A DNA stretch of 64,000 bases, taken from an uncultured Pseudomonadales bacterium (GTDB lineage Bacteria > Patescibacteriota > Microgenomatia > UBA1400 > UBA1396). The stretch spans positions 59,623-123,622 of the forward strand of contig CAZRWP010000001.1 of assembly GCA_964603945.1 (NCBI GenBank), written 5' to 3'. Below are positions 1 to 64,000 of the stretch, one piece after another. Each line of letters begins with the position of its first letter. Positions within the stretch are counted from its first letter, which is position 1. The position numbers were made by a program, and so were the translations under genes. The notes under the pieces are model-generated. The model did not search any database. It was not told the DNA's origin and saw only the letters and a list, made by a program, of their open reading frames with translations.

Positions 1-1041
1 ACCTGTGCGGTAAGACAGCGCGCCGAGGATCGAGCTAAAGGTTTTATATTAAATGTTGTTAAGCATTATCAGGAAAAATCTCAGCCACGGCCAAAAATTA
101 TATTAACTGGCTGCATGATTCACCACGGCCATGAAAAATTATATGAACTAATTCCGGCACTAGATGAGGTTCTGCCAATTAACGAAGTCGGTTTCAACCA
201 ATCTACTATCCGCAAAGACAACATTAATCTGGTTACCGGTCGGCGCCACGCTTGGGTACCGATCAGTAGTGGCTGCAATTCTTTTTGCACTTACTGTATT
301 GTGCCTTATTCGCGCGGCCGCGAGGCCTCGCGGCCGCTCGCCGACATCCTCACTGAAATTACTAATTTAGCCAATGAGGGCTACCAAGAAATTACTTTGT
401 TAGGCCAAAATGTAAATTCCTGGGGACTAGAAAAAGTTGGTGTTGGCTTGCGCAAACTGCTAATGCAGTCCGATCAGCCTCTACGCCGACAAGATATTCC
501 TGACAACTCGAGTCAATATTTTGCCGCCGATGGCACACCGCCATTTGTCTCTTTGCTCCAGCAAATCAGCGAAATCAAAGGTATTGAATGTATTCGGTTT
601 ATGACCAGCAATCCCTGGGATTTTTCAGATGAACTGATCAAGGAAATTGCCGCTAACCCCAAACTTGACAAGTTTATCCATCTGCCGGTCCAATCTGGCA
701 GCAATAATGTTCTTTATCGCATGAATCGAGGTTACACCAGGGAAAGGTACTTGGAAGTCGTCAATAAATTAAAACAGGCGGTGCCCGACGTCGCGATTGG
801 CACTGACATTATTGTGGGTTTTCCAGGTGAAACTGATGAAGAATTCCAGGAAACAGTTGATTTGGCTAAGCAGGTTGACTGGCATGTAGGCTTTGTGGCC
901 CAGTACTCGCCTCGGCCGGGCACTAGCGCCTGGCGATTATATGAAGATGACATTCCACCAGCCGTCAAAAAACAGCGCTGGAAAACTCTGGATGAAATCA
1001 TCAATAAATCTCACCAAGATAATCGGCCAGCAATATTATAA
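1..1041 (+). CDS. miaB: tRNA-i6A37 methylthiotransferase MiaB (radical SAM MTTase), 5'-truncated by window edge
   Basis: Frame 1 is open from nt 1 (..ILTGCMIHHGHEKL precedes the listed Met); radical-SAM CxxxCxxC motif 'CNSFCTYCIVPYSRG'; TRAM-like C-terminus; immediately followed by miaA. Confidence 0.85.
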   Translation, partial: TCAVRQRAEDRAKGFILNVVKHYQEKSQPRPKIILTGCMIHHGHEKLYELIPALDEVLPINEVGFNQSTIRKDNINLVTGRRHAWVPISSGCNSFCTYCIVPYSRGREASRPLADILTEITNLANEGYQEITLLGQNVNSWGLEKVGVGLRKLLMQSDQPLRRQDIPDNSSQYFAADGTPPFVSLLQQISEIKGIECIRFMTSNPWDFSDELIKEIAANPKLDKFIHLPVQSGSNNVLYRMNRGYTRERYLEVVNKLKQAVPDVAIGTDIIVGFPGETDEEFQETVDLAKQVDWHVGFVAQYSPRPGTSAWRLYEDDIPPAVKKQRWKTLDEIINKSHQDNRPAIL

Positions 1042-1043
1042 AT

Positions 1044-1892
1044 ATGGCTGAAACTCCACTTTTCACCATAATTTTTGGACCAACCGCTTCCGGTAAATCT
1101 GCGCAAGCCTACGAGTTAGCTCAAAAACTAGAAACCAATGTCTTGTCCTTTGATTCGCGGCATATTTATCAAGGAATGGATATTGTTACCGGTAAAGATC
1201 GGCCACCTCAAGATTGGCCGCAGAAGTTACTGGGAGTTGATTTGGTTACGCCAGATCAGGATTTCTCAATTCGCCATTACTATGAATATGCCAAGCCAAT
1301 AATTAATTCATATCGCGAGCGGCAAAAGCCACTAATTTTAGTGGGCGGTTCGTGGCAATATGTTGATGTTTTGCTCAGACCACCAGCGTCCTTATTTGTT
1401 CCGATTGACGAAAAATGGCGCCAAGAGGCTAACAAACTAAGCACACCACAATTGCAAGCAAAATTGAAACAAGTGGATGAAAGTAAATTTTCTGCCTTAA
1501 ACCAATCTGATGTCGCCAATCCTCGTCGTCTGATTAGAGCAATTGAGGTCGCTAGCCAGCCGGAAATTACTACACCCCAACCCTTGATACAAACAAACGA
1601 ATATCAGCTGATCGCTAAAACTCCTTCAATTGACCAAATCTCTGACCGAATTATTAATCGTATCCAGGAGCGACTTAATCAAGGAGCCCTTGAAGAAACT
1701 GAATATTTAATGAATAAGTATCCGGATTGGCATGCCCCCGCATTTTCCGCTACCGGTTACGGGCCAATCAGACAGTATCTTGAAGGTCAGATTGATGAGG
1801 AATCGATGAAACAAGCCTGGAAACATCAAGAACGTGAATATGCCAAGCGCCAGTTGGTCTGGATAAAATCTTTAGATTTGATAGCCGAGTAG
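1044..1892 (+). CDS. miaA: tRNA dimethylallyltransferase MiaA
   Basis: N-terminal P-loop 'FGPTASGKS', 'DSRHIYQGMDIVTGK' IPP-transferase signature; 3 nt after miaB stop. Confidence 0.85.
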   Translation: MAETPLFTIIFGPTASGKSAQAYELAQKLETNVLSFDSRHIYQGMDIVTGKDRPPQDWPQKLLGVDLVTPDQDFSIRHYYEYAKPIINSYRERQKPLILVGGSWQYVDVLLRPPASLFVPIDEKWRQEANKLSTPQLQAKLKQVDESKFSALNQSDVANPRRLIRAIEVASQPEITTPQPLIQTNEYQLIAKTPSIDQISDRIINRIQERLNQGALEETEYLMNKYPDWHAPAFSATGYGPIRQYLEGQIDEESMKQAWKHQEREYAKRQLVWIKSLDLIAE

Positions 1893-2268
1893 TTTACGAT
1901 TATTTTTCGACTAGTTAAGGAACAACAGCAACTCAACCAGCGTGATTAAGGCTAAAGTTCTAAATAAAAGTAATCCCCAAGAAATTCTCAGCAGAAAATC
2001 ACAAAAGTGTGGCTTTACATAAACGCTTGAATCGTAGCTTAATGGCCGGCGCTTTTTAATTTGACGACTCCTTAAATAGCTATTTAACTTCTCGTGACAA
2101 TTTGGAACTTTTACCTCATTTAAGGTTTCAAAATAAGCAGGCTGGTACGCTGATGGGTCTCGCACCTTATTATTTCTTGCTATTCAAGAAATATTATAGC
2201 ATACTAGATACTGCTTTAAACGGATATATTAAGCAATTTTGTTGCTTAATGGTGATGGATGCCGATAT

Positions 2269-2535
2269 TTATCTATTTTCTGAAGAAGATTGGCTTCGCA
2301 ATCTATTTAATTCTGCTTGAACTTCATACCAAAGACCGACACGATAAGAACCTGAGAGCTCAGGTACATGAGTTTCTATGATCCGAGTTATCCAATAAAA
2401 AACTAATGGGTTTTCTTTGTACTCAACTAAGCTTGGAAAATCTATTGGCTGACCATTAGTTTCTCCCTCATGTATCACTCTAGCAATTTCTGTTACAGCA
2501 GAATTAAATGACATTGTTCCCTCTTTCTTAGGCAA
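2269..2535 (-). CDS. hypothetical small protein co-oriented downstream of lexA (8-nt overlap)
   Basis: 88-aa ORF overlapping lexA stop by 8 nt; no recognisable motif; may start at internal MSFNSAV. Confidence 0.35.
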   Translation of the reverse strand: MPKKEGTMSFNSAVTEIARVIHEGETNGQPIDFPSLVEYKENPLVFYWITRIIETHVPELSGSYRVGLWYEVQAELNRLRSQSSSENR

Positions 2536-3145
2536 ATTTTCGAATTAGCCCGACACATCTTCCCTGAATTCTAACATTGCTAGCGTAAATCGGCGACATG
2601 GTTGAGTTAGCGGGTTCTAATCTTACTCGAGTTGCCTCTTTAAAAAATCTTTTAAGGGTGGCTAAGCCATTTTCAAGAAGCGCCACTACAATATCGCCAT
2701 CACGAACATCTTCCTGCTCCTCAATAACCACGTAATCACCATCCAGAATACCGTCATCAATCATGGAATCGCCCTTAACATGCAAAACATAAGCCCGGCG
2801 CTTGCCAGAAATTAATTGGGGTGAAACTTTAAAAGTTGCATTTGGATCTGGATAGGGCTCAATTGGTCGGCCGGCGGCAATGTAGCCCATCATTGGCAAG
2901 TCGATGCCTTCAGAGATTTTAAGGAAAGTTCGATCCAGCAGTTCTATTCCCCGAACAGCGCCTTCAGCTCGGCGAATAATGCTCTTTTTTTCCAAGGCGC
3001 CCAAATGCTCATGCACGGTTGCCAAAGAAGAAACACCAATGGCATCCGCAATTTCCTGCAAAGTTGGCGAGTAGTTATTTAGCTGTATATATTGAGCGAC
3101 GAAGTCAACTATTTGTCTTTGACGGCGATAAAGCGTGACTGCCAT
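2528..3145 (-). CDS. lexA: LexA repressor (SOS regulator, S24 peptidase)
   Basis: N-terminal winged HTH 'SPTLQEIADAIGVSSLATVHEHLGALEKK', Ala-Gly cleavage site 'IAAGRP', Ser/Lys dyad region 'KGDSM'; divergent from uvrB. Confidence 0.85.
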   Translation of the reverse strand: MAVTLYRRQRQIVDFVAQYIQLNNYSPTLQEIADAIGVSSLATVHEHLGALEKKSIIRRAEGAVRGIELLDRTFLKISEGIDLPMMGYIAAGRPIEPYPDPNATFKVSPQLISGKRRAYVLHVKGDSMIDDGILDGDYVVIEEQEDVRDGDIVVALLENGLATLKRFFKEATRVRLEPANSTMSPIYASNVRIQGRCVGLIRKFA

Positions 3146-3432
3146 GGCAGGCCTCCTTATGTATTTTTGTTTCGGCGAACCATACCCGAATACCCATACA
3201 ATACCCAGAAATTAGATGCTCTGTAAAGCGTATCTTAATGTATCAATTATTAACAAATTTAATATATCTTCCAATTCAAGAGGTTTACAAAAGTTTTGGG
3301 TGTTCATCATTAGATGATTTTTATCTTTTCATTTAGAACAAAATAATGATTTTTTAATCAGCTTTAACCAAATAAGACAATTTTTCACTTCCTCTCACTA
3401 GGTTAATATTCTGCGATACAATATTAGATCGC
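3146..3432. promoter_or_regulatory. Divergent lexA/uvrB promoter region with candidate operator palindromes
   Basis: 287-bp AT-rich intergenic spacer between divergently transcribed lexA and uvrB; contains short inverted repeats TCATC-N4-GATGA (~3300) and TGATT-TTTT-AATCA (~3349); no canonical CTGT-N8-ACAG or CGAAC-N4-GTTCG box seen. Confidence 0.3.
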
Positions 3433-5604
3433 ATGTATAAATTACAAGCTCCTTATCAGCCAGCTGGCGATCAGCCAAAAGCCATCCAAGAGATGACGCA
3501 AAATTACCTCTCCGGTCAAAAGGAGCAGGTCTTGCTGGGCGTTACCGGATCGGGCAAAACTTACACCATGGCAAACGTCGTGGTCAATTTAAACAAACCG
3601 ACCCTGGTTATTGCCCATAATAAAACATTAGCCGCTCAGCTATATCAGGAGTTTAGAGATTTTTTCCCAGAAAACGCTGTCAGTTATTTTGTCTCCTACT
3701 ATGATTTTTATCAGCCGGAAGCATACATCGTCACAACTGATACCTATATTGAGAAGGAAGCGCAAATTAATGAGGAAATTGATAAGTTGCGCCTGGCTAC
3801 AACGGCCAATTTGCTTTCCAGACCGGATTGTATTGTGGTGGCGTCAGTTTCCTGTATATATAACCTAGGACGCCCAGAAGATTTTGCCAATTTTGCCCTA
3901 GAAATTGTGGAGGGCGAAGTAATTTCCCGTCAAACTCTAATCACTCGCTTGGTAGACATGCAGTACCAACGGGTAACGGCTGAACTTATGCGCGGTACTT
4001 TTAGATTGCGCGGTGAGGCCGTTCAAGTCTGGCCAGCCAACGAAGAATGGGCATTTAATATCTTAATGCCAGGCAACAGCATCTCAAAAATTGAGAAGAT
4101 ACATCCATTGAGTGGTGATCTCTGGCCGATTCAGGCTTCGCAAAATCCTTACGAACCACGCCGACACACCATTTACCCGGCCAAACACTACATAGCCAGT
4201 CAAGATAGTGAAGGGGCAATTAAGCAGATTGAGGCTGATTTACAAACTCAACTCGTTAAGCTAAGAGCAGAAAATAAAATTCTGGAGGCTTATCGCCTGG
4301 AGCAACGCACCTTGCATGACCTCGATATGATTAAAGAGGTCGGTTACGTCAACGGAATTGAAAACTATTCCCGCTACTTTGATGGCCGCAAGCCTGGCGA
4401 CGCTCCATTTACATTGCTGAACTACATGCGCTGGAACGCTGAGAAATTTGGCGATGGCGAATTCTTAACCATTGTTGATGAAAGCCACATGACATTGCCG
4501 CAAGTCAGAGGCATGTATAACGGTGATCAAAGCCGCAAGACCACCCTAGTCGATTATGGTTTTAGATTGCCAGCGGCCATGGACAATCGCCCGCTGCACT
4601 TTGATGAATTTTTGGATCGCACCAGTATGCTAGCTTATGTCTCCGCGACTCCGGCCAAATGGGAAGTTGAACACAGTCAAAATACCGTGGTGGAGCAGAT
4701 TGTTCGGCCAACTGGTTTGGTAGATCCTCAAGTGGAAATCAGGCCAATTAATAACCAAATTCCTGATCTTCTGCATGAAATTGTGGTCCGCAAAGAGCGC
4801 GGCCAGCGCGTTTTAGTAACTACCTTGACCAAAAAGATGGCCGAAACTTTATCCGAATATCTAAATGATGCCAAAAAGATGAATGAGCTACTGGAGCGTC
4901 ATGGCTACAACCCAACCGACGATATGCCCAAAGCTCAGTACCTGCACTCTGACGTCCAAACCCTGGAGCGCAGTGACATCTTGGATGATCTGCGCCGCGG
5001 TGAATACGACGTTTTAATTGGTGTTAACTTACTGCGCGAGGGACTCGACCTGCCGGAAGTGACTTTGGTGGCTATTTTAGACGCCGACCAGGAAGGCTTC
5101 CTGCGCTCCACCTCTGCCTTGATCCAAACCATGGGCCGTGCCGCCCGCCACGTTGAAGGCACGGTAATTTTATATGCCGACCGCATGACTGGATCCATGC
5201 AGGCGGCAATTGATGAGGTCGGGCGGCGGCGCGACATCCAACTGGCTTACAACGCCAAGCACGGCATTGACCCTAAAACCATCGCCAAACCGGTTCGCGA
5301 TCGCTTAATTGCTCAACAGGAAAAAGAAGAACTACCTGGTATTGAGGCTATTAACTTGAATCGCCGGTTGAGCCGAGGCTTTAATCGCCCAGGCGAAAAA
5401 CGAGCCAAACACGATGGACAAACAGTCGTGGCACTTAATAAACGCACCAGCGTGATCTTGGAGCAACTCGATCCAAACTCACTCACCCCAGAGGATAAAT
5501 CCAAACTGTCCAAGCAACTGACCCGTGCCATGAACTTAGCCTCCAAAGAATGGAACTTTGAGCTAGCGGCTCAAATCAGAGATACGATCGCCAAACTAAA
5601 ATAA
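3433..5604 (+). CDS. uvrB: Excinuclease ABC subunit B (UvrB)
   Basis: Walker A 'GVTGSGKT', helicase motifs, beta-hairpin region, C-terminal UvrB/UvrC interaction helix 'ELAAQIRDTIAKLK'; 723 aa. Confidence 0.9.
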   Translation: MYKLQAPYQPAGDQPKAIQEMTQNYLSGQKEQVLLGVTGSGKTYTMANVVVNLNKPTLVIAHNKTLAAQLYQEFRDFFPENAVSYFVSYYDFYQPEAYIVTTDTYIEKEAQINEEIDKLRLATTANLLSRPDCIVVASVSCIYNLGRPEDFANFALEIVEGEVISRQTLITRLVDMQYQRVTAELMRGTFRLRGEAVQVWPANEEWAFNILMPGNSISKIEKIHPLSGDLWPIQASQNPYEPRRHTIYPAKHYIASQDSEGAIKQIEADLQTQLVKLRAENKILEAYRLEQRTLHDLDMIKEVGYVNGIENYSRYFDGRKPGDAPFTLLNYMRWNAEKFGDGEFLTIVDESHMTLPQVRGMYNGDQSRKTTLVDYGFRLPAAMDNRPLHFDEFLDRTSMLAYVSATPAKWEVEHSQNTVVEQIVRPTGLVDPQVEIRPINNQIPDLLHEIVVRKERGQRVLVTTLTKKMAETLSEYLNDAKKMNELLERHGYNPTDDMPKAQYLHSDVQTLERSDILDDLRRGEYDVLIGVNLLREGLDLPEVTLVAILDADQEGFLRSTSALIQTMGRAARHVEGTVILYADRMTGSMQAAIDEVGRRRDIQLAYNAKHGIDPKTIAKPVRDRLIAQQEKEELPGIEAINLNRRLSRGFNRPGEKRAKHDGQTVVALNKRTSVILEQLDPNSLTPEDKSKLSKQLTRAMNLASKEWNFELAAQIRDTIAKLK

Positions 5605-7035
5605 AGTACTTGTCTTTAAAAATTGACTTGATGGTATTTCCAAAATATTATCTGGCAAATTTTTTATACTTTCCGGGTCATCTTCATACACCATAATTGG
5701 TTGCGGATGATTTGGGTACATAATAGATAACATATGATTAAAATTTATGGCTTGAGAAACTTGTCTAGAAACTCCCCAGGTAGCAACAGGTGCTAATTCA
5801 TCATTGGTAAAAACAACTACAGTATCATCATTTAAGCTCGGATAATTTTGATTAAAATACTCAGATACCTGTCTGGCTATCTGAGGTCGATGAATACTAT
5901 AGTGAGCTTGATGATATAAACGCAAACTTACAATATTAAGCAGAAGAAAAATTCCCAGCATTATCTGACTCCATCTTATGGTCTGCCTGGTTGAAATAAA
6001 TGAGACTAATCCACTCAACATCAGTAAAGTCATAGATTGTCCTAGGACATACTTATGTCCAGGAAGAAATATTATAGGTAATAATGAGACTGCATAGCCC
6101 GCAATAATTAACCAAAAATATTTATTTCGCCAAACTTTAGCTCGCCAAAAAACAAAAATCCAAGTTGCAATCGTAATTAATAATAAGATCAGAAGCCACC
6201 AACCCCAAATTGGAAAAGCTGTAAAATATTGCGGAAGAATGCGTAAACCACTACTCACATAATCTAGTAACATTTCAGGTGCGCCCAAATTCCAAATGCT
6301 ATACCAAGAAAACGTATGAATCGCTCTAAAAGGCGAAAAATTCCATACATAAGCCTGCCCGCCAACTGCTTCAGTACCTAATACTAATAATCTAAGTGGC
6401 AAATATGCAGCTAACACAGCAATAAATGGCACAAGGTGAGACAGTTTTTTTACCGATTTTATTTTTGAGAATATAAATAAAATTAAAGGAAATACAACTG
6501 CACTTTCTTTTGAAGCTAAAGCTAACACAAAACACAACAAGCTCAGCCACGTTGTTGTCCAATCAGTTTTCTTAAAATACAGATAAATCCCTAATACCAC
6601 AAAAAATAGCATTAAAATTTCCTGAAAAGCTGATAAATAAAATACTCTTGTAAATTGACTGGCAGAGAATGCAAAGATAAAAGTTCCTATTGTAGCCGCT
6701 CGGCTGGATTCAAAAATCAATTTCCATAGATACCAAACTAAAATTACTGTTCCAGCAAGTATTAGTAGCGAAAACAGATAATATGGCCAGGCTGATAGTC
6801 CAAACAAGTTCTGAAACAGTCCAAAAAATAGTTGAGTGCTTAGAGGTCGATACATCGGGGTGCTTAAGTCATTTTGCCAAAAGGAAAAAGCTTGAAACAA
6901 TTTCCACCAAGGCACATCTTTGGTCAAATTTAGAAAATACCAATCGTCACTCCAAAAGAAACTCCGAAGTGACACTGCATGAAACAATAACAAACAAAGA
7001 GCTAAATATGTAGCTGGATGACGAAAAACATTCAC
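5596..7035 (-). CDS. Polytopic membrane GT-C-fold glycosyltransferase-like protein (PMT_2/TMTC-like family, paralog of 44298..46115)
   Basis: Multi-TM; shares 'F-W-(S/D)-DD', 'Y(R/K)PL' and 'SKE(S/T)..FPL' motifs with ORF 44298..46115; gene is markedly AT-richer than neighbours. Confidence 0.5.
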   Translation of the reverse strand: MNVFRHPATYLALCLLLFHAVSLRSFFWSDDWYFLNLTKDVPWWKLFQAFSFWQNDLSTPMYRPLSTQLFFGLFQNLFGLSAWPYYLFSLLILAGTVILVWYLWKLIFESSRAATIGTFIFAFSASQFTRVFYLSAFQEILMLFFVVLGIYLYFKKTDWTTTWLSLLCFVLALASKESAVVFPLILFIFSKIKSVKKLSHLVPFIAVLAAYLPLRLLVLGTEAVGGQAYVWNFSPFRAIHTFSWYSIWNLGAPEMLLDYVSSGLRILPQYFTAFPIWGWWLLILLLITIATWIFVFWRAKVWRNKYFWLIIAGYAVSLLPIIFLPGHKYVLGQSMTLLMLSGLVSFISTRQTIRWSQIMLGIFLLLNIVSLRLYHQAHYSIHRPQIARQVSEYFNQNYPSLNDDTVVVFTNDELAPVATWGVSRQVSQAINFNHMLSIMYPNHPQPIMVYEDDPESIKNLPDNILEIPSSQFLKTSTLF

Positions 7036-7073
7036 AACGCTTAGTTTAGCGTTTATGTGTAATTTAAATCAAT

Positions 7074-7271
7074 CTACTTTAACTTTTCGACTTCGCGGTG
7101 CAGAACGTGCTTGCGAATGCCGGCGGTAGGATCAAACTTCATCAGTTCGAGCTTACCACGGCCTTTTTCACGCTCGTTGCGCTTATTGCGAGAAGTGTGA
7201 TGTGTTATATGACCAGAAACTGTCGATTTGAGTGCGATCAGTTGACGTGGTCCTTTTTTTGCTTTAGCCAT
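7074..7271 (-). CDS. rpmG: 50S ribosomal protein L33
   Basis: Internal start MAKAKK..; 'GHITHHTSRNKRN..KLELMKFDP..RKHVLHRE' matches L33 'GHFYTTTKNKR..KLELKKFDP..KHV.YKE' pattern; ORF-track start extended upstream into tRNA flank. Confidence 0.8.
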   Translation of the reverse strand: MAKAKKGPRQLIALKSTVSGHITHHTSRNKRNEREKGRGKLELMKFDPTAGIRKHVLHREVEKLK

Positions 7272-7345
7272 ACAAATCCTTTCGAGAGAGCATATTGTAA
7301 CATGACCTTTGCCTGGAATTAGACCTAAGATCACATCAATGTCTC

Positions 7346-7420
7346 TGAGCCGCCAGGGGGACTCGAACCCTCGACCTATGCTTTACAAAAGCACCGCTCT
7401 ACCAACTGAGCTATGGCGGC
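7346..7420 (-). tRNA. tRNA-Thr (anticodon UGU)
   Basis: Reverse complement folds as cloverleaf: acceptor GCCGCCA/TGGCGGC, D-arm GCTC-AGTTGGTA-GAGC, anticodon stem GTGCT/AGCAT with loop TTTGTAA (UGU), T-loop TTCGAGT; one A-C mismatch in T-stem. Confidence 0.75.
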
Positions 7421-7520
7421 AACTGAACCACTAATTATAACAAAAAACCGGCCAAAACACGTCTAAGATTCACATTTCCCTGGCCTGTCACCCATTTATC
7501 AACTTTGCCCAAGCCTCGCT

Positions 7521-8489
7521 TCAATCAGCTTGGCCAGTAGATTGCTCAATCCTTAAAGCTGACAGCTCAATCGTTACTGGCCGCCCCAAACTACTGGATA
7601 ACACCTGAGCCATTTTATCGGCATCTGGCATTTCCGCGCCTTCAGGTAGATGAATCGTGGCCTCCACCACCTTGTTTCCTCCAGTTACCTTAACCTTTTC
7701 CAATTTGATTTCCGGTCGGTCGGCCAGTTCCAACTTTATTGCCTGATCTACCATCTCATTTAGCCGATTATTTTTCAAAGTGGTGATGAATGCTCCCGTC
7801 AGCAAGGTGGCTAACAAGGCAGTCATGGCAAAAGTAACGCCCCAACTTGCCAAAACTGACTCCTTTATTTCGCCAGATCTAGTTGAGCGCAGAGTAATCA
7901 GCAGAACCAGCAAACCGCCACTGATTGTCGCCACCACATTGGTAAAAAACATTAATACCGCCCCTAAAGTTAAGAGCATTTCATTAGTCGCCAGACCAAC
8001 ACCGGCCGCACAAAGTGGTGTCACTAAGGATACCGCCACCGCCACGCCAGCCAGCGACTCGGGAATATCTTTGTGGAGATAGGCATACATGCCAGCCGCG
8101 CCGGCAGTTAGGGCGATTAACAAATCGATTAAGGTCGGTTGAGCTCTCACGATTGCCGCGTCCGTCAAGCCAATCGTCGGAATAACCAACGCTACCAGTG
8201 CACTGATAACTAAAATAACCGCCGTACTGATTGAGAGGTGTGATAACGCCTTTAACATATGGCCAAACTGACCATGAGCGATGGCCACGGAAAGCGCATA
8301 AATCGGCACCAATAGCGGTGCTACCAGCATGGCCCCCAAAATTACATTAGGGTTGTCCAACAAAATTCCTAAAGTGGCCAGTGTGGAAGAAAAAATCAGC
8401 AGCCAATAATAACTAACTGAACCAGTATCCTGGGAAATCAACTCGCGTTCGTTGCGGTGGGAGGAAAATAACCAGGCCAAAGCTGACAT
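7521..8489 (-). CDS. DUF389-family integral membrane protein
   Basis: Multiple TM helices, 'MLVAPLLVPI' motif typical of DUF389/TIGR00341 hydrophobic domain; soluble C-terminal domain. Confidence 0.5.
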   Translation of the reverse strand: MSALAWLFSSHRNERELISQDTGSVSYYWLLIFSSTLATLGILLDNPNVILGAMLVAPLLVPIYALSVAIAHGQFGHMLKALSHLSISTAVILVISALVALVIPTIGLTDAAIVRAQPTLIDLLIALTAGAAGMYAYLHKDIPESLAGVAVAVSLVTPLCAAGVGLATNEMLLTLGAVLMFFTNVVATISGGLLVLLITLRSTRSGEIKESVLASWGVTFAMTALLATLLTGAFITTLKNNRLNEMVDQAIKLELADRPEIKLEKVKVTGGNKVVEATIHLPEGAEMPDADKMAQVLSSSLGRPVTIELSALRIEQSTGQAD

Positions 8490-8492
8490 TGA

Positions 8493-9293
8493 TTACTCCA
8501 CTACCACATACGCGTCGTAAAACGGACCAGTGGCAGTCGCCACTTTATCAGAAATTACGGACTCCATGGGTTGCCAGGCTTCGCCGTCCCAACCCAAAAT
8601 GGTGGCATTCGAAACGTCTTCATTCACCCTGATGGAAACTTCCAATTGCCCCGCATAGGGAGATATCAGGCGTAGAACGTAAGGTGCTGACAATAACCGG
8701 CGCTCCACATTTTCCGGCAAACCCGGTGATTGTAAGATCACGCCATAAGCAACTCTAGCCAGGTTAGCTCCTTCAGCCCGGAATTTACTGTCGCGGGAAA
8801 CAAAAATAGTCTCTTTGGTTTTATTTTCGATGAAAGCCCAATCATTTTTCAAAACATATTTTTCCGCTCCCAAAAAGCGCAGCAGTAAGCTTCCACCGCT
8901 TACATCCTCATGGTAGGAACATTTGCCACCCGCACTGCAGCTGCCAAGCAACATATCCAGACTGGCGGGCAGCTCAGCTAAATCCAAAGGCAACATCGCA
9001 CCCTGGAGAAGATCGCCGGTTTGGTATTCCATTTCGACCTCAGCTTCTTCCGCCGGCTTTTTCAGATCATAAACCGTAACCTGGAGATTGCGGCCATTCT
9101 GATTAGGCTCAATGGCTACGTAAGGCCGCTCTTCAACTGGAATTAAATTAACTTTTTCGATTGGTTTGACGGTTTTGGGTGTTTCGGAATTACTCTCATC
9201 GCTGGATCGCAGTTTGGAATAGGCCAAAACCACGCCAGTCACGACTAAAATCAACCCGATTACCAAAGCAATGATGAAACCTTTTTTTTGCAT
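8493..9293 (-). CDS. hypothetical membrane-anchored extracytoplasmic protein
   Basis: Likely start MQKKGF (9293) followed by single N-terminal TM helix; no recognisable catalytic motif. Confidence 0.45.
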   Translation of the reverse strand: MQKKGFIIALVIGLILVVTGVVLAYSKLRSSDESNSETPKTVKPIEKVNLIPVEERPYVAIEPNQNGRNLQVTVYDLKKPAEEAEVEMEYQTGDLLQGAMLPLDLAELPASLDMLLGSCSAGGKCSYHEDVSGGSLLLRFLGAEKYVLKNDWAFIENKTKETIFVSRDSKFRAEGANLARVAYGVILQSPGLPENVERRLLSAPYVLRLISPYAGQLEVSIRVNEDVSNATILGWDGEAWQPMESVISDKVATATGPFYDAYVVVE

Positions 9294-9373
9294 GTCCACA
9301 TCATACGATATTGCAGTATAGCCGAACAAGCAGAGCAATAACTAAGGCAATGTTGTGATGTAGTTTTGAGAAT

Positions 9374-9799
9374 CTACTTTTTTGAGGCTAATATTTCAGG
9401 TAATGACGCTGAAACTTTAGAAATAAATTCTTCCATCAGCGGATCATAACTAGCAAAAAGCTGATGTGCCACGTCTACAAATAAAATTACTGTGTTTTCA
9501 GAGAAATCCAAAAATAACTGCAGTCTCACTGGTAAAGCCATTTTGCTTTTTAACTCTACTAAGTCAAAGCAGGCTTGAAATTTGTTTTCTCTGGAGACTA
9601 CCTTGTTTCGCTGAACTGCCAAGTATGGCAGAGGCTCATCACTTGATTTGTCAGCTAATATTTTAGTTGTTTCAGCGGCAGCTCTATCAAAAAAATCTAC
9701 CAAAAATTGATAAATTTCACGGGTTTCCTCAAGGGAATCGCAACTTATATATTTTTCGTACTTATTATTTTGTTTCCGGTAATGTTTTTCGATTCTCAT
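9374..9799 (-). CDS. hypothetical protein
   Basis: 141-aa ORF with good coding periodicity, no recognisable domain. Confidence 0.4.
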   Translation of the reverse strand: MRIEKHYRKQNNKYEKYISCDSLEETREIYQFLVDFFDRAAAETTKILADKSSDEPLPYLAVQRNKVVSRENKFQACFDLVELKSKMALPVRLQLFLDFSENTVILFVDVAHQLFASYDPLMEEFISKVSASLPEILASKK

Positions 9800-9842
9800 A
9801 CTAATAGCTGAATTGTTAGCTTCCTGCTGGATGCGAGTTTAA

Positions 9843-11222
9843 TTAGATTTTTCCAACCACTTCACCTACTGGCACCCGAATTTGCTCCATGGAATCGCGA
9901 TCACGCAAGGTGACGGTGCCGTCTTCCAGCGTCTGGAAATCAATCGTAATACAGGTGGGTGTTCCGATTTCATCCTGACTTAGATAGCGCTTGCCGATAT
10001 TTCCACGATCATCCCAGGCAATTGGATAAATCTGACTTAGCTCTTTGAAGATTTCATCGGCTTTGGCCACTAATTCTGGCTTGTTTTTTAAGAGGGGGAA
10101 CACAGCCGCCCGGTAAGGTGCCAATTCTTTAGGCAAGCGCAAAACAATCCGCTGATTCTCTTCGTCATGATAAAACGCTTCCAACAGAATCATCAGGAAA
10201 AGGCGATTAACACCAACTGCTGGCTCAATCACGTGTGGCAGGAACTTGCGACCGGTTGAAGAATCCACCACCTGCAGATCCTGGCCAGAATATTCCATAT
10301 GTTGTTTGAGATCATAGTCAGTCCGGTAAGCCAAGCCCCAAAGCTCCTTAAAGCCAAAGGGAAAGTTGTAATCTAAATCAACAGTGCGACGACTATAAAA
10401 TGACCGCTCCTCATCTGGATGTTCCCGCCAGCGCAAATTATCAGGTGAAATGCCAAGGTCCTGTGTCACAAACTGCCACATTTGGCCTTGCCAGTCACCA
10501 AAAATTGCTTCCCAGTCGGAATTTTCTGGATCAAAGAAATACTCAATTTCGGCCATCTCAAATTCCATAGTTCTAAAAATAAAGTTTCCAAGCGTAATTT
10601 CATTGCGGAAACCTTTCCCCGTCTGACCAACGCCAAAAGGCAGTTTCACCCTAGTGCTATCCAATATATTTTTAAAGGTCGTGAAAATTCCCTGCGCCGT
10701 TTCACCACGAAGATAAGCCTTAGATTCGGTTTCAGGGACAATTCCAATAGAGGTCTCAAAAAGTAAATTGAATTGTCTAACATTAGTCCAATTAAATCCG
10801 CCACAGTACGGGCAAGGAATTTTTTCCGTTTGAATTATTTGATCTAATTCACTATCGGGCAAACCCTCAACCTGTTTCTCCTCACCTTTAGCTTGATAAT
10901 ATTCTTCAATCAAGTGATCTGCCCGCTTGCGACGCTGACACTCTTTACAATCAATTAAAGGATCGGAAAAACCACCCACGTGGCCAGAAGCTTCCCAAGT
11001 TTTGGGATGCAAAATAATAGAGGAATCCAATCCAACCATATCAGGTCGCTGAGTAATAAAGCGTTTCCACCACAAATTTATCAGGTTGCGTTTTAATTCA
11101 ACGCCCAGTGGGCCATATTCGTAAGCATTGGCGAGACCGCCATAAATTTCTGAAGAAGGATAAACAAAACCGCGCCGCTTGCTTAAACTGACGATATCGT
11201 TCATTTTGTCGGATGGATTCAT
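9843..11222 (-). CDS. glyQS: Glycine--tRNA ligase, alpha2 homodimeric type
   Basis: 'RRGFVYPSSEIYGGL..YEYGPLG' N-terminus and class II aaRS motifs; 459 aa as in the dimeric (eukaryote/archaea-like) GlyRS. Confidence 0.85.
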   Translation of the reverse strand: MNPSDKMNDIVSLSKRRGFVYPSSEIYGGLANAYEYGPLGVELKRNLINLWWKRFITQRPDMVGLDSSIILHPKTWEASGHVGGFSDPLIDCKECQRRKRADHLIEEYYQAKGEEKQVEGLPDSELDQIIQTEKIPCPYCGGFNWTNVRQFNLLFETSIGIVPETESKAYLRGETAQGIFTTFKNILDSTRVKLPFGVGQTGKGFRNEITLGNFIFRTMEFEMAEIEYFFDPENSDWEAIFGDWQGQMWQFVTQDLGISPDNLRWREHPDEERSFYSRRTVDLDYNFPFGFKELWGLAYRTDYDLKQHMEYSGQDLQVVDSSTGRKFLPHVIEPAVGVNRLFLMILLEAFYHDEENQRIVLRLPKELAPYRAAVFPLLKNKPELVAKADEIFKELSQIYPIAWDDRGNIGKRYLSQDEIGTPTCITIDFQTLEDGTVTLRDRDSMEQIRVPVGEVVGKI

Positions 11223-11396
11223 ATTTTTTGGCTCTCTACTGCTGACTTTATTTAGCTCTCTTCCGCTGACTTTAAAAGTGCGCTTTTTCTGCTGGCGCTT
11301 CCAAATAATTGTAACAGGTTTAGCTATTCCTGAGGGGTTTAAACGTTTTTTGAGTAATTTTTGAAGCGACTGTAAATGCGGTTGTTTGAACGGACA

Positions 11397-11561
11397 TTAC
11401 TTTTCCAATACCACTTCCAGGCGATTCCAGTCTTCTCGCTCAAATTCACGCTCATAATCTCTTATCCAAAGTTTAAGCGCATCAAGTCGATGCTCGGCTT
11501 TTATACTTCGAGATTGCAAAATTGAACTGTCCTTTTTTAAATCACATCGCCAGTAAAACAT
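11397..11561 (-). CDS. hypothetical small protein (54 aa from internal Met; listed ORF extends into repeat element)
   Basis: ORF-track start at 11636 lies inside repeat copy 1; plausible start MFYW at 11561; no recognisable domain. Confidence 0.25.
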   Translation of the reverse strand: MFYWRCDLKKDSSILQSRSIKAEHRLDALKLWIRDYEREFEREDWNRLEVVLEK

Positions 11562-11603
11562 ATCAACCTCCTGATTTGACGGATATTTTAGTCCTATTAT
11601 AAC

Positions 11604-11716
11604 TGAGAAGGACCGAGAAGGACCGAGAAGGATCATCCTTGCCCCTCCGCTAGCCTGGAAGGATCATCCTAGGATGATCCTTCTTGAGGAAAACAAGGGC
11701 AAGGATGATCCTTCTC
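11604..11716. repeat. Nested-palindrome intergenic repeat element, copy 1 (forward orientation)
   Basis: GAAGGATCATCC-TTGCCC-spacer-GAAGGATCATCCTAGGATGATCCTTC-spacer-GGGCAA-GGATGATCCTTC; 12-mer occurs 4x (2 direct, 2 inverted); perfect 24-bp central palindrome; preceded by GACCGAGAAG tandem; near-identical copies at 57796..57917 and 63320..63413. Confidence 0.8.
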
Positions 11717-11749
11717 TCGTAATATTAGACAATCTTGAAACTAATTAAA

Positions 11750-12292
11750 TTACACCCGTAAATAGGCAAAACTGCGTACAGGATGACCTAGCAACACCTC
11801 AACCAGTTCCGAAACCGAGCCGGCCGGAGCTGAGGCTGGCGCTTCAATGCCCTGTTGAGCCAATAGATTAAATAACGCTTGGCGCACTTGGCCACGGTGA
11901 TACTGTTCAGCATTCTGGTGGATATATCGTAAAATTTCTTCAGCGGCACTAAAAAGACTGCGTTGCTCAATCTCTTCCAGGCTTATCCGATGAATTATTT
12001 CCAAAATGGCTGATATATCTCTTAGAACCGTTAACTCCGATTGGCTGGGTAGGAGACTTTCTTCTAAGCGAACCTCGGTTAACAATTTTGTTTCTCCCAG
12101 GGAAATCCAATGAAAGGAAATGCGCGAGGCTGGCTGTAAAGCTGAGCCACGGCGTGAAGTAATTTTACGCACACCTTTAGCCAAACATGTCAAACGACCA
12201 TACTCAGGGGTGAGAATGTCAATCCAGCGGTCCTGTTCACGATAATTTCGTGTTTTTAAGACTAAGCCAGTAGAGGTGACGGATTGAGGCAC
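11750..12292 (-). CDS. recO: DNA repair protein RecO
   Basis: N-terminal OB-fold 'GLVLKTRNYREQDRWIDILTPEYGRL' typical of RecO; 180 aa (short, C-terminal Zn motif not evident). Confidence 0.7.
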   Translation of the reverse strand: MPQSVTSTGLVLKTRNYREQDRWIDILTPEYGRLTCLAKGVRKITSRRGSALQPASRISFHWISLGETKLLTEVRLEESLLPSQSELTVLRDISAILEIIHRISLEEIEQRSLFSAAEEILRYIHQNAEQYHRGQVRQALFNLLAQQGIEAPASAPAGSVSELVEVLLGHPVRSFAYLRV

Positions 12293-12301
12293 TTAACCAG
12301 T

Positions 12302-14575
12302 TTACTCGACCTTCACGGTCATGTCTTTATCCAGAATAAACTCAACTTGGCCTTCCGGCGTAGTTAGCTCAAACGGAATCGGATCGGTTCCAGCTTGCTT
12401 TTGCATACGCAAAGCATATTCTTCGCCAGAATATGGAATATTCAAAGTTGCTCTAATCCTGGCTTGGCCCATAGGTGCCAGTTTAAAGAATCCTTCAATA
12501 ATGTCGTAACCTTCATGAGAATCATCAATCGTGTGACCATTCTCAAAACCAACCAACTCTTGAACAGTGGTGCCTTTAGGCACGTACCAACGAGTCCAGT
12601 TGTTCAGATTGGCATTCAAACACAACAACCCGGCTTCCAGATTACAATTGGAGGCGGCGTGGGTATTGCGGTAAGTCAGCTCCACTTGCTTGGTGAGACT
12701 GCCATTTTCCATACTTTCAACTACTTGACTACCCTCAACCTCGGTAAATAGATTTGACTTGGCACCGCCCAGGTTGGCATCAATAATTGTCAGATAGTCC
12801 TGACCTTCTTCCACCTGAGGAATAATTCCGGCGGCATTAATTGACTCTGCGGCCAACTGCTTGTCTTCATCTAAGAAATAAAATTGGGTATGACGGCCTT
12901 CAATACTTTCCCATAAAAGTTCTGCTAGTAACGGCCATTTATCGCGGGAAGTCGCGTAAGTTTTTTGAATAATTGACTGCATCATAGGAGCCAAAATTCC
13001 CTTGCGGTCTTCGCGGTGATAAGGCGTCGGCCGGTCAATAATTTCTGACAAGGCATAAATAATCTGAGGACAGTCACAGCGGGGATCGTTTTCCGCCGAG
13101 AAAGTACCATAGCCGGGCACTTCAATAGGTCCCAGAACCTCAACAATCTCCGCTAACAAAACCGTATCTACGGAAATAATGCCATCGATATCATCGGGTT
13201 CACCAGGAATATCTTGGTAATATGAATAAACTGTTTTCATCGACTCAGAAAAGTTGGGATCCATGTTCATGTCACGCAAATTCCAACGGGACTCAGTGGT
13301 GAGATATTTTCCCAAAATCTCCGGAATCGGCGGCTTGTTGCGGAACTTCTGATCTACCTCATAGATATCATCTGATTTCTCTGGCGTCAGCTTGCCGTCT
13401 TCCACGTACACCACGGCATAGGCGGTCATAAATCCGCCGGTGGGACGTAGTTCATTATCATTTTGGAAAATAATCAGGTATTTTTGGCGTTCACCGGCGC
13501 CAGCCATCGCAGGCAATTGTTCAATCACCGGGCGGAAATCGGTCAAAGCAACTTCGGCGGCGGCGGCTCCGTCATGCAGTTGTTGAACATATGAGCGCAC
13601 CGGATAACCGGAAAATTCAACCGGGTAATCAGCTGGATCAATAACTTGGACATGGGAATTCATCTCCTCGACCTTAGCGCCAATGGCATCCAGTTGAGGG
13701 GTAATCTGCTGAAGAGTTTCCAGCATCAGGCCAATCCTGTCTTCCGTGGTGCCGCCTTCAAAACTGCCCTCACCGGTAAAACCTAAAACGTCGGCGTGGG
13801 GTTCAATCGCTGACACGGTCAAAAGTCCGGCCTCGACACCTGCTACGCCAGCTTTTAGACCAGCCGAACCATCATGATAATACTTGCCAACGAAAGGCAG
13901 TGAACCGGTCCATTTAAGGGCTTCAAATTCCTGTTGGCTGGCTTCCAATCGCTGTTTGGTATTCTCCAAATGCAATTTCGTGGCTGGTAAATTCTGAGAT
14001 TTGAATGAGTCATAGGCAATCCGGCCTTCAGTTGCTGCCTGCTGTAGCTCCGCCTTTACAACCTGCGCTTGAGCATAACTGTGCCAGGCAACTAAACTGA
14101 CGAGTACTAGCAAAACCAATAAACCGCCAGTTACTGAGCCGAGCAATTTATAGTTTCGTCTCTGCTGGTCGGACAAATTACCCCACCACTGCTTGTAATC
14201 AAATGATTTTAATCTGGCCCAAGTATTTACTGCCTGAGAAGTTGAATCATTTCCTGAAGAAGTCATGATTTGTTTCCTTTTGAGGTTGTTGGTCTTGACT
14301 GGTTCAATCTCTTTAACTTGACTATCTTTTGCTTGATTAGCTTTGGTTACTCGATTATTTGTCTGACCATCTTTTTCTTGACTGACTTTCATCGGACCAT
14401 CTTTTGTCTGGCTATCATTTGCTTGTTCATCATCCCAAGCCTTAAAAACACCAGCTTGACCATTTGAAACGGGAGTATCAATGGTTTCAGCATCACTCTC
14501 GGGTAAATCCGAGTTTTTTAGCGAATGTTTTTTCCAGATCGGAGCGAAATCATCTTTTGACATAACGACAGACAA
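12302..14575 (-). CDS. Large membrane-anchored extracytoplasmic protein (possibly DUF4012-like)
   Basis: ~150-aa polar K/Q-rich N-terminal region, one TM helix (LLVLLVLVSLVAW), ~580-aa C-terminal ectodomain; family call is low-confidence recollection. Confidence 0.5.
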   Translation of the reverse strand: MSVVMSKDDFAPIWKKHSLKNSDLPESDAETIDTPVSNGQAGVFKAWDDEQANDSQTKDGPMKVSQEKDGQTNNRVTKANQAKDSQVKEIEPVKTNNLKRKQIMTSSGNDSTSQAVNTWARLKSFDYKQWWGNLSDQQRRNYKLLGSVTGGLLVLLVLVSLVAWHSYAQAQVVKAELQQAATEGRIAYDSFKSQNLPATKLHLENTKQRLEASQQEFEALKWTGSLPFVGKYYHDGSAGLKAGVAGVEAGLLTVSAIEPHADVLGFTGEGSFEGGTTEDRIGLMLETLQQITPQLDAIGAKVEEMNSHVQVIDPADYPVEFSGYPVRSYVQQLHDGAAAAEVALTDFRPVIEQLPAMAGAGERQKYLIIFQNDNELRPTGGFMTAYAVVYVEDGKLTPEKSDDIYEVDQKFRNKPPIPEILGKYLTTESRWNLRDMNMDPNFSESMKTVYSYYQDIPGEPDDIDGIISVDTVLLAEIVEVLGPIEVPGYGTFSAENDPRCDCPQIIYALSEIIDRPTPYHREDRKGILAPMMQSIIQKTYATSRDKWPLLAELLWESIEGRHTQFYFLDEDKQLAAESINAAGIIPQVEEGQDYLTIIDANLGGAKSNLFTEVEGSQVVESMENGSLTKQVELTYRNTHAASNCNLEAGLLCLNANLNNWTRWYVPKGTTVQELVGFENGHTIDDSHEGYDIIEGFFKLAPMGQARIRATLNIPYSGEEYALRMQKQAGTDPIPFELTTPEGQVEFILDKDMTVKVE

Positions 14576-14741
14576 TCATTGTAGCAGTTTTTGGGCGCTC
14601 ACTCATTGGTTGAAATTACTGATCAGAAAACTCTTACACTAATCTCACTTTTGACGGGTAGGATCAGACTTTTAAGCTACAGAAGCGCCTGATTTTTTAG
14701 CTCTCGTCCCATCAATTACAAATTGACCAGGAGGACATATT

Positions 14742-16184
14742 TTGATTAATGAAAAGCTATCATCTGTCAGTCAAACCTGGGCTGATTTTAGATCAAGACA
14801 ATCGGCGGTTAAGACTGAGCCACTTAAAAATCTTAAACAAGAATTAATTCACCGCTGGCCACAACTGCGTAGGCTGATGGTGGTGGCTGGCGTGGCCGCC
14901 AACTTTGCCCTGCCCGCCATTGATTCACTGGCTTATAACTGCGAAGATCCCTATTGCCAACCGCCAGGCGGAGCAGTAACGGCTCTGCCTGCCCAGGAAA
15001 AAGAGCGTAATCTTGACTTAAACCAGACTCTAAAACCAGCCAGAATATTTTTGCAAAACCTCTTAACTCAATCTCTTGAAAACATAGCTCTTGAAAACAG
15101 CCGGGCAATTCATTTTGATCCTCATGCTTTAGTCTGGGAGATAATGGCCAATCCAGATCTGGTCGCCACTGGCGTGTATGGCACTCCGGTTGGTGGAAGT
15201 TCTTTAGTTGGTTGGGGCAGTGTCAACAATAACTGGCGACGCAAGCATTACAACCCCTACGACAATTATCACGAAATAACCCAGCAACTAGCCAACGAAC
15301 TTCATACCAAACAAACTCAGGCATATTTTGCTGATCTGGTTTTAATTTATGGTCGTTCTGAGAGAGGTTACCTTAATATTGTTAATAAATCAGCTGATTT
15401 TGCTGAATTTGTTCACAATGAAGGTGATATTGTTTTTTTTAATTTGCGTCCGCCTGGCGACTTTTCAGTGGCCGAGCTACGGGAATTAGTCGAAAAAATC
15501 TGGACCGGCCACGCTACTTACCTGGATGGAAGTCAGGTAGTAAGTCAGGAATTTATCAAGGAATCCGGCCCTATTCTATCGCTAGATCTGGAAGAAATGC
15601 TGAGAGGTTATTATCCGGAAGGCGTACCCGCCACTGAACTAAATACCGTTATTGAGACTTACATTGAGATCATGCGTTCTTATGGTTTTGCCAAGCCGGT
15701 TATTTTTCTGTACGAACGTGGCTTGGGTGAGCCAGATATGGTTGATGATGTCAGTCAATTAAATACGGAAAATATTATTATTATTTACTCTGGTTTTGTC
15801 CCAGAAGGTGATCTGGAATATAAAATTCAAGGCACCATCGATTTGATTACTGCCTATGGTAAAACCAGAGGTGGCTGTATGATTTTTGACAGCCAATCCC
15901 TTTCACAAGTTCAGCGGGACGATTTAACGCCAGCTGAGATTCGAGAATATATCAATAACGATGTTTGCGCCTTTGTTCTGCCACAGGGAATTTTACTTAT
16001 TATTGGTGCACCATTTCTTAGATCTAATAGATCGGGCAAATCAGACAAATCTTCCAAATCAACTAAAAGAGTCGCCAAAGCCAGATCAAAAACTAATAAA
16101 AATTCAAAATTGCAGATGCAAAGAAGAATGAATCCTGTGAAGAATTTACCAACGGCTAATCATCGCGCGAGGCGTGCGAGCTAA
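14742..16184 (+). CDS. hypothetical protein with K/R/S-rich C-terminal tail
   Basis: 480-aa ORF; C-terminus 'KSDKSSKSTKRVAKARSKTNKNSK..'; no recognisable catalytic motif. Confidence 0.45.
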   Translation: MINEKLSSVSQTWADFRSRQSAVKTEPLKNLKQELIHRWPQLRRLMVVAGVAANFALPAIDSLAYNCEDPYCQPPGGAVTALPAQEKERNLDLNQTLKPARIFLQNLLTQSLENIALENSRAIHFDPHALVWEIMANPDLVATGVYGTPVGGSSLVGWGSVNNNWRRKHYNPYDNYHEITQQLANELHTKQTQAYFADLVLIYGRSERGYLNIVNKSADFAEFVHNEGDIVFFNLRPPGDFSVAELRELVEKIWTGHATYLDGSQVVSQEFIKESGPILSLDLEEMLRGYYPEGVPATELNTVIETYIEIMRSYGFAKPVIFLYERGLGEPDMVDDVSQLNTENIIIIYSGFVPEGDLEYKIQGTIDLITAYGKTRGGCMIFDSQSLSQVQRDDLTPAEIREYINNDVCAFVLPQGILLIIGAPFLRSNRSGKSDKSSKSTKRVAKARSKTNKNSKLQMQRRMNPVKNLPTANHRARRAS

Positions 16185-16766
16185 AATTTTTATATCCTGC
16201 CAGATATTTTTGTGGCGGGCATATTCGGCATCCATTTTGGCACGCTGAATAAAAGGAATGTCATTTCGTCCCGACACTTGCCAAGGACCGGTAATACCTG
16301 GTTTAACGCTTAAAATATCGCGGATACAAGCTTTAGTTTCAGGGTAGCGAATACTTTGCTCTTTGAGTTCTCTTTCAACATACGCCCTAGGTCCAACCAT
16401 GCTCATGTCCCCTTGCAGGACGTTCAGCAACTGAGGAAACTCGTCAATAGTTAGCGCACGCAACACTTTTCCTAGTCGGGTGATACGAGGGTCATGCTCG
16501 AGCTTCCAGTCACTCTGTTTAAACTTAGCCAGCAGTTTTTTATCCTTTTGATGCAGAAGCTCATCGGCATCTTTGACCATCGACCGGAATTTATAAAGTT
16601 TGATCGATCGGCCACCCAAGCCGACTCGGGTGTGGGTGAAAAAAACCGGCCAACCAGACTCAATCATAATTAGTAGAGGCACAATAATCCAAAACGGCAA
16701 AAAAGCAAAAATTAACAGAGATGAGACTGCTAAATCTAAGATTCGTTTTTGAACTTGATAATCCAT
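16146..16766 (-). CDS. Undecaprenyl-phosphate sugar phosphotransferase (bacterial sugar transferase, WbaP/EpsL-like)
   Basis: N-terminal TM then 'KLYKFRSM..DPRITRLGKVLRALTIDEFPQLLNVLQGDMSMVGPRA' PF02397 signature; first gene of glycan operon in transcription order is GT2 at 27374, this is last. Confidence 0.8.
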   Translation of the reverse strand: MDYQVQKRILDLAVSSLLIFAFLPFWIIVPLLIMIESGWPVFFTHTRVGLGGRSIKLYKFRSMVKDADELLHQKDKKLLAKFKQSDWKLEHDPRITRLGKVLRALTIDEFPQLLNVLQGDMSMVGPRAYVERELKEQSIRYPETKACIRDILSVKPGITGPWQVSGRNDIPFIQRAKMDAEYARHKNIWQDIKILARTPRAMISRW

Positions 16767-16807
16767 AACTTTAATTTCTAAAAGTTTACTCAGCTTTTTA
16801 AGTCTGA

Positions 16808-17917
16808 TTACAAATATTTATCGAGTCCTTCTTCTTGCAGTTTGCCCACTAATTTCTTGACCTCAGCGGCGCGTTCGCGCGGCATAACCATGACCACGTC
16901 ATCGCTATCCACTACCACCAAGTTATCAACTCCGACTAGCGCAACTGCACGATGATTAGTACTGATCAAATTATTATGCGAATCTACCGCCACAACTGGC
17001 TCAGCATCCGCGCCATCACGAACGACTACTGTGCCATTGGTGTCTTTTTCACCCAACTGATAAACCGTGCTCCACAATCCGACATCATCCCAACCGAAAT
17101 CACCTGGGATAAGCATTAAATTGTCCGCTTTTTCCGAGATGGCAAAGTCAATAGAAATTTTTTCAGCGGATTCATATTCAGTATTTAAGACTTGTTGGAA
17201 TTCAGGCGTACCGATTGCCGTTTCAATCTTGGCTAAGTGAACTGTCATGTCAGGCATATATTTCTTAAAAGCGGTTTCGATAGCCTGAACGTGCCAGGTG
17301 TACATATTGGCATTCCAGTAATAATCGCCTTCAGCCAAAAACTGCTCGGCTGTAGCCCGATCTGGTTTTTCCTTGAAGCTCTTCACCGTACAAATCAAGT
17401 CACGACCATCTTCAACTTTGTCTGGATTAACCTGGATATAACCAAAGTTAACATTGGGATCAGTGGGCTTAATTCCAACAGTTAATAAATGGTTGCTCGG
17501 TCCAGCTAATTCCAAAGCCTTAGTAATGACCCGCTGAAATTCCGCTTCATCATTCAAGACATGGTCTGAGGCAATATTGGTGACAATTGCCTCTGGATCG
17601 TAATGCTTGGCAATTAGTGATCCGACGGCCATCGCCATGGCGGTGTCGCGCTTGGTAGGCTCAGCCACAATGTTTTCTGGCAGAACTTGCGGAAGCTGTT
17701 GTCTAACTTCTTCCAGATAATCTTTATTAGTTACAACAATGATTTTTTCCCAGGGAATAACGCGCTCAATTCGGCGCGCCGCCTGCTGAAGCAAAGTGGT
17801 GTTTCCGCCCAACTTAAGAAATTGCTTTGGTTTGTTGTCGCGAGACATTGGCCAAAGGCGCGTACCACTGCCTCCGGCTAAAATAACGGCATAGGCATGA
17901 TCAAGATATGAGCTCAT
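16808..17917 (-). CDS. Mannose-1-phosphate guanylyltransferase-like sugar nucleotidyltransferase
   Basis: 'AVILAGGSGTRLWPMSR..PKQFLKL' NTP-transferase signature; 4-nt overlap with upstream GT4. Confidence 0.75.
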   Translation of the reverse strand: MSSYLDHAYAVILAGGSGTRLWPMSRDNKPKQFLKLGGNTTLLQQAARRIERVIPWEKIIVVTNKDYLEEVRQQLPQVLPENIVAEPTKRDTAMAMAVGSLIAKHYDPEAIVTNIASDHVLNDEAEFQRVITKALELAGPSNHLLTVGIKPTDPNVNFGYIQVNPDKVEDGRDLICTVKSFKEKPDRATAEQFLAEGDYYWNANMYTWHVQAIETAFKKYMPDMTVHLAKIETAIGTPEFQQVLNTEYESAEKISIDFAISEKADNLMLIPGDFGWDDVGLWSTVYQLGEKDTNGTVVVRDGADAEPVVAVDSHNNLISTNHRAVALVGVDNLVVVDSDDVVMVMPRERAAEVKKLVGKLQEEGLDKYL

Positions 17918-19062
17918 GCGATCCCTTCAATCTGCTTTTGATGTTTTTTCCAATATTGATTAACCATATCAAAAAAGGTCTTTTGCCAATTGGCCTCTGC
18001 ATATTGGCTTGCCTGACGCTGGATGTCAAGTTTTGACCACGAGGCAACCATGGCCTTTTTCATAGCCGCCCTCAGCATAGCAATATTTGATTTAGGGAGA
18101 AAGAGGGCATCCTGATCTGGTCTTAGTAGCTCCGCCGCCCCGCTGTGGACGTTTATTATCACTGGACAGCCTTGAGATACTGCCTCCATGGCTGTAATAC
18201 CAAAATCTTCTTCCTGAGGAAAAACAGCGGCTTTAGCGTGCTGAAGATACCAGGCAACTTCAGATTCGGCAATCTGACCGACAAACTTAATATATTGCTG
18301 ATCCGGATCTAATCTCTGCGCAAATTTCTGCCAACATTTTGTTTTGGATCCCCTACCAGCCACAACCAAAAATTGCCGATTGGCTATCGCCGCCTGAATT
18401 GTTAAGTCAATCTTTTTGTAGGCAACGTGGCGACCCCAGGTAAAAAAGAAGTCGGCGGGCGGAATATACTTTGGTTTAGTAGGTTTTGCTAGTTTGGGAA
18501 TTGGTGGATAAATTGGCTCCTGAGCAGGGCGTCCATAATATTGGCGACATCGTTTCGCCACTAATTTTGAAATTGGCACAATTGTGTCTGGATTTTTAGC
18601 TGTATTTTGATCAATTTTTCTTAACCAATTCATGACTTGCTTGGCAAAAACGCGGATGATTGGAGGTAGTTCACGTAGATATTCAGTCTGATGAGACCAG
18701 AGATAACGAGTAGGAGTTAATAAATAGCACAAATGCAACTGACTGGGACTTGTTTGTACAGCCTTGGCAAACTCCGAAGTAACTGAAATTACTACGTCAT
18801 ACTCTGCCAAGTTAAATGACCTAAATGCCCAGGGCATGAGCCAACCAATTAATTGATGGCGACTCCGCAACCAAGGTATTGATTGCAAAAGGCTAGGACG
18901 TACATCCCAATTGTCTGCCCACCTAGCCCTTGATGGATCATAAACTGAGGTATATAGCGGCGCCTTAGGAAATATTTTATGCAAAGCCAAAAGAACACGC
19001 TCGGCTCCGCCCCACGAATTTACACGATCGTAGACAATGGCCACCCGGAGTGGTGATTTCAT
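17914..19062 (-). CDS. Glycosyltransferase family 4
   Basis: GT-B fold, C-terminal 'E..FGITAMEAVSQGCPVI' GT4 motif. Confidence 0.7.
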   Translation of the reverse strand: MKSPLRVAIVYDRVNSWGGAERVLLALHKIFPKAPLYTSVYDPSRARWADNWDVRPSLLQSIPWLRSRHQLIGWLMPWAFRSFNLAEYDVVISVTSEFAKAVQTSPSQLHLCYLLTPTRYLWSHQTEYLRELPPIIRVFAKQVMNWLRKIDQNTAKNPDTIVPISKLVAKRCRQYYGRPAQEPIYPPIPKLAKPTKPKYIPPADFFFTWGRHVAYKKIDLTIQAAIANRQFLVVAGRGSKTKCWQKFAQRLDPDQQYIKFVGQIAESEVAWYLQHAKAAVFPQEEDFGITAMEAVSQGCPVIINVHSGAAELLRPDQDALFLPKSNIAMLRAAMKKAMVASWSKLDIQRQASQYAEANWQKTFFDMVNQYWKKHQKQIEGIA

Positions 19063-20219
19063 AAATTAGCAATACTATTAAGATACACTTGCCAGGTTTT
19101 AATCGCGGCTGAATGCCAAGTATATTGGCGAGCATACTTCTGCCTGGCTTGTAATTCTTCTGCACTAGCTGGCTGGTTGATAAATTTCTTTAAAAGTTTT
19201 ACTAATTCATCAGCTTGCTGGGGATCAAAATACTCAGCTTGCTGACCATATACCTCGCGCAAAACCGGAATATCCGAAGCTATCACCGGACAACCAACTG
19301 CCATCGCTTCAATACCAGTTAGGCCAAAGCCTTCAGACAAAGACGGCTGAATCAAACCAGACGACTGCTGATACAACTTAATAACTTCCTCATCACTCAA
19401 ACCGTTCTGGACTTCGATTTGATCAGCAATTTTATATAACCGAACTTTTTCCCAAAATTCAGTTAGAAAAATTGAACGGGCAGTCAGCACTTTAAGGTTT
19501 ACATTTGGCAATTTTTGCAAAGCTTTTAGCACCACTTCAATATTTTTATGAGGATATAAACTACCGGTGTAAACAAAGTAAGGTGCCCGTTCCTTAGTTT
19601 TACTGGCGCGCTTGCGCTGGCCATTTCCCTGTCCAACGTCGGGCGTGTCTAAAAATGCTTGGCTCACACCCTCACTGGTCACGATAATTTTTTGTGGATT
19701 ACTGACGTATTTAGCCACTTCCTGTTCAACAAATTTAGTTGGCACCAATATAGCCTTGGCTCGACGCATAGCCATTTGGCTAACAAATCGGTAGGCACCG
19801 TATTTCAACCGGTATTGCCAAGCTGGCAAAGTGGTTGCATGTGGATCTTGCTGAGTGTGCCAAAGCAAGTCGTGAATAGTTACAATAAATGGTCGGCGAT
19901 AGCCAATCGGCACATTAAAGTGAGGAACGTGTAGCAAGTCCAAATTTGCTTGGTTAAAAGCTTTTAAAACAAAAATCTGTTCTCTTAAGGTGTAATGCCG
20001 AATTGGCAGTAATTCAACTTGAACATTTGGATAATTTTTTAGCCAAGGAAGTTGATCTTTCTTAGCTACAAAAATCAACCAAAAATATTTTCCATCCGAG
20101 TCGGAGGACGTTAAAGCAAGGAGCTCCCGTAAGAGCTCCTCACTATATCTACCGATTCCAGCGTGGGCAGAACCCGCCAGACGGGCATCAAACCCGAGGC
20201 GGATTATCCGCTTGGTCAT
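19059..20219 (-). CDS. Glycosyltransferase family 4
   Basis: 'EGFGLTGIEAMAVGCPVIASD' EX7E-type GT4 motif. Confidence 0.75.
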   Translation of the reverse strand: MTKRIIRLGFDARLAGSAHAGIGRYSEELLRELLALTSSDSDGKYFWLIFVAKKDQLPWLKNYPNVQVELLPIRHYTLREQIFVLKAFNQANLDLLHVPHFNVPIGYRRPFIVTIHDLLWHTQQDPHATTLPAWQYRLKYGAYRFVSQMAMRRAKAILVPTKFVEQEVAKYVSNPQKIIVTSEGVSQAFLDTPDVGQGNGQRKRASKTKERAPYFVYTGSLYPHKNIEVVLKALQKLPNVNLKVLTARSIFLTEFWEKVRLYKIADQIEVQNGLSDEEVIKLYQQSSGLIQPSLSEGFGLTGIEAMAVGCPVIASDIPVLREVYGQQAEYFDPQQADELVKLLKKFINQPASAEELQARQKYARQYTWHSAAIKTWQVYLNSIANL

Positions 20220-20228
20220 AAGTTTTAT

Positions 20229-20741
20229 TTACTCAGCTTTCTTGGTTGAGCGGCGTGTCGTGGTTTTCTTAGCCGCTGTACGACGCTTAACAGCACCGCT
20301 TTTGCGGGTAGAAGCGCGCTTGGTTGTATTAGCAGATGATTTGCTAGCCGACTTGGCAACTGACTTCTCTTCTTTAGAGGCTTCGGCTAAAGCTTCTGCT
20401 AAAGCATTGCTGTCTTCCAGACCATCATCGTTAAAAGCAAATTGCATTAATTCCAGATCTTGCTTTAACTGACGGATGCGGCGAACTCTCAGGAAATTTC
20501 CTAGTAAAGCGTATAGCACAAAGAAGGTGGCTACACCGTAGGCAACAACCGGAATGTTGTTTAAGAGTGCTGACTGGTTAGGATTAAAGTCCGGATTCTG
20601 CATCAAAAACTGGAATAATAATTGGGGCAAAAGCAAGGCAGTGATAATCGCAAAAAAGCTGATTAAAAAGGCCTCGACCGCGGCTACCAACCGATTATTC
20701 TGTTCGCTCTGGATTTCGAACTGTAGATTATTTACTTGCAT
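20229..20741 (-). CDS. small membrane protein with basic K/R/T-rich C-terminal tail
   Basis: Two predicted TM helices then 'SKSSANTTKRASTRKSGAVKRRTAAKKTTTRRSTKK'; embedded in glycan operon. Confidence 0.4.
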   Translation of the reverse strand: MQVNNLQFEIQSEQNNRLVAAVEAFLISFFAIITALLLPQLLFQFLMQNPDFNPNQSALLNNIPVVAYGVATFFVLYALLGNFLRVRRIRQLKQDLELMQFAFNDDGLEDSNALAEALAEASKEEKSVAKSASKSSANTTKRASTRKSGAVKRRTAAKKTTTRRSTKKAE

Positions 20742-21642
20742 ACTGTTTCCTTTCGTAATGCATTTTCCATTTTTTTAGTACGTCAATCATAACAAATGAT
20801 AAAAACAATATCACACGAGGATACTTCCTGCGGTAGTGTTTGTCCATAAACTGTTTCATGGTGTCATAAAAAGCACTGATTGTTTTGGATTTAGTTTCCC
20901 AATTAGCAGTCTGCTGTCCAGATTTATATTTGTGATGAATAATTGTTACCTCGGGGTCATATAGCGTCTTCCAGCCAGCTTGAGCAAACCGGTAGCACCA
21001 ATCTATGTCTTCGGCATACATAAAAAAGTCTTCATCCAATACGCCAACTTCGGCGATCGCCGCCTGCCTAACAATCATGGCCGCTCCACTGCAGGCTTCA
21101 ATTTCATGCGCTTTTTTCAAATCCAACCAACTTAGGTGATAGCCAGCCGCCCATTTTGCTTGAGGAAATAATTTGGCCACACCACTGTAATACATTAAGG
21201 CGTTCCAAGGTGTTGGAAAACCGCGATGACAAGCCGGATCAAGCTGACCATTAGTTAACTCCAGGCGCGGAGTAACTACCGCCAATTTTTCATCTGAAAA
21301 TTTTTCTAGCAAAGCCAGTAAGTCAGTATTTTGTTTAAATTCTGTATCAGAGTTTAACAACATTACAAAAGGTGCTGTAGCTTGCTTGATACCAACATTA
21401 TTGCCGCCAGCAAAACCCAGATTTTTCTCATTTTGAATTGTCTTGATCCAGGGAAACTTTTGACTAAGCTCAGCTAACGGTGAAGTCTTAGAGCCATTGT
21501 CAACCACAATCACCTCAATGTTTTCTGGACCATTGACGGTCCAGTGCTCCAGATTGTGAAAAGAGTGAAGACACTTTTCCAGCCACTTCGAATTGCCATA
21601 GTTAAGCAAAATTATTGATAGTCGGGGTTTAGAGATTGTCAT
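20728..21642 (-). CDS. Glycosyltransferase family 2
   Basis: Start at MTISKP (21642); 'LSIILLNYGN..VVDNGS..' DxD-containing GT-A motifs. Confidence 0.75.
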   Translation of the reverse strand: MTISKPRLSIILLNYGNSKWLEKCLHSFHNLEHWTVNGPENIEVIVVDNGSKTSPLAELSQKFPWIKTIQNEKNLGFAGGNNVGIKQATAPFVMLLNSDTEFKQNTDLLALLEKFSDEKLAVVTPRLELTNGQLDPACHRGFPTPWNALMYYSGVAKLFPQAKWAAGYHLSWLDLKKAHEIEACSGAAMIVRQAAIAEVGVLDEDFFMYAEDIDWCYRFAQAGWKTLYDPEVTIIHHKYKSGQQTANWETKSKTISAFYDTMKQFMDKHYRRKYPRVILFLSFVMIDVLKKWKMHYERKQYASK

Positions 21643-21664
21643 TATATTTTTCAATTTGTTTGTA

Positions 21665-22891
21665 TTATTTCTTAACGTTTTGATCACGGTTTTTGGCAGT
21701 AGTTTTTTGATAAACAGTTAGTAAGTCTTGGGCTATAATTTCCCAGCTGAAACGGCGGCTAACAAATTCTTTACCACTTTTTCCTAAACGCTTTTGACGT
21801 TCTTCATCGCCAAGCAGTTCGATTGCCACTTTCGCCATTTCCTCGGCGGAATCGCCTTGCAGAAAATGCTTATTTGGCTCAGCCTGGATGCCTTCCAGAG
21901 CAATTGAGGTACCAACCACCGGTGTCTCTGATGCCATCGCTTCCAGAACCTTATAGCGTGTTCCTTTGCCGCTAAAAACCGGCGCCAACAAAATATTAGC
22001 CTTGGCATATTCTTCACGAATATCTGGGACGCGTCCGGTTACAGTAATTTGTTTATCTTGCTTTTCATAATCGATAATTTTTTTAGTCGGTGAGGGGCCG
22101 ACTATTCTTAAATTAATATTAGGCACAGCTTGCTTAATAAGTGGCCAAATTTTCTCAACTAAAAATTCAACTGCCTCAACATTTGGCAACCAATGAAAGG
22201 TGCCTACAAACAGCAAGCTCGGCTGGCTTGACAGCTTTTTTTTGACTTGGCTGAAAAAATTAATGTCGACTCCATTACTGACCACATCAATATTCTTAAT
22301 ACTTGGCTCAACTTGCCGAATAAAATCTCGATCATCTTCCGAAACCGTTACCAGGCGATCACATCGACGCCAATAATGTTTTTCCCAATAACGAATCTTG
22401 GCAATGTCCAAGTTTAAAAGTGGCCGCAGAAGTGGCCATCGCCGCCGGATTTTAGCCGCAAAATCCTCATAACCTAAGTACTCAATTGTCTGTTCAACCA
22501 AAATTGTTGGCACAGCCGTTTTAGGAATGTTTGGCATCATATAAAACGTTTCCACATGAATTAGGTCGTGCTTAATTTCTTCTAATTCTTTGGCAATCTC
22601 TTGCTTAAGTGACATCACTAGATTTCTCGTTACCACAAACGGGAAAGGTGTGAAGCCAGCCAACAAAATATTACGGGGATGCCATGGCTTGGCCGTGCGC
22701 TTAAACAGCTTTATCTTATGGCAGTACGGCTCAAGTTCTTTAATGTATTGAAGCTCTTCTTTCTTTTTAATGAGAGCAAACAGAGTAACCTCGTGTTCCT
22801 TGGAAATTTGTTTAAGCAGATTGTAGGTTCTGACTTGGCCGCCACTTAGTAGAGGATATGGCAGATAAGGAGTCAGCATGAGAATTCGCAT
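21665..22891 (-). CDS. Glycosyltransferase family 4
   Basis: 'MRILMLTPYLPYPLLSGGQVR' N-terminus, GT-B C-terminal nucleotide-sugar motif. Confidence 0.75.
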   Translation of the reverse strand: MRILMLTPYLPYPLLSGGQVRTYNLLKQISKEHEVTLFALIKKKEELQYIKELEPYCHKIKLFKRTAKPWHPRNILLAGFTPFPFVVTRNLVMSLKQEIAKELEEIKHDLIHVETFYMMPNIPKTAVPTILVEQTIEYLGYEDFAAKIRRRWPLLRPLLNLDIAKIRYWEKHYWRRCDRLVTVSEDDRDFIRQVEPSIKNIDVVSNGVDINFFSQVKKKLSSQPSLLFVGTFHWLPNVEAVEFLVEKIWPLIKQAVPNINLRIVGPSPTKKIIDYEKQDKQITVTGRVPDIREEYAKANILLAPVFSGKGTRYKVLEAMASETPVVGTSIALEGIQAEPNKHFLQGDSAEEMAKVAIELLGDEERQKRLGKSGKEFVSRRFSWEIIAQDLLTVYQKTTAKNRDQNVKK

Positions 22892-24444
22892 TACTTGGCA
22901 CTCCTTAGATCAAAAATGATGTAATCATCCGTTTCCTCAACCACTGGAAATTGCTGGCGCAGTTCACCAACTTCATCATCCTTACTAGTAGAAACGTAAA
23001 AATCCGCGCCTTGCTCAATTTTTTCATCAATATCAAATCCAAGTGGCCAACCGCGCCGGTTGGTCTGGAAAAGAAAGGCGGTATCACCCATATAAGGCGC
23101 AATTACTAGAGCGTCTGGCGAAGTTAAGCGCTCAACTGCTGTACCGGCTCTGACAATAGCCCAATTATTAATGTTGTATAAATCTTTAATAAAATACCAG
23201 GCAAAAAGATTCGAGAAAATCCAAATTACTATTAGTCCAGTGGCCATGCCAACTGTTTGTAAGCGCGTTGGCGCCCATCTAATCAAACCAACCGCTCCCA
23301 ATGCCCAAAGCCAAGCCATTACTGGAATCAAGATTATCTGATAGTAATCATGCTGAACATTACCGCTGGCGAACACCACTAAATACAACATCATGCCGGC
23401 GACTAAACCCAAAATGGCACCCTGATTCTTAAACCAACTCTGCAAATAACTCAAAATTTCACCGAGCCTGGGTGGTAAATTTTTTGTAACTTTATTTTTA
23501 ATTAATGAAACTGAGGTCGGCAAGGTCATGGCTAAACCAATTATCGTCAACGGCGCACCCCAGTAACCAAACATCATCCGTCCAATCCGGTCAGCAAACA
23601 ACCAACGCCACCAGGCAGGTTTCAAACGAATACCATTGCCGTTCAACAACCAATCAGAAACGGGAATGCCAGTTGGAAAATTTAAGATCCAACTTCGCCA
23701 CCAAATCACTGGTAAGACGGCCAGAACCAAGCTGACCGCCAGCTTTAAAAGATTTATAAAATTAAGTTTCCCTTTTAATAACAACCTCTCAGGGAACTGC
23801 CATATGAGACCGATAAAAGTGGGAGCAAAAAACACGGCGGTCGGCTTGACCAATAGCGCCAGAGCGCCAGTCAAAGCAGTTAGAATCAACCAGCCATCGC
23901 GGCCTTGGTATTTTTTTAGCCAGGCATACCAACTAACCAGTGCCAAGCCAATAAACATTAATACAAAAGGTTCAGGCAGAATTACCCGGCCATAATAAAT
24001 TGCGTAAGGCATAAAAGTCCAAACTGCTGTGGCTACTAAAGCAGTGGCGGGATTATTTAACCGCCAAATTAACCAGCCAAAAGTAATCATGGCGATAATG
24101 GTTGCCATTACACTCGCTATACGGCTAGTAACCACCAAATCCAGGCTGGGCTGGGCTTGTAAAATAACTGCTAGCAGACCATTAATGACGGGAAACTCGA
24201 CCATTCGCCAGCCTTCAGGATTGAATTCTCCGGACTGAATGTTGGAAATATCGTGATAACGTGGTCGCAGTAAATCCACGCCGTTTTTAACATACTCACG
24301 CGTGACAGAGGCCGTATCAGCTTGTCGGAAAGAATGCCAATCAGCTAGCGGTGTATCAATTTTATAAAGGCGGAGACCAAAGGCAATTATTAATAAAGCT
24401 ATCATAATGCCAGATAGCCAACTTCTCTTCAGCCAGGTCATCAC
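22891..24444 (-). CDS. Polyprenyl-phosphate-dependent GT-C glycosyltransferase (PMT_2 / ArnT-like, GT39/83-like)
   Basis: ~12 TM helices, N-terminal loop motif 'HSFRQADTASVTREY' characteristic of PMT_2 family. Confidence 0.65.
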   Translation of the reverse strand: MMTWLKRSWLSGIMIALLIIAFGLRLYKIDTPLADWHSFRQADTASVTREYVKNGVDLLRPRYHDISNIQSGEFNPEGWRMVEFPVINGLLAVILQAQPSLDLVVTSRIASVMATIIAMITFGWLIWRLNNPATALVATAVWTFMPYAIYYGRVILPEPFVLMFIGLALVSWYAWLKKYQGRDGWLILTALTGALALLVKPTAVFFAPTFIGLIWQFPERLLLKGKLNFINLLKLAVSLVLAVLPVIWWRSWILNFPTGIPVSDWLLNGNGIRLKPAWWRWLFADRIGRMMFGYWGAPLTIIGLAMTLPTSVSLIKNKVTKNLPPRLGEILSYLQSWFKNQGAILGLVAGMMLYLVVFASGNVQHDYYQIILIPVMAWLWALGAVGLIRWAPTRLQTVGMATGLIVIWIFSNLFAWYFIKDLYNINNWAIVRAGTAVERLTSPDALVIAPYMGDTAFLFQTNRRGWPLGFDIDEKIEQGADFYVSTSKDDEVGELRQQFPVVEETDDYIIFDLRSAK

Positions 24445-24448
24445 GCCC

Positions 24449-26308
24449 CTATCTTTTTTGTGTTTTTCTTTTGTTTTTAGTGCTCTTTTGCCGACGCTTA
24501 GCTGAAGAAAGATATTTCGTAGTCGCCGTTTTTTCTTTAGCTGATTCCTCCACCGCTAAAAGAAGTGAACGCAACCGCTGAGTGTCCTTTTCCTTAGCCT
24601 GACGGGCAAAAGCAAACTTGGGAGCAATCAGCCCCTCATTGACAAAGACTGCCAGGAAAATACCTTGCAAAATCCAGAAGGTATAAGCCACTTTGGAAGA
24701 AACAAATACGTCGATATATATCGCATTCACCAAAAGACCAATTATGCCGGCAAAGTTAGCAATCGCCAAAGCGGTTAACCAAATATCCTTGCTTTTTTGG
24801 TACGCCTGCCAGCTGTACCACAGAGCCAACCCAATCGCCCCGTAATAGAAGAAGAAGCCCAGAGCACCATTCTCGCCTAAAGTCCTCAAATAATTATTGT
24901 CCGTACTTTCAGCTTCGGTGAATTGCTCAACGGTTGATTTAGTTAGTGTGGCATATCCCGAGCCAATCAGCGGATTACGCATAAAGCCGGCAAAGGCCTG
25001 CGGCCAAAGCGTCTCTAAGCGGATACAAACCGACAAACTATGCTCTAAAGCGCAATCAGAAAACACTCGATCTTGGACTAATTTGTCGCCCACTTGCTTT
25101 AGATTTCCAGCCATGGTCGCGGCTGGATCATTAAGCTCAAATTGTTGAGCTGGCACGTCCGTGTAGACATCTTTGGGGCGTTCAGAACTCGGCTGAGTAT
25201 CAGTTACTGTCATACCTTGTTCATTCAGCTCTCTTTCTAGATCATCAGTTGATTTGCCACCTTCTGGCGGCTGACCCAGCTGAATTCCCAGATAAGCTAA
25301 AGGATTTTCACGCATACCATTGGTAAAACGAAAGATCGAAGTAATGATCGGGTAACGATTCTCATCAATAATTTGCGAATATCGTGATGACAAATCTCCC
25401 ACAAACAGCATCATGGCTCCACTGATAGCCAAAACAGTCAGTCCGCGTGAAATTCCCCACCACCAGCCGCGTCGCCACATATAAAGCACAACAACCAAAC
25501 CAGCCGCTAGTAAATAACCAATAAATGAAGTCCTGGAGGCAGACATAACCATCAACCAAAGTCCGCCAAACCAGGTTAGACCAACCAAAATACTCAACAA
25601 CCACTTCTGCCATTTCTTAACAAAATCAGCGTCTCGTAGTCCAAAAAATACAGCCAATGTTAAAGGCAGAATAATAACCAAATAGGCGCCAAGATCATAA
25701 TGTCCAGCAAAAGTAGATTGAACTCGGGCATGCTCACCCAAATACAAACGAACTCCTTTGCTAAATTCACGATTCATCGTCGAAAACACTGGCCAAAAGT
25801 GATATTTCTGACCGTAACCATACACAATTACTCCCAACAGAGCCACCAACACTGTGCCGACCAGGAATAAGGCCTGTCGGCGGTTTTTCACGGCGTTATA
25901 GCCAATAAAAAAGAGTGACAAATACTGAATATGTCGAGCCCAATGCAACATTGATTTACCTATATGCAGAAGTTCTTCCGGAATAGTTTTAGTGATGTAA
26001 ACCCCACCAATATTAGAAAGCAATCCAATTGCCAGGTAAGCCAAAATAAACCAAGTAAGAGGCGTTTTCCAGGTTACTTTCCGTCTTAATAGAGAAATCA
26101 ACCACCAGCCGGCCACCAGCGCAATAAAGACATCTTCCAGGCGCAGGCGGACAATATAACCAGGAATTATGTCAGCAAAAGGAATCTTAGGATAAAGAGG
26201 AATGAAGATAATTAGGAAGGCGGTTGCTAAAAGCAAAAAGTATTCATCAAACCAATGCCAAAGCTTCCTGATAAGCACGCTGAAGTCCATATCGTCGCAG
26301 TATACCAA
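24449..26308 (-). CDS. O-antigen ligase/polymerase-like (Wzy_C-like) polytopic membrane protein with basic C-terminal tail
   Basis: Many TM helices plus large extracytoplasmic loop; C-terminus 'KRRQKSTKNKRKTQKR'; position inside glycan operon. Confidence 0.55.
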   Translation of the reverse strand: MVYCDDMDFSVLIRKLWHWFDEYFLLLATAFLIIFIPLYPKIPFADIIPGYIVRLRLEDVFIALVAGWWLISLLRRKVTWKTPLTWFILAYLAIGLLSNIGGVYITKTIPEELLHIGKSMLHWARHIQYLSLFFIGYNAVKNRRQALFLVGTVLVALLGVIVYGYGQKYHFWPVFSTMNREFSKGVRLYLGEHARVQSTFAGHYDLGAYLVIILPLTLAVFFGLRDADFVKKWQKWLLSILVGLTWFGGLWLMVMSASRTSFIGYLLAAGLVVVLYMWRRGWWWGISRGLTVLAISGAMMLFVGDLSSRYSQIIDENRYPIITSIFRFTNGMRENPLAYLGIQLGQPPEGGKSTDDLERELNEQGMTVTDTQPSSERPKDVYTDVPAQQFELNDPAATMAGNLKQVGDKLVQDRVFSDCALEHSLSVCIRLETLWPQAFAGFMRNPLIGSGYATLTKSTVEQFTEAESTDNNYLRTLGENGALGFFFYYGAIGLALWYSWQAYQKSKDIWLTALAIANFAGIIGLLVNAIYIDVFVSSKVAYTFWILQGIFLAVFVNEGLIAPKFAFARQAKEKDTQRLRSLLLAVEESAKEKTATTKYLSSAKRRQKSTKNKRKTQKR

Positions 26309-27374
26309 AAACTAGGATTCTTAAACCAATACCAAATCGCAATATTTGGCGGAGCATCCAGAGGTCGAATCCAGAAGAATGCTTATACCATAAGTAAAGG
26401 AGACCATTTATCTCACCAATAATGGCATTTTTGTGATCACTGCTGGCCGAGCCTAAATGAATTACCTGGCCAGCATCCGCCAGCACAACGTCCCAGTGGC
26501 GGCGATTGGCGCGCCAACAAAGTTCTACATCTTCGCCATACATAAAGATATGCGGATCAAAACCACCAATTTCTTCCAGGCACGGACGAGAAATCATCAT
26601 GCAGGTGCCGCCTACCCAGCCAACTTTAGCCAATTTTTTTTGTTTTAATGACTTCATCTGTGATCCGTGATGCTGATAAGAAGTTAAGACTCTAGACAAA
26701 AACGGCACATCGTCTAAAAAAGTGATCCAGCGAAATAAATTAGACAAACTGGGCAAGGCACCACCCTGTACCTGAATAGTCTTATCTGAGTTAAAAACAT
26801 AAGCTGACGCAATTCCCACATTATCAATCACCGCCTGTGTCCGACTTAAAACGGAACTAGACTTAACAAAGTTAGTTGATGAAAACGTCTTGGTCAAAGC
26901 AAAAGCTGTTCGTGGTTTTACAAAAGCATCTGAATTCACATAGAAGTAATAGTCACAATCAAGCATGGCGGTGGCAAGGTTGTTGGCACGACCAAAGCCA
27001 ATGTTCTTACGCAGTTCCACCATATGCAGTGTGTGCTCACCAACCGATGTGCTTCGAATATTGGAAATTTGCTCAATGTCTTCCGTGATGTTACCGAAAA
27101 GTTGTTCTATATGATCATCCTTTTTCTTATCTTCAGCAACCTTTAGCAAATCGTTATTTTTTCGCAGACGATAGCGCCTAGCCAAAGATACAGGACTTCT
27201 ATCCGTAGAAGCATTATCAATTACGACCACATCTAACAAGACACCTTTGGAAGCTAATAAAGCCTCAACGGATTTACGTGTCAATTCAGAAGTATTGTAA
27301 GAAATCACCACCGCACAAACCCGGGCTTTGAGTCTTTCCCTTTTTTTCCAGGTAGTATTGGTTACACTAGACAT
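26247..27374 (-). CDS. Glycosyltransferase family 2
   Basis: 'VVISYNTSELTRKSVEAL..VVVIDNASTD' GT-A motifs; start codon abuts start of divergent DUF167 gene (CATATG). Confidence 0.7.
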   Translation of the reverse strand: MSSVTNTTWKKRERLKARVCAVVISYNTSELTRKSVEALLASKGVLLDVVVIDNASTDRSPVSLARRYRLRKNNDLLKVAEDKKKDDHIEQLFGNITEDIEQISNIRSTSVGEHTLHMVELRKNIGFGRANNLATAMLDCDYYFYVNSDAFVKPRTAFALTKTFSSTNFVKSSSVLSRTQAVIDNVGIASAYVFNSDKTIQVQGGALPSLSNLFRWITFLDDVPFLSRVLTSYQHHGSQMKSLKQKKLAKVGWVGGTCMMISRPCLEEIGGFDPHIFMYGEDVELCWRANRRHWDVVLADAGQVIHLGSASSDHKNAIIGEINGLLYLWYKHSSGFDLWMLRQILRFGIGLRILVFGILRRYGLQRAYQEALALV

Positions 27375-27611
27375 ATGCGAGTATTATCCGTAAAAGTAAT
27401 TCCAAAGGCGAGCCGCAATGAAGTAACTCAGCTTTCGAAGGATAGCTTTAAGGTATATGTTACCTCGGTCGCGGAAAAAGGGAAAGCCAATAAGTCCATG
27501 CTTAAACTACTAGCTAAGCATTTGGGCTTACCGCCCTCCCACCTAATGATCTCCCGTGGAGATCGTTCCAACGATAAAACCGTGCTAGTATTGGAATCAG
27601 CTATCATATGA
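27375..27611 (+). CDS. DUF167 (YggU-like) family protein
   Basis: 'VKVIPKASRNEV..VYVTSVAEKGKANKSMLKLLAKHLGL' matches DUF167/UPF0235 pattern. Confidence 0.65.
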   Translation: MRVLSVKVIPKASRNEVTQLSKDSFKVYVTSVAEKGKANKSMLKLLAKHLGLPPSHLMISRGDRSNDKTVLVLESAII

Positions 27612-28615
27612 AAGTCTTAGTTACAGGCGGAGCCGGCTTTATTGGCTCACACTTTGTTCATTACTGGTTAGCAAATCATCCTGAGGATACCGTCGTTAAT
27701 TTTGATCTTTTAACTTACGCCGGCAATCTGGATAATTTGCAGGACATTGCTGATTCGCCCCAATATCAGTTTATTCAAGGCGATATTCGCGACGTTTCTG
27801 CTGTCGACCAGGTAATGACTGGTGTGGACATAGTGGTTCATTTTGCCGCCGAGACTCACGTGGACCGCTCAATATTAGAACCATCAGCTTTTGTGACCAC
27901 TAATGTGGTCGGCACCCAGGTTTTGCTGGACTCTGCCTTGCGACATCGGGTAAAACGATTTCACCATATCTCAACAGATGAGGTTTTCGGCAGTCTTGAA
28001 CTTGGTTCAGCTGAAAAATTCTCCGAAACCACTCCGTATGATCCACGCAGTCCTTACTCTGCTTCTAAAGCTGGCTCTGATCACTTGGTCCGTGCTTATG
28101 GCGAAACCTTTAATCTGCCAATTACTATCTCTAATTGCTCAAATAACTATGGTCCAAACATGTTCCCGGAAAAATACTTTCCGCTGGCCATCACCAATTT
28201 AATTGAGGGCAAAAACATTCCAATCTACGGTGATGGCTTAAATGTGCGCGACTGGCTATTTGTCACCGATCACTGCCGAGCAATTGAGGTAATTTTGCAA
28301 AATGGCCGCCTGGGAGAAACCTACTGCGTGGGAGGCCTAACCAAGGATGTATCTAATCATGAGATTGCCAAGATGATTCTAAACTTGATGAACTTGCCCG
28401 AAGACCGAATTGATTTTATAAAAGACCGGGCTGGCCATGACCGCCGTTATGCCATCGACTGGACCAAGATAAATCAAGAGCTTGGCTGGGCGCCATCAGT
28501 AACTTTGGAAGAGGGTTTGAGACAGACAATTGAGTGGTATCAGAACAATCAGAACTGGTGGCAGGCACTCAAACAAGCCAACGCCGATTATTTTAATAAG
28601 CAATATCAAGCCTAA
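27608..28615 (+). CDS. rmlB: dTDP-glucose 4,6-dehydratase
   Basis: 'MKVLVTGGAGFIGSHF' Rossmann, catalytic 'YSASKAGSDHLVRAY' YxxxK, 4-nt overlap with upstream gene. Confidence 0.85.
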   Translation: MKVLVTGGAGFIGSHFVHYWLANHPEDTVVNFDLLTYAGNLDNLQDIADSPQYQFIQGDIRDVSAVDQVMTGVDIVVHFAAETHVDRSILEPSAFVTTNVVGTQVLLDSALRHRVKRFHHISTDEVFGSLELGSAEKFSETTPYDPRSPYSASKAGSDHLVRAYGETFNLPITISNCSNNYGPNMFPEKYFPLAITNLIEGKNIPIYGDGLNVRDWLFVTDHCRAIEVILQNGRLGETYCVGGLTKDVSNHEIAKMILNLMNLPEDRIDFIKDRAGHDRRYAIDWTKINQELGWAPSVTLEEGLRQTIEWYQNNQNWWQALKQANADYFNKQYQA

Positions 28616-28634
28616 ACAGAGTGAGGAAATCAAG

Positions 28635-29252
28635 ATGAGTCAAACAATTAGCTACGAACCTCAACCATATGATGAATTTAGTCCAGGTATATACAAAACT
28701 CCTCTGGAGGAAGTTTATTTTATACCTTTTACTAAACACCCCGACCAACGGGGTTTTTACACAGAGCTAACTCGTCTGCCAGAATTAGACGCCGTTTTAA
28801 AGGAACCTTTTCAGCCAAGGCAGATAAATTTAAGTAATTCAAAAACTAAGGTGATCCGAGGTTTTCACGCTGAAAACTGGCAAAAATTAGTAACAATCAT
28901 AACTGGCACTGCTTTCTGTGCCTTGGCGGATTTTAGGCCACAATCACCACAATTTGGTCAAGTTATGACTGCCTCAATGGGAGAGAATGGATTAAACGGA
29001 TCTCTTTTTCTGCCCGCGGGTATCGGCAATTCTTTTTGTGTAACTCAGGGAGATTTAAATTATTTGTACGCCGTTGATCAGCTTTACCGCGATCGAGATT
29101 CAAGCGGTGATGTTGCTATTTCTTTGTTTGATTCAGATCTAAATGTCCAGTGGCCATTTGAGCAATCTGAATTAATAATCTCTGATCGTGATCGGGCATC
29201 CATATCACTGCGAGAGCGTTTTCCAGAAAAGTTCGGAGGTCAAGATGAATGA
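28635..29252 (+). CDS. rmlC: dTDP-4-dehydrorhamnose 3,5-epimerase (RmlC-like cupin)
   Basis: Start ATG at 28635 preceded by GAGGAAA SD; 'IRGFHAENWQKLVTIITG' cupin core; ORF-track start further upstream overlaps rmlB. Confidence 0.7.
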   Translation: MSQTISYEPQPYDEFSPGIYKTPLEEVYFIPFTKHPDQRGFYTELTRLPELDAVLKEPFQPRQINLSNSKTKVIRGFHAENWQKLVTIITGTAFCALADFRPQSPQFGQVMTASMGENGLNGSLFLPAGIGNSFCVTQGDLNYLYAVDQLYRDRDSSGDVAISLFDSDLNVQWPFEQSELIISDRDRASISLRERFPEKFGGQDE

Positions 29253-30159
29253 TGATATAGCTAGCAATTCAGGCAGTGATTTAACTAGTAGTTCAAATAA
29301 TATCTCAACTAAAGAATCAATATTGGGCACTGGCTTGTCTGGCTTAGTTGGTTCTGGACTGGTGAGCATTTTGAGTGACCGTTATCAGTTCCATAATCTT
29401 GATCTGACCAATGGAGTCAATATTTTAGAACCAAAGACACTGGAAAAAGCTTACGCTGAGCATCCATCACCAGTCTTAATTCATTTAGCCGCTTTTACAG
29501 ATGTTAACTCAGCCCAGGAACAAATGGGTCAAAAAGACGGGTCGGCTTATCAAGTAAACGTTACTGGCACCCGCAACGTCGCTGAGCTGTGCGCCAAGCA
29601 CAATATGCACCTTATTCACCTATCAACTGGTTATGTCTTTGATGGTGAAAAGCGTTCAGCTTATTCCGAAGATGATGCGGTAAATCCAGTTGACTGGTAC
29701 AGCGTGACCAAAACAGAAGCTGAAAAAGTTGTTCTGGACATTACACCAAACGCTACCATTTTCCGAATCAATTTCCCCTACCGGCAGGACGAATTTCCCA
29801 AAAAAGATATTTGGCATAAACTAGCTGAAGGTTTACAAGCTGGTAAAACCGGACCTTTTTTTGAAGATCATTTCTTTACTCTTACTCCGGTGGAATGGTT
29901 TGCTCAAGTTGTTGATTGGGCAATTACCACCAAGCCAGCCGGAATCTTTCACGCCACCACCGATCAAGTTTATACCGATCTATCACTGGCCCAATCAGTT
30001 GCCCAGGAGCTTGGCTTGTCTGTCAAGAATTTGAGTGGCGGCTCAGTCCATGAGTACAATAAGCAGGCGAACCGGCCATATCAGCCATCACTCATTTTAA
30101 GCAATGAGAAACTAAAACAAGCTATGGGCGATCGCTATCCAGATGGTAAAACAAGCTAA
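29245..30159 (+). CDS. rmlD: dTDP-4-dehydrorhamnose reductase with ~30-aa S/N-rich N-terminal extension
   Basis: Start at MNDDIAS (GGAGGT SD), 'IHLSTGYVFDG..Y.E.D..NPVDWYSVTK' RmlD motifs; 8-nt overlap with rmlC. Confidence 0.7.
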   Translation: MNDDIASNSGSDLTSSSNNISTKESILGTGLSGLVGSGLVSILSDRYQFHNLDLTNGVNILEPKTLEKAYAEHPSPVLIHLAAFTDVNSAQEQMGQKDGSAYQVNVTGTRNVAELCAKHNMHLIHLSTGYVFDGEKRSAYSEDDAVNPVDWYSVTKTEAEKVVLDITPNATIFRINFPYRQDEFPKKDIWHKLAEGLQAGKTGPFFEDHFFTLTPVEWFAQVVDWAITTKPAGIFHATTDQVYTDLSLAQSVAQELGLSVKNLSGGSVHEYNKQANRPYQPSLILSNEKLKQAMGDRYPDGKTS

Positions 30160-31177
30160 ATTCAGACCATTTTTCCGCTGGCGATTGTTATTTGCAACCT
30201 TATTTTTAATGTTAATTTGTGGTTATGCTTATACCAATGAGCTGGGATTACCTTTACCATTACTGCCAACCAACTTAATTACACCCAATACGCCAAAGAC
30301 AATTAATCAACCTTCAATATCTACCGAGGACATAGTTAGTCAAATTCAGAACATTAGAACTGAAAATAATCTAGATCCTCTAAATGAAAACACCACTCTG
30401 GAAAAAACTGCCCGGTTGGTAAGTTTGGAAATTGAGGACGCTCAGGATATTAATACCGAGATAAATTATGAGAGAATTCTGAATGCAGTCAGTCTAACCA
30501 AACCTCCAGAAGTTGAGGGTTTTGTTATTTTTCTTGCCGGCGTTGGTAAGCCAGATGATATTTTGGCCGACAATGAGTCTAGGCTTTTTTCTAAAGCAAA
30601 TTATACTCAGATAGGTGTCGCAACCAGGTCAGCTACCATAGCTGAGGAAGATGGCTTGATCGTGGTAATTTTGAGTTCACCGGAATTTTATCAGCCACCA
30701 AATAATCCTCAGGTAAACACTCAAGTAATTACCGATGATTCCAATGATATTCAAGGCGCGGTAACTGGCTCAGTGGCTCAAACTTCCGCTGGCCAATTGC
30801 CCAAAGAGTTCAGCTATACCGGTCAGGATCTTTGGCAGGCAGTGCAAAATTACCGCCGCGCCCATCGCCTACCCGAATTTCAACAATCCAATGAGCTTTG
30901 CACCGTGGCCAGCATCCGCCTGAATGAACAAATAGAGCTTGGCCGACTGGACAATCATGAAGGATTCTCCGCCCGAGCAGACGAATTTTTTGATAAAAAT
31001 CCTGACTGGCGCAATCTAAATGAGAATTTAGCGTCCGGTTTTGACACCGCCGTACAAGTGGTGGAATGGGGCTGGGATCAGAGTTTGGGACATCAGGCTT
31101 TAATTAAAAGCTTGGAATCTCCTAAAGCCTGCGCGGCGGCTAATTATGGCTTTGCTGTGTTAATCACCGGTAAATAA
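30143..31177 (+). CDS. Membrane-anchored CAP/SCP (PR-1-like) domain protein
   Basis: N-terminal TM; C-terminal 'YRRAHRLPEF..HEGF..NLASGF..VVEWGWDQSLGHQALI' CAP domain signature. Confidence 0.55.
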   Translation: MVKQAKFRPFFRWRLLFATLFLMLICGYAYTNELGLPLPLLPTNLITPNTPKTINQPSISTEDIVSQIQNIRTENNLDPLNENTTLEKTARLVSLEIEDAQDINTEINYERILNAVSLTKPPEVEGFVIFLAGVGKPDDILADNESRLFSKANYTQIGVATRSATIAEEDGLIVVILSSPEFYQPPNNPQVNTQVITDDSNDIQGAVTGSVAQTSAGQLPKEFSYTGQDLWQAVQNYRRAHRLPEFQQSNELCTVASIRLNEQIELGRLDNHEGFSARADEFFDKNPDWRNLNENLASGFDTAVQVVEWGWDQSLGHQALIKSLESPKACAAANYGFAVLITGK

Positions 31178-31183
31178 TAATGC

Positions 31184-31223
31184 AACCTAAAATGCCCACG
31201 GCTCCGCCAAAGCGGAGCCGTGG
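31184..31223 (-). terminator. Rho-independent terminator for 31270..31524 (hairpin shared by convergent genes)
   Basis: Perfect 12-bp stem CCACGGCTCCGC-CAAA-GCGGAGCCGTGG; on minus strand followed by GCATTTTAG U-tract; no U-tract on plus side. Confidence 0.5.
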
Positions 31224-31269
31224 ACGGACGTTGAGAGGGCCTGCCCAACCACCTCTCGTCAAGCTGTCA

Positions 31270-31524
31270 TTAGGTTACCTGACGGCTAGAGCCGAATAGA
31301 CTGGCGATCCAGAGTAACAGCGCCGCTCCGACCGTAGCCGTAATCAGACTGCCGATTAGGCCATAGGTGTCAAATCCCAGCAGACCAAATAAGTAGCCTC
31401 CTAAAAAGGATCCGATAATACCGAGAAGCATATTTCCCCGCAAGCCGAAGCCGTCACCGCGCATCAATTCACCGGCTATCCAGCCAGCGAGCGCGCCTAT
31501 AAGTAAGAATGCGATTATCTCCAT
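31270..31524 (-). CDS. GlsB/YeaQ/YmgE family stress-response membrane protein
   Basis: 84 aa, Gly-rich 2-3 TM 'GALAGWIAGELMRG..GIIGSFLGGYLFGLLG' transglycosylase-associated protein signature. Confidence 0.7.
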   Translation of the reverse strand: MEIIAFLLIGALAGWIAGELMRGDGFGLRGNMLLGIIGSFLGGYLFGLLGFDTYGLIGSLITATVGAALLLWIASLFGSSRQVT

Positions 31525-31546
31525 TTCCTACCCCTTTCTGTATTTT

Positions 31547-31852
31547 TTATTGCCCCCCATATTGCCAGCGATAGGTGTTCAACTGCGTTTGCAGTGCCAC
31601 CAATCTTTCTTGTAAATCTTCCAGGTGCCTGTCTGAATTCACCTGGATGTTGGGGGTCAAATTTTCCAGCTCCTCATGAATAGTTGAGATGATGTCGTTC
31701 ACCTCACGCTTCATCTCTAGGAGCCTAATAACTGAATCTCGATAGATTGGCCATTCATCCCGGGCGTTAGCCTCTAGATGGTCAATCCGTTTTGACATGT
31801 CAGTTACTACAGATTTAATTCGGCGGAATAAAGCAAGTTGTGAGTCGTTCAT
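31547..31852 (-). CDS. hypothetical coiled-coil protein
   Basis: 101-aa ORF, heptad-like helical sequence, no recognisable domain. Confidence 0.4.
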   Translation of the reverse strand: MNDSQLALFRRIKSVVTDMSKRIDHLEANARDEWPIYRDSVIRLLEMKREVNDIISTIHEELENLTPNIQVNSDRHLEDLQERLVALQTQLNTYRWQYGGQ

Positions 31853-32085
31853 AGATCTTTTTCCTCTTGTTTTTTATTTTGTTTTTTATGATTTATTTAT
31901 TTTTTTACTTTGTATGTTCTACATTAGGCTGTTACTTTCTGCTACTAACAAGAAATCGGTAATATTTGAGTAAGAATAGTTTCTGTTAAAAGATGGAAGT
32001 TTTAACTTACATATTAATTATTTTGGCAATTTTTATTAAGCCAAGTCTTGCGGAAATAGTCCTGTTTCTGTCATGCTAGTTACCT

Positions 32086-33750
32086 GTGAAACCTGCCCTA
32101 ATTTCAGTTCAGTCACCAGTGGCTTATTTATGTGCCGAGTTCGGCTTATATGCTCAGCTACCACTCTATGCTGGCGGCTTAGGTATTCTGGCCGGCGATA
32201 TTTTGAAATCAGCAGTTGAAGCAAATTTCCCAATGGTTGGCGTCGGCTTACTTTATAAAGGCCGTCTAGCTCAACAACAAATTAACGCTGATGACTGGCC
32301 AGAAGATTCTGATCGCAGTTTTGACCGCATAGCTGAAGGTATTTTTCCAGTAGTCCGAGACGGAGAGCCTTTACAGGTACAAGTTCCTTTAGGCTCCCAA
32401 ACTGTTAATTTGGCCATCTACGAAAAAACGATGGGCAAAACAGTCAGCCTAGTTTTGCTTGAGCCTGACGTTCCTAGTAACTCAGCTGAGATGCGCCGAT
32501 TAACCGACATTCTTTACTGTTGTGGCGACGAAAGTCAGCTCCAGCAAGCAATCTTATTAGGAGTCGGTGGCTATCGGGCTCTAAAAGCTTTGGGATTAAC
32601 ACCCACTTTTTATCACTTTAACGAAGGTCGTCCAGCCTTTTTAACTTGGGAATTCCAGGCGGACTGGCGAGAACAACAACATTTGTCAGCTGATCAAGCC
32701 AGCCAACATGCCAGATTACAAACGGTTTACACCAATCACACGTTGGTAGCCGCTGGCAACCAAACCTATCCGCTCGACTTAATTAAAAAGTATGCCCAAC
32801 CGTTTGCTGACCGGTTAGGTATTTCCGCCGATGAGTTGATAAAACCAGGTCTAGATAAGAACGCAACTGACCGTTTTAGCATCACTCAGCTGGCTTTAAA
32901 CAGCAGTATTAGGGCTTCTGGAGTTAGTCAGCGGCATACTCAGCTAGCCAAACAAAGCTGGCCAGATTATCACTGGGACGCCATCACAAATGGCGTTCAC
33001 CTCAAAACTTGGCAAAAGCCTGAATTTGCTCAACCAACTAATGACGATCAGGAACTCTGGAATACGCACCGTAAATATAAACATCGGTTAATGGAAATGG
33101 CAGTGGAACGTACCGGCATTGGCTATGATCCAGATCACCTAATAATTGCCTGGGCACGTCGGATCACCGAGTATAAACAGCTCGACCGCGTTTTTGCTGA
33201 TTTAGAGCGCCTGGAGGCAATTCTTCGTCATCCAGCCAGACCAATTCAGATTTTAATTGCTGGCAAAACTCACCCGGGTGATGATAATGCCAAGCGGACT
33301 TTACAAAACATCATCCGATTGTTCCAGACCAGACTAAACGGCGTTGCCCTCTACTTGCCAAACTATGATATTGAACTAGCCCAATATTTAACTTCCGGCG
33401 TTGATTTGTGGCTTAATACGCCCAAGTTTGGTTTGGAGGCCAGCGGTACTTCAGGCATGAAATGTGTTAGCAACGGAGTGCTTCAGGCTACGGTAGCCGA
33501 TGGCTGGTCAGCGGAAGTTGATTGGACCAATCGCGGTTGGGTATTGGAGCCAGATAGTCCGGAAGTTAGTCTTTACGATCAACTGGAAAACTCGATTGCC
33601 CCAATGTTTTATCAGCGCGACCACCGCGGTCTACCAATGGAGTGGCTTGCGCGCATGCGTAACTCAATGAAATTAGCTAATGATTTTAGTGCCGAGCGTG
33701 TTCTGAATGATTACCGACGATATTTATATCACCCAACTCAAACTGAATAA
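32086..33750 (+). CDS. glgP: Alpha-glucan phosphorylase (glycogen/maltodextrin phosphorylase, GT35)
   Basis: GTG start; 'YLCAEFGL..LPLYAGGLGILAGD' N-terminus and PLP-lysine site 'EASGTSGMK'. Confidence 0.8.
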   Translation: MKPALISVQSPVAYLCAEFGLYAQLPLYAGGLGILAGDILKSAVEANFPMVGVGLLYKGRLAQQQINADDWPEDSDRSFDRIAEGIFPVVRDGEPLQVQVPLGSQTVNLAIYEKTMGKTVSLVLLEPDVPSNSAEMRRLTDILYCCGDESQLQQAILLGVGGYRALKALGLTPTFYHFNEGRPAFLTWEFQADWREQQHLSADQASQHARLQTVYTNHTLVAAGNQTYPLDLIKKYAQPFADRLGISADELIKPGLDKNATDRFSITQLALNSSIRASGVSQRHTQLAKQSWPDYHWDAITNGVHLKTWQKPEFAQPTNDDQELWNTHRKYKHRLMEMAVERTGIGYDPDHLIIAWARRITEYKQLDRVFADLERLEAILRHPARPIQILIAGKTHPGDDNAKRTLQNIIRLFQTRLNGVALYLPNYDIELAQYLTSGVDLWLNTPKFGLEASGTSGMKCVSNGVLQATVADGWSAEVDWTNRGWVLEPDSPEVSLYDQLENSIAPMFYQRDHRGLPMEWLARMRNSMKLANDFSAERVLNDYRRYLYHPTQTE

Positions 33751-33759
33751 ATAAAAAAA

Positions 33760-34635
33760 CTATAGCAAAACGCTGGTCTCTGTTTTATCCTGAGCTTCAG
33801 TTTGTTCAGGCATGATGTAAACGTCAGCCTTGTAATCATTTAGACCAACAAATTCCGCTTTACCTTGAATAATTGCCTCCATTGGACGGCAGGCATAACA
33901 ACCGTCGTCGCCATGCGGACACTTGAATCGTTCCAGCTTACGAGCAGTTTTTATCTGCCGAGCCACCTCTAAAACCTGATTATGAGCCTCAGCTAGATCA
34001 GGTAGTTCTTTTGGAGTGAGCTCGTCACTGCTATCTAGATACCAATAACTAGCCTTGGCTACCCGGCGATGCTGACAATTTTGGACTAATAAGTGATAAA
34101 TTGGCAACTGCAAAGAACCGCTATCTTCCTCATTCTTGCCGGTTTTAAAGTCGATGATATGAACGCTATCGGTGTCTGGTAAAAATTCTAGCCAGTCAAT
34201 CTTGCCGCACAAAATTATGTTGTCCTCTTCAGAGAGCCAGTAGTGGGGCAAATCGTCATTAATTTTAACGGCAAGATTCAACAAAGGTCCGGGATGATCC
34301 ATAACACGGCGCAACATCGTTTCACCGCGCAGTTTGTATTTTTCCTCAGTAGCCGCGTCTCTGAAACCGCCAGCCTTGCCACTGACTTTTTTCCAAGCCG
34401 TCTGAAACTTTTTGATTAGCGACTCATTGAATCGCTCTTTGGTTGGTAAAACCGACAACGACTCAATTACCTCATGCACGGCAGATCCTAAAGCCAGCGG
34501 CGGCGCCATTAACTGGATTTTATGCTTGGTTTTGGGATCACGATAAACATTTTTTAGATAGTAGGAACGCGGGCATTTCAACCAATCACTAATGGAGGAA
34601 TGGGAAACCCAGGTGGCAGTAAATTTGTCAGGCAT
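33760..34635 (-). CDS. Standalone Cas4-like PD-(D/E)xK nuclease with Fe-S cluster cysteines (RecB-family exonuclease)
   Basis: N-terminal 'KCPRSYYLK' Cys, 'IIDFKTGK' D-x-K motif, 'QLPIYHLL' QxxxY motif, C-terminal 'CPHGDDGCYAC' Cys triad; no CRISPR/cas neighbours. Confidence 0.6.
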   Translation of the reverse strand: MPDKFTATWVSHSSISDWLKCPRSYYLKNVYRDPKTKHKIQLMAPPLALGSAVHEVIESLSVLPTKERFNESLIKKFQTAWKKVSGKAGGFRDAATEEKYKLRGETMLRRVMDHPGPLLNLAVKINDDLPHYWLSEEDNIILCGKIDWLEFLPDTDSVHIIDFKTGKNEEDSGSLQLPIYHLLVQNCQHRRVAKASYWYLDSSDELTPKELPDLAEAHNQVLEVARQIKTARKLERFKCPHGDDGCYACRPMEAIIQGKAEFVGLNDYKADVYIMPEQTEAQDKTETSVLL

Positions 34636-34733
34636 AAAAGCTATCGTAGCAGAAATTTATGCACAAATAAAACACGAAGATTCTAGTCTCTGGTAACTTT
34701 GGCATCTCGCCATCTGCTAGCCATATTTTTAAT

Positions 34734-35057
34734 TTAGAAGGGCAGTTCTACGGCTGAATTGAGATCATCTTCATCATCTTGATCATCTGAGTCATCACTT
34801 GAATTTGCTGAACTGATCTGATCTTCAATCGGCTCTGGCCTAGCTTTCTCCGCCGGTTCCATATCATCTTGAATTTCGACAAATTCATTTTCTACTTCTT
34901 TGAGCCTGGAGCGACACTTCGCAATCAGCTCTTTACCTGATTTGAGCTTTTTTAAGCCTTCTTCCAGATCAATATCTTCCTGCTGAAACCAGCGATTAAT
35001 TTCTTCCAGTTCCAGTAAAGCCTGATTAAAATTAAATTTGGCTTGTTTTTTACTCAT
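34734..35057 (-). CDS. xseB: Exodeoxyribonuclease VII small subunit with acidic C-terminal tail
   Basis: 'FNQALLELEEINRWFQQEDIDLEEGLKKLKSGKELIAKCRSRLKEVENE' XseB pattern; 8-nt overlap with xseA. Confidence 0.7.
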   Translation of the reverse strand: MSKKQAKFNFNQALLELEEINRWFQQEDIDLEEGLKKLKSGKELIAKCRSRLKEVENEFVEIQDDMEPAEKARPEPIEDQISSANSSDDSDDQDDEDDLNSAVELPF

Positions 35058-36387
35058 GTGCCTCCACTTTCTCTACTTTTGTTTTTAATTTTCCCTGATG
35101 AAGTTTTATGCTCAAAGACTCACCTTTTATTACTTGTTTAACTGACCGTACAACTTCGTTTTTCTCATTCATCACAATACTATAGCCTTGTTTAAGTTTT
35201 AAGGTTGGATCGGACAAGTTTAGCTGTGTATCAAAATTATCTAGCTGATTTGCCCAGTTGCTAATCCAGCGTTGCCAAACAGCTGGCATTGATTGCTCGT
35301 AGTCAGTTAAGCCTTCACTGATTTGCCGTCTTTGTCTTTGCCACAAGTTAAAATTTAATTTAAAGTTTTCAGTTAGCTGAAAATACCTCTGCTTTAAGCG
35401 AGGTAAAAATGAGCTTAAACTTTGCTGATAAAAATTCAATGCCTGGTGTTGAGTTTCCAAGCGTGAAGAAAATAAGTAAACTAACTCACTAGCCAGCTCC
35501 TTAACTTGGCCTTGAGCGATAATCAGTGCTCGCTTTTGGGTAGAAGCCATTGTCTCCTGATATCTTTTTAGCCGGTCTTCCAGTCTCACCCAATTTGCTG
35601 AGATTATTTTACCGGCATCGGTAGGTGTTGAAGCCCGAACATCAGCTACCAAATCAGAAATAGTCAAGTCATTTTCATGACCAATCGCTGATAAAACCGG
35701 AATCTTGGAGGAAAATATTGCTTTAGCTACCGGCTCAGAATTAAAAGCCTGCAAACTCTCCAAACTGCCGCCGCCACGAGTCAGCACAATTACATCCAGC
35801 TCCATGGGATGTTCATTAAACCACTTAAAAGCCCTTGCGATTGAATCAACCGCCTGCAGACCTTCAACCCGGACGTCATAATGAAATATCTGATAACCAA
35901 ATTGGCCTAGATGCGTCCGGAAATCCTTAATGGCATCTCCCTGCGAAGAAGTAATCAAACCAATGCGCACTGGATAATCTGGCAAAGCCTGCTTGGCTGA
36001 CTCTGCAAAAAATCCGGCTTGTTCCAACTGTCGTTTGAGTTTTTCAAACGCCTGCTTGAGAGCGCCTTCGCCTACCGGACTAATATAATCAGCTTGAAAA
36101 CTGAACTTGCCAAAAGGTTTATAAATATTCGGTACGCCGATGACCTGGATTTCCAAGCCTTCTTTTAAATCCACACCCAAACTGTTGAGTTTGTGACGCC
36201 AGATCATACAGTTGAGCACCGCTTTTTCATGCTTATCAGACAAATTGAAATAACTGGCTGTTCCGCGATGGGTCAAACTGGTAATTTCGCCCTGAACCGT
36301 CACCCGCAGTGGCTTGAGCAGTTCATTGGTTAAATCAAGAAACTCAGCTACGGAAAAAATGGCTTCCGGCGGAATGGGACTGGACAT
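35050..36387 (-). CDS. xseA: Exodeoxyribonuclease VII large subunit
   Basis: N-terminal OB-fold, central catalytic region and C-terminal coiled-coil; operon with xseB. Confidence 0.8.
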   Translation of the reverse strand: MSSPIPPEAIFSVAEFLDLTNELLKPLRVTVQGEITSLTHRGTASYFNLSDKHEKAVLNCMIWRHKLNSLGVDLKEGLEIQVIGVPNIYKPFGKFSFQADYISPVGEGALKQAFEKLKRQLEQAGFFAESAKQALPDYPVRIGLITSSQGDAIKDFRTHLGQFGYQIFHYDVRVEGLQAVDSIARAFKWFNEHPMELDVIVLTRGGGSLESLQAFNSEPVAKAIFSSKIPVLSAIGHENDLTISDLVADVRASTPTDAGKIISANWVRLEDRLKRYQETMASTQKRALIIAQGQVKELASELVYLFSSRLETQHQALNFYQQSLSSFLPRLKQRYFQLTENFKLNFNLWQRQRRQISEGLTDYEQSMPAVWQRWISNWANQLDNFDTQLNLSDPTLKLKQGYSIVMNEKNEVVRSVKQVIKGESLSIKLHQGKLKTKVEKVEAHE

Positions 36388-36414
36388 GAAGACATTGTAT
36401 CTAAGCTCGGTGGG

Positions 36415-37050
36415 TTATTCTTGGGCAATCTGAGCAATAATTTCTCGAATAATTGTTTCTTTGGTGTCTCTATAAATTTTTTTCTTGTCTTCCTTCTTTG
36501 TTGCCTGTTCGGCCAACTTAACAGCCAGTTTTTTTGCCTCCTCATAACGGCGACAATAATCCGGATGTTCTCGTAAAAAATTTCGAAATTTTATTTCTTT
36601 GACCTCTTCAATTGATGGACCTTGAATTAGATGAAGATGGAACAAGCGTAATTTGCCATTATCCAGGTAATCATGGCGATCCAGAAACCATCGGTTATCG
36701 TCAATTATGACGTGGTGTTTAAAGGTGTAACCACTCTGCTCTAACTTAGAAATTAAGTTGAATACAGAATCTGGAATTTGTTTGAGATTAGCACTTTTTT
36801 CCTCAGGCACACAAAGCATCAAATCAATAATACCCTTACCACTTAAACCAGGCACAGCAGTGCTTCCGATATGCTCAATTACTGTTCCTGATGGCAAGAA
36901 TTCTGCTAAACGTTCAATTTCCTGTTGTGCCCAAGTGGTATAAATCGGTCGATACGGCTTATATACATACTTATTAAGCCATAACTTTGACACATCTGTA
37001 GAACTATCGTCCATTGTTTCTAATTTTACTAGAGACAATTGACAATTCAA
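36415..37050 (-). CDS. GrpB family protein (nucleotidyltransferase-like, UPF0157)
   Basis: 'IEHIGSTAVPGLSGKGIIDLML' GrpB signature; true start may be internal MDDSS (37014). Confidence 0.7.
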   Translation of the reverse strand: MNCQLSLVKLETMDDSSTDVSKLWLNKYVYKPYRPIYTTWAQQEIERLAEFLPSGTVIEHIGSTAVPGLSGKGIIDLMLCVPEEKSANLKQIPDSVFNLISKLEQSGYTFKHHVIIDDNRWFLDRHDYLDNGKLRLFHLHLIQGPSIEEVKEIKFRNFLREHPDYCRRYEEAKKLAVKLAEQATKKEDKKKIYRDTKETIIREIIAQIAQE

Positions 37051-37144
37051 CTAGCAGGCATAAAATATTTAGCTCAGCTAATTTTTGCCAGGAAGTGGCG
37101 CACTACAACTAACTTTTTTTTGGAAATAATTTTAGAAACACTAT

Positions 37145-38617
37145 ATGAACATCACAACTGCCAGCCGAAAAGCCTGGAATAAATCAAAAATAACATTTAG
37201 CAAATACTTCCGGCGTAGCCGGATTTGGTTGCGCCGAAATCCTAATCGAGTAATGATTGCCTTCTTTGTCGTCATGGCAGTTTTATTGATTGCTGGGCGC
37301 TGGTTAAATAAACCAGAGCCTCCCACCGAACCCGCGCAGAATGAGCCCCGCTTGGTGGAAACTTACAGTATTGGCGCGGCTCCTCGTGTCACGGTTCAGG
37401 CTAGGGTACAAAAAGGTAATGTCATTAATATTGTGGCCCAGACACCGGGAATTGTTCAAAAAATTAATGTTAAAGAAGGCCAGTCGGTCAAGCGTGGCCA
37501 AAATTTAATTAGTTTGTCCAGTAATTATCAAGGTGGAAACGCCGCCACGGTTCAGCGGCAGATCGCGCAGGTTCAGCAACAGCACACGGCTGACACTTAC
37601 GATCAGCAAAAAAGTTTGCTTGATCAGCAAAGAGAAGTTGCTCTGCAAACTTCGGACAACGCCGAAGAATTACGCCAAATTACTGACCGCTCGCTGGGTG
37701 AAACCCGCGACCTGATCGACCTAAATGAAGACATTTTGTCGGAAATTGAGGACAACTTGGAAGATCTAGAGGAAAACAATCCCAACAATCAAAATGACCC
37801 ATTAATTCTGCAAACCAAACAACTCCAAAGCCAATACAAGGCAGGTTTAAATCAATTGCGATCTGGTTTAAGACAGGCAGAATATCAGGCTGATGATGAA
37901 GAACCACCAGCCGAACTAGCTCAACTTCAAAAAGATCTCACCCTTCAGCAATTGGATATTCAAGCTAAGTCACTCGACATGAGCAGAGAGATGGCCAATC
38001 TTCAGCTTAGATTAGCCAAAGTTAATGAAGGCAGTATGTATCCCGGCGCACCACTTGGAGGTCAAGTTGAGCGCATTCATGTTCAGATTGGTCAGCAAGT
38101 TAATCCAGGCACAAAGTTAGTTACTTTACAATCTTCCGGCCAAGCCACCACAGTGGTCGCTTTGGTGCCGCGTCAAATCGCTTTATCTTTATCCAAAATA
38201 GAGTTAACTAGACTTAATCTTGGCGACAAATCAATTGAATTAGCACCTACTTATGTTTCTCACGAGGCGGTAGAGAATGGTTTATATTCCATAGTTTTTA
38301 ATCTTCCTGAAACGGAGAACGTCAGTGTTAGCGACAATCAAGTGGTGGCAATTGACCTGCCAGTCGGATTAGCCGATACCAGCGATATCATTCCCTTTAT
38401 TCCGCTTGATGCGGTTTATCAAAATGGCCGCCAAGCGTTTGTCTTTACGGCTCAAGAGGAAAAAGCACGTGTACAACCAGTGAAGCTGGGCAGTGTATTT
38501 GGCAGTTTCGTCCAAATATCTGATGGACTTAAAAAAGAAGATCAAGTAATTCTTGACCGCAATGTAATTGACGGCGATCCCATCACCATAGTTAATCAAG
38601 GTCTTTTGACAGAGTAA
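37145..38617 (+). CDS. Efflux RND transporter periplasmic adaptor subunit (HlyD/MFP family)
   Basis: N-terminal TM, biotinyl/lipoyl-like hairpin and long coiled-coil, beta-barrel C-terminus; 8 nt upstream of RND permease. Confidence 0.65.
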   Translation: MNITTASRKAWNKSKITFSKYFRRSRIWLRRNPNRVMIAFFVVMAVLLIAGRWLNKPEPPTEPAQNEPRLVETYSIGAAPRVTVQARVQKGNVINIVAQTPGIVQKINVKEGQSVKRGQNLISLSSNYQGGNAATVQRQIAQVQQQHTADTYDQQKSLLDQQREVALQTSDNAEELRQITDRSLGETRDLIDLNEDILSEIEDNLEDLEENNPNNQNDPLILQTKQLQSQYKAGLNQLRSGLRQAEYQADDEEPPAELAQLQKDLTLQQLDIQAKSLDMSREMANLQLRLAKVNEGSMYPGAPLGGQVERIHVQIGQQVNPGTKLVTLQSSGQATTVVALVPRQIALSLSKIELTRLNLGDKSIELAPTYVSHEAVENGLYSIVFNLPETENVSVSDNQVVAIDLPVGLADTSDIIPFIPLDAVYQNGRQAFVFTAQEEKARVQPVKLGSVFGSFVQISDGLKKEDQVILDRNVIDGDPITIVNQGLLTE

Positions 38618-38624
38618 GGACAGC

Positions 38625-41600
38625 ATGGCTGATGAATGGCAATCCTATCTTGAACAGCTGAAGTTTGATCGCGCCTGGCTGAAAGGTTGGGTGGCTAGCT
38701 ATTTGACCAATGTTCGTCTGATGATCATGTTTATTTTGGCTGTGACCGCGGTTGGGGTTTGGGCATACCTAACCATGCCTCGCTCTCTCAATCCGGAAGT
38801 TGAACTGCCAATCGTAACGGTTGGAACCGCTTTTCCTGGTGCCTCGCCAGACAGTGTTGAAACTTTAGTGACCATACCAATTGAAAACGGCGTAAAAAAA
38901 GTTAAAGGACTTTCCACATATTCTTCAACTTCTCAGGAAGGATTTTCGCTTGTTTTTCTGGAATTTACTTCTGAAGTAAGTCCGCAGACAGCCCGCGACG
39001 AGGTTCGTGCTGTAGTTGACCAAATTACTCTGCCAGATGACGCCATGGATCCGCAAATTCAAGAGCTGGATTTTGAAGATATTCCAGTTTGGACCTTCGC
39101 TTTAATTAAGAAAAGTAATAGTGATACCGCAAGTTTGATGCGATTATCGGAGACAATCCAAGCTGAGCTTGAGAGTATGGCCATGGTTGATCGAGTTGAG
39201 CTAAGTGGATTTGATCGTCAGGAAATTCAAGTCTTGATCGACCCGACCACCATAAAAGAGCGCCAACTTGACCCTATGTCTTTAGCGGGAAGTTTGCGTA
39301 CTTCACTCCTATCATTTCCCGGCGGCTTAGTCTATACCGATAGAAATCAACTATCACTTGGCATGAATGCTTCTGCAGACAACTTAACCGACCTGCGAGA
39401 ACTGCCGTTAGCCATTAATGGCCAGACCTATCGCCTGGGTCAAATTGCTACCGTGATGGAAAGGTCCGTCCCTGGCCAACAACCGACTTTAATTGCCACT
39501 CCGAATTCTCCGCCCCAAAATGCTGTCCAGTTTTCTGCCTACCGAACTAAAACTACGCAGTTTGATGAAGCCGCAAAAGCTATGGAAGCCAAAGTAAATG
39601 AGCTTGTTGAACCATATCAGGACGGCTACGAAGTGGTTACGATCGCCAATTACAACAATGACATTGATATTCAGTTTGGCGACTTAGTTGATAATTTTTG
39701 GCAAACTCTGGCCTTGGTCGCTGGCACGATGTTCCTAATTTACGGACTGCGTCAGGCCACGGTCGCTTCACTAGCGATCCCCTTTCCTCTGCTAATTACG
39801 TTTGCCGTGATGGTGGTTATGGGCATATCGCTCAACTTCCTGTCAATTTTTTCTCTTCTAATTGCCCTAGGTTTATTTGTTGATAATGCCGTGGTTATTA
39901 TTGAAGGCTTTTCATCTTATTATCGTTCTGGCAAGTTCACGCCGCTCCAAACAGCTATACTTGTCTGGCGAGATTTTTCCATTCCCCTGATTTCGATCAA
40001 CTTAGTTACAGTCTGGGCATTTTTACCGCTGTTACTGTCCCAAGGCATTATTGGTGAATTCATCCGGCCACTGCCAATCATTGTGTCGGCGTCTATGTTT
40101 GCCTCAGTATTAATTGCCTTACTTTTCACTCTGCCTTCGATGATGCTATTAGCCAATCCCGCTTTGCCCAAACGGGTCAAGTATTTAATCAACGTTTTAT
40201 TTGGTCTAGTAATTTTGGCGGCTGGCTGGCTAGTAATCCCCAGCTCGCCATTAAAAATTCCAACCTTTTTCGTATTTATTTTGTTGTTGGCAGTCTTGCT
40301 TGGCTACCGCGGCCACTTATCTAATCTTTGGCAAAATACTAAAAATAGGTTTGCCTGGTCAGGAAAAATTGAGAGCTTTTTCCGGCGAATTCTAGATCAG
40401 GGATTGATCGATCTCAGACCAATATCTGCCTGGTATAGACGACAGATTATTAAACTGATGGCCACGCGCAGTGCCCGCCTAAAAACGCTGGCGTTTGTGT
40501 TGATATTTACATTGGCTACCTATTTATTACTGCCACTTGGATTTATTCGCAATGAATTTTTCCCTAACATGGACATGGATCAGCTATTTGTCTATGTTGA
40601 GCTTCCCCTGGGAACACGGGCTGATTTAACCTCAGCAGAAATGCAGTCTCTATTAGATGATGTTAGACAAACTCCAGGCACACGTCTGGCGGTGGGACAA
40701 GTGGGTCAAGGCGGCGGTGGCAATGTTCTAACTAACGCTGGCGGCGGACCAAACACTATTACCATTACTTTATTGCTTGAGCCAGCCGAGCAGCGAGAAC
40801 TCAGCTCTATGGAAATCGCTCAGCAGTTGCGCGATAAATATATTGACTATACTAATGGTAATTTACAGATTCAGGAGCTATCCGCTGGACCGCCTGCCGG
40901 CGCCGATGTCCAACTGACCATTCTCGGCGAAGACCTTAACATCATTGAAGGTTATGTCACCCAGCTGGAGGAGTATTTAAATCAGCAAGAAGGTGTGACC
41001 AACGTTAATAAGTCAGTAAAACCAGGGGCAAGTAAACTGACCTTTGAACCGGATCTGGACCAACTCCAGTCGCGCAATCTTAGCGAATCGCAGGTCGGCT
41101 ACTGGCTAAGACTTTTGGGCAGTGGAACAAATCTAGCCACGGCTCGGTTTGGCAATGACGAACAAGATATTACTCTACGCTTTTCACCTGAAATTGCCCA
41201 AGCTGGCGACATTAACCAGTTGGAAATTCCCGGACCACAAGGCTACACACCTTTAGCCCTACTCGGCAATCTGAAATTGGAACAAAATCCCACCGTAATT
41301 GCCCGAGAAAACGGTCAACGGAGTATGTCGGTAACCGCTGAGGTTTTAGACGGTTATTCTGTTTCTCTAATCAACCAGGAACTGCAAAACTACGCCGATT
41401 CACAGCTGGATTTCCCGCAGGGTTACAGCTGGAAAACCGGAGGCGTTAATGAGGAAAACGCGGAGTCTGTTGAGTCGACTCTTCAAGCCATGGCCATTTC
41501 TGCGATCTTAATTTTGATTTCGATGGTGGTTCAACTAAAATCTTTCCGTAAAGCTATTCTGGTTATGCTTGTAATTCCGCTGGCTATTTCCGGTGTTTTC

Positions 41601-41978
41601 TTCTGGTTTGCCGTAACTAACACGCCGCTCTCCTATCCAGCCTTAATTGGCCTTTTATCACTCTTTGGCATTGTGGTGGCCAACTCAATTGTTTTGGTTG
41701 ACAAAATTAATCAAAACTTGGAGGCCGGCTTAATTCAGCGGGACGCCATTGTTGACGCCGCCGCCAGCCGTCTGGAACCGATCGCCTTGACGTCCTTTGC
41801 TTCGATTGTCGGCCTAATCCCTATTACCCTAGCCGATCCACTTTGGCGTGGTTTGGGTGGTTCAATCATTGCAGGTCTATCATTTTCGGGAACTTTGATG
41901 CTCTTTTTCATTCCGGTGGTATATTATTATTTTTTCCCACAAGACCAGGGAAACGTTAAAAGTAAAAAGCGCCGATAA
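38625..41978 (+). CDS. Efflux RND transporter permease (AcrB/HAE family), 1117 aa
   Basis: 12-TM architecture with two large extracytoplasmic loops, 'AVGVWAYLTMP..LP..P.V.V.T..PGASP..VE' N-terminus typical of AcrB. Confidence 0.85.
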   Translation: MADEWQSYLEQLKFDRAWLKGWVASYLTNVRLMIMFILAVTAVGVWAYLTMPRSLNPEVELPIVTVGTAFPGASPDSVETLVTIPIENGVKKVKGLSTYSSTSQEGFSLVFLEFTSEVSPQTARDEVRAVVDQITLPDDAMDPQIQELDFEDIPVWTFALIKKSNSDTASLMRLSETIQAELESMAMVDRVELSGFDRQEIQVLIDPTTIKERQLDPMSLAGSLRTSLLSFPGGLVYTDRNQLSLGMNASADNLTDLRELPLAINGQTYRLGQIATVMERSVPGQQPTLIATPNSPPQNAVQFSAYRTKTTQFDEAAKAMEAKVNELVEPYQDGYEVVTIANYNNDIDIQFGDLVDNFWQTLALVAGTMFLIYGLRQATVASLAIPFPLLITFAVMVVMGISLNFLSIFSLLIALGLFVDNAVVIIEGFSSYYRSGKFTPLQTAILVWRDFSIPLISINLVTVWAFLPLLLSQGIIGEFIRPLPIIVSASMFASVLIALLFTLPSMMLLANPALPKRVKYLINVLFGLVILAAGWLVIPSSPLKIPTFFVFILLLAVLLGYRGHLSNLWQNTKNRFAWSGKIESFFRRILDQGLIDLRPISAWYRRQIIKLMATRSARLKTLAFVLIFTLATYLLLPLGFIRNEFFPNMDMDQLFVYVELPLGTRADLTSAEMQSLLDDVRQTPGTRLAVGQVGQGGGGNVLTNAGGGPNTITITLLLEPAEQRELSSMEIAQQLRDKYIDYTNGNLQIQELSAGPPAGADVQLTILGEDLNIIEGYVTQLEEYLNQQEGVTNVNKSVKPGASKLTFEPDLDQLQSRNLSESQVGYWLRLLGSGTNLATARFGNDEQDITLRFSPEIAQAGDINQLEIPGPQGYTPLALLGNLKLEQNPTVIARENGQRSMSVTAEVLDGYSVSLINQELQNYADSQLDFPQGYSWKTGGVNEENAESVESTLQAMAISAILILISMVVQLKSFRKAILVMLVIPLAISGVFFWFAVTNTPLSYPALIGLLSLFGIVVANSIVLVDKINQNLEAGLIQRDAIVDAAASRLEPIALTSFASIVGLIPITLADPLWRGLGGSIIAGLSFSGTLMLFFIPVVYYYFFPQDQGNVKSKKRR

Positions 41979-41981
41979 AAT

Positions 41982-42305
41982 CTAATCAGAACCCTGCCAA
42001 ATCTCGGAAATCTGTTCAGCCAAATTAAAATCAAGCTCAGTCAGACCGCCAACCGAGTGGGTCGTCAAACTAACAGTAACCTGACGATAATCATGCAGTA
42101 ACAAATCAGGATGATGGTTTTGGGATTCCGCAATAATGGCAATTTTATTAATAAATTTAATGGCCTCTGAAAAATCTTCTAGCTGAAAATCGCGCCACAA
42201 CTGCATTGCGTCTGTCTGATCAATCTGCCACCCCGGGCTCAATTTTTCCAGCAATTTAAATGCCTGTGTCTCATCAATTGGTACATTAGACTTTTTATTT
42301 GTCAT
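41982..42305 (-). CDS. Pterin-4a-carbinolamine dehydratase (PCD/DCoH)
   Basis: 'ESQNHHPDLLLHDYRQVTVSLTTHSVGGLTELDF' E-x-x-NHHP signature. Confidence 0.8.
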   Translation of the reverse strand: MTNKKSNVPIDETQAFKLLEKLSPGWQIDQTDAMQLWRDFQLEDFSEAIKFINKIAIIAESQNHHPDLLLHDYRQVTVSLTTHSVGGLTELDFNLAEQISEIWQGSD

Positions 42306-42398
42306 AACTGAGTTTTTTTGCTCGTTTCTTAAATAATTCTAGCTGATGGCAGTAAGTTACAAGTAAGAGGAAAAACTGGCAAATATTTTAAACAGTAT

Positions 42399-42668
42399 TT
42401 AGATGCTTTCTCCAGCTATCAGCTCTTGTTTTTGCTGTCTGGATAATTTTTTGATTTCGGCTTCTAAATGCTGTGCCACGGAACGATCAGGTGCCTCCAA
42501 CTGATATTTTAGTTTTACCGGCAGACGCACTTTGGTATATTTTGCTCCGCTACCCTGATTGTGGGCGAGTATTCTCTGCTCTAAATCTTTGGCACAACCG
42601 GTATATAAGGTGCCGTCAGCGCATTCAACTATGTAAACCCACCAATTCTCTGCCTGTGCTGACTTCAT
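42399..42668 (-). CDS. GIY-YIG nuclease family protein (YhbQ/UPF0213-like)
   Basis: 'WWVYIVECADGTLYTGCAKDLEQRILAHNQG' GIY-YIG motifs; start taken at MKSAQ (ORF-track start would overlap greA start). Confidence 0.7.
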   Translation of the reverse strand: MKSAQAENWWVYIVECADGTLYTGCAKDLEQRILAHNQGSGAKYTKVRLPVKLKYQLEAPDRSVAQHLEAEIKKLSRQQKQELIAGESI

Positions 42669-42697
42669 CCTAATAGTGTAAACTTCCCTAGACTGAT

Positions 42698-43201
42698 ATG
42701 ACAAATAATCTCTTCAAGAAAAAACGAGCTAATTGGCCTACCAAAGCGGAAGACTCCATACCTTTGACTGCCGATACGATTGCGGCGCTAAAACGCGAGC
42801 AAGCTGAATTGCTGCGCGAACAAGACGAAGTCATTGAGCGTCTCAAGGTAGCCAGAGAAATGGGTGATCTTTCCGAAAACGGCGCTTATAAGTATGCCAA
42901 GTTTGAATTAGGTCGAGTTCGCCGTCGTCTAGGTGAGGTAAATAAACTTCTCAAGTTAGGCGTGGTTATTCAGAAGCAGAAAAACGGCCAGGCTGGCTTT
43001 GGCAATCAAGTGACTGTCAAGAATGAGCAAGGCGAACGAAGTTTCCTATTGGTTAGCGAGCATGAATCCGACCCCGTTAAAGGAAAGCTCTCCGATAAAA
43101 GTCCGCTTGGGTCGGCAGTTTTTGGTCGATCAATTGGTGAAACTGTTCAGGTCGAACTGCCTGGAGGGCGAACACAGTTTGAAATCACTGCCATTACCTA
43201 G
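42698..43201 (+). CDS. greA: Transcription elongation factor GreA
   Basis: 'AREMGDLSENGAYKYAKFE' acidic finger tip and FKBP-like C-terminal domain; ~20-aa basic N-terminal extension. Confidence 0.85.
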   Translation: MTNNLFKKKRANWPTKAEDSIPLTADTIAALKREQAELLREQDEVIERLKVAREMGDLSENGAYKYAKFELGRVRRRLGEVNKLLKLGVVIQKQKNGQAGFGNQVTVKNEQGERSFLLVSEHESDPVKGKLSDKSPLGSAVFGRSIGETVQVELPGGRTQFEITAIT

Positions 43202-43247
43202 CTATCATTAAATTGAAACAAATTAGAATATCAATTAGAAAGATGGC

Positions 43248-43541
43248 ATGAATTTGACTTTAGTTAAACTTTTTCAATGGGCTAAGACTTTACACCGCAC
43301 AGCTTTGTTTGGCATGGTTATCTTGAGCCTTTTGATGGGTGCCACCGGCAGTATCATGCGCTTTCCGGTAACCGCAGACCGACTACTTAATCCCAACTTT
43401 CAACTTGTACGCTCATTGCACAGTCAACTCAGCCCATATTTTTCAATATTTTTGATTTTGATGATGGTGTCAGGTCTATATATGTACTTTTTTCCCTGGT
43501 ACACCAAGCGCCAAGCTTCTAAAAAACAAAAAACTAGTTAA
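43248..43541 (+). CDS. hypothetical small membrane protein
   Basis: 97 aa, 2-3 predicted TM helices. Confidence 0.35.
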   Translation: MNLTLVKLFQWAKTLHRTALFGMVILSLLMGATGSIMRFPVTADRLLNPNFQLVRSLHSQLSPYFSIFLILMMVSGLYMYFFPWYTKRQASKKQKTS

Positions 43542-43576
43542 AAATTAGCATTTTCAGAATTTAGGCTGGCAAATAA

Positions 43577-44227
43577 TTAAACATTTTCAGTTAGATTAAA
43601 ACAGCGGATAGTTTTACCACCTGGCCGTTTACCTAAGTAAAATTGAAAGTTGGGATTATCAGCACGTTTAGTTAACTCCTGAGTCAAACTTTTGTACGTA
43701 TATTTGCGCAACCAGCGACCATACCGGCAGAAATCCACTTGGGTATAGTTCCAATTTTCATCAATCTGATTGCATATTATTAGTGGCGCCTCAATCTCAC
43801 AGCTAGTATCCACCACCCAATCTATTAGTTCTTTGGCCGGAGCATGAGCCGGATGCTCAAGCCGGCGCCAGCCATAAAGAAGTTTGGAGTTTGGCCAGAT
43901 ATTTAAGTAAAGCCAGTAGGTGGATTTCATCAGCAGTTGATCCAAGTGCCGACGAACCCAGCGATACACAAAAATAGATGCGCCAATAGTAAATTCCAAA
44001 ATAAATAATAGATCCTGACGAAGTTCTTCTTCTGAATCAATCGCCGGAGGGGACGGAGGAGCTTCTTCTTTTTGTGTTCTTTCTTTATTTTTAATTGGAT
44101 GTTTCTTCAGCCAAGCTTGACAGTAACTATTTAATATCAAGAACGCTCTTACTGGAATGGCAATGAAAACTACAACTATAACTAAAGGCAGTATCATAAT
44201 TACAATTTCTTCTACCATTACCCTCAA
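43577..44227 (-). CDS. hypothetical membrane-anchored protein
   Basis: N-terminal TM helix (ILPLVIVVVFIAIPV), no recognisable domain. Confidence 0.4.
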   Translation of the reverse strand: MRVMVEEIVIMILPLVIVVVFIAIPVRAFLILNSYCQAWLKKHPIKNKERTQKEEAPPSPPAIDSEEELRQDLLFILEFTIGASIFVYRWVRRHLDQLLMKSTYWLYLNIWPNSKLLYGWRRLEHPAHAPAKELIDWVVDTSCEIEAPLIICNQIDENWNYTQVDFCRYGRWLRKYTYKSLTQELTKRADNPNFQFYLGKRPGGKTIRCFNLTENV

Positions 44228-44297
44228 TATACAGTCTGTAGAATTTTTGCCAAGTGATCTGCTTGGCAGATCTGGATTTAATCTCTACCATTAAGCT

Positions 44298-46115
44298 ATG
44301 ACCAAAATACAGCAGATTATTCGCCAGTATTGGCCTTACTTGCTGCTTATTATTTTGGGATTACTAGTTTACGCTAGTTCATTGGGTAATGAATTCGTCT
44401 GGGACGATGAAGAACAGATTGTTCTCAACCAAGCAGTTCACTCCTTAAATAACTGGGGCGAATTCTTTAAAAGTTCCACCTTTAACGCCGGCGGTGGCGC
44501 CAAGGCAGGTGGCCTTTACTACAAACCGCTGATGACCCTCTCCTACGCCTGGCTTTATACCCTGTCCTCCGGTCGCGCCAGCTGGTTCCACGCGTTTCAA
44601 GTAATTTTGCATTTAACAAACAGCTGTTTACTTTTGTCTCTGTTTTATTGGTTAATCAAGAACAAATACTGGCCTTGGCCTGAAAAAGCCAATAATCAGC
44701 TAAAGACTATTCTCCCTTGGTTTTTGGCGGCTGTCTGGTTGCTTCATCCCATAAATGTTGAGTCAGTGGCCTATATTGCTAGTCTGCAGGATGTTCAATC
44801 ATTTACTTGGGGAATGCTGGCTTTGCATTTTAGTCTGCGCGCCCCGATGCGCTGGTGGCGCTACCTGCTGACCGGTCTACTGCTATTGGCCGCCGTTCTT
44901 TCCAAAGAAACCGGCGCACTGTTTATTCCGCTGGTGTGGCTAGGAACAACACTCTGGCCTAATCTTGCCAAATCTTCTACTCCATCTTCCGCCGAATCTC
45001 CTAAAAAAAGTAGCAGTCGCCAGCTACGCCTAGCCAAGGAATCAGAACTTATTTACGGCGGACTACTTTCCTTTGTAGTAGTGCTCTTTTATACCTGGCT
45101 GAGATTTGGCTATGCCCAGCTCGGTTTGCAAAGCCATGGGCTGTCGCCGATTACCAGAATTTCCTTATTGGAACGACTGATGAGTGTGCCTAAAATAATT
45201 TGGTTTTATCTAAGAACCTTTATTTGGCCTGACCAACTAACAATTGCTCAGCACTGGCACGTTGAATCTTTGAGTTTGACTGAATTTTGGTTACCTCTAA
45301 TCACTGTCTTACTTTTAGCTGTTATTTTTGCCTGGCTTACCTACCAGCAAATCAGTAAAAAAAATTGGGTTTGGCTATTTTTTATCGTTTGGTTTGGCTT
45401 AGGAATGGGGCTTCACTTACAGATATTTCCCCTAGACATGACAGTGGCCGATCGCTGGTTTTACTTTCCCATGGCTGGCTTACTAGGCATGCTTGGTGTT
45501 TGGCTAACTCCCTGGATCAGCACACAGCTAACCACTTGGAAAAATTATGCTCTGGTCATAGGCGCGATAGTCGTTTTAGCTTTACTAGGCGCCCGTAGCT
45601 GGATGAGAATTCAGAACTGGCAAGACAGTCTGTCTTTATACAGCCAAGATATCCAAGCAAATCCAGATGCCTTTGACTTGAGTAATAACTACGGCGTTGC
45701 CCTTTTCCGCGCTGGTGATGATCAAGCCGCACTAAATGCCTTTAAGCATTCGGTTGAGGTGGCGCCACACTGGTGGACTAACTGGAATAATTACGGCGTC
45801 TTGCTGGAACAGCAAGGCGCTACCGAATCCGCTCAGCAAGCCTATGCCAAGGCCGTGGAAAATGGGGAGTACTATCTGGCTTATGAGAATCTAGCAAAAA
45901 TTCTGCTCCAATCATCACCTGAATCGGCTCGCGAATTCACTGAATCTGCCTTGGAGAAATTGCCTTACAACTATACTTTATGGTTTGTCTACTTGTCGTC
46001 TTTAAATGAACTTGGCGAAACTGAGTTAGCATTGCCTTATGCCAAAACTCTAGCTGAACAAACTAGGGTTAAGGAATTTATTGAGCTTTATCAGTCAATG
46101 TTAGAAACGCCTTAA
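44298..46115 (+). CDS. TMTC-like GT-C glycosyltransferase (DUF1736/PMT_2-like membrane domain) with C-terminal TPR repeats
   Basis: N-terminal 'NEFVWDDEEQIVLNQ', 'YYKPL', 'SKETGALFIPL' motifs shared with 5596..7035 paralog; ~11 TM; C-terminal TPR-like repeats (AFKHSVEVAP.., AYAKAVENGEYY..). Confidence 0.6.
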   Translation: MTKIQQIIRQYWPYLLLIILGLLVYASSLGNEFVWDDEEQIVLNQAVHSLNNWGEFFKSSTFNAGGGAKAGGLYYKPLMTLSYAWLYTLSSGRASWFHAFQVILHLTNSCLLLSLFYWLIKNKYWPWPEKANNQLKTILPWFLAAVWLLHPINVESVAYIASLQDVQSFTWGMLALHFSLRAPMRWWRYLLTGLLLLAAVLSKETGALFIPLVWLGTTLWPNLAKSSTPSSAESPKKSSSRQLRLAKESELIYGGLLSFVVVLFYTWLRFGYAQLGLQSHGLSPITRISLLERLMSVPKIIWFYLRTFIWPDQLTIAQHWHVESLSLTEFWLPLITVLLLAVIFAWLTYQQISKKNWVWLFFIVWFGLGMGLHLQIFPLDMTVADRWFYFPMAGLLGMLGVWLTPWISTQLTTWKNYALVIGAIVVLALLGARSWMRIQNWQDSLSLYSQDIQANPDAFDLSNNYGVALFRAGDDQAALNAFKHSVEVAPHWWTNWNNYGVLLEQQGATESAQQAYAKAVENGEYYLAYENLAKILLQSSPESAREFTESALEKLPYNYTLWFVYLSSLNELGETELALPYAKTLAEQTRVKEFIELYQSMLETP

Positions 46116-47077
46116 CCAGCCAGACTGGTCATCAGCATTATCTCCACTACGACAAATCCTAGATATAGACATAGCAAAACGGCGCACTCTTTGCGTGAAA
46201 GATGATTGCGTGAACGAGCAAAAAAGTAAAATAAGATCAGGCCAATCGCTAAAAAGCTAAAGCGCTGGAGAAAGTGATTGGGCAATTGAATCGTTTCTCC
46301 GTACATCAGGGTGAAAATTCCAAATAAAAGTGAGTTCACACTGGCTGAGCCTAGGTAGTCCGCCAAAGCGATATCCTTTTTCTTACTTAAAACTGAGCGA
46401 ATAGCAATTGATATTTCAGGAATATTTGTACCAATCGCGACCACAATTAAACTGACAAAAAATGGTGAAATACTCAATATATCCGCAAAATAAATTGTAG
46501 AATTCACAATTTGATAACTAGCACCAATTAACAACAGCATGCCAACCAGAATCTTGAGTATCAACCCAGCTCCGCGTTTTTTCTTGCGGTTCATGATGTT
46601 TTTTGCCTTATCCAAATATGACTGCTTCATTGAAAAGGACAGCACCAAACCCAGATATAAAACTATTAAAAACATGCCTTCCCATTTTCCTAACTTCTGG
46701 TCTGCTGTCAAAAAGGCTGGTGCTACAACCACGATTAGTGTTGAAATTAGTTGTCTTTTATTAAGCTGAGAAGGAATCTTGATACCGTTACCCAAAACAC
46801 CCAGCAAAGGAATAACACCTAAAAACATCACAATAATGCCACCTAACAAATTGCCAGCCACAATCTGAGGATCGTCATTGGCAATTGACGCAATTCCGAT
46901 CGTCAGCTCCGGTAATGAAGTTAATAAACCCAAAAAGATGAACGAAATGATAAATCTGGGCAAGCGCCATGAATTAGATAATCCGGCGATGGTTGATACC
47001 ACCAAATCTGAGCCCAACCAAACCAACAAAAAACAGACCAAATAAATTATCAACTGGAGAATTAAGTTATCCATCAT
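46112..47077 (-). CDS. Ca2+/Na+ antiporter (CaCA family, YrbG-like)
   Basis: Two alpha-repeat regions 'GLLTSLPELTIGIASI' and 'GTNIPEISIAIRSV', ~10 TM. Confidence 0.7.
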   Translation of the reverse strand: MMDNLILQLIIYLVCFLLVWLGSDLVVSTIAGLSNSWRLPRFIISFIFLGLLTSLPELTIGIASIANDDPQIVAGNLLGGIIVMFLGVIPLLGVLGNGIKIPSQLNKRQLISTLIVVVAPAFLTADQKLGKWEGMFLIVLYLGLVLSFSMKQSYLDKAKNIMNRKKKRGAGLILKILVGMLLLIGASYQIVNSTIYFADILSISPFFVSLIVVAIGTNIPEISIAIRSVLSKKKDIALADYLGSASVNSLLFGIFTLMYGETIQLPNHFLQRFSFLAIGLILFYFFARSRNHLSRKECAVLLCLYLGFVVVEIMLMTSLAG

Positions 47078-47229
47078 GGCAGGTCGCTTTCAACCCTTAG
47101 TAAAGCATATCCAAGGCCATAATGAAAAGGTCAAGGTTATAACTGTATCTTAAGAAATTGTTTATAGCTAAAAACCAGCCAGCTGTATTAGCGGTAATCT
47201 TTAACTCCGACTAGAGTCCAGAGTTTGAC

Positions 47230-47952
47230 CTAGCAACCTAAGCTGGCACGGCATTGCTGTTGAGCTGAACCGGCGGGCAGTTGATCACAAATTCCACATT
47301 GATCCTCATCACCTTGAACCGGAGCTTGGTCTGTTGTAGGCATGAATTGCTCGCTCATATCCATGAATTGCACGTCAGCGGGTGGAGCAAAACTGTCGTC
47401 ATTGGGAATCCAGGGCCGGCAATTGAAATCAAACTCGGCTGAATCGTCGAAATTAAATTCATCTGAACTGGTATCTTCGGCTGAATCTTCGACTGTTTCC
47501 TCATCCTCGGCCAGGTCATCAACCAGCAAATCGTCGTCGTCGATGGTCATCTTTACACCTTGAGTCTGTCCATCTGTCCACATGTATTGAACATCACCAT
47601 CTCTAATAACATGAGTGACCATAACCCCCTCATTTGGCATGGTTGAGGAAAAGTTACCGCGGAAACGCGTCTCGCCACTGACAAATACCTCACCCTCAAT
47701 TAGTCCGCCATCTGGATCTGTTGATTGATAATCACACTGCGTGCTCGATCCGGCCATCATTAATTGGCGCAAACTACTGCGTTTGGTTTGTTCACCACTG
47801 ACTGAGTCAGCAGTCTCCTGAGAATTGTCCGCCGACTGTGAGTTGGTATTGACTGCTTCATCCGCCACCGAGCGATTCGACTGCCAATACCAGGCGCCAA
47901 CGGCACCGGCTAACAAAATAATGATTAGAGCAATCAGGAGATTTTTGTTCAT
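47230..47952 (-). CDS. Secreted/membrane-anchored acidic Cys-containing protein
   Basis: N-terminal TM/signal (LLIALIIILLAGAVGAW), D/E-rich central region, C-terminal Cys cluster 'CGICDQ..QQQCRASLGC'. Confidence 0.45.
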   Translation of the reverse strand: MNKNLLIALIIILLAGAVGAWYWQSNRSVADEAVNTNSQSADNSQETADSVSGEQTKRSSLRQLMMAGSSTQCDYQSTDPDGGLIEGEVFVSGETRFRGNFSSTMPNEGVMVTHVIRDGDVQYMWTDGQTQGVKMTIDDDDLLVDDLAEDEETVEDSAEDTSSDEFNFDDSAEFDFNCRPWIPNDDSFAPPADVQFMDMSEQFMPTTDQAPVQGDEDQCGICDQLPAGSAQQQCRASLGC

Positions 47953-48070
47953 ATATCAGAATTATAGGCGGGCTTATCAGCCGGCGCAAGATAGCAAATC
48001 GATCAAACCCTCTCTTAAATAATGGCTATTGTATCTAAGCCGATAATTATTTAGGCTCAGGGGGTACGAT

Positions 48071-49762
48071 TATGCAGAATTTAACACAAGAGCAAAATGT
48101 TCATCCTTTTGATTTACAACCGCCACTGCCAGACTGCCCAGTAGTTAATTATAAAAAGGGCGGACCCGAATATGAGGACTCAATCAAATAATATTTGGAA
48201 CAACTCCTGGAATTTGCCAAAGCTACTGGCGTTTGACAGGCAGTCATAGACGCACTAGCTGGCGACAGCGGCTTTACCAACCTTAGCTCGCATCCGCTCA
48301 AAAATACTGAACACTTACAGCCACCAACTGGTAGTGGTCAAGGCCTGGTTGTAACCGGCTATGAGGAAACATATTCCCCTGATTTAGAAGTGATTGATCT
48401 AATGGAAACCAATCCAGAGATGGTTGATGAAATTCTTTACGCTTGGCTCTACCACTTGGCTTTATTCAATCATCCAGAGCACTTAGATGCTCTTTATCAG
48501 GTGGCCAAGAATCATTTTAAAGCTCCTAAAGAACGAAAAAATAAAGCCTTGGAACTTGCCAAGAAACGGGGGGAGGCAGTAAGTATTTTGGAGCTAGCCA
48601 TGCGGATTCCGGAACAAACCAAATACCCTCGGATGAGCCGAACTAAAATCCTCACCCTGGGAGGATTGTATTTCAATATGGGTCGCATAGTTAAAGACTC
48701 TGAAGAAATCTTTGGTCGAATGCAAGCTAGAAATGTAATTGTGGCCGGCGAAAACCCCGATATTACGGGATCGCCATTAATGCTGGCCTCCATGGCCGCA
48801 GCTCACCGTTTAGTGGGAATTCCCAGAGACGGTATTTTTACGGATATTGCGCGCCAAGCAAAGTTAGCTGGCGAATCCTTAAAGTTACTGGAGGAGCTTA
48901 GCCAACTTTTTGGCCGAAACAAGGAAGAACGAAAAACTCCTGTTAGATTGGTACAAGCACAACTTAGTAGGAGTTGTTGAAGCTAATCCAGATCCAGCTA
49001 TAGAAAGGGCTCAGGCTCTCTATGATGCTGGCGTCCGTACCTTTAGGGTGTATTCGCCAGAGCCAAGTGATCAGTTAGTCCAAACAGTTAAAGCTTTGCG
49101 CCAACACCAAAAAGAACAAGGCTGGGAACCGATTGAAATATTCGCTGGCCAGGTAGTGAGTGTCAGTCAAGCTAAAGAATTGGAAGATGCTGGCTGTGAT
49201 GGTCTTTATTGGCGTGGGTGGTGGGGGCCGGTGTATTACAGGTAATGTCGCCAACCTGGCAATTGATTGGCCTCAGCTACTATGGTCATTACGCGGAAAA
49301 ATTAAGATTCCAGTGATAGTCCAAGGAGGAGCAAATGACAATCCAGCCACTACCATTGCCTTGGGCGGCTCAGGAATTGGAGCGGTCGGTGCAATGGGCG
49401 GAAGCCTCGAAAGTCCAGGTGGAACTTTATACTTTTATGACCCTAAAACAGGTGAAATCTTTAAGTTTTATGGAGGTGAAGCTTCTAATCGAATGCGCGC
49501 AATGGCGGATCGCGAAGATATATTTGGGAGAACCATTAATACAGAAGGTGAAACCGCTAGAAAGTTCTTTAAAAATAATCCTTTTCAAGGAATATATGCT
49601 ACTGCCCTTCAAAGGCTTACTGAAATGCTGGAACGAATTTCAACCGGTTTAGGCTTTCAAAATGCCAGAAATATCAGAAAACAACAAAAAAGAACAAAGA
49701 ATGTCCGGCGTGAGGCTCCTATCATGAGCCTATCTAGAAACCCGCACGATACGCATCCCTAA
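48071..49762 (+). pseudogene. IMPDH/GuaB3-like TIM-barrel gene disrupted by 2-3 frameshifts
   Basis: Consecutive overlapping ORFs in three frames (48390..48980, 48910..49245, 49160..49762, plus possible 48071..48193) carry successive IMPDH-family motifs ('GVRTFRVYSPEPS..', 'KIPVIVQGGANDNPATTIALGGSGIGAVGAMGGS', 'FYGGEASN'); second shift coincides with G5 run near 49215. Confidence 0.45.
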
Positions 49763-49891
49763 AGTTAAGCACGCAATATATTAATAGCTGCTCTAGCTAT
49801 AATCTCTTTCTAATATTTACTAGAATATTTTGCTTTGACTTTTTTTAAAATTCATGTCAAATTGAATATATATTCATATCATCTAATAGCT

Positions 49892-50263
49892 ATGCCTAGA
49901 AATAAGTCGCCGCGCACCACATCGTCAGTTCCGAGGTCTCCCTTCTTCAAACCACAAGGAGTCTGTTTGAAACAATTGGAAGTTGTCAGGCTTCAAGATG
50001 ATGAATTTGAAGCAATTAAACTGCATGATTTCGATCAGCTCTCCCAGATAGAAGCGGCCTTAGCGATGAAAATCTCCCAACCAACTTTCGGCCGAATTCT
50101 TCACTCTGCCTATAAAAAAATCAGTCAAGCATTACTAGAAGGCAAAGCAATTGCCATTCAACCACAGAAAGGAAGGGCTCATGAAACTTCTCAGTCTCAA
50201 AAATATTTTGATTATACTAGCGCTGTTTGTGATGTCTGCGGCCGGACTTGTCTGGCTAAATAA
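49892..50263 (+). CDS. DUF134 (UPF0251) family putative DNA-binding protein
   Basis: Start at MPRNKSPR; 'FKPQGV..LEVVRLQDDEFEAIKLHDFDQLSQIEAALAMKISQPTFGRIL..AYKKIS.ALLEGKAI' matches DUF134 pattern. Confidence 0.6.
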   Translation: MPRNKSPRTTSSVPRSPFFKPQGVCLKQLEVVRLQDDEFEAIKLHDFDQLSQIEAALAMKISQPTFGRILHSAYKKISQALLEGKAIAIQPQKGRAHETSQSQKYFDYTSAVCDVCGRTCLAK

Positions 50264-51368
50264 AACTCAGACCCTACCATTTGTCGCTCAAAAAAATAAA
50301 CCGATCAATGGCCTGCTGATGTTGATTGAGTTTGAAGATATCGATGGCGTTTTGCAGTGGGAAAAGGAACTTGACCAGCGTAATCTGACTGCCATGGTGA
50401 AAGTGCAAAACAATGTTTTAGAGGAAAATCCCGATGTTTTTAAGCGTTTAGCTGACAAAGGTTATGAGATTGCCGGTGGGTATGACGAAGAAGCTTTTTG
50501 GGACATGCCATATGACCAGCAATTCAAATATTTATCCGAGGCTAAAAATTTAGTGGAAGATATTACCGGCAAGCCAATGCGAGTCTTTGGCAGTCGCTAC
50601 TTTGCCTATGACGAAACCACTTTAAAAGCGGCTGACAGTCTGGAAATTGAGTATATTTTAGCTCGTGGAACTCAAGACGTCGCCGCCATGATCTTTGATC
50701 CAGATGAATATTCTGCCAAAGTAATTTCCGTTACTAATGTTGAAAATGGCGAAATGGGTCGCGGTTCTTTATGCGACTACAGTTTGTGGGCCCGCGGCGC
50801 TGACGCCACGGAGTTTGCCCAAATTCTGCAAGAAAGCTTAGCCAAAAAACCAGCCAACATGATCTTAGTCTCCCATGCTTACTTGGGTGGCACCCGTCAG
50901 GAATGGTGGACTGAATATAAAAAAGTTTTAGAAACCGATCTAGTTGAGTGGGTGGGTTTTGATGAATGGATTGCCAAGCAGGAAATAAAAAGACTGCCCA
51001 ACCAAGAGATCCCGATTAATCGCGAAGTAAAGTATGTTCAGCCAAATCCTGCCAAACCCATGGAGGATTACGCCCCAGTAACTGATTTAGAAAATTCGGA
51101 AATAGTCATGTTTCACAACGGCTTGGGCGAAATGTGTATTGAAGCAATTGATTTTTTCCAGGAGAACCAAATAAGCTATCGTGAGTACTTGAATACCGAT
51201 CCGCAGTTCTCAGCTTTGCTGACGCAATATCAAGTTGAGTATCCAACTAGCACCGGTGTTTCGACAAACTACCAATACTTGCCAATTATCTTTTACGAGG
51301 GCAAAGCATACTCAGGCTTTAACGAGCAGATTGCTGAGAAAATTTTAAGTGAGTGGGAGGAAAGATAG
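50181..51368 (+). CDS. Secreted/membrane-anchored protein with C-terminal glutaredoxin-like module
   Basis: Start MKLLSL with signal/TM; C-terminal ~80 aa 'EIVMFHNGLGEMC..YREYLNTD..LPIIFYEGKAYSGF' follows glutaredoxin fold pattern with atypical single-Cys site; N-terminal domain unassigned. Confidence 0.45.
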   Translation: MKLLSLKNILIILALFVMSAAGLVWLNKTQTLPFVAQKNKPINGLLMLIEFEDIDGVLQWEKELDQRNLTAMVKVQNNVLEENPDVFKRLADKGYEIAGGYDEEAFWDMPYDQQFKYLSEAKNLVEDITGKPMRVFGSRYFAYDETTLKAADSLEIEYILARGTQDVAAMIFDPDEYSAKVISVTNVENGEMGRGSLCDYSLWARGADATEFAQILQESLAKKPANMILVSHAYLGGTRQEWWTEYKKVLETDLVEWVGFDEWIAKQEIKRLPNQEIPINREVKYVQPNPAKPMEDYAPVTDLENSEIVMFHNGLGEMCIEAIDFFQENQISYREYLNTDPQFSALLTQYQVEYPTSTGVSTNYQYLPIIFYEGKAYSGFNEQIAEKILSEWEER

Positions 51369-51602
51369 ATGTAAGTGGAGGAATTCACCCGCTCAGGCTC
51401 ATAGCTTCTATTTTGGTATTCGCTTGAGCGAGTACCTTGATGAGAATCCCCTTTCTTTCAATAAAAAAACCTGCCAGGTGGAGGGATTCCCCGACTCTCC
51501 CTGATTTTCATCAGGGCTCGCTGGACTAGGCAGGTGTTCGCAAGCTTGCTCACACTTGCCGTCGGAACATAGGCTTCGCACCCAATTACCTCTACCAACA
51601 AA

Positions 51603-51630
51603 AAAATCCCCACTCGGGGATCTTTTTTGT
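51603..51630. terminator. Bidirectional rho-independent terminator (3' of tRNA-Ser)
   Basis: AAAAAA-ATCCCC-ACTC-GGGGAT-CTTTTTTG: 6-bp GC-rich stem flanked by A-run and T-run. Confidence 0.55.
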
Positions 51631-51718
51631 TGGCGGAGGTGGAGGGATTCGAACCCACGCAACCGGTAAAGGTTCAGGTTTAGCAAACCTGTGCAATTGG
51701 CCACTATGCGACACCTCC
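51631..51718 (-). tRNA. tRNA-Ser (anticodon GCU), class II with long variable arm
   Basis: Reverse complement: acceptor GGAGGTG/CACCTCC, anticodon stem CAGGT/ACCTG with loop TTGCTAA (GCU), 16-nt variable arm, T-loop TTCGAAT, encoded CCA. Confidence 0.8.
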
Positions 51719-51909
51719 TGGTCAGATGAACAGTTTCATCTGGGTCAGCTTGGGTATTATAACGGTGAAATCGGCCAGCGCCAACCAGACAGCAAGAACT
51801 AATCTCGCCCAAGTTAAACATCGTCAAAATTATGACCTGATTTATTTTTTATCAACTTATTACATATTTTTAACAATTTTCCAACAAATTTGTTTTAGCG
51901 TGACAATTT

Positions 51910-52362
51910 ATGAATCGGTTTCGCACTGAATTAAAAAGGATTTTAAGCAATCAGAAACCTAGCCGATTGCACCAAAATCTAGTCGATATTGCCTCAGAGC
52001 AATCTGGAAATAAACCTTTCCTGACCGAATCTCAACAAAGAGCTAGAGATCTTGATGACTTGGTTGATTTGATTGAAAAAGCCATCGAGACAGTTCGGAC
52101 TAGAATTGACTTTCTCAGAATTTTTCAAAATATTGGTTACTTATCTAAGATGAAAAGTGCAAATTATAATCACATGCCCAGTCTTCTCGATTTAATGGCT
52201 AGACAGAGATTAAAAAAACTTCCGAAAAGTTTTGAATTTTCCAAAAAGGACCGAGACTTAGCATTTGAGCTCGGACAAGCGTGGGCTGAATTAGTTCTAA
52301 ATAGTTCTCGGAATAATAATGATCGGCCGCCAGCCAAGCAACCACCTAATCGCTGGCGCTAA
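51910..52362 (+). CDS. hypothetical protein
   Basis: 150-aa ORF, helical, no recognisable domain. Confidence 0.4.
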   Translation: MNRFRTELKRILSNQKPSRLHQNLVDIASEQSGNKPFLTESQQRARDLDDLVDLIEKAIETVRTRIDFLRIFQNIGYLSKMKSANYNHMPSLLDLMARQRLKKLPKSFEFSKKDRDLAFELGQAWAELVLNSSRNNNDRPPAKQPPNRWR

Positions 52363-52435
52363 GCTAGGCCTATTTCGATTTAATCCACCATCTGTACCAA
52401 CACCTTATAATGATGGCATAATGCCTGCTTAGGTT

Positions 52436-53146
52436 ATGCCAAACGCTAAGTCACAAATTTTTACCTGTCAGGACGGTCTGGAAGTGCCTATCACCTGGCA
52501 AACGAGTTCGCGCAACCGGAATATCAGGCTAACGGTTGCCACCAGTGGAGTTAGAGTTAGCTCGCCGCCGCGTACTAAGTGGTCAGTCATAAAAAATTTC
52601 TTAAGTGATCAGGAAAATTGGCTTAAAGCCCAGCTGGAAAAACAGGTGCCTGTTTCACCAAATCGGCTATATTATCAAGGCAAACAATATAAATTGAAAC
52701 TTAGTCCAAGCGCTGAGCCAACTCGAGTTCATTTTAGGGATGACACCTGCTATGTTTCGCCAATTCGTCCAACTGACGAATCGGTCCAACAAACACTGGA
52801 GCGGTGGTTAAAAACCACCGCGGCTGAAGAACTCACATCAGTTTTTTTGGAATGCCGGCAGGACATGGGTGTTCAGGCCAGCAATTTACGCTGGCGCGAC
52901 ACCAAATCGCGCTGGGGAAGCTGTTCGACTGATGGGCAAATTATGCTGAGCTGGCGCTTAATTCACGCGCCGCCTGTTGTAGCCCGTTACGTAATCATTC
53001 ATGAACTCGCCCACCGAATTCACCACAATCATTCGTCTCACTTTTGGAAATTAGTGGCCGAGCATGATCCGGCTTACAAAGTTCACCGCGGCTGGCTCAA
53101 ACGGCACGGCCATCAGTGCCAGACTCCGCAAACTAAGTTGTTCTAA
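52436..53146 (+). CDS. YgjP-like (DUF45/M48-related) zinc metallohydrolase
   Basis: C-terminal 'YVIIHELAHRIHHNHSSHFWKLV' HExxH-containing DUF45 signature. Confidence 0.7.
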   Translation: MPNAKSQIFTCQDGLEVPITWQTSSRNRNIRLTVATSGVRVSSPPRTKWSVIKNFLSDQENWLKAQLEKQVPVSPNRLYYQGKQYKLKLSPSAEPTRVHFRDDTCYVSPIRPTDESVQQTLERWLKTTAAEELTSVFLECRQDMGVQASNLRWRDTKSRWGSCSTDGQIMLSWRLIHAPPVVARYVIIHELAHRIHHNHSSHFWKLVAEHDPAYKVHRGWLKRHGHQCQTPQTKLF

Positions 53147-53225
53147 ATTTGAATTTGATGGAGGCGCGGCCGTCTCCCCAGGAGCGGCCGCGCCAACTTG
53201 CCAACTTCAATTTAATAAATATTTC

Positions 53226-54902
53226 TTAGACATTGCCTTCAATGGAATTGATAATCACCAGTACGAGCGGCTCCTTTTCCGATTCTTGGCGGATTCGGTA
53301 ACGGATGTCGTTTTTAATTTGAATAGGCAAATCTTTAGCCTCTTGTCCATTTTTGGCCAGTGTTTCGCGGACAGTTTCCCGTACAATTTGGTATAACTGC
53401 TCCTGCTCTTCAGGAGAAGTCAGGCCTAAGCCTCTTTCTTCAACCGACATATTGTTGAGGTCATAATTACCGGCCACTTCGTTCATCGCCACCACAATTA
53501 CACCCTGCTTGCCCAAAATTTCGCGATCAGCCAACACCTGATCCATCACTTGACTGGTTGTGCCAGCTACTGTGATCGTTCGTTCCCTCAACTTAATTTC
53601 TTTACCATAGCGGAAACCGTTGGCGTCTAGTTCAACTGGCTTACCATAATGAGGTAAAACAATCTGATTAAGGTTATAGCCGTGATGCTCGACCACATGG
53701 CTAAAACGTACGCGGTGACGTTCTTCACCGCCAATCGGGAATAGATATTTTGGCTTCAACAGGTGAACCATGAGCATCTGCTCATACTCACCAGCGTGGC
53801 CGGAAACGTGCAAATCGTCATCCACGTCTGAATAAGCCACGTCGATACCCTTTTCGGCTAATTCATCAATAACACCATAGACGTTGATTTCATTACCGGG
53901 AATTGGTTCCGAGGCAACGATCACCTTGTCGCCGCGATGAATGTTGACCAGGCGGTGCTCGCCGGAAACGGCTCGCACCAGCGAAGATCCAGCCTGTCCC
54001 TGACTGCCAGCGACCACTAAACAAATCTGGTCATCCGGCACTCCATCTAGGTTCCGTTTGTTGAGTTTGATATTGGGTGGGAAATTTAGCAGACCCATAT
54101 TCATGGCTGTGTTTACATTCTGCTCAACCGAACGGCCAATAAAGCTGATCTTGCGGTCAAACTCTGAGGCCACATCAATTACCTGCTGAACGCGGTGCAA
54201 ATTGGAACTCATTAAGGTCACAATTACCTTGCCTTTAACATCATGCATTTCACGCCGCAAAGTGCCGCGTAGAACCGATTCAGACGCCGTGGGATCACGG
54301 CGCTCAATGCGCAGACAATCCAGCAAAGCGCACAGCACTCCTTCGCGGCCAATATTGGCAATTTTTTGCAGATCCATGTGCTGACCGTCAACTGGCGTTA
54401 AGTCGATCTTAAAATCAGACCCGTGGTAAATCACACCTTCCGGCGTGCGGATCACCAAGTGACGAGTGTCGGGCACTGAGTGAGTTACGCGAATTGTCTC
54501 AAAGGTGAACGGTCCCAATTTTAGCTGGCCATCATCAAAGTACTGGACTTCCTTTTCAATATCCTGATCAGCCAAACGAGTCATAGCAAACTCAGCCGTT
54601 AAAGGCGAGCCATAAATCGGCACATCCACGCCGATCTCTCGTAAGACATACGGCAAGGCGGCGATATGGTCATCATGACCGTGAGATAGGACAATACCGT
54701 GCAGAGTCGCGCCAGCGGCTAAACGATCCTGCAGATACTGTGTATCGGGCACCAGGATGTCAACGCCAGGCATTTCCATCGGCGCAAAGCCGATTCCGCA
54801 ATCGACAACAACCATATCATCGCCGAGCTCGTAAACAAACATGTTTTTAGTGACACGTCCAATGCCACCCATGGGGAATATTTTTAACATAAATGTGTTC
54901 AT
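53226..54902 (-). CDS. rnj: Ribonuclease J (metallo-beta-lactamase/beta-CASP)
   Basis: 'IVLSHGHDDHIAALP' HxHxDH motif, beta-CASP and C-terminal domain, 558 aa. Confidence 0.85.
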   Translation of the reverse strand: MNTFMLKIFPMGGIGRVTKNMFVYELGDDMVVVDCGIGFAPMEMPGVDILVPDTQYLQDRLAAGATLHGIVLSHGHDDHIAALPYVLREIGVDVPIYGSPLTAEFAMTRLADQDIEKEVQYFDDGQLKLGPFTFETIRVTHSVPDTRHLVIRTPEGVIYHGSDFKIDLTPVDGQHMDLQKIANIGREGVLCALLDCLRIERRDPTASESVLRGTLRREMHDVKGKVIVTLMSSNLHRVQQVIDVASEFDRKISFIGRSVEQNVNTAMNMGLLNFPPNIKLNKRNLDGVPDDQICLVVAGSQGQAGSSLVRAVSGEHRLVNIHRGDKVIVASEPIPGNEINVYGVIDELAEKGIDVAYSDVDDDLHVSGHAGEYEQMLMVHLLKPKYLFPIGGEERHRVRFSHVVEHHGYNLNQIVLPHYGKPVELDANGFRYGKEIKLRERTITVAGTTSQVMDQVLADREILGKQGVIVVAMNEVAGNYDLNNMSVEERGLGLTSPEEQEQLYQIVRETVRETLAKNGQEAKDLPIQIKNDIRYRIRQESEKEPLVLVIINSIEGNV

Positions 54903-54983
54903 CAGCTAATTAATGGATAACCAACACTTGTCAGTTATCAAAAAGCTGATGAAACTCCTTTCTTTTCTTTATTTTTAGAAACC

Positions 54984-55610
54984 CTAAAATAGGGCTTCTT
55001 TTATGCTCTCAATTTGTTCAGCCTGGCTTTCCCGCTGGCCAATATAAGCCAAGGCTTTAGGTATTTTGCCAATATCTTGGCTAAATGCCTCCTTTAGCTT
55101 GCCATTTCTAAGCGCCGCCGCTGGGTGATAAATTGGCAAGACATATATTATGCGCCCTTTCCAGCGGATCCGCTTCAGAACTCCGTGGACTAAGGTTATT
55201 TTAGCCTCAGGTAGAAAAAAATTTAGACTGAATCTGCCTAATGTAACAAACAATTTAGGCTTGATTAAGTCAATTTCTTCCAGCAAAAATGGTAAATAAG
55301 CTTTTATTTCGTCTAGCTGTGGATCGCGGTTGCCTGGCGGCCTCACCTTGACGATATTGCTGACATATAAATCTGGCCTAGCTAGACCATTTTCCTCAAG
55401 CGTCCGGTTAAATAACTGACCAGATCGTCCGACAAACGGAATGCGCTGCTTTGCCTCCTCAGCTCCTGGCGCCTCGCCAATCACCATTATTTGAGAGTGC
55501 AAATTACCTTGACCAATCACGATATCCTGGGGAACCTGGCAAAGTGGTAGATCGTCACAACGCGACTCCATTAGTTTTAATAACTTCGCGTGCTGATCTT
55601 CTCTCGTCAT
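54984..55610 (-). CDS. Uracil-DNA glycosylase, family 4
   Basis: 'VIGEAPGAEEAKQRIPFVGRSGQLF' family-4 UDG motif A and C-terminal 'HPAAALRN' motif. Confidence 0.75.
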   Translation of the reverse strand: MTREDQHAKLLKLMESRCDDLPLCQVPQDIVIGQGNLHSQIMVIGEAPGAEEAKQRIPFVGRSGQLFNRTLEENGLARPDLYVSNIVKVRPPGNRDPQLDEIKAYLPFLLEEIDLIKPKLFVTLGRFSLNFFLPEAKITLVHGVLKRIRWKGRIIYVLPIYHPAAALRNGKLKEAFSQDIGKIPKALAYIGQRESQAEQIESIKEALF

Positions 55611-55934
55611 GCTGAATCTCTATTGTATCAGGTTAAAAAACTGCAAATTTGCGGTGTCAAAAATTGCGGGGAAAGTACATTACAACAGCTTTGACAATAA
55701 AAATACAGAGTTGAATTGAAGGCTGTTGAACAGATAAGGTCATAAAAGTGTTGAACCTGTCCACTAGCACCATCTCCACTTACTATTTGAGACAATTTCA
55801 AGCACCACAAGACATAAATTCTCCCTATTTTGAAATATCTAATTCAGCTTTTAACTGCTGTAGATCAACCTATTCTTATAAGTTACTAAAAAATATTTCA
55901 GCTGAAAAGGCTGATTGGTAAGAGTTGGTAATTT

Positions 55935-56654
55935 ATGGCTTATCGCTCAAACCGCTACGATAACCGCCGACCAAAATATAAAAAACCACCAGAATCACGA
56001 CCTTCAAGACCTCAGTCTTTTGCCAAACACCGTTATGATTTTGGAGACAAAGAAAAACGAGAAATAAGAGAGGTAACTGGAGACCGATGTCTCCGCTGTG
56101 GAATTCAAGAGCATGAGTTAGATTTACTTCTAGCGCAAGCTTGTGAAAAGTGTGATCTAAATGACGCTGACAAAAATTGCAATAGTGGCTGTGACATTAC
56201 CAGTGATCGTCATCTGGAGATTCATCATACTGTCTCAAAATGGTTTGCAGCCGAAAATAAAATGGATTCCAAGGTGATTGGAAGCCTGAACATGGGTGTT
56301 TGTCTTTGTAATGAATGCCACAAAATTATGGATCGATTAGCTCAACAACCAGACTCAGAAGATGATCTCAGAACACTTTATGAACTCGGAAAGCGTGATC
56401 TATCGACTCAAGAAATTACAAATCTCTTCAGAAGAGCTAGAACTAAAAGTTACTTGGCTGAAATTTTACGTATTTGGTACAACCGCGACATGATTGTCAA
56501 TGGATTGGAACCAGAATTTTTGCCTCAGCCAGACAGAATTTTATTAAGAACAGCCCAAGCCAAAGCTCTAATCAAAGAACAACAAAAAAGAGAGAAGTCA
56601 AATTCTCGCATGCGCAAACACCAACCACAAGGGCAATATTACGAGCTTCGCTAA
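55935..56654 (+). CDS. HNH endonuclease-domain protein with basic N- and C-termini (low-GC gene)
   Basis: 'CLRCG..LEIHHTVSKW..N..CLCNECH' HNH CxxC/HH/CxxCH pattern; gene ~40% GC with 324-bp AT-rich upstream spacer containing TTGAC-like direct repeats. Confidence 0.6.
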   Translation: MAYRSNRYDNRRPKYKKPPESRPSRPQSFAKHRYDFGDKEKREIREVTGDRCLRCGIQEHELDLLLAQACEKCDLNDADKNCNSGCDITSDRHLEIHHTVSKWFAAENKMDSKVIGSLNMGVCLCNECHKIMDRLAQQPDSEDDLRTLYELGKRDLSTQEITNLFRRARTKSYLAEILRIWYNRDMIVNGLEPEFLPQPDRILLRTAQAKALIKEQQKREKSNSRMRKHQPQGQYYELR

Positions 56655-56658
56655 CTAT

Positions 56659-57789
56659 TTAGTACGTCGGCAGGAAAAATTTAACATTATCCTGATTAAT
56701 CACAACTTGAGGCAAATTTTTCTCCAGACGTAATCTGGCGGCCTTGGCCACCGCTCCCTTGAGATTGCGTTCCAGCGTACGAATTCCGGCGTCAAAACCT
56801 AACGGACGAACCATAGTTGGCCAAACATCTTCAGCAATAATCAGTGAATTAGCATCCATGCCGGCTTCCTGCAGAAGTTTGGGCATGACGTAACGCTGGG
56901 CAATCACCGTTTTTTCATCATCACTGTAAGAAGGCATGTCAATCCGCTCGACCCGGTCCATCACGGCCGTGGCAATTGAGCGGGTATTGTTAGCAGTGGC
57001 AATAAACAAGACCTGAGACAAATCCACGGGGTAATCCAAATAGTGGTCAATGAAGGCATAATTCTGCTTGGGATCCAAGAGCTCAACCAGCACACCCATG
57101 ATGTCCATCCGAGCATCTTCCGCAACCCGGTCAATTTCATCTAAAAGCATAACTGGATTTCGAGTTTTGGCTTCCGCCAGACCTTTAACCACCCAGCCAG
57201 GTTCTGCTTCTAGGTGCAGTCTGGATTGGCCACGCAGGTCGCGCGCCGATCCCATTCCGCCAAAAGGAATACGGACGATTTCGCGCCCCATGGCCTCGGC
57301 AATAGAGTAAGCAAAGGTGGTTTTACCGGTTCCTACCAGACCTACTAGCAGGACAATTGGCGCGCGTATCTGACCACGCTCCAGCGTGTCTGACTGAGCG
57401 GCCTGCTCAGCCTGTTGTTTTTGAAATTTAAGAATGGCAATGTACTCCAAGATGCGATCCTTAACCGATTGCATACCATAGTGATGCTTTTCAAAAATCT
57501 GCTTAGCTTGCTCTAAATCCAGCGTGTCTTCCGTGGTAACTTCCCAGGGAACTTGAGTCGCCCAATCTATGTATTTGGTTGTGCGCTCATAAGCTTCACT
57601 GTAATTTTGCGTCTGGGCGGCGCGCTCTAATAAACGAATTTCCCGATCTAATTTTTGCTTAAGATCGTCTGGCGCCGTGGAATCAGCAATCCGCTGTTTT
57701 AAAGCACTAATCTCATCGCTCACTACCTGATCAGGCACATTATTGGTCATTGAAATATTGTCATCAGCCATACAGATACTATAAACCAT
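56659..57789 (-). CDS. Lon-homologous AAA+ ATPase lacking both LON N-terminal (PUA-like) and C-terminal protease domains
   Basis: Aligns to Lon central helix + AAA+ module: 'YIDWATQVPW', 'HYGMQSVKDRILEYIA', Walker A 'LVGLVGTGKTT', Walker B 'MLLDEID', 'FDAGIRTLERNL' sensor-2 region; stops where Lon protease domain would begin, 4 nt from convergent HNH gene; start set at MVYSIC outside repeat. Confidence 0.7.
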   Translation of the reverse strand: MVYSICMADDNISMTNNVPDQVVSDEISALKQRIADSTAPDDLKQKLDREIRLLERAAQTQNYSEAYERTTKYIDWATQVPWEVTTEDTLDLEQAKQIFEKHHYGMQSVKDRILEYIAILKFQKQQAEQAAQSDTLERGQIRAPIVLLVGLVGTGKTTFAYSIAEAMGREIVRIPFGGMGSARDLRGQSRLHLEAEPGWVVKGLAEAKTRNPVMLLDEIDRVAEDARMDIMGVLVELLDPKQNYAFIDHYLDYPVDLSQVLFIATANNTRSIATAVMDRVERIDMPSYSDDEKTVIAQRYVMPKLLQEAGMDANSLIIAEDVWPTMVRPLGFDAGIRTLERNLKGAVAKAARLRLEKNLPQVVINQDNVKFFLPTY

Positions 57790-57795
57790 CGGATG

Positions 57796-57917
57796 AGAAG
57801 GATCACTGCTAAGAAGGATCATCGCCAAGAAGGATCATCCTTGCCCCTCCTCTTGCCTGGAAGGATCATCCTAGGATGATCCTTCTTGAGGAAACCAAGG
57901 GCAAGGATGATCCTTTA
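57796..57917. repeat. Nested-palindrome intergenic repeat element, copy 2 (forward orientation)
   Basis: Same architecture as 11604..11716 (GAAGGATCATCC x4 around CCTAGG-centred palindrome, TTGCCC/GGGCAA inner inverted repeat); preceded by degenerate AAGAAGGATCATC tandem; ~35 bp upstream of Lon-like ORF start. Confidence 0.8.
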
Positions 57918-57980
57918 GTATAATGAAAAAATGAAAGACCCAAACAATGAAAACACTAAAAAAATCCGGTTGGCCGTTTT

Positions 57981-58397
57981 ATGGTCGCCGTGGGAGCAAT
58001 AGTCCAATTAAAGGGAACTAATAAAATTTTACTGATCAAACGAAATGAAAATGAGGACTGGCAACCTGGCGAATGGGAAATTCCTTATGGTCGGATCGAC
58101 CAGTTTGAGGACTTGAGCACCGGACTTAGGCGAGAGGTTAAAGAAGAAACTGGCCTCACAAACCTGAAAATTGGAAATATTCTTACCAATTGGCATATTT
58201 TTAGAGGTCAAAAATCAGCTCATAACGAAATTATTGGCTTAACCTTTGTCTGCGAGACTTCCCATGAAAAAATTAAACTCTCTTTTGAGCATTGCGAGTA
58301 TCAATGGTGTGAACCAGAAGAAGCGATTAAATTAATTTCCACTGAGGGTATTAAGCGCGATGTCTTGGCTTTCATTGATCAGATTTCAAAATTTTAG
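57981..58397 (+). CDS. NUDIX hydrolase
   Basis: Nudix box 'GRIDQFEDLSTGLRREVKEETGL' (GX5EX7REUXEEXGU). Confidence 0.75.
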   Translation: MVAVGAIVQLKGTNKILLIKRNENEDWQPGEWEIPYGRIDQFEDLSTGLRREVKEETGLTNLKIGNILTNWHIFRGQKSAHNEIIGLTFVCETSHEKIKLSFEHCEYQWCEPEEAIKLISTEGIKRDVLAFIDQISKF

Positions 58398-58441
58398 TCC
58401 AAATTATAATCAAATTGCTAGTTTCACCAAAGAATAAACAC

Positions 58442-58490
58442 GATGAGCTGTTAGTCAGCCTGACTGATTAACAGCTCATCAATTTTTGTG
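58442..58490. terminator. Bidirectional terminator between NUDIX gene (+) and pnp (-)
   Basis: 12-bp perfect stem GATGAGCTGTTA...TAACAGCTCATC with inner GTCA/TGAC stem, followed by AATTTTTGTG on plus and T-rich on minus. Confidence 0.55.
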
Positions 58491-58548
58491 TTAAGTTTTT
58501 TGACAGATTACCAGATTAGTTGCCTAATAGCTTAAGGTTATTTAAGCC

Positions 58549-60858
58549 TTAACTGCGTCCGCCACCGTAGCTACCGCCGCGTCCGCCGCGGTCGCTTCGA
58601 CCACCGCTTCGACGATCTCCACCACGGCCGCCACGATCTCCGCCATAGCCACCTCGACCGCCGCGGTCGCTTCGACCACTGCCGTCATCTTGGCGTCCGC
58701 CACTGCGACCACCACTGCTATCGCCGCGGTCTCCACCGCCTTGCTGGCGGCGTTCTTGGCGTTCAGCCTCAGCTTGCTCACGTTCTTCTTTGGAAAGCAT
58801 GGTCAGGCGAACTCGGTCGCCATCAACTTCCAAAACCTCAACGTGAACGACATCATCCAGATTAACCACTTCATGTGGATCACGGACATAACCGGTTGCC
58901 ATCTGAGAAACGTGAACCAAGCCATCGCGGCCTGGCACCATTTCCACAAAGGCACCGTATTCCTCAATCCGGGTAACTTTACCATCAAATTCCATGCCTG
59001 GTTCAAAGGTCATCATCATGTTACGGATGGCGTGAACAGCGCGATCAATGTCTTCCTGGATTGGTGAAGCCACCGTGACTCGGCCATCTTCATCAACCGA
59101 GATCTCTGTCTTGGTTGATTCCTGCAAACTTCGGATGTTTTTGCCTCCGGGACCGATCAGCTCGCCGATCTGGCTAACCAGAATCTGTACAGCTTCAATC
59201 TTGGGGGCATTAGCGGCCAATTCCTTACGGGGCTCAGGCAGACATTCGAGCATCTTGCCTAAAATGTGCAAGCGGCCGATTCTAGCCTGTTCTAAGGCCT
59301 CAGTCATCACTTCCATTGGGATGCCATCAATCTTGATATCCATCTGAATAGCGGTTATGCCTTCATCTGTTCCGGCAACCTTAAAGTCCATATCACCGAT
59401 ATGATCTTCCAGTCCCTGAATGTCAGAGAGCACGACGTACTCATTGGTGTCATCATTGCGCATTAAGCCCATGGCGATTCCCGCCACCGGCTTGCGGATT
59501 GGCACACCGGCCGCCATCAGTGACAGCGTACTGCCACAGACAGAAGCCTGGGAGGTAGAACCGTTAGAACTCATGACTTCTGACACCACATGAATGGTAT
59601 AAGGGAATTCTTCCTGAGACGGGATAACCGGGAGCAAAGCTCGTTCGGCTAGGGCGCCATGGCCGATTTCGCGGCGCTTGGGCCAACCAACACGGCCGGT
59701 TTCACCAGAGGCAAAGGGAGGCATGTTGTAGTGGTGAATGTAACGCTTCTCCTCTTCACCTTCCATGTCTTCAATTAGTTGAGCAAAGGCGGGAGAAGCC
59801 AAAGTTGTAATCGTTAAGACCTGAGTTGCACCGCGTTTGAACATGGCTGAGCCATGTGCAGTCGGCAGTAAATCAACTTCACAGGTAATCTCGCGGATTT
59901 GATCAGTTTGGCGTTCATCTGGACGAATTCGCTCTTCAAAGGTACGGCGGCGAGCTTCCCTCTTCATTAGTAAGCTGAAAATCTCTCCAAGCGGAGCCTC
60001 TTCCAAAGCCTCGTCCTCGGCAATCAGTTTTTCCTTGAGTTTAGCGATGGTGTCATCTTGAGGCTGAAGCAAAGCTTTAGCTTTAACGGCTTGCGCAATT
60101 TCTGACTGATGATTCTTCCAAATCTTCTCAATTAATTCTTCATCCAGTTGAGGGGCCTCAAAGACTGATTTCTCTTTGCCGATGGCTGATTTCATCTCTT
60201 TTAAGACCGAGTTTATGCCCTTGATTTGTTCATGAGCCGCTTCCAGGGCTTTCACCATTTGGGCTTCACTTACCTCAAGCGCACCAGCCTCAACCATAAC
60301 AATGGCTTTATCCGTACCAGCGACAATCAAGTCGAGGGCAGAATCAGTCAATTCTTCATAGGTCGGGTTGTAGGTGAATTTGTCTTCTTTGGGCAAATAA
60401 CCTACGCGCAGACCACTGATTGGTCCGTTGAAGGGAATTGAAGAAATTTCCAGCGCGGCCGTGGTGGCAACTAAGGCCAGCATGTCCGGGTTGTTAACGC
60501 TATCAACCGATAAAACAGTGGCGATAACCTGAACTTCTCGCTTATAACCGTCTGGGAACATCGGACGAATACTTCGGTCAATGACGCGGGCGCTCAGAAT
60601 GGCTTCATCCGAAGGGCGGCCTTCACGCTTGACCCAGCGACTGCCTTTAATTTTGCCGCCAGCGTACAGTTTTTCAATGTACTCGACTTGCAGGGGGAAC
60701 CAACCTAAATTGGATTCACCGCCAAGAGCCACCGTGGCGTGGACAACAGTCCCGCCACATTTGGCTAACACGGCTGCTTCTGCTTGTTGGCTAAAGCGGC
60801 CGACTTCTAGGAGAATTTCTTTTTCTCCAATAGGAATGGAAAATTGTTTTACTTCCAT
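58549..60858 (-). CDS. pnp: Polyribonucleotide nucleotidyltransferase (PNPase) with ~70-aa C-terminal RGG/RG-rich tail
   Basis: Two RNase PH domains, KH and S1 domains; C-terminus 'GGGDRGDSSGGRSGGRQDDGSGRSDRGGRGGYGGDRGGRGGDRRSGGRSDRGGRGGSYGGGRS' encoded by imperfect DNA repeats (58552-58760). Confidence 0.9.
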   Translation of the reverse strand: MEVKQFSIPIGEKEILLEVGRFSQQAEAAVLAKCGGTVVHATVALGGESNLGWFPLQVEYIEKLYAGGKIKGSRWVKREGRPSDEAILSARVIDRSIRPMFPDGYKREVQVIATVLSVDSVNNPDMLALVATTAALEISSIPFNGPISGLRVGYLPKEDKFTYNPTYEELTDSALDLIVAGTDKAIVMVEAGALEVSEAQMVKALEAAHEQIKGINSVLKEMKSAIGKEKSVFEAPQLDEELIEKIWKNHQSEIAQAVKAKALLQPQDDTIAKLKEKLIAEDEALEEAPLGEIFSLLMKREARRRTFEERIRPDERQTDQIREITCEVDLLPTAHGSAMFKRGATQVLTITTLASPAFAQLIEDMEGEEEKRYIHHYNMPPFASGETGRVGWPKRREIGHGALAERALLPVIPSQEEFPYTIHVVSEVMSSNGSTSQASVCGSTLSLMAAGVPIRKPVAGIAMGLMRNDDTNEYVVLSDIQGLEDHIGDMDFKVAGTDEGITAIQMDIKIDGIPMEVMTEALEQARIGRLHILGKMLECLPEPRKELAANAPKIEAVQILVSQIGELIGPGGKNIRSLQESTKTEISVDEDGRVTVASPIQEDIDRAVHAIRNMMMTFEPGMEFDGKVTRIEEYGAFVEMVPGRDGLVHVSQMATGYVRDPHEVVNLDDVVHVEVLEVDGDRVRLTMLSKEEREQAEAERQERRQQGGGDRGDSSGGRSGGRQDDGSGRSDRGGRGGYGGDRGGRGGDRRSGGRSDRGGRGGSYGGGRS

Positions 60859-60884
60859 AACTTCCTTTCTGGTAGCCCGATGCG

Positions 60885-60947
60885 GAAGTTTTCAGAGTTC
60901 CTCACCTGGACAAACGTCTGGATGAGCTGAGGAGATCTGAAAACTTC
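60885..60947 (-). promoter_or_regulatory. Long stem-loop in rpsO-pnp intergenic leader (candidate RNase III processing/autoregulatory hairpin)
   Basis: Outer 12-bp perfect inverted repeat GAAGTTTTCAGA / TCTGAAAACTTC extended by ~7 further pairs; located 26 nt upstream of pnp start, analogous in position to E. coli pnp leader hairpin. Confidence 0.4.
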
Positions 60948-61003
60948 ACCGACGCTTCTGTCAGGCTACTCGTTTTTAATATTTTTTGTGTGTATTACTG
61001 AGT

Positions 61004-61273
61004 TTACTTACTTAAACCTAAACGCTCAATGAGGGACTTATAACGAGCCTCATCTTTGCGGGCTAAGAAGTTAAGCAGACGGCGGCGCTTGGCGACCATC
61101 TTCAACAGTCCCTTACGGGAATTGCGATCTTTCTTGTGCTTGGACAGATGTCCAGTGAGATCTTCAATCTGCTTGGTTAACAAAGCCACCTGCACTTCAG
61201 GAGAACCAGTATCACCAGCCTGAGTCTTGTATTTATCAATAATTTCTTGCTTGATCTGCGGATCTAAAGCCAT
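61004..61273 (-). CDS. rpsO: 30S ribosomal protein S15
   Basis: Start MALDPQIK preceded by AGGAGG SD; '[61 protein letters not shown]' S15 signature; upstream of pnp as in canonical operon. Confidence 0.85.
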
Positions 61274-61449
61274 AATTCCTCCTTTTGTCACCCCGCCTCC
61301 GCAGGCCGAGTGGAAAAGTATTTTTGTTTTTTATATCGAGGGCAATTATAGCATGGAATTGGGGAATTCAACGGTGAAAGGCCTAGCAAGAACAATTTTT
61401 CTAATGTGGAGCTAAACCTCTGTCCAATTACTTTAATACTACTAATTAT

Positions 61450-62460
61450 TTAACCTAAATGCCTTTTTAGGAAATTAACAACATATTGCCTAAGTTGAAA
61501 ACCGAGGTCTTGACCAGTTGTTAAATATACCTTTAAATTATCAACTTGCTCAGCTGTTAATCGGTTTTGTTTTAATTCCTCATACAACTCAGTTATTATT
61601 TCTGCTTGTTCAATACCAGTCATTTCTTTTTTAGCCGCTGAAACTCTTGCATGGCCTAAATTTCTTAAATCAGAAATAAGCTCTTCAATTGTTGGCTGAT
61701 AATCAGGCTGTCTAAACCTAGCAAGCTTATCTCTGACGTTTTTCTGTGACTCCAGTAGTATTAATAAATGTTTTCGGGCTTTCTGAAGATTGCCTAATAT
61801 TTCTTGTAATTCTGAATGTATCTTTTCTTTAAGTTCAGATCTTATCAATTTGTTTGACTCAGAAAATAATGGCTTAAATTGAATATAAAATCGAAAGGCT
61901 GATTCCTTAAATGCTTTTTGCACTTCACTTTCATCAGCACCTGGCTTGATACCCAAGATTCTGTATGGAGTTACTTTAGATGGCTGATTATTGCCAAGCC
62001 TGTAAACTCTCCAAACTTCTAACTCTTCTTCCATAATATCAAGCAAGCTTGATATTTCATTTTCTGTAAGAGTCTTCTTAACTTTGTCTTTATTCAGACG
62101 GCTAATCAATTTCACCCTGGCGATGTTTAGATTTTTTTGTATTTCACCAACTTCATTTAATAATTCAATAGAAACTTTTCGATTTTGATCAAAATTAAAA
62201 ATTTTTGCCAGCTGCCGATGGGCATATATAATCTCATCCTCTCTCGCATCTGCTTGAACATTTAGCACCACTTCTGGCTCTACCTCTGACCAGTTTATTT
62301 TCTCATCAAGTTCTAATCCTGATTCCCGCCTTATTCTGGCTTTGTATTCGTTCAACCGATGTATGAGATCATATTCAGTTTGCGCCCATCTTTCTTGATC
62401 GTCATCTCGTTTTGGTCTAATAGGCCTGGTTGAACCCTCGTTGTTACCTCTATGTTTCAT
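61450..62460 (-). CDS. hypothetical protein encoded in low-GC segment adjacent to tRNA-Met
   Basis: 336-aa helical/charged protein, no clear domain (weak J-domain-like 'YRILGIKPGADESEVQKAFK' without HPD); local AT content visibly higher than flanks. Confidence 0.45.
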   Translation of the reverse strand: MKHRGNNEGSTRPIRPKRDDDQERWAQTEYDLIHRLNEYKARIRRESGLELDEKINWSEVEPEVVLNVQADAREDEIIYAHRQLAKIFNFDQNRKVSIELLNEVGEIQKNLNIARVKLISRLNKDKVKKTLTENEISSLLDIMEEELEVWRVYRLGNNQPSKVTPYRILGIKPGADESEVQKAFKESAFRFYIQFKPLFSESNKLIRSELKEKIHSELQEILGNLQKARKHLLILLESQKNVRDKLARFRQPDYQPTIEELISDLRNLGHARVSAAKKEMTGIEQAEIITELYEELKQNRLTAEQVDNLKVYLTTGQDLGFQLRQYVVNFLKRHLG

Positions 62461-62551
62461 GTCCGTAATTATATAAGAGGATGAATGAAAGGGTTGAGCA
62501 ATCTGATCAGGTACAATATGAAGTTGGTGTTTTATAATACCTAAAGCCCGA

Positions 62552-62625
62552 GCCAGGGTAGCTCAGTTGGTTAGAGCATCGGATTCATAAACCGAAGGTC
62601 GTGGGTTCAACTCCCACCCCTGGTA
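62552..62625 (+). tRNA. tRNA with CAU anticodon (Met; elongator-type or Ile2 cannot be distinguished)
   Basis: Acceptor GCCAGGG/CCCTGGT (G1-U72 wobble), D-arm GCTC-AGTTGGTTA-GAGC, anticodon loop TTCATAA (CAU), T-arm GTGGG-TTCAACT-CCCAC; no GGG/CCC initiator anticodon-stem signature; CCA not encoded. Confidence 0.75.
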
Positions 62626-62692
62626 CAAAATATATCCTTGTCTCCTCGACGAAGGCTAAAGCCTTAAGTCTCGTCGACAAATATATATTTTG
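62626..62692 (+). terminator. Compound palindrome / probable terminator immediately 3' of tRNA-Met
   Basis: CAAAATATAT...ATATATTTTG outer inverted repeat enclosing TCGACGA-(AGGCT-AAA-AGCCT)-...-TCGTCGA nested hairpin, followed by T-rich tract. Confidence 0.4.
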
Positions 62693-62796
62693 TTTATATT
62701 TTCCAGAGACTAAATAGCACTTACTCGTAAAAATTATATTTATTTTGCGCCATGGGCAACTTTAGAGGGACCCACAAGCAAAAAAATATAATTTTT

Positions 62797-63222
62797 TTAC
62801 ATCGACATGGCGGCTAGATCGGCCACATATTCCTCAACTAAGGGGCTCTCTTTTGGCTCAGCTCTTAAAGAGAAGATGCGGTTGCCGTCTTCATCATAGG
62901 AAATTTCAAAATAAACGTCAGAAGCCAGTCTTACCTGAACTGGTTCTTCATAATCGTTTTGGTTCAACTTATTCATAATTGCCTCTCCAGCCTGCGGCTC
63001 TATTCTTAATAACGGCGATAATAATCTTGCACCTTCAATCAATCGACCAATAATTCGCAAATGCCAGCGACTCTGATCATTAAGTGGCAGAAGTGCGCCG
63101 GTGCTTTCATCATCGGCTTGATCCCTTAATCTCAGTACGGCTTTGCCGGCCAAAGTCACTCCCCGTCTAGCTAATTTATCAGGGAAAGATCTTCTTTCTT
63201 GTACCGGTGCTAACTGATTCAT
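62797..63222 (-). CDS. hypothetical protein
   Basis: 141-aa ORF with normal GC and coding periodicity; no recognisable domain. Confidence 0.4.
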   Translation of the reverse strand: MNQLAPVQERRSFPDKLARRGVTLAGKAVLRLRDQADDESTGALLPLNDQSRWHLRIIGRLIEGARLLSPLLRIEPQAGEAIMNKLNQNDYEEPVQVRLASDVYFEISYDEDGNRIFSLRAEPKESPLVEEYVADLAAMSM

Positions 63223-63319
63223 CGGTCCTCCTCCCTGTTCTTTTAAAGGTATTACACCTACGACATGAAAGAAGGCGGTAAGGGAGCAGTAATGGCTGAG
63301 TAGGGAGATTTGTGTTGGT

Positions 63320-63413
63320 GAAGAAGGATCATCCTTGCCTTTAATTTACTCAAGAAGGATCATCCTAGGATGATCCTTCCAGGCAAGAGACGGGGCAAGG
63401 ATGATCCTTCTTC
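63320..63413. repeat. Nested-palindrome intergenic repeat element, copy 3 (inverted orientation)
   Basis: Reverse-complement arrangement of copies 1/2: GAAGGATCATCC-TTGCC..spacer..AAGAAGGATCATCCTAGGATGATCCTTCC..spacer..GGGGCAAGGATGATCCTTCTTC. Confidence 0.75.
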
Positions 63414-63431
63414 ATTCCTTCTCCACGCCCA

Positions 63432-63468
63432 GCAAAAAGCCCGATGGCTGTGAGGCCACCGGGCTTAA
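63432..63468 (-). terminator. Rho-independent terminator of hup
   Basis: On minus strand: AAGCCCGGTGGCCTCACAGCCATCGGGCTT hairpin (9-bp stem, one mismatch) followed by TTTTTG. Confidence 0.55.
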
Positions 63469-63505
63469 TTTTCACAAGATTTAAACTTAATCTTGAAAGT
63501 TGAAT

Positions 63506-63793
63506 TTACTTGCGTTTGCCGGCAATAGCTTCCTTGAGAGGCTTACCAGCCTTAAAGTTGACAACGCGGTGACTCTTAATGATACGAGTCAGTTCTTCAC
63601 GGCCAAAAGGCACCACTTTTTTATCTGCCACCTGGCGGACGTCAAAGGTACCGAAACCGGACCAAAGAACCTTCTGCCCCTTACCGAGTGAGCGATTGGT
63701 TTCCTCTAAGAAAACGTCGATCGCTTCCTGGGCGGCCTTTTGAGTAAGGTTTGCTCGTTTAGCTACTATAGCGACGAGTTGTGACTTGTTCAT
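63506..63793 (-). CDS. hup: DNA-binding protein HU
   Basis: Start MNKSQLV preceded by AGGAG SD; 'NKSQLVAIVAKRANLTQKAAQEAIDVFLE..GFGTFDVRQ..V.NFKAGK.LKEAI' HU/IHF fold signature. Confidence 0.8.
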   Translation of the reverse strand: MNKSQLVAIVAKRANLTQKAAQEAIDVFLEETNRSLGKGQKVLWSGFGTFDVRQVADKKVVPFGREELTRIIKSHRVVNFKAGKPLKEAIAGKRK

Positions 63794-63851
63794 AAAGTGA
63801 ACTCCTTCTACTTTTTTCCTTTTTTTCACTGTCGTGAGTGACCTATTGTAC

Positions 63852-64000
63852 CTTATGATGCTTTGGCTGAAGCACGCAATTCTCGGATTACATTAACCGT
63901 AACCGCTCCCGGATACTGCATATCGTCCTGGATCTTCTGAGCCACCTTTTGGGCGACTACCTGCAGGTCTCGATCTGTAGTCTTGTCTGGATTGAGGATA
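63852..64000 (-). CDS. rny: Ribonuclease Y, C-terminal end only (gene continues beyond window)
   Basis: Minus-strand frame reads '..DLQVVAQKVAQKIQDDMQYPGAVTVNVIRELRASAKAS*' matching the conserved RNase Y C-terminus 'YPGQIKVTVIRETRAV'. Confidence 0.55.

Follow-up and report, generated by a model that had tools for sequence, protein, structure and literature searches.

A predicted divergent HNH nuclease gene in a variable cassette at a fixed AAA-UDG site in a narrow Microgenomates clade

The locus and its insertion between AAA and UDG

Within the window, by which we mean the whole 64,000-nucleotide stretch of DNA analysed here, an intact gene and its leader lie between a uracil-DNA glycosylase (UDG) gene and a Lon-like AAA+ ATPase (AAA) gene, in a neighbourhood of UDG, RNase J, AAA, NUDIX and PNPase genes:

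54984..55610, minus strand: family-4-type UDG gene (Pfam PF03167, E 2e-32)
55611..55934, plus strand: leader of 324 nt, GC 0.34, between the divergently transcribed UDG and HNH genes
55935..56654, plus strand: intact ORF of 239 aa, predicted divergent HNH (His-Me finger) nuclease
56659..57828, minus strand: stand-alone Lon-like AAA+ ATPase gene (Pfam AAA domain and Lon lid, without a protease domain)

The HNH and AAA genes lie tail-to-tail, as the original prediction had it, with 4 nt between their stop codons. That prediction had also taken the Lon-like ORF to be truncated, which is wrong: 47 Patescibacteria genomes have orthologues of ~370-397 aa in this synteny, with an AAA domain and Lon lid and without a protease domain, and a separate full-length Lon is encoded nearby in the same species.

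In cassette-less relatives UDG directly follows AAA: 11 of the 16 such loci measured have a gap of 21-163 bp, as against 1,048 bp in the window, and none of 47 GTDB AAA loci holds a member of the HNH family. Because AAA and UDG usually lie close together outside the clade, the HNH gene and leader represent an insertion into the widespread AAA-UDG arrangement, interrupting an otherwise contiguous and conserved gene pair as homing genes do. Other inserts occupy the same junction elsewhere: a Fic/Doc-like gene in L013, an unknown one in L017 and a CDP-alcohol transferase in L029.

The HNH protein and its leader

The protein can be divided as follows:

56034..56342, plus strand: HNH core (~residues 34-136), in which Y34, C52xxC55-G56, H97H98 and C125xxC128-H129 are invariant columns of the nine-sequence family alignment (A1)
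56106..56210, plus strand: Cys-rich insert (~residues 58-92) between the first CxxC and HH, with C70, C73, C82 and C86
56355..56498, plus strand: helical domain after the core (~residues 141-188), helices H141-152, H158-167 and H173-188, pLDDT >90
56526..56654, plus strand: conserved basic C-terminal tail ending ...YYELR, the best-kept part between the window and L010

By its modelled fold and by transitive homology the ORF product is an HNH (His-Me finger) nuclease of predicted activity. The model has the beta-beta-alpha-metal fold, in which strand 1 ends in the catalytic His and the helix supplies a His as metal ligand; H97, H98 and H129, together with C52, C55, C125 and C128, are invariant across the family (A1, n=9), and the structural Asn, N119 in the window protein, is replaced in P0003, P0007 and P0008. 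The CxxC...HH...N...CxxCH core between basic tails that had been read from the translation is present (C52xxC55, H97H98, N119, C125xxC128-H129), with 11 Lys and Arg among the N-terminal 33 residues and 9 among the C-terminal 34.

Searches of the window protein against Pfam, NCBIfam and PDB sequences returned nothing, even at E = 10, and it does not reach the Pfam threshold of PF01844 or PF13391. Because standard models cannot call it as HNH, the assignment required the structure model and distant relatives, two of which, P0010 (22.5 bits) and P0011 (27.3 bits), score above the PF01844 gathering score of 21.4 bits. The A1 profile matches the Cap5 HNH domain (E 0.005), a PHROGs search of the window protein gave weak HNH matches only (E 0.004), and its structural neighbours include the small HNH nicking enzymes Gme HNH and GVE2 HNH.

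The Cys-rich insert, modelled at pLDDT ~50, is found in all long-form members and is missing from the short forms P0010 and P0012 (A1); it is probably a second, Cys4 zinc site. The helical domain is common only to the window protein and P0003, being much shorter in the other members (A1), and DNA binding is a candidate role for it. All 14 long-form cassette proteins end in Arg, compared with 5 of 56 window ORFs.

The leader holds the following features:

55622..55630, minus strand: proximal UDG extended -10, TGATACAAT, ~12 nt before the UDG ATG
55666..55745, no strand assigned: conserved ungapped block of ~80 nt, common to the cassette leaders of the clade (alignments A2, A3 and A6)
55679..55687, minus strand: putative distal, UDG-directed extended -10, TGTTGTAAT, its ATTACA conserved in A2 and A6
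55711..55740, plus strand: putative HNH promoter, with a -35-like TTGAAT (55711-55716), an 18-nt variable spacer and a -10-like TAAGGT (55735-55740)
55724-55731 and 55749-55756, plus strand: two copies of the direct repeat TGTTGAAC, the first inside the variable promoter spacer
55850..55885, plus strand: terminator-homologous position, degenerate in the window (2/7 pairs, T-run absent)
55898..55914, minus strand: weak terminator-like hairpin just upstream of the HNH start

The ~80-nt block, of which the window has one copy, follows the consensus GGGGA-N-ATTACA-N-AAAAATAnAGAnTTGAA-N19-TAAGGT and may be a pair of back-to-back promoters. Towards HNH, the TTGAAT and TAAGGT hexamers are near-invariant in 4-7 lineages and keep a constant distance across a variable spacer, a consensus that points to a promoter; the hexamers fall below the threshold of a sigma-70 scan of the leader, which reported none. 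Towards UDG, a TGTTACAAT box also precedes the gene in the cassette-less L012 and L013, and TGnTAn[AT]AT is found within 120 nt upstream of 5 window ORFs. Further down, 7 of 8 leaders carry an intrinsic terminator hairpin, RCARCC-N4-GGYTGY followed by T6-T9, with compensatory pair changes; the window lineage has apparently lost it. The minus-strand call at 55898..55914 is weak, since 4 such sites were found where 1.9 are expected, and one might speculate that this hairpin ends AAA read-through antisense to HNH. An Rfam search of 54000-58500, leader included, gave no relevant family, the RNA fold of 55745-55950 is ordinary (z -1.4), and RNAalifold on four leaders returned weak long-range pairs only.

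The TTGAC/TTGAAC repeats to which the original prediction drew attention are present and locally enriched (TGTTGAAC twice; six TTGA[AC] in the leader versus 1.4 in dinucleotide shuffles, P ~0.001 for a pattern picked post hoc), but other lineages do not keep them in their orthologous leaders, where only the TTGAAT at 55711 is conserved. We rejected the idea of a conserved operator array because the repeats are lineage-specific.

Cassette content, divergence and mobility across the clade

The HNH family is very rare, with 11 matches among 1.84 billion cluster representatives. A profile search of 5.8 billion proteins brought in no further lineage, its one addition being a fragment of the window protein itself, and a pattern scan with the leader block recovered two true loci (L065 and L068) and four chance matches. 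All long-form members with readable neighbours, which is the set that our statement of a fixed site covers, belong to one Microgenomates clade in which AAA is 70-86% identical, and all lie at this one site, with UDG downstream of them; a long-form member lies tail-to-tail with AAA in the window, L010, L058/59/65, L061, L062 and L069.

Every sampled lineage of the clade has a cassette, of one to three genes, and its content varies: HNH alone, a second gene (geneX) with HNH, or geneX paralogues alone, geneX standing in place of HNH in L011, L072 and L074. The encoded proteins include the Zn-finger HNH, Cys-less geneX paralogues and a protein of 160 aa. The leader block and the terminator, with its compensatory stem changes, are common to the HNH-only, geneX+HNH and geneX-only versions, which suggests a single homologous cassette. 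GeneX resembles HNH at the motif level only (AHxNH...N...TIYEHxxxH). We rejected the geneX of L011 and L062 as a degenerate HNH paralogue (hhalign probability <1%, no PDB match), and its AF2 model (pLDDT 51) was too poor for a structure search; the window leader was likewise rejected as a geneX remnant, tblastn giving no match.

The cassette genes diverge far faster than their surroundings. HNH is 28-48% identical in amino acids where its flanks are 70-100% identical (28-39% where AAA is 70-86%), and its dN of ~0.64-0.88, against 0.09-0.26 for AAA and 0.16-0.26 for UDG, is 5-9 times that of either neighbour. Between the window and L010, HNH has dN 0.41 and dS ~1.5, an overall dN/dS of ~0.27, as against dN 0 and dS 0.7 over the 31 AAA codons next to it; the C-terminal tail stands at dN 0.12-0.13 versus ~0.5 for the rest of HNH. 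In a crude scan along the gene by 30-codon segments dN/dS always stays below 1, and a signal of positive selection is therefore absent. Among deeper lineages HNH distances are saturated (dN ~0.8 for all pairs), so a test for co-divergence of HNH and AAA was uninformative there and the window-L010 pair is the only one in which co-divergence with the host is visible. Within the clade, HNH may have been exchanged horizontally through the conserved flanks. On sequence comparison, the insertion into AAA-UDG is old.

The HNH gene and leader are AT-richer than UDG and AAA, as had been noted (GC 0.403 and 0.340 against 0.448 and 0.480), but the drop is modest: HNH ranks 12th lowest in GC among 56 window ORFs and 3rd lowest in GC3 (0.308), and several other window genes and intergenic regions equal it or fall below it. 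Across lineages its GC tracks each host (0.38-0.51), which speaks against recent homing; its GC3 is lower than that of AAA in 5 of 5 lineages compared. Because low GC3 persists in the gene in every host, low GC combined with HNH is not by itself an indicator of recent mobility.

Within the species there is a second allele:

56464..56467, plus strand: T4 run, lengthened by 1 nt to T5 in a natural allele whose last 60 residues are frameshifted

The T5 allele (P0002, with P0005 as its downstream ORF) occurs in contigs from 7 samples (L004-L009 and L068), and the intact allele in the window and L001-L003; since the HNH protein or the leader served to retrieve every same-species contig, the sample is biased towards cassette-bearing alleles. 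The spread of the frameshift suggests that HNH is dispensable. Strain-level SNP density in HNH (0.4-0.8%) is the same as in the flanks, so the signature of a co-conversion tract is absent.

These observations bear on whether HNH is an active free-standing homing endonuclease, one that would cut cassette-less junctions entering the cell, for instance by natural transformation, and be copied with its leader during repair. Repeated homing by divergent members would explain the constant site, HNH sits between genes adjacent in relatives, and it always begins 4-20 nt past the highly conserved AAA 3' end. Its catalytic plus helical C-terminal layout and its size resemble T4 MobE (PMC2790892), and its nearest relative outside the clade, the short form P0010, has CHAP and DnaB-like genes around it in a phage-like contig. 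The frameshift allele would fit the degeneration phase of a homing cycle, and the inserts in L013, L017 and L029 mark the junction as permissive. Yet every sampled clade lineage already carries the cassette, near-identical copies across hosts are absent, the gene is more diverged than its flanks with a host-tracking GC, and the SNP data lack a conversion tract. Nor did we find a second HNH copy in the window, or any copy in viral-contig scans and a tblastn of phage genomes. We therefore consider active homing unlikely. Of the selfish or homing element first proposed, the HNH fold, the insertion between AAA and UDG and the phage-contig relative stand, but recent or ongoing homing is not supported: the gene occupies the same site in every clade lineage examined at 28-48% identity. 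Horizontal spread should have left copies less diverged than their flanks, a foreign composition or several sites; we find greater divergence, host-like GC and one site. The original prediction had itself named conserved context and host-like composition as counting against it, and this is largely what the clade presents.

Function and known systems

Taken together, we put at roughly 0.6 the probability that the locus holds a divergent HNH nuclease in a variable cassette at a fixed AAA-UDG site of a narrow Microgenomates clade of the ultra-small Patescibacteria, old and fast-evolving and not spreading now. This reading is grounded in the HNH fold, the site, the polarity of insertion, the rates, the host-like composition, and the leader block with its terminator. 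The cassette would have inserted long ago into a contiguous AAA-UDG pair, between the AAA stop and the UDG promoter, since when the site would have stayed constant while content turned over and the proteins diverged several-fold faster than their neighbours, keeping their catalytic residues. The enzyme would cut DNA by the standard His-general-base, one-metal mechanism. Its transcription would start from the leader-block promoter (-35 TTGAAT, -10 TAAGGT), and in most lineages the terminator ahead of the first ORF would hold expression down, a restraint that the window lineage would be without. HNH would then be a dispensable accessory nuclease with a selfish or conflict role, whether a homing-type endonuclease of the past that has become fixed or a defence or toxin nuclease, and presumably neither a housekeeping enzyme nor a currently spreading element.

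If this is correct, HNH nucleases gain a very rare, unannotated subfamily, carried in a small cassette long resident at one housekeeping junction of reduced CPR genomes and evolving several-fold faster than the sequence around it. In Patescibacteria, such loci of accessory nucleases are little characterised.

A more specific role, as the effector of a conflict system, would make HNH a defence or toxin nuclease whose C-terminal [LIVT]-Arg signal is read by the AAA+ protein or else by some other protease or export machinery. The role is consistent with the variable content of the cassette, the turnover of its paralogues and its rapid evolution, and also with the terminator in 7 of 8 leaders, which would gate expression tightly, the Arg ending of 14 of 14 long-form proteins against 5 of 56 background ORFs, and the AAA+ gene that always adjoins the cassette. 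However, neither the window HNH nor geneX matches a PADLOC defence model, and for anti-phage systems with HNH effectors (Septu, Zorya, CBASS Cap5, retron-associated) we found no model match or partner genes. Near the cassette there is no immunity gene, secretion-associated domain or mobile-element gene, and the window as a whole shows no obvious immunity-like partner. AAA itself looks like a housekeeping gene and is kept in dozens of genomes without a cassette, the HNH and AAA genes are convergent and hence not co-transcribed, and dN/dS stays below 1 throughout. We regard this role as distinctly unlikely. A bolder version is a long shot: the AAA-UDG junction would be a new hypervariable nuclease cassette in which the terminal [LIVT]-Arg on HNH, geneX and the 160-aa protein is read by AAA+ as a C-degron or loading tag, the housekeeping unfoldase licensing or restraining the nuclease and the leader gating transcription. 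If true, a functional link between the C-terminal Arg and the constant AAA+ contact would amount to a new way of controlling such nucleases.

It is very improbable that HNH is a host DNA-repair nuclease acting with UDG, as an AP-site or nicking endonuclease co-regulated from a shared divergent promoter region. The two genes are divergent and share the conserved 80-nt block, and Gme HNH and GVE2 HNH, both small nicking enzymes, are structural neighbours. Against this, most Microgenomates have the same UDG without HNH, UDG retains a proximal promoter of its own like that of cassette-less relatives, an unrelated-looking geneX replaces HNH in three lineages, the frameshift allele is common, and HNH dN is several times that of UDG or AAA. 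A decaying relic, at present functionless, is likewise very improbable: low GC3, fast evolution, the frameshift in 7 samples and the variable structural Asn would suit it, but at least 6 lineages keep the ORF intact despite saturated synonymous divergence, all seven zinc and catalytic residues are invariant, dN/dS between the window and L010 is ~0.27, and the C-terminal tail is strongly conserved.

Among known systems, the predicted accessory nuclease is closest in fold to Zn-finger HNH proteins of the PF01844 type (the Cap5 HNH domain, EcoKMcrA, phage GVE2 HNH, Geobacter Gme HNH), with which it shares the beta-beta-alpha-metal fold and a CxxC...CxxC zinc site bracketing the general-base HH and a C-terminal His, and distant members of its family pass the Pfam threshold. 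It differs in having no Pfam or NCBIfam match, a Cys4 insert of 35 residues separating the first CxxC from HH, and long basic disordered tails with a family-specific C-terminal ...[LIVT]R; it has no SAVED, sensor or DNA-modification-reader domain. Like the free-standing HNH homing endonucleases of phages (T4 MobE; PMC2790892), it is a small stand-alone gene with its own, here putative, promoter, wedged between conserved genes that are adjacent in relatives, and its nearest outside relative is in a phage-like contig. By contrast with them, it resides at one site of a cellular chromosome across a clade, is more diverged than its flanks and host-like in composition, has no sign of recent transfer or of a cleavage target, and has no sequence similarity to any phage record searched.

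A further comparison is with nuclease or toxin cassettes of variable content found at fixed hot spots of chromosomes, which follow the logic of defence islands and polymorphic toxins. The window cassette differs from these in matching no recognised defence or toxin model and in its small size, one to three genes with no immunity, secretion or mobile-element gene nearby; it is like them in the turnover of content at one junction, in its paralogues and in its fast evolution.

Gene layout and HNH fold

The HNH gene is intact, follows a non-coding leader, and lies between a divergently oriented uracil-DNA glycosylase (UDG) gene and a convergent gene for a Lon-like AAA+ ATPase (AAA), the HNH and AAA stop codons being 4 nt apart:

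54984-55610, minus strand: UDG gene
55611-55934: leader, 324 nt, non-coding
55935-56654, plus strand: HNH ORF, 239 aa
56659-57828, minus strand: AAA gene

The protein carries C52xxC55, H97H98, N119 and C125xxC128-H129, the further cysteines C70, C73, C82 and C86, and basic tails (K+R = 11 in residues 1-33 and 9 in the final 34), in agreement with the original prediction of a CxxC...HH...N...CxxCH core with basic tails, tail-to-tail with a Lon-like ORF. That ORF had been called truncated. Because its product is ~370-397 aa in every orthologue and consists throughout of an AAA domain and Lon lid with no protease domain, it is instead a conserved stand-alone gene; a full-length Lon is encoded nearby in the same species. 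All 47 orthologous AAA loci in GTDB representative genomes are from Patescibacteria, mostly Microgenomates lineages (e.g. Woesebacteria, Pacebacteria, Shapirobacteria), and the gene order PNPase-(NUDIX)-AAA-UDG-RNase J-YgjP is widespread among them. The PNPase gene in the window encodes a long Arg/Gly-rich repeat tail (GGDRGGRGG...) from a GC-rich (0.64) imperfect tandem repeat (58549-58850, minus strand). Immediately upstream of the AAA gene (57827-57915) is an 89-nt nested palindrome made of four alternating copies of AAGGATCATCCT (RNA fold -55.7 kcal/mol, z -6.9); a second copy, inverted and 93% complementary, lies 5.4 kb away at 63324-63412, and the element resembles intergenic repeats of the REP or MITE type.

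The window HNH protein had no match in Pfam, NCBIfam or the PDB sequences even at E = 10, and PHROGs gave weak HNH matches only (best E 0.004). We accept an HNH fold because the distant members P0010 and P0011 score above the PF01844 gathering threshold, because Y34, C52, C55, G56, H97, H98, A105, L124, C125, C128 and H129 are invariant in a nine-sequence family alignment, these columns including the zinc ligands and catalytic histidines of canonical HNH, and because the alignment profile matches the Cap5 HNH domain (E 0.005). Structural matches among viral proteins are weak, yet mostly HNH too. The second Cys4 cluster, which probably binds a second zinc, is an insert absent from the short forms P0010 and P0012. 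The protein would cut DNA by the standard His-Me mechanism. The family numbers 3 proteins in a 5.8-billion-protein set and 11 among 1.84 billion cluster representatives, and a profile search for more members added no lineage.

A clade-restricted cassette inserted into an ancestral AAA-UDG pair

The HNH gene belongs to a clade-restricted cassette that was inserted, at one fixed site, into an ancestral AAA-UDG pair. Of the 16 loci in which the positions of both AAA and UDG were established, 11 have UDG 21-163 bp beyond AAA; the window has a gap of 1,048 bp, made up of the HNH gene and its leader. All long-form HNH members with readable context share this site, each tail-to-tail with the AAA gene (P0003 in L010; P0006 in L058, L059 and L065; P0008 in L061; P0009 in L062; P0011 in L069), and neither tblastn nor an HMM scan of all ORFs detected a family member at any of the 47 GTDB AAA loci. 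These HNH-bearing loci form one clade, with AAA 70-86% identical mutually and to the window; the nearest cassette-less genome, L012, has an AAA ~67% identical. A few other Microgenomates lineages have different inserts at the junction, which thus seems to have received insertions repeatedly.

Other genes at the AAA-UDG junction, in coordinates of each locus
L013, 7212-7715: Fic/Doc-like ORF
L017, 7111-8250: 379-aa ORF of no assigned family
L029, 7063-7848: CDP-alcohol phosphatidyltransferase
L062, 5240-6001: geneX, a 253-aa ORF preceding the HNH gene
L011, 1823-2482, minus strand: geneX alone
L074, 2053-3448: 236-aa paralogue and geneX
L072, 4655-6687: 236-aa paralogue, 160-aa ORF and geneX (same content in L073)

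In L011, the closest GTDB genome (AAA 80%), geneX sits at the equivalent position and reads in the same direction. GeneX proteins carry a hydrophobic helix at the N-terminus and the motif AHxNH...N...TIYEHxxxH, reminiscent of Cys-less HNH enzymes; the likeness found no statistical or structural support when tested. This second rare family, 236-aa paralogues included, matched nothing in Pfam, PDB or PADLOC, and the 5.8-billion-protein set yielded only 4 of its proteins. Arg is the last residue of all 14 long-form cassette proteins (window 56640-56651; L010, L011, L058, L060, L061, L062, L069, L072 and L074), and 12 have the ending [LIVT]R; of the 56 window ORFs, only 5 have a terminal Arg. The last two codons vary by lineage, so the constraint works at the protein level; the short forms P0010, from a phage-like contig, and P0012 lack the terminal Arg. 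The P0006 gene is identical in L058 and L065, but its leader side differs (L058 395-961 compared with L065 2849-2926), with a cytidylyltransferase-like gene in the former and UDG in the latter, which suggests that the left cassette border was rearranged in one strain.

The insertion is not recent: the cassette has long resided at its site, and its protein has evolved rapidly while purifying selection on it was weak. Within the cassette clade, HNH proteins are 28-39% identical, and Nei-Gojobori dN is 0.64-0.88 for HNH, 0.09-0.26 for AAA and 0.16-0.26 for UDG. The window and L010 are the closest pair: their flanks share 85-89% DNA identity and the adjacent AAA codons (n=31) have dN 0 and dS 0.7, whereas the HNH proteins are 48% identical (dN 0.41, dS about 1.5, overall dN/dS ~0.27), only the final ~40 residues being well conserved (dN 0.12). 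Within this family-level clade, relatives thus have the gene in unchanged surroundings and with host-like composition, which largely goes against the homing element proposed in the original prediction. The HNH gene and leader are AT-richer than UDG (GC 0.448) and AAA (GC 0.480), as had been noted, yet not unique in the window, since the gene has the 12th-lowest GC (0.403) and the 3rd-lowest GC3 (0.308) of 56 ORFs (means 0.438, sd 0.037, and 0.419, sd 0.059) and the leader (GC 0.340) lies inside the 0.27-0.53 spread of other long intergenic regions. Because HNH GC tracks the host (0.38-0.51) and GC3 is below that of AAA in all 5 lineages compared, low GC3 is a lasting trait of the gene (weak codon selection or low expression) and does not point to recent import.

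Every same-species contig was retrieved via the cassette itself. Among these, the HNH gene has a SNP density (0.4-0.8%) much like its flanks. At 56464-56467 a T4 run has an allele one nucleotide longer (T5), which puts the last 60 HNH residues out of frame; because this allele occurs in contigs from 7 samples, the intact one being found in the window and 3 others, the gene appears dispensable, at least in its full-length form. In a 99%-identical strain (L001, JGI 3300001682), ~183 bp of UDG (window 55315-55497) is swapped for an unrelated 139 bp (L001 5779-5917), which leaves UDG split in two ORFs (109 and 37 aa); the cause may be strain variation or a chimeric assembly. The 79-bp YgjP-RNase J spacer (53147-53225) differs by 33% in L004 and L005, strains otherwise 98-99% identical to the window, and matches the window in L068 and L001; RNase J has 4.2% SNPs, against at most 1% in UDG, HNH and AAA.

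Leader architecture

The best-conserved part of the cassette is an ungapped ~80-nt block (55666-55745) common to HNH-only, geneX+HNH and geneX-only versions. By consensus reading we infer back-to-back promoters here; a sigma-70 scan reported nothing in the block.

55711-55740, plus strand: putative promoter, TTGAAT (55711-55716), variable 18-nt spacer, TAAGGT (55735-55740), preceded by an A-rich tract
55679-55687, minus strand: putative extended -10, TGTTGTAAT, toward UDG
55622-55630: proximal UDG box, TGATACAAT, identical to one ahead of UDG in the cassette-less L012 and L013

The TTGAC/TTGAAC direct repeats first described in this leader are locally enriched, TTGA[AC] occurring 6 times where dinucleotide shuffles give 1.4 (P about 0.001 for a pattern picked post hoc), but are unconserved in orthologous leaders, where TTGAAT at 55711 alone is retained. 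The two copies of TGTTGAAC, at 55724 and 55749, sit in the variable spacer and just beyond the -10, and are missing from other leaders.

In 7 of 8 full leaders a canonical intrinsic terminator (RCARCC-N4-GGYTGY, then T6-T9) follows the block on its 3' side, 9-86 nt ahead of the first ORF in the cassette, with a stem that compensatory changes have preserved (A-T to G-C, G-C to A-T). The window sequence can form only 2 of 7 pairs at this position and has no T-run. Termination therefore probably gates cassette expression in most lineages, a gate that the window lineage has lost.

Role of the cassette and known systems

We infer a selfish or conflict-type role for the HNH cassette. Active homing by the HNH gene fits the insertion geometry and the precedent of a phage-type HNH, T4 MobE (PMC2790892), but the deep HNH divergence, the host-tracking composition and the failure to find other copies make it unlikely; we leave it a small share of probability because HNH distances among deep lineages are saturated and because retrieval through the cassette gave no sampling of empty-site alleles within the species. 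A repair role alongside UDG is disfavoured by its patchy occurrence, fast evolution and common frameshift allele. A pure relic is likewise disfavoured, by intact ORFs and catalytic residues that are invariant across saturated divergence.

Three secondary features of the locus are unusual: the cassette varies in content while its site is fixed, the C-terminal Arg is universal, and the leader combines promoter and terminator. The family itself is a very rare new addition to a known superfamily, and a stand-alone HNH gene wedged between conserved genes is an already known kind of genomic situation.
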